Source: Bdellovibrionota bacterium
GTDB taxonomy: Bacteria > Bdellovibrionota_C > UBA2361 > JBIKWN01
Assembly: GCA_044356295.1 (NCBI GenBank)
Contig: JBIKWN010000081.1
Location: 1 to 10,011, forward strand
Length of the DNA: 10,011 nucleotides
Reading direction: 5' to 3'
The translations under genes were made by a program, and so were the position numbers. Positions 1 through 10,011 of the stretch are shown here, one piece after another. Under the pieces are notes generated by a model, which saw only the letters and a list, made by a program, of their open reading frames with translations, made no database searches and was not told where the DNA came from. Position 1 is the first letter of the stretch. Each line of letters opens with the position of its first letter.

Positions 1-227
1 TCAAGAGAAACCTTGCCGAGGCGAATTTTTTTTAAGGTTTCTAAACTTCCATCACCTTCAAAGGGGTTCAATGGCTTAATATGCCCCTCTTTGTTTGATG
101 GGCTTCTTGTTCGCAGCGACATTGTTCGCGAAGCACGAGGAAAGGAACTATTCTCTAATTTTGCTAAAGACTGCCCTTTAAAGGCGCTCCCCCGCATTTT
201 ACTCTCTTTTGTATCTCGACTTCCCAT
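1..227 (-). CDS. Possible N-terminal fragment of a hypothetical protein running off the left edge (MGSRDTKESKMRGSAFKGQ...KIRLGKVSL)
   Basis: Manual translation: the minus frame is open from ATG at 227 to the window edge, co-directional with the oxidase gene. No recognisable motif. Not in the ORF track because its stop lies outside the window. Confidence 0.4.
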   Translation of the reverse strand, partial: MGSRDTKESKMRGSAFKGQSLAKLENSSFPRASRTMSLRTRSPSNKEGHIKPLNPFEGDGSLETLKKIRLGKVSL

Positions 228-371
228 CAGAGATGGTAAATTCGGCAAAAATTCAGATAAGTTAACAGTTTTCTAAATGAAATAATTCCAAAACTAAGAA
301 ACTCTAATTACCTTCCAAGAGATTAATGCAGAAAAGAAAAAACCTACAAGCCTCAACTAGCTACAGTCAGC

Positions 372-1340
372 CTAGCTATCGGCCTTCAGCGCTTCTACCA
401 ATGAAATTACTTCTTGGGCGCATCCCCATGCAACCGTATAACCACCACCTCCGTGACCGTAATTGTGGATGACCGATTTGCCATTTCTATGATGCTCTAC
501 TTCTAATCGAATCTCGTCACGTCCAGGACGTAAGCCAACAGATTCCGAAAGCACGCGACTGTTTTTTAATTCAGGCATGACCAGTTCGCAGCGTTTTTTA
601 AATTCATGCGATTGCTGAGGATTCACCACGAGCGACCAATCGCCAATATCGGCAGTGCCACCTAATAAATAATCATGGGCTCTGGGCAGTATCATCGTGA
701 AATTATCTTTCGACAGAATAATACGAACATCTGGTGAAAATGTATCTTCTTTTGCGACACTCAAAACTTGTCCACGAATAGGGTAAACGGAGGTATCATG
801 CACAAGATGATAGGCCCCTAATCCACAACAATTGATCACTGTATCGTAATGCTCAAATAGTTCTTCTATGGTCTGTATTAATTGAACAAAAATTTGACCG
901 CCTAGAGCACGATACTTATCTTCGATGTATGGCATAAAAGTAGGTACATCAATAACAGGTAGTACAATGCTATATGCTTTCTCGAAAGGTATTCCGTAAT
1001 CGATTCCATCTATAGCGTTCCATGCTTCAACCATTTCTAAAACGCTTAGCGTTTCATCTTCTTCCTCACAAAATCGAAGACAGGTTTGAAACGATACGCC
1101 ACTGAATGGATCTGTCTGAAAATGTTTATATGCATGGAACGATGTAGCAGACCATGCCTTCACTTTATCGAATGGTTTAGTATTATAAGGCCACCAGAAA
1201 GCACCAGCACTCATAGATGTCGTTTGAGCAAGTGCATCTTTAGAATAGATAAGGACGTCATAGCCTTTTTCGAGTAGTCCGATACCGCAACTCAATCCAG
1301 ATATGCCTCGTCCGATAATTGCTATTTTTTGCTTATTCAC
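372..1340 (-). CDS. FAD-dependent oxidoreductase, D-amino acid/D-aspartate oxidase (DAO) family
   Basis: N-terminal Rossmann motif IAIIGRGISG; TTSMSAGAFW; VINCCGLGA..L..D..VYPIRGQV; LGGT; VGLRPGR; DAO signature VIHNYGHGGGGYTVAWGCA; 322 aa; GTG start. Confidence 0.92.
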   Translation of the reverse strand: MNKQKIAIIGRGISGLSCGIGLLEKGYDVLIYSKDALAQTTSMSAGAFWWPYNTKPFDKVKAWSATSFHAYKHFQTDPFSGVSFQTCLRFCEEEDETLSVLEMVEAWNAIDGIDYGIPFEKAYSIVLPVIDVPTFMPYIEDKYRALGGQIFVQLIQTIEELFEHYDTVINCCGLGAYHLVHDTSVYPIRGQVLSVAKEDTFSPDVRIILSKDNFTMILPRAHDYLLGGTADIGDWSLVVNPQQSHEFKKRCELVMPELKNSRVLSESVGLRPGRDEIRLEVEHHRNGKSVIHNYGHGGGGYTVAWGCAQEVISLVEALKADS

Positions 1341-1421
1341 TCTGAGCAGTCTGATTTTATTGTAATTTCATAAAGTAAAACACAACAGTTACAAAACACC
1401 AAAATAAATCTTTAATCGCAA

Positions 1422-1473
1422 TAAAAGTGCGGCATATTGTCGCATTTTTACTAAAATTATATTTAGCTATAAT
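1422..1473 (+). promoter_or_regulatory. Palindromic operator candidate (1422-1450) plus perfect -10 box TATAAT (1468-1473) upstream of the beta-barrel gene
   Basis: TAAAAGTGCGGCA-tat-TGTCGCATTTTTA is a 13-bp inverted repeat with 2 mismatches. TATAAT ends 8 nt before ATG 1482. Confidence 0.5.
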
Positions 1474-1481
1474 TCGTGACT

Positions 1482-2609
1482 ATGAAAAATAATAACTTAA
1501 AAATTTCCGATATAAATAGCTCTTTAAAAATTTTATGTCTTACAGTAGCAATCTGTACTCTTACAAATAATGTTTTTGCAGATGACGATCCTTGCTGTAC
1601 GGGACATATAAAAGCTTTTGCTCCTGCCTCTGTTATGGGAGCTCACCTTCATAAAAAAGGCGAATCAATGTTTGGTTATAGCTATATGTATGGAGCTATG
1701 AGCCAAGGTAAACCTGCAGGTACATCCCTCACCTCGCCTCATGATCATGATCATGATAGCGGACATGGAGGCGAAGAGGACTCCGGACATCATCACGAAA
1801 AATCTTTAAGACATGGTGATGAGCATCATGATGACACCCCTTCTGCTTCCACTTCTCACCAACACACAATGCAACACCAAATGCATATGCTAGAGGGAAT
1901 GTATGGGGTATCAGATAACTTCAACATAATGGCAATGGTTCCATTAGTACAACAAAGAATGAATCATAGAATGCCTGGAGAAGAAGGATTTTCTACTGAA
2001 AATAATGGAATAGGCGATGTTTCACTAACAGGATTACATTCTTTATACAGAGGAGATAATTCTTTGCTGCACGCAGGTTTTGGAATGAGTTTTCCAACTG
2101 CAGATATTGATGATACTGATATTTATCATGGTGTTAATTCAAACCATCCTTACATGATGCAAGTTGGATCTGGAACTTTTGATTTATTACCGTCTTTAAC
2201 GTATCAAGAAACTTTTGGGAAATTTGGATGGGGCCTTCAAGGCTCTATGGTGAATAGATTAGGAAGGAATAATAATGACTATGCTTTAGGAGATAGATAT
2301 AACGTCACTACTTGGGCAGGTTATGAATTAGCTCCAAGATTTAGACTAACTTCTCGTGTAACAGCAAAATTTTGGGATGATGTAACAGGAATGGATGATG
2401 ACATATTGATTAAGTCAAAAATGGCAGATCCAAGATCTCAAGGTGGAAATTTAATTGAAGCAGGAATTGGAGGATTATACTCTTTCTATGCTGCTGGTTT
2501 AGGTCATTCAGTAGGAATTGAAGCTGGATTTCCGATTACTCAAGAAGTTGATTCTGGTTGGATGAACCAAGATTGGATGTTGACTACTACTTGGAGAGTG
2601 GTTTTTTAA
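1482..2609 (+). CDS. Outer-membrane beta-barrel 'transporter' (Phenol_MetA_deg/SphA-like) with His-rich insertion; possible metal uptake
   Basis: Signal peptide ending NVFA; family-like motifs APASVMGAHLHKKGESMFGYSYMY, GIGDVSL, GMSFPT, PYMMQVGSGTFD; alternating beta-strand pattern; C-terminal Phe (WRVVF); His/Asp tract HDHDHD..HHH..HGDEHHDD. ATG 1482 preferred over GTG 1476. Confidence 0.78.
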   Translation: MKNNNLKISDINSSLKILCLTVAICTLTNNVFADDDPCCTGHIKAFAPASVMGAHLHKKGESMFGYSYMYGAMSQGKPAGTSLTSPHDHDHDSGHGGEEDSGHHHEKSLRHGDEHHDDTPSASTSHQHTMQHQMHMLEGMYGVSDNFNIMAMVPLVQQRMNHRMPGEEGFSTENNGIGDVSLTGLHSLYRGDNSLLHAGFGMSFPTADIDDTDIYHGVNSNHPYMMQVGSGTFDLLPSLTYQETFGKFGWGLQGSMVNRLGRNNNDYALGDRYNVTTWAGYELAPRFRLTSRVTAKFWDDVTGMDDDILIKSKMADPRSQGGNLIEAGIGGLYSFYAAGLGHSVGIEAGFPITQEVDSGWMNQDWMLTTTWRVVF

Positions 2610-2638
2610 TTGAAGGCTCACTGCTCTTAGAAATTTCT

Positions 2639-2706
2639 GGTACAGGGTAACTTTCATTGTGATTTAAACTAGTCAAAGTAATAAGTAATTCGTGTTACTT
2701 TGTACC
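2639..2706. repeat. 68-bp hairpin intergenic repeat, copy 1
   Basis: ggtacagggtaactttcattgtgatttaaactagtcaaagtaataagtaattcgtgttactttgtacc; 13-bp imperfect terminal inverted repeats. Confidence 0.97.
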
Positions 2707-2729
2707 AATTGTTTATTTTCGCTTCATTG

Positions 2730-3119
2730 TTATTTGTGGGAACCCTTCTTGAATACTTCTTTAGCAGAGCCAAGAAATTTTGTTGCCAATGCAACAATAG
2801 CTTCTTCAGATAAAGAAAAATAATCACGGACTGATAAATTTCTTGCATTGATACAATCTATCCAAAGCTTTGGGTCGTTGAGGATTTCAATCGTTGCAGC
2901 TTCTCTGACGACATCTTTTGGGGCGTATGCCTCAAGTCCTTTATCTTCAACGATTCGCTTTAACTCTTTCCAGCTATACTCAAGAGCAACCTCAAATGCT
3001 TTAGTAAGAGCCATAAAATAAATGGAACGCTCGGATAAAGATGATGGTTGATATGCATCAATACATCTTTTCAGATCATGTAATGATTCATGCAGCTTTT
3101 TTCTTTTTAGCTCTTCCAT
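2730..3119 (-). CDS. HEPN-domain protein, nucleotidyltransferase substrate-binding (HI0074-like) family; toxin partner, catalytic His apparently substituted
   Basis: Motifs KAFEVALEYSWKELK, APKDVVREA, LWIDCINARNLSVRDY; 129 aa from ATG 3119 with AAGGAAG ribosome-binding site; overlaps the end of the MNT gene. Confidence 0.88.
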   Translation of the reverse strand: MEELKRKKLHESLHDLKRCIDAYQPSSLSERSIYFMALTKAFEVALEYSWKELKRIVEDKGLEAYAPKDVVREAATIEILNDPKLWIDCINARNLSVRDYFSLSEEAIVALATKFLGSAKEVFKKGSHK

Positions 3120-3675
3120 AAAGACTTCCTTTAAAAAACGAAAAACTTGCATAATCACCACAGAGATACTTCACAGGTGAATCAAAATCATCAAAGAAAG
3201 ATGAAGGTGCTTCATCAAAATTTAAGATACTGATCTTTACCGGCAAATTATCAAATGAACTATCACATTGCTCTTTTATATCTAAGAAATCTTGCCAAAA
3301 AAGTGGTACCTCACCACCAGTCAATCCAATATCATAATCTGAATATTTTCTTGCTTTGCCTGTAACTCTGCTGCCGTACAAAAAAGCTCCTATCTTACAA
3401 TTGTTTCTTGTACTTCTATTAGTTACCTTTTTTAATGTTTCAATAATCTCTTTCAGATCATCACTTGTCTCTTCAGATAAAAGTGACATCGGCGCAGTAT
3501 CTAATGCCTTGCATATGGAAAGATATGCTTCAGTGAATGGAGAGAGTTCACCACGTACATATGGATAGATCGTATTTCTGTGCAGACCAGATGCAATTGC
3601 TAATGCAGAAAAACTATTAACCCCAGAAGAAGCCATGCATTGTTCAAGTTTTACTTTGTCGATTTTAATCTTCAT
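3088..3675 (-). CDS. XRE-like HTH fused to minimal nucleotidyltransferase (MNT) domain; antitoxin of an MNT-HEPN pair
   Basis: HTH-like SFSALAIASGLHRNTIYPYVRG...ICKALD...LL; Pol-beta-type motif FLYGSRVTGKARKYSDYDIG. Start placed at ATG 3675 because the region up to 3705 is occupied by a promoter/operator palindrome. Confidence 0.87.
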   Translation of the reverse strand: MKIKIDKVKLEQCMASSGVNSFSALAIASGLHRNTIYPYVRGELSPFTEAYLSICKALDTAPMSLLSEETSDDLKEIIETLKKVTNRSTRNNCKIGAFLYGSRVTGKARKYSDYDIGLTGGEVPLFWQDFLDIKEQCDSSFDNLPVKISILNFDEAPSSFFDDFDSPVKYLCGDYASFSFFKGSLYGRAKKKKAA

Positions 3676-3681
3676 AATTTC

Positions 3682-3724
3682 AATATAGCATAATATTTTA
3701 GGCATAGTAGCATAAAATATTATG
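3682..3724 (-). promoter_or_regulatory. Operator palindrome overlapping an extended -10 promoter of the TA operon
   Basis: Perfect 12-bp inverted repeat CATAATATTTTA (3689-3700) / TAAAATATTATG (3713-3724) with a 12-bp spacer. On the minus strand TGcTATATT ends 6 nt before ATG 3675. Confidence 0.65.
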
Positions 3725-3778
3725 ATTATTTAGGTGACGCTCACCTTTTCAAGGTTATCGTCCCTAATACCACTATTT

Positions 3779-3846
3779 GGCTCAGGGTAACTTTCATTGT
3801 GATTTAAACTACTGAAATCATTAAGTAATCCAAGTTACCTTGTACC
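3779..3846. repeat. 68-bp hairpin intergenic repeat, copy 2
   Basis: ggctcagggtaactttcattgtgatttaaactactgaaatcattaagtaatccaagttaccttgtacc; same orientation as copy 1. Confidence 0.97.
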
Positions 3847-3865
3847 AATTATTTCTCGTAAGAAA

Positions 3866-4969
3866 TTAGTCGGGTTTAGTAGCCACGATACTATAACCAC
3901 CATCGTGAAAGTATTCTTTAACATCTATAAATCCAACGTTACTAAAATCTTCCGGCAATAAAACAGTATAATTTGCCAAACAAGATGGAGCTAAATCTTC
4001 ATCTTCATAGTGAATAAGAGCAAATATACAACGCTCTTTATTATCTTCGTATTTTTGAATAATTTTTTGTTTTTCTTCAGCATTTTTAGGATCTGCTTTG
4101 CTAAGCTCAGCTTCCAACTTAGATTCTAATGAATAAAAAGTTTTAATAGCCAAATCGTAATACGTTACAGGTTCAACCGAAACAAAATGAAATGTTTTTC
4201 CACCGGCCTTTAGAAGGTTAAAACAATTTGCCACTGTTTTCTGTGCTTGTTGCGGGTTTAACACCGCTTCGCAAAGAACATTAACAGAATAAACAAAATC
4301 TTCTTTTCCATGAAAATCATCTTCTATTTCAGCGGTAAAATCTTGTGTCTGAATAATTCCTTTTAGTAAATGGGAAAGTGCAGATTCAGAATCATCTGAC
4401 CTATCATTATCAATTCCAAGAATGAATCCACCTAAACTTCCTAGAAGCATCAGATCGTATGGTATTTGTCCGCATCCAAACTCAACTATACTCCTACCTG
4501 AAAAATAGTTTGAAATCTTAGCGTGCCTTTCTTCAAAAGTTCCTTCAAACGCATCACATAAAAGGCATAGTTGAAAAATAAAATGTTCAGATACAGCATC
4601 AGATTTATGCAATAAAGTAATGTCATTGGATCTTGTTGCATTGAATGGAACATTGGACCTGTAAAGCCACTGGGCAAATTCCTTATTTTCACGGAATAAG
4701 GAGAGCGATCTTGTTGGATGTAAAATTCTATATGAATCTGCACTCTGCGAATTATTTTCCGAAGAACTATAGTGCTCCATTAATGATGTAGCTATTAATT
4801 GATTGGGGCACGTCCCTCTTCGTTCTTCAAATTCGCGTTTGATGTGATCTAATGTAGCGATTTTTTCTTGATTAGATAGTCGAGTCAGAGCCAAGTCTAA
4901 ATCAATCGAATCTGGAATTCTTGATATAAGTGAACTATAGGGGCGCTCTGCGTCGATACTGCTATGCAT
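3866..4969 (-). CDS. Class I SAM-dependent methyltransferase domain protein with N-terminal extension
   Basis: Motif I GRSIVEFGCG; acidic strand-2 end ILGIDND; DFVYSVNVL; NCFNLLKAGGKTFH; terminal strand YSIVATK. Substrate unknown. Confidence 0.75.
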   Translation of the reverse strand: MHSSIDAERPYSSLISRIPDSIDLDLALTRLSNQEKIATLDHIKREFEERRGTCPNQLIATSLMEHYSSSENNSQSADSYRILHPTRSLSLFRENKEFAQWLYRSNVPFNATRSNDITLLHKSDAVSEHFIFQLCLLCDAFEGTFEERHAKISNYFSGRSIVEFGCGQIPYDLMLLGSLGGFILGIDNDRSDDSESALSHLLKGIIQTQDFTAEIEDDFHGKEDFVYSVNVLCEAVLNPQQAQKTVANCFNLLKAGGKTFHFVSVEPVTYYDLAIKTFYSLESKLEAELSKADPKNAEEKQKIIQKYEDNKERCIFALIHYEDEDLAPSCLANYTVLLPEDFSNVGFIDVKEYFHDGGYSIVATKPD

Positions 4970-5031
4970 TATAGACTATTCTAAAAGATTATTGAGGCTA
5001 CTCAAGGGCAGGCTCAGGAGATAACGATTTT

Positions 5032-5099
5032 GGTTCAGGGTAACTTTCATTGTGATTTAACTTACTGAAAGTATTAAATAATCCGAGTTACCTTGTACC
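5032..5099. repeat. 68-bp hairpin intergenic repeat, copy 3
   Basis: ggttcagggtaactttcattgtgatttaacttactgaaagtattaaataatccgagttaccttgtacc; 2 nt from the stop codon of 5102..5719. Confidence 0.97.
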
Positions 5100-5101
5100 T
5101 A

Positions 5102-5719
5102 TTATTGATTAATGCTTGGGCGCCACTCCGTTGCAAAATTAACAATTGAAGGGGTGCGGTTTAGGGCAGGTAGGTTAAGTGGCTTGCCTCCATCAGTGAA
5201 TAAAGATTTATATCTGAATGACAGTCCAGTTGAGGTGGTAATCCTTAAGGTGCGAGATTGACGCACAGTATCGAAATCTGGTTTATTCGTTGTGAGTCGA
5301 AGATGCACAGAGCAACCTGAAGAGTTACCATCGACATCAGTACAGATACCTCGTTCAAAGGTCACATCAAGTCTTTTTGTCCCTTGTCGTTTTTTGGAGT
5401 TATGAGTGTCTCTTATGACGACAAGTCCTACGTTATCATTTCTGCGAACACGCACTGCGCCACGCGGTGTTTTCAGCTCCAGTGATTGCCGCTGAGAGGG
5501 AACATCTTTGATGGAAGGGAAAAATTTTGAGTAGTAACCATTAATGTCTCCTGCTCGAATAGTGAGTAATTTCTTACTAAAATCCGCGCCACGTGGCGAA
5601 AAAAAGATTCCGTAATCAATGAAATCTTGAGCTGTGAAAGTGTATGGAGCTGCAAAAACCGCGCTATCGGTCATGACGAAAACAGATAGCGAAAGGAAGA
5701 GTTTATTTAGTAATTTCAT
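5102..5719 (-). CDS. Secreted hypothetical protein, paralog A
   Basis: Signal peptide ending AVFA; basic, beta-rich, one Cys pair; gap-free alignment to 8278..8892 with many synonymous differences supports a real gene. Confidence 0.88.
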   Translation of the reverse strand: MKLLNKLFLSLSVFVMTDSAVFAAPYTFTAQDFIDYGIFFSPRGADFSKKLLTIRAGDINGYYSKFFPSIKDVPSQRQSLELKTPRGAVRVRRNDNVGLVVIRDTHNSKKRQGTKRLDVTFERGICTDVDGNSSGCSVHLRLTTNKPDFDTVRQSRTLRITTSTGLSFRYKSLFTDGGKPLNLPALNRTPSIVNFATEWRPSINQ

Positions 5720-5815
5720 ATGAAGAGATCCCTTTTAAAATATGCTGCGATATTATTACACCAATTATTATCCTTTTTCACTAGAAAAGCAAAGTTATTT
5801 TTTTAAAAAAATTCT

Positions 5816-5883
5816 GGCACAGGGTAACTTTCATTGTGATTTAAACTACTGAAAGTATTAAGTAATCCAAGTTACCTTGTACC
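5816..5883. repeat. 68-bp hairpin intergenic repeat, copy 4
   Basis: ggcacagggtaactttcattgtgatttaaactactgaaagtattaagtaatccaagttaccttgtacc. Confidence 0.97.
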
Positions 5884-6007
5884 TATTATTTCTTTTTCCT
5901 AACGCTACTCAGAGAATAGCGCTGAAAATCAGAGTATGTATCCGAGATTATGTAACCCATCAAAAATAAACAGTTTTTTTTCTAAACGGGTAGCGTCACT
6001 GTTACTG

Positions 6008-7318
6008 TTATTTTGGCTTCCTGCGTAATCTGTAAACACTAAGAGCCCTCATAGGTATCGCATCACCCTTATAATACAGTGTCACTGCAGTTGGTTCTTG
6101 CAAGCCTTCATATCGTTCCAAGGATTTCTCAACTTGCACTCGATTCGTTCGGTATGTTGTTGAAGGCTCTTGCATCGGTAAAAAACCAACTAATGAATTC
6201 ATTCGACAAAGTTTATGGAGAAGTGCAACTAGTTCATCAATACATTCATGTATATCAACTCGCGATAAGAAATGTTGATTCGGATTGATACGACATATGA
6301 CACCTCTGCGACCAAGGCGATGGAACAGATGAAGCTGTATATTACCAATCGGCTTATTGGATTGCTCTTCAAACAGTACAAGTTGGAGAAAATTTTTACT
6401 ATGCCATCCCTGCAGATCATCCGACGAGCATAAATCAGAAGAAGCCCGTGAATAAAAACTCGCGGTATCTTTTCGAAGCTGCGCATAGACGCCGATTGTT
6501 TGTTTCTGCTGAATTCTTCCATCTTGCGCCACGAGCGTGAATCGCATTCCTTGCTCTGGGATCTGCAAGATTGCGCAGTCCTGCGAGCGGTCCTGTATTT
6601 TAATGAATTGAGCAAAGGTACAAAATTTTGCTCTGTCATCCGATGGCGGAAAGCTCATAAGAGACGCAACATACTCTGAGCACTCATCCAGTATCTTATC
6701 ATTTTTATTAGCAAGCATATCCACCGAGCGGCATCGTGCATTTCTTACAAAGTTTTTGAGTGCCTCAGGATGAGCGCCGTACCATTGAACTGTCATCGTT
6801 AACGCATCATCAACGCGCAGTATCACTGACGCCTCAGACAAAAGTACTCTCAGGAACTGAGAAGGATTTACTGGTGGGTTATCCTCCAGGATCTTGATAA
6901 TCTGTTCGAAGCGCAGTGCACCAAACTGCTTATAAATCGCACTACATTCGCGAAAACTTTGTCTATCAAAACGTAACAATTTTTTAGCCGTCTTCGGATC
7001 GACAGGTGTGCTGAATTCGTGCAAGACCATCCGTGCATTGGACAGCTGCTTATCTCTTGTAATGCGGATTTCATCATTGATAAGAGATGAAAGCAGCTCT
7101 ACCTGCGTGCGTCTATCAAAATCAGGATACAGTATTGAAAGTTGCTTCAGTGCTTTTTCAAACTCGTACGAGCGTGCATAAGAAAAAATTTGCCGTACGG
7201 CAGATCGATTCCTGTTTTGATTCGGGAATGAAGTCTTTTCTTTCGTCTGTAAATGGATGTCAGCAGTATGCATCGTAACTATACGTAGGATATTACCTGC
7301 AGGGTGGTTCCTACTCAA
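6008..7318 (-). CDS. Hypothetical protein (about 420-436 aa); start uncertain (TTG 7318 or ATG 7273)
   Basis: Long ORF filling the interval between repeat copies 4 and 5; helical-looking N-terminal half, alpha/beta-looking C-terminal half; no recognised motif. Confidence 0.72.
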   Translation of the reverse strand: MSRNHPAGNILRIVTMHTADIHLQTKEKTSFPNQNRNRSAVRQIFSYARSYEFEKALKQLSILYPDFDRRTQVELLSSLINDEIRITRDKQLSNARMVLHEFSTPVDPKTAKKLLRFDRQSFRECSAIYKQFGALRFEQIIKILEDNPPVNPSQFLRVLLSEASVILRVDDALTMTVQWYGAHPEALKNFVRNARCRSVDMLANKNDKILDECSEYVASLMSFPPSDDRAKFCTFAQFIKIQDRSQDCAILQIPEQGMRFTLVAQDGRIQQKQTIGVYAQLRKDTASFYSRASSDLCSSDDLQGWHSKNFLQLVLFEEQSNKPIGNIQLHLFHRLGRRGVICRINPNQHFLSRVDIHECIDELVALLHKLCRMNSLVGFLPMQEPSTTYRTNRVQVEKSLERYEGLQEPTAVTLYYKGDAIPMRALSVYRLRRKPK

Positions 7319-7368
7319 ATAGCGGTCACATTTTCATCCTACTGCTCGCAATTTACGATAGCGATTTT

Positions 7369-7407
7369 GGTACATGGCAACTGTCATTGTGATTAAAACT
7401 TTTGACC
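7369..7407. repeat. Internally deleted, diverged repeat copy 5 (39 bp)
   Basis: ggtacatggcaactgtcattgtgattaaaacttttga|cc with the usual flanks (cgatttt left, aattattt right); about 29 bp including most of the right arm are missing. Confidence 0.88.
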
Positions 7408-7443
7408 AATTATTTTTTCTCAGACTTAAATCTATCTTTAATA

Positions 7444-7830
7444 TTAATAAGGCTGAGGGATAGCAGCTTCTACTGGTTTTACCTTAGGGCAAACATATCC
7501 AGGAGAACCCCCATCACCACACCATTTCCACATGCAAAGTCCCTGACAGTATAGCTCTAAGTCACCTTTAGGAATGCCAGTTTTACAAGCAGCAGAAGCT
7601 TTACACTGAGCTAGACATTGAGTACACGCGTCCTTCCCTTTGTTAGATGCACACCACTTATTGATCCCTTGCTCCAAGGCATTGCAGCATGATTTGTCTT
7701 TGGGCGTACCCTCACCATCATCACACCAACTCTTAATAAAAGTCTCACCGTTAACGACAACTTCAGAGTAGGAAAAAGAGGTTACAACTAAAGTGAGCAC
7801 GAAAACTGCCAATAAGCTAAAATACTTCAT
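7444..7830 (-). CDS. Small secreted cysteine-rich protein (12 Cys)
   Basis: Signal peptide MKYFSLLAVFVLTLVVTSFSYS; GGAG ribosome-binding site upstream; Cys patterns CC, CxxCxxxC, CxxxCxxxxC. Confidence 0.82.
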   Translation of the reverse strand: MKYFSLLAVFVLTLVVTSFSYSEVVVNGETFIKSWCDDGEGTPKDKSCCNALEQGINKWCASNKGKDACTQCLAQCKASAACKTGIPKGDLELYCQGLCMWKWCGDGGSPGYVCPKVKPVEAAIPQPY

Positions 7831-8054
7831 AGGTTCACTCCGGTATGTAGATTGTTGTAACTAGATATGATTCTAGGCTTCAAGCGTTAAATCCCCAAGC
7901 AAAATCTTTAATGTGGTAACCGTATAATATCATTACACTTAGTTTTCAAATTTCTAAGAATTATTCGTAGTACCGCCATTGCAAAGCTTGCGTACTATCA
8001 ATATCGTCCTTCCGACATTAACTTCAATTTTAAAATTAGTGAGAAGACGATTTT

Positions 8055-8122
8055 AGTACAGGGTAACTTTCATCGTGAGTTAAACTACTGACAGTATTAA
8101 GTAATCCGAGTTACCTTATACA
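8055..8122. repeat. 68-bp hairpin intergenic repeat, copy 6
   Basis: agtacagggtaactttcatcgtgagttaaactactgacagtattaagtaatccgagttaccttataca; same orientation, more diverged ends. Confidence 0.95.
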
Positions 8123-8174
8123 AATTATATCTTGCCCTACTTTTTTTCCTTCCAGCTTTGGATGTTGTCAAAAT

Positions 8175-8190
8175 AGTTACATTGTACCAG
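8175..8190. repeat. Isolated repeat arm (half-site) upstream of paralog B
   Basis: agttacattgtaccag versus the reverse complement of the copy-4 end, agttaccctgtgccag; it marks the start of homology with the paralog A leader. Confidence 0.6.
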
Positions 8191-8277
8191 TTTTTTTCTT
8201 GCTTTTTTCTAGTGAGGAAGCTCATATTTAGTGTAAAAGTATAGCAGTATTTAACCTCTCCAAAGGACTTCCTTTTT

Positions 8278-8892
8278 ATGAGATATCTTAAGAATCTTTG
8301 TCTTATCCTCTCTGTATCACTACTCTCTGGTACGGCAGTTTTTGCAGATCCATATACATTCACTAAACAAGATTTCATTGAATACGGAATCTATTTTTCG
8401 CCACGTAGCACGGTTCGCAGCACTAAATTACTTACTCTTCGTGCAGGGGACATTACAGGTTACTATGCAAAGTTCTTCCCTTCCATCAAAGATGTCCCTT
8501 CGCAGCGGCAAGCACTACAGCTTACAACACTTCGTGGCGCTGTACGTGTCCGCAGAAATGATGATACAGGTCTAGTCGTTATCCGAGATACTCATAACTC
8601 TAAAAAACGCATAGGTACAAAAAAACTTGATGTGACTTTTGAAAATGGTATCTGCACTGATGCCGCTGGGACTTCTTCACCTTGTGCTGTGCATCTGCTT
8701 CTGACCACGAACAAACCTGATAAGAATACGCTGCGCCAATCACGTACGTTGCGCATTACGACATCGACAGGTCTTTCATTCAGATATAAATCTTTATCCT
8801 ACGACGGTGGAAAGCCTCTTAACCTCCCAGCCCTTAATCGTACTCCTGCAATTAACAACTATGCTTGGGAGTGGCGACCAAGCGTTAAGTAG
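8278..8892 (+). CDS. Secreted hypothetical protein, paralog B (inverted relative to the array)
   Basis: About 75% identical to paralog A by manual count (about 50 differences in 204 aa, 12 of them in the signal peptide); AAAGGA upstream. Confidence 0.88.
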   Translation: MRYLKNLCLILSVSLLSGTAVFADPYTFTKQDFIEYGIYFSPRSTVRSTKLLTLRAGDITGYYAKFFPSIKDVPSQRQALQLTTLRGAVRVRRNDDTGLVVIRDTHNSKKRIGTKKLDVTFENGICTDAAGTSSPCAVHLLLTTNKPDKNTLRQSRTLRITTSTGLSFRYKSLSYDGGKPLNLPALNRTPAINNYAWEWRPSVK

Positions 8893-8944
8893 CAAGTATA
8901 CTTGATTATAGATCGTGTGCGCAGCAGAGAGCGTTATTTGTTCT

Positions 8945-8965
8945 ATGAAAGTCCGTCCCTGTACC
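8945..8965. repeat. Inverted degenerate repeat remnant downstream of paralog B
   Basis: atgaaagt-ccgt-ccctgtacc versus the reverse-complement consensus atgaaagt-ta-ccctgtacc; weaker similarity at about 8889-8908 (gtagcaagtatacttgatta versus gtacaaggtaacttggatta). Confidence 0.65.
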
Positions 8966-8974
8966 TACGTCTTC

Positions 8975-9676
8975 CTATCTATCAATGATAAGAAATGCGA
9001 TCTTTGCAGGATCATTACTGCTGAACTCTTCAATTTTGCTTAAGGTGCAACCATCTACTGCTGCAAGTGATAGAACTGCTTTGCCACTACTAACAGAGCT
9101 TTGTCGCACGAGAAGCTCTTTGCCTTGGCAGGTAGCATAGAGCCCAAACTGTTTTGACTCGCTCTGCTGTGTTGCATATTGAATTGTAGCAATACATCCT
9201 TGCGACGCGGCATCATCGGTACGAATAATCTGCCTATCCTCAATAATATATGAGCTACAGTTCGTTAGAAAAACACGAGACTCAACAAAGGTGGTTTTAT
9301 AAAGTGCTTGTTTCTGTTCTTGTATCGTTAATTTAATGACTGAGTCGTTCGAAAGCTTTGCATTATAGCGAAGCGAAATTGTCTGTGGTTGTGTCTGATC
9401 AGGCTGGAATTCAATTGAAAAATTGTTGCCCTCCGGCGCAAGCATTTCAAAGGTGCCATCTGCGTTTGTCGTTGAGATACGTGCTTGACCAATATCATTA
9501 GACATCACGATGGCTCCATCTTTGATAGGAGCTTGCATGCGGTTACGAGCATATCCTTGAATAGATCGATTGCTACCAGTATCGCCTCCTGAAGATCCGA
9601 TGGTGCCGCCACCACATCCTGCGAGTATAAGAATCATATATAGCAATAGATTGTGAACGGAAATTATTTTACTCAT
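8975..9676 (-). CDS. Lipoprotein with carboxypeptidase-regulatory-like (prealbumin-type beta-sandwich) domain
   Basis: Lipobox LAG-C followed by GGGTIGSSGG; SIQGYARNRMQAPIKDGAIVM...TTNADGTF pattern; ATGA overlap with the upstream gene. Confidence 0.75.
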   Translation of the reverse strand: MSKIISVHNLLLYMILILAGCGGGTIGSSGGDTGSNRSIQGYARNRMQAPIKDGAIVMSNDIGQARISTTNADGTFEMLAPEGNNFSIEFQPDQTQPQTISLRYNAKLSNDSVIKLTIQEQKQALYKTTFVESRVFLTNCSSYIIEDRQIIRTDDAASQGCIATIQYATQQSESKQFGLYATCQGKELLVRQSSVSSGKAVLSLAAVDGCTLSKIEEFSSNDPAKIAFLIIDR

Positions 9677-10011
9677 GGTGTTTTTTTCCTCCCTCGTTTT
9701 CGCGGAACAATAGCAGTAGTAGGCTGTGGTTTTCTTACCACTGCAAATGTTCCAAATGATACATATCCTTGACCGCTTTTATCAGGTTGATGCGTAATAT
9801 CAAGATCCTTTGACCCAACAAAGTCTCGCACTTCTTTGTGCATGGCTTCACCTTTCTTAAGGAGCCACGCTGTAACCTCTTCCAATGCATCAAGCGATAC
9901 ATTGTCAAAGTAGGTCCTAAGCTGTAATTGCGGTATCGGTTCATTGCCCCACACGTTTCGCTCAGTCGCTTCAAGGAGTGAATGGATATCTTCGCTGACG
10001 GCAGTCATGGC
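9673..10011 (-). CDS. C-terminal part of a DUF6502-like protein (5' end outside window)
   Basis: Frame is open to the edge. The pattern L..TERNV....P.L..RTYFDNV..A......L..........F....D.......VSFGTF resembles, from memory, the DUF6502 C-terminus, a family often found upstream of lipoprotein or outer-membrane genes. Confidence 0.6.
   Translation of the reverse strand, partial: AMTAVSEDIHSLLEATERNVWGNEPIPQLQLRTYFDNVSLDALEEVTAWLLKKGEAMHKEVRDFVGSKDLDITHQPDKSGQGYVSFGTFAVVRKPQPTTAIVPRKRGRKKTP

What the first reader, a model, noticed from the sequence alone, without database searches (positions are those of the whole stretch)
2639..8965. Gene-cassette array delimited by a non-canonical 68-bp hairpin repeat
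Seen: six co-oriented copies start at 2639, 3779, 5032, 5816, 7369 and 8055 (periods 1140, 1253, 784, 1553, 686 bp). Each interval holds exactly one gene or one TA pair, all on the minus strand, with stop codons 2-124 nt from the next repeat. The cargo is functionally unrelated (TA, methyltransferase, secreted proteins, unknown protein). Known: one gene per unit, common orientation, hairpin sites and TA cassettes typify integron arrays, including integrase-less CALINs. However, these sites lack the RYYYAAC/GTTRRRY attC boxes. Inference: a cassette capture and shuffling system using a different site, with its recombinase encoded elsewhere.
Basis: partly seen in the sequence, partly recalled or inferred. 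Interest (0 to 1): 0.88.

Follow-up and report, generated by a model that had tools for sequence, protein, structure and literature searches.

The report
Miniature transposon repeats bracketing accessory genes
The repeats are real, but they are small copies of the ends of a transposase gene found elsewhere in the genome (a REPIN/RAYT-type system), not integron sites; what is unusual is that they sit at the edges of swappable accessory gene blocks.

Summary
Six co-oriented copies lie at the stated coordinates, five complete and one internally deleted. The 5.5-kb array holds 6 of the genome's 30 copies.

The integron-like reading is only partly supported. The genome has a true integron on another contig, with IntI and canonical attC sites. 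A covariance model built from those attC sites finds untrained attCs but none of the repeats.

The repeat's 13-17-nt inverted arms are the terminal inverted repeats of a 1.3-kb element. That element encodes a 321-aa RAYT-like HUH/Y1 transposase (G000:C79). The best profile hit is NCBIfam 'REP-associated tyrosine transposase', the best fold match is PDB 4ER8, and the HUH and Tyr residues are invariant.

Copies also lie singly beside housekeeping genes, and their orientation relative to those genes varies.

One part of the cassette idea survives. In this genome and a sister species, repeats or arm remnants mark the exact edges of blocks that differ between genomes. These blocks include toxin-antitoxin pairs and unknown genes, and some are 97-100% identical across otherwise diverged species.

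Verdict: a new member of the REPIN/RAYT kind. Whether gene blocks are mobilised is open.

The parts
2636..2710 (+). REPIN-like repeat copy 1 (subfamily A); arms GGTACAGGGTAAC / GTTACTTTGTACC
   Evidence: E=8.5e-19
2730..3161 (-). HepT-like toxin (nucleotidyltransferase substrate-binding / HepT)
   Evidence: PF08780 1.3e-16, PF01934 8.5e-6; TIGR01987
3088..3705 (-). MntA-like nucleotidyltransferase antitoxin with N-terminal HTH (the true start may lie further in)
   Evidence: PF18765, PF01909, HTH_26; NF047752, below cut-off
3776..3850 (+). REPIN-like repeat copy 2
   Evidence: E=4e-21
3866..4969 (-). 367-aa protein of unknown family (not a supported methyltransferase)
5029..5103 (+). REPIN-like repeat copy 3
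5104..5803 (-). Self-contained block: 205-aa gene (5102-5719; N-terminus not read here, signal peptide inferred from its 76% paralogue at 8278-8892) plus upstream region. It is 97% nt identical to G002:C134, where its neighbours differ. Homology stops at the repeat edges.
5813..5887 (+). REPIN-like repeat copy 4
6008..7318 (-). 436-aa protein of unknown family. In G002 its 80% aa orthologue lies directly beside the DAO orthologue, with no repeat.
7366..7422 (+). Degraded repeat copy 5 (central ~28 nt deleted)
   Evidence: E=6e-4
7444..7830 (-). 128-aa protein of unknown family with an N-terminal signal-peptide-like segment (read by eye)
8052..8126 (+). REPIN-like repeat copy 6
8139..8197 (-). 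Remnant of the left end and 5' flank of the RAYT-like element, including an arm at 8176-8190
   Evidence: 86% to G002:C212:8046-8104
8278..8892 (+). 204-aa secreted-type protein, inverted paralogue (76% aa) of 5102-5719
   Evidence: (I1)
8937..8963 (-). Degraded repeat arm (..CCCTGTACC) at the boundary with conserved flank genes. The same arm remnant sits at the orthologous place in G002:C8.
372..2609 (.). Left flank: FAD-dependent oxidoreductase (372-1340, -) and an outer-membrane beta-barrel-like gene (1476-2609, +). The latter is absent from the G002 locus.
8975..10011 (-). Right flank, conserved in G002:C8 (87% nt): 233-aa gene and a DUF6502 gene that continues into contig C28

Best explanation
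The 68-85-nt repeat is a non-autonomous miniature element of the REPIN/MITE type. It has two 13-17-nt inverted arms around a ~42-nt spacer. These arms are the terminal inverted repeats of a 1.3-kb element encoding a 321-aa RAYT-like HUH/Y1 (IS200-like) transposase at G000:C79:2655-3620. A 98% identical copy in sister species G002 is flanked by a perfect 22-nt inverted repeat. Shown here: arm identity, the fold and motifs of the transposase, dispersal of about 30 copies limited to this genus among those searched, and placement at the edges of variable blocks. Inferred: the transposase acts in trans on the folded single strand of the miniature element, as in IS200/IS605 and REP/RAYT systems. New copies then land beside or within existing arms. 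The window is therefore an accessory region, where insertions are tolerated and where arms promote rearrangement. It has filled with co-oriented copies, so each gene looks like a cassette. It is not an integron array or a CALIN.
For: Arms and transposase: inverted arms flank the transposase gene in G000 and in G002 (22 nt, 100% complementary, 1235 nt apart). They also accompany a truncated copy (C8), a fragment (C113) and the window remnant at 8139-8197. The only NCBIfam hit is NF047646 'REP-associated tyrosine transposase' (E=8e-10, model positions 1-144 of 146). Pfam Y1_Tnp is weak. H60, H62, Y121, N125 and P126 are invariant in 26 homologues. The AF2 model has pLDDT 89.7, and its best PDB match is 4ER8, RAYT bound to a REP hairpin (E=3e-6, target TM 0.71), followed by ISDra2 and IS608 TnpA. 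JGI names 4 of 108 homologues 'REP element-mobilizing transposase RayT'. Dispersal: 30 hits on 12 contigs. Solitary copies lie beside IleRS, flagellins, an OEP gene, a sugar-nucleotide dehydratase/epimerase gene (GDP-mannose 4,6-dehydratase family) and a desaturase gene. Of 41 genomes of the order, the repeat is found only in G000 and G002. Not attC. [quoted passage not shown]
Against: The transposase scores below the curated cut-offs (38.8 against 80 bits in NCBIfam; 19.3 against 23 in Pfam). It is twice the size of classical RAYTs. The arms are not themselves palindromes and carry no GTAG/CGTC tag. There are only about 30 copies, not hundreds. The gene is 98% identical between species whose sampled orthologues are mostly 60-85% aa identical, and it has truncated extra copies. 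That is IS-like rather than the single-copy, vertically inherited classical RAYT. In another genus (G018) a homologue has similar terminal repeats but no miniature copies. No target duplication or excision product of the miniature element was seen. No transposition was observed (no joints). Clustering of 6 copies in consecutive intergenic regions, strict co-orientation within clusters and block edges at arms are not explained by random insertion alone.
Confidence: 0.75

Rival explanations
1. Cargo mobilisation. Any DNA lying between two co-oriented repeats, or between two arms, mimics the transposase element itself (arm-gene-arm). It is excised and inserted as a unit by the RAYT-like enzyme. 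The arrays would then be true, HUH-driven cassette arrays that trade toxin-antitoxin and other accessory genes.
For: A repeat-gene-repeat block is duplicated at two loci, with homology ending at the outer repeat edges (C113 and C23, 85% aa). The 205-aa gene block is bounded exactly by repeats here and is 97% nt identical in G002 at an unrelated locus, where an arm-like remnant sits at the same junction. A 2.1-kb block plus repeat is 98.5% identical between G000:C90 and G002:C232, with different neighbours. In G002 a co-oriented array with two toxin-antitoxin pairs lies on two contig ends, one beside MltA and one beside the M48 peptidase. In G000 these two genes are 152 nt apart with no repeat. 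The two G002 contig ends share a ~30-nt direct repeat containing TTGTACC. G002:C24 has an 871-nt gene-plus-repeat insert with an 8-bp duplication, compared with an empty site in a related strain. Arrays lie at different chromosomal sites in the two species.
Against: All evidence is comparative. No circle, empty-site read or alternative junction was found in four public runs (contigs only). IS200/IS605-type transposition makes no target duplication, so the 8-bp case points to another process. Gene orientation relative to the repeats is inconsistent. Several edges lie inside the repeat rather than at its ends, which fits homologous or illegitimate recombination equally well.
Confidence: 0.25
2. 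Passive recombination hotspots. The repeats spread as selfish miniature elements. Block turnover at their edges is then caused by RecA-dependent or illegitimate recombination between ~85-nt copies after DNA uptake, without the transposase.
For: Breakpoints occur inside repeats and at solo arm remnants. There are tandem arm duplications. Synteny breaks at a repeat beside the 171-aa gene. Copies are 76-100% identical, enough for short-homology recombination (established knowledge).
Against: It does not explain why junctions repeatedly fall at the same nucleotide next to the arm end. It also does not explain the target-like TTGTACC repeat at the MltA and M48 contig ends.
Confidence: 0.35
3. Divergent attC sites (a CALIN) recombined by the genome's own integron integrase.
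For: An intact IntI is present (429 bits, cut-off 265). The arms carry AAC...GTT at their inner ends. Toxin-antitoxin cargo and co-orientation resemble cassette arrays.
Against: A model from 10 local attC sites recovers 3 untrained attCs (55.5, 40.1 and 19.8 bits). It gives no repeat more than 11.2 bits (E=5) in 92 kb holding about 30 repeats. There is no two-box structure, no extrahelical bases and no covariation (against 11 of 16 covarying pairs in true attCs). Solitary copies lie beside housekeeping genes. The arms equal the ends of a HUH transposase element.
Confidence: 0.03
4. A host regulatory element (terminator, promoter, mRNA stabiliser or protein-binding site) kept at gene ends by selection.
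For: The location is intergenic, often near 3' ends or between convergent genes. A sigma-70-like TTGTGA-N16-TATTAA lies within the spacer (read by eye).
Against: No terminator-like or promoter-like site was called at any repeat. There is no Rfam match and no structural covariation. Orientation relative to genes varies. Presence differs between close strains.
Confidence: 0.07

Closest known systems
REPIN-RAYT systems (Pseudomonas fluorescens SBW25 GI-GIII REPINs; E. coli REP/BIME with TnpA-REP, PDB 4ER8)
   Same: Two inverted repeats with a spacer of tens of nt can fold into a hairpin. They are extragenic and dispersed. The transposase gene is flanked by the same repeats in inverted orientation. 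The transposase has a HUH/Y1 fold and motifs. Partial copies lie beside full copies (PMC3116915 and PMC5581495, passages read; fold).
   Different: The arms are not palindromes and lack a GTAG/CGTC tag. There are about 30 copies, not hundreds. The transposase has 321 aa with a ~180-aa C-terminal extension. It is near-identical across two diverged species and has truncated extra copies. Copies concentrate in variable regions, whereas Pseudomonas REPs mark stable regions and mobile DNA lies in 'REP deserts' (PMC3390384, passages read).
IS200/IS605 family (IS608, ISDra2 TnpA)
   Same: HUH/Y1 catalytic domain (ranks 2-23). The presumed single-strand mechanism with a folded end is an inference.
   Different: IS200/IS605 elements have no terminal inverted repeats, whereas this element has 22-nt ones. 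No TnpB partner was seen beside the gene.
Integron attC arrays and CALINs
   Same: Co-oriented sites at about 0.7-1.5 kb spacing, one gene or toxin-antitoxin pair per unit, unrelated cargo, and content that varies between relatives.
   Different: The attC model test fails. Units carry promoter-like sites of their own (consensus matches only). Sites also occur singly beside housekeeping genes. Gene orientation relative to the site is not fixed. The true integron of this genome uses other sites.
MITEs and MITE-flanked composite elements
   Same: A short non-coding element with the terminal inverted repeats of a full-length element. Pairs can bracket genes.
   Different: The parent encodes a HUH/Y1 enzyme, not a DDE enzyme. 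No consistent target-site duplication was seen around the miniature copies.
pdif (XerC/XerD) modules of Acinetobacter plasmids (recalled, no call)
   Same: Small gene modules, often toxin-antitoxin pairs, bounded by short recombination sites.
   Different: pdif sites are 28-bp 11-6-11 sites in alternating orientation. Here the sites are 68-85-nt direct repeats tied to a HUH transposase. No Xer-type core was looked for.

Membership tests
Integron attC / CALIN | Matches an attC structure-and-sequence model | tested here: not met
   Model R1 was built from 10 canonical attCs of this genome's integron. It finds 3 untrained attCs (55.5, 40.1, 19.8 bits), but the best repeat scores 11.2 bits (E=5.3) and no repeat in the window scores. 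IntegronFinder's own model was not available.
Integron attC / CALIN | R''/R' boxes RYYYAAC/GTTRRRY, with L boxes, an unpaired central spacer and extrahelical bases | tested here: not met
   the boxes read GGGTAAC/GTTACCT and only AAC/GTT is kept. There is one continuous 15-17-bp stem; no covariation. True attCs here show 11 of 16 covarying pairs.
Integron attC / CALIN | Sites confined to cassette arrays, with fixed polarity to the cassette ORF | tested here: not met
   solitary copies lie beside IleRS, flagellin, OEP and other housekeeping genes. Genes are opposite to the repeat strand in the window and on the same strand in C23, C12 and the G002 arrays.
REPIN / REP-RAYT system | Doublet of inverted repeats with a short spacer, able to form a hairpin | tested here: met
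   (92.7% of 697 stem cells pair). The predicted folds are weak.
REPIN / REP-RAYT system | Extragenic, dispersed and over-represented in the genome | tested here: met
   30 hits on 12 contigs; all hits listed there lie between ORFs or overlap an ORF end by at most 1 nt, apart from a short 93-aa ORF at 8097-8378 that I judge doubtful; 17 in G002. The copy number is low for the family.
REPIN / REP-RAYT system | Transposase gene flanked by the same repeats in inverted orientation | tested here: met
   (G000:C79). (G002: 22-nt perfect inverted repeat whose 16-nt core equals the repeat arm).
REPIN / REP-RAYT system | Transposase is a HUH/Y1 enzyme of the RAYT type | tested here: met
   (only hit NF047646, E=8e-10, but 38.8 bits is below the 80-bit cut-off). 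(H60, H62, Y121, N125 and P126 invariant). (best PDB match 4ER8, target TM 0.71).
REPIN / REP-RAYT system | Each REP is a short palindrome with a GTAG or CGTC tag | tested here: not met
   the arms have no internal palindrome or tag. The second RAYT-like gene of the genome (C8:3343-4317) does have GTAG-tagged flanking repeats.
REPIN / REP-RAYT system | Single-copy, vertically inherited transposase | tested here: inconclusive
   There is one full copy per genome, plus a truncated copy and fragments. It is 98% identical between species whose sampled orthologues are mostly 60-85% identical. Homologues are multi-copy in other genomes of the order.
REPIN / REP-RAYT system | The miniature element moves (excision or insertion seen) | tested here: inconclusive
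   a full copy in one strain where two others have a 16-nt arm remnant; no joints in the contigs of 4 runs. No raw reads were available.
MITE | Terminal inverted repeats shared with a full-length element, plus a target-site duplication | tested here: inconclusive
   The terminal repeats are shared. No common duplication was seen at 36 aligned copies. One 8-bp duplication flanks a gene-plus-repeat insert.

The most novel reading that the evidence does not exclude
A RAYT-like HUH transposase and its miniature repeats act as a gene-cassette system that is independent of integrons. Blocks bounded by arms (toxin-antitoxin pairs, secreted proteins, unknown genes) would be cut out and inserted next to existing arms as single-stranded units. 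This would build co-oriented arrays at different chromosomal sites in sister species and pass blocks between species. It would give REPIN/RAYT systems, whose benefit to the host is debated, a concrete role in accessory-gene flux.
Probability: 0.25. Interest if true: 0.75.

Novelty: new member of a known kind. Interest (0 to 1): 0.45.

Why it matters
An apparent new integron-like site turns out to be a REPIN/RAYT-type system, so no new class of recombination site needs to be claimed. It also extends that system to an uncultured lake-water lineage. Earlier notes of this scan, not checked here, call it Bdellovibrionota. The transposase family is long (about 320 aa), carries terminal inverted repeats, and is common in the order (35 of 41 genomes). 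It seems unstudied: the two literature searches listed no paper whose title or abstract start concerns such repeats in Bdellovibrio-like bacteria or REPIN-bounded gene blocks. If the block edges at arms reflect transposase action, this would be a HUH-based route for moving toxin-antitoxin and other accessory genes. That can be tested directly with a two-repeat marker construct.

Tried and rejected
1; a degenerate 16-base pattern scanned over genome contigs gave only single chance hits in unrelated taxa.

2. I compared repeat orientation with GC or AT skew and coding-strand bias of the contigs. GC skew showed no consistent relation. AT skew had the opposite sign to the repeat strand in most clusters, but local coding bias confounds it. 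The result is inconclusive.

3; in four public lake-water runs (Logan contigs only), contigs of run X2 bridge the same repeat-gene junctions. There are no joints. Loose ends at repeat edges lead to other genomic copies. This gives no evidence on excision either way.

4; a sequence search of the transposase against PDB found nothing. The fold search was needed.

5; exact flanking 16-mers of the C79 copy occur only 2-5 times, because its arms differ slightly from the miniature copies. The exact-16-mer test used in the RAYT literature is therefore weak here.

6; a homologue's arms in another genus (G018) are not amplified (14 hits against 5 in the control). Miniature copies are thus not a general trait of the family.

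7; the small unknown ORFs beside repeats are not one family. Only two paralogue pairs were found, so they are not a hidden transposase.

8; no Rfam family, terminator-like site or promoter-like site was found at the repeats.

9. An Xer/pdif-type reading was considered from memory and set aside, because the sites are long direct repeats tied to a HUH element. No Xer core search was run.


Full report
OBSERVATION. The window is the whole of contig C27 of a 2.96-Mb, 128-contig, 38.6% G+C draft genome. One search recovers the six co-oriented copies with the stated spacings. Five are complete. The copy at 7369 lacks about 28 central bases. Each of the five intervals holds one minus-strand gene or a HepT/MntA-type toxin-antitoxin pair. 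Beyond the sixth copy the picture changes. The gene at 8278-8892 is on the + strand and is an inverted 76% paralogue of 5102-5719. A degraded arm lies at about 8937-8963. 'Methyltransferase' for the 367-aa protein is not supported. With a profile of 41 copies the genome has 30 hits (E<0.01) on 12 contigs, six of them in this 5.5-kb stretch. So the clustering is real.

NOT AN INTEGRON SITE. The genome has a genuine integron on contig C38. IntI scores 429 bits against a cut-off of 265. It is followed by an array of canonical attC sites with ..TAAC and GTTA.. ends and 11 of 16 covarying pairs. I built a covariance model from ten of these sites and searched nine sources (92 kb) without filters. 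It found three further, untrained attC sites in that array (55.5, 40.1 and 19.8 bits). No repeat scored above 11.2 bits (E=5.3), and none scored in the window. The repeat's 17-bp stem shows no covariation: 92.7% of cells pair, against 92.4% in shuffles, with one compensatory change. Single-strand folds are weak. There is no Rfam match and no terminator-like or promoter-like call at the repeats.

BEHAVIOUR ELSEWHERE IN THE GENOME. Outside the window, copies lie singly or in small groups. Their neighbours include isoleucyl-tRNA synthetase, two flagellin genes, an outer-membrane efflux gene, a sugar-nucleotide dehydratase/epimerase gene (best Pfam match GDP-mannose 4,6-dehydratase), a fatty-acid desaturase gene and a patatin/Omp85 gene. 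They often sit between convergent genes. Orientation relative to the neighbouring gene is not fixed. It is opposite in the window and the same in C23, in the first unit of C12 and in the G002 arrays. Within clusters the copies are co-oriented: 6 of 6, 5 of 5, 3 of 3 and 3 of 3 on four contigs, with one + and one - copy on C63. Among 41 genomes of the order the repeat was found only in G000 (22 matches) and in the same-genus G002 (17). The third genome of the genus is 62% complete and had none. One metagenome scan found four contigs, all from strains close to G002.

WHAT THE REPEAT IS. A scan for solo arms led to G000:C79:2655-3620. This 321-aa ORF is flanked by arms in inverted orientation. 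Its 98% identical counterpart in G002 lies between perfect 22-nt inverted repeats 1235 nt apart, and their 16-nt core equals the repeat arm. The protein's only NCBIfam hit is 'REP-associated tyrosine transposase'. That hit has E=8e-10 and covers positions 1-144 of the 146-position model, but at 38.8 bits it is below the 80-bit cut-off. Pfam Y1_Tnp is weak. In 26 homologues H60, H62 (the HUH motif), Y121, N125 and P126 are invariant. The AlphaFold model has pLDDT 89.7 and pTM 0.88. Its best PDB match is 4ER8, the E. coli REP-associated transposase on a REP hairpin (E=3e-6, target TM 0.71). ISDra2 and IS608 transposases come next. JGI names 4 of 108 homologues 'REP element-mobilizing transposase RayT'. 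A truncated second copy (C8), a fragment (C113) and window 8139-8197 all keep the same arm plus 5' flank. The repeat is therefore a miniature derivative of this element: a doublet of its ends around a 42-nt spacer. That is the definition of a REPIN (PMC3116915, passages read; PMC5581495, passages read).

DIFFERENCES FROM CLASSICAL REPIN/RAYT SYSTEMS. The arms are not palindromes and have no GTAG/CGTC tag. There are about 30 copies. The enzyme is twice the usual length. It is nearly identical in two species whose sampled orthologues are mostly 60-85% aa identical. The family is common in the order (35 of 41 genomes) and multi-copy in some of them. One homologue in another genus has similar end repeats but no miniature copies. 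In Pseudomonas, REPs mark stable regions and mobile DNA lies in REP deserts (PMC3390384, passages read). Here the copies concentrate in variable DNA.

WHAT REMAINS OF THE CASSETTE IDEA. Repeats or arm remnants mark the exact edges of blocks that differ between genomes.

(a) In G002 the orthologues of the 436-aa gene and the DAO gene are adjacent, with no repeat. Window 1341-6007 is thus extra here.

(b) The 205-aa gene block (5104-5803) is 97% nt identical in G002 beside lptE. Homology stops at the repeat edges, and an arm-like remnant sits at the same junction there.

(c) A repeat-gene-repeat block is duplicated on C113 and C23, with homology ending at the outer repeat edges.

(d) A 2.1-kb block plus repeat is 98.5% identical between G000:C90 and G002:C232, with different neighbours. 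The repeat is truncated in G002.

(e) In G002 a co-oriented array with HigB-like and ParDE pairs lies on two contig ends, one beside MltA and one beside the M48 peptidase. These two genes are 152 nt apart in G000. The two G002 ends share a ~30-nt direct repeat that contains TTGTACC, the end of the arm. That the two contigs join is an inference.

(f) G002:C24 carries an 871-nt gene-plus-repeat insert with an 8-bp duplication. A related strain has the empty site, and another strain has a full repeat where these two have a 16-nt arm.

(g) The same arm remnant bounds the conserved 233/244-aa gene in both species, with different DNA beyond it.

These cases fit either transposase-driven movement of arm-bounded blocks or ordinary recombination at dispersed repeats. 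I could not tell the two apart. Contigs of four public runs show the same junctions in a second sample and no joints.

VERDICT. The site is not attC and not a new kind of recombination site. It is a REPIN/MITE-like offshoot of a RAYT-like HUH transposase element, a new member of a known kind. But the element also behaves as a dispersed intergenic repeat. The most novel reading still open is cargo mobilisation by the transposase, which I put at about 0.25.

Noticed in passing
G000:C38:54143-66569 (L005:7490-18000): A complete canonical integron: intI on the minus strand, then at least 13 attC sites of three or more sequence families on the + strand. Three copies of a 29-nt perfect palindrome (ATCTGTGGTTATT..AATAACCACAGAT) lie between intI and the first cassette. 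They may be a regulator-binding array.
   Followed up: partly
G000:C8:3343-4317 (L162): A second RAYT-like gene (324 aa, 27% identical to the first; NF047646 60 bits, Y1_Tnp 31 bits, above its cut-off). It is flanked by GTAG-tagged 16-mers (AGTAGCCCCGGTACAG), three upstream and two inverted downstream. These share GGTACAG with the window's repeat arms.
   Followed up: partly
window 9673-10011 and G000:C28:2-475: One DUF6502 gene is split across the end of C27 and the start of C28, as judged from the intact G002 orthologue. The two contigs are therefore adjacent, with a gap of about 135 nt. A seventh co-oriented repeat (C28:1891) then lies 3.8 kb beyond the window.
   Followed up: partly
window 5884-5980: The non-coding stretch between repeat 4 and the stop codon of the 436-aa gene is 90% identical to the 5' region of a DUF4143 AAA-ATPase gene in G002:C64:47677-47773. 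It may be the stump of a lost block.
   Followed up: no
G002:C134:3600-3796 (L028): Two tandem tRNA-3'-end-like fragments (..GTTCGAATCC..) lie beside the 97% identical copy of the 205-aa gene. This resembles the tRNA-end repeats noted earlier in this genome.
   Followed up: no
G000 genome-wide; end of C38 (L005:19935-20000): The most frequent 16-mers of the genome (CGCGACCTTCGCGTTA, 88 occurrences counting both strands) belong to a different repeat family. This is probably the palindromes of 9-mer arrays reported earlier by this scan.
   Followed up: no
G015, G027, G031: Homologues of the 321-aa transposase are multi-copy in some genomes of the order: six equal-scoring copies in G015, and 18 and 19 matches in G027 and G031. 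In those genomes the family behaves as an active insertion sequence.
   Followed up: no
window 3725-3752, 4978-5005, 5752-5781 (minus strand): Sigma-70-like consensus matches lie between each upstream repeat and the start codons of the MntA-like, 367-aa and 205-aa genes. The units may therefore carry their own promoters. There are fewer matches than in shuffles, so this carries no statistical weight.
   Followed up: no
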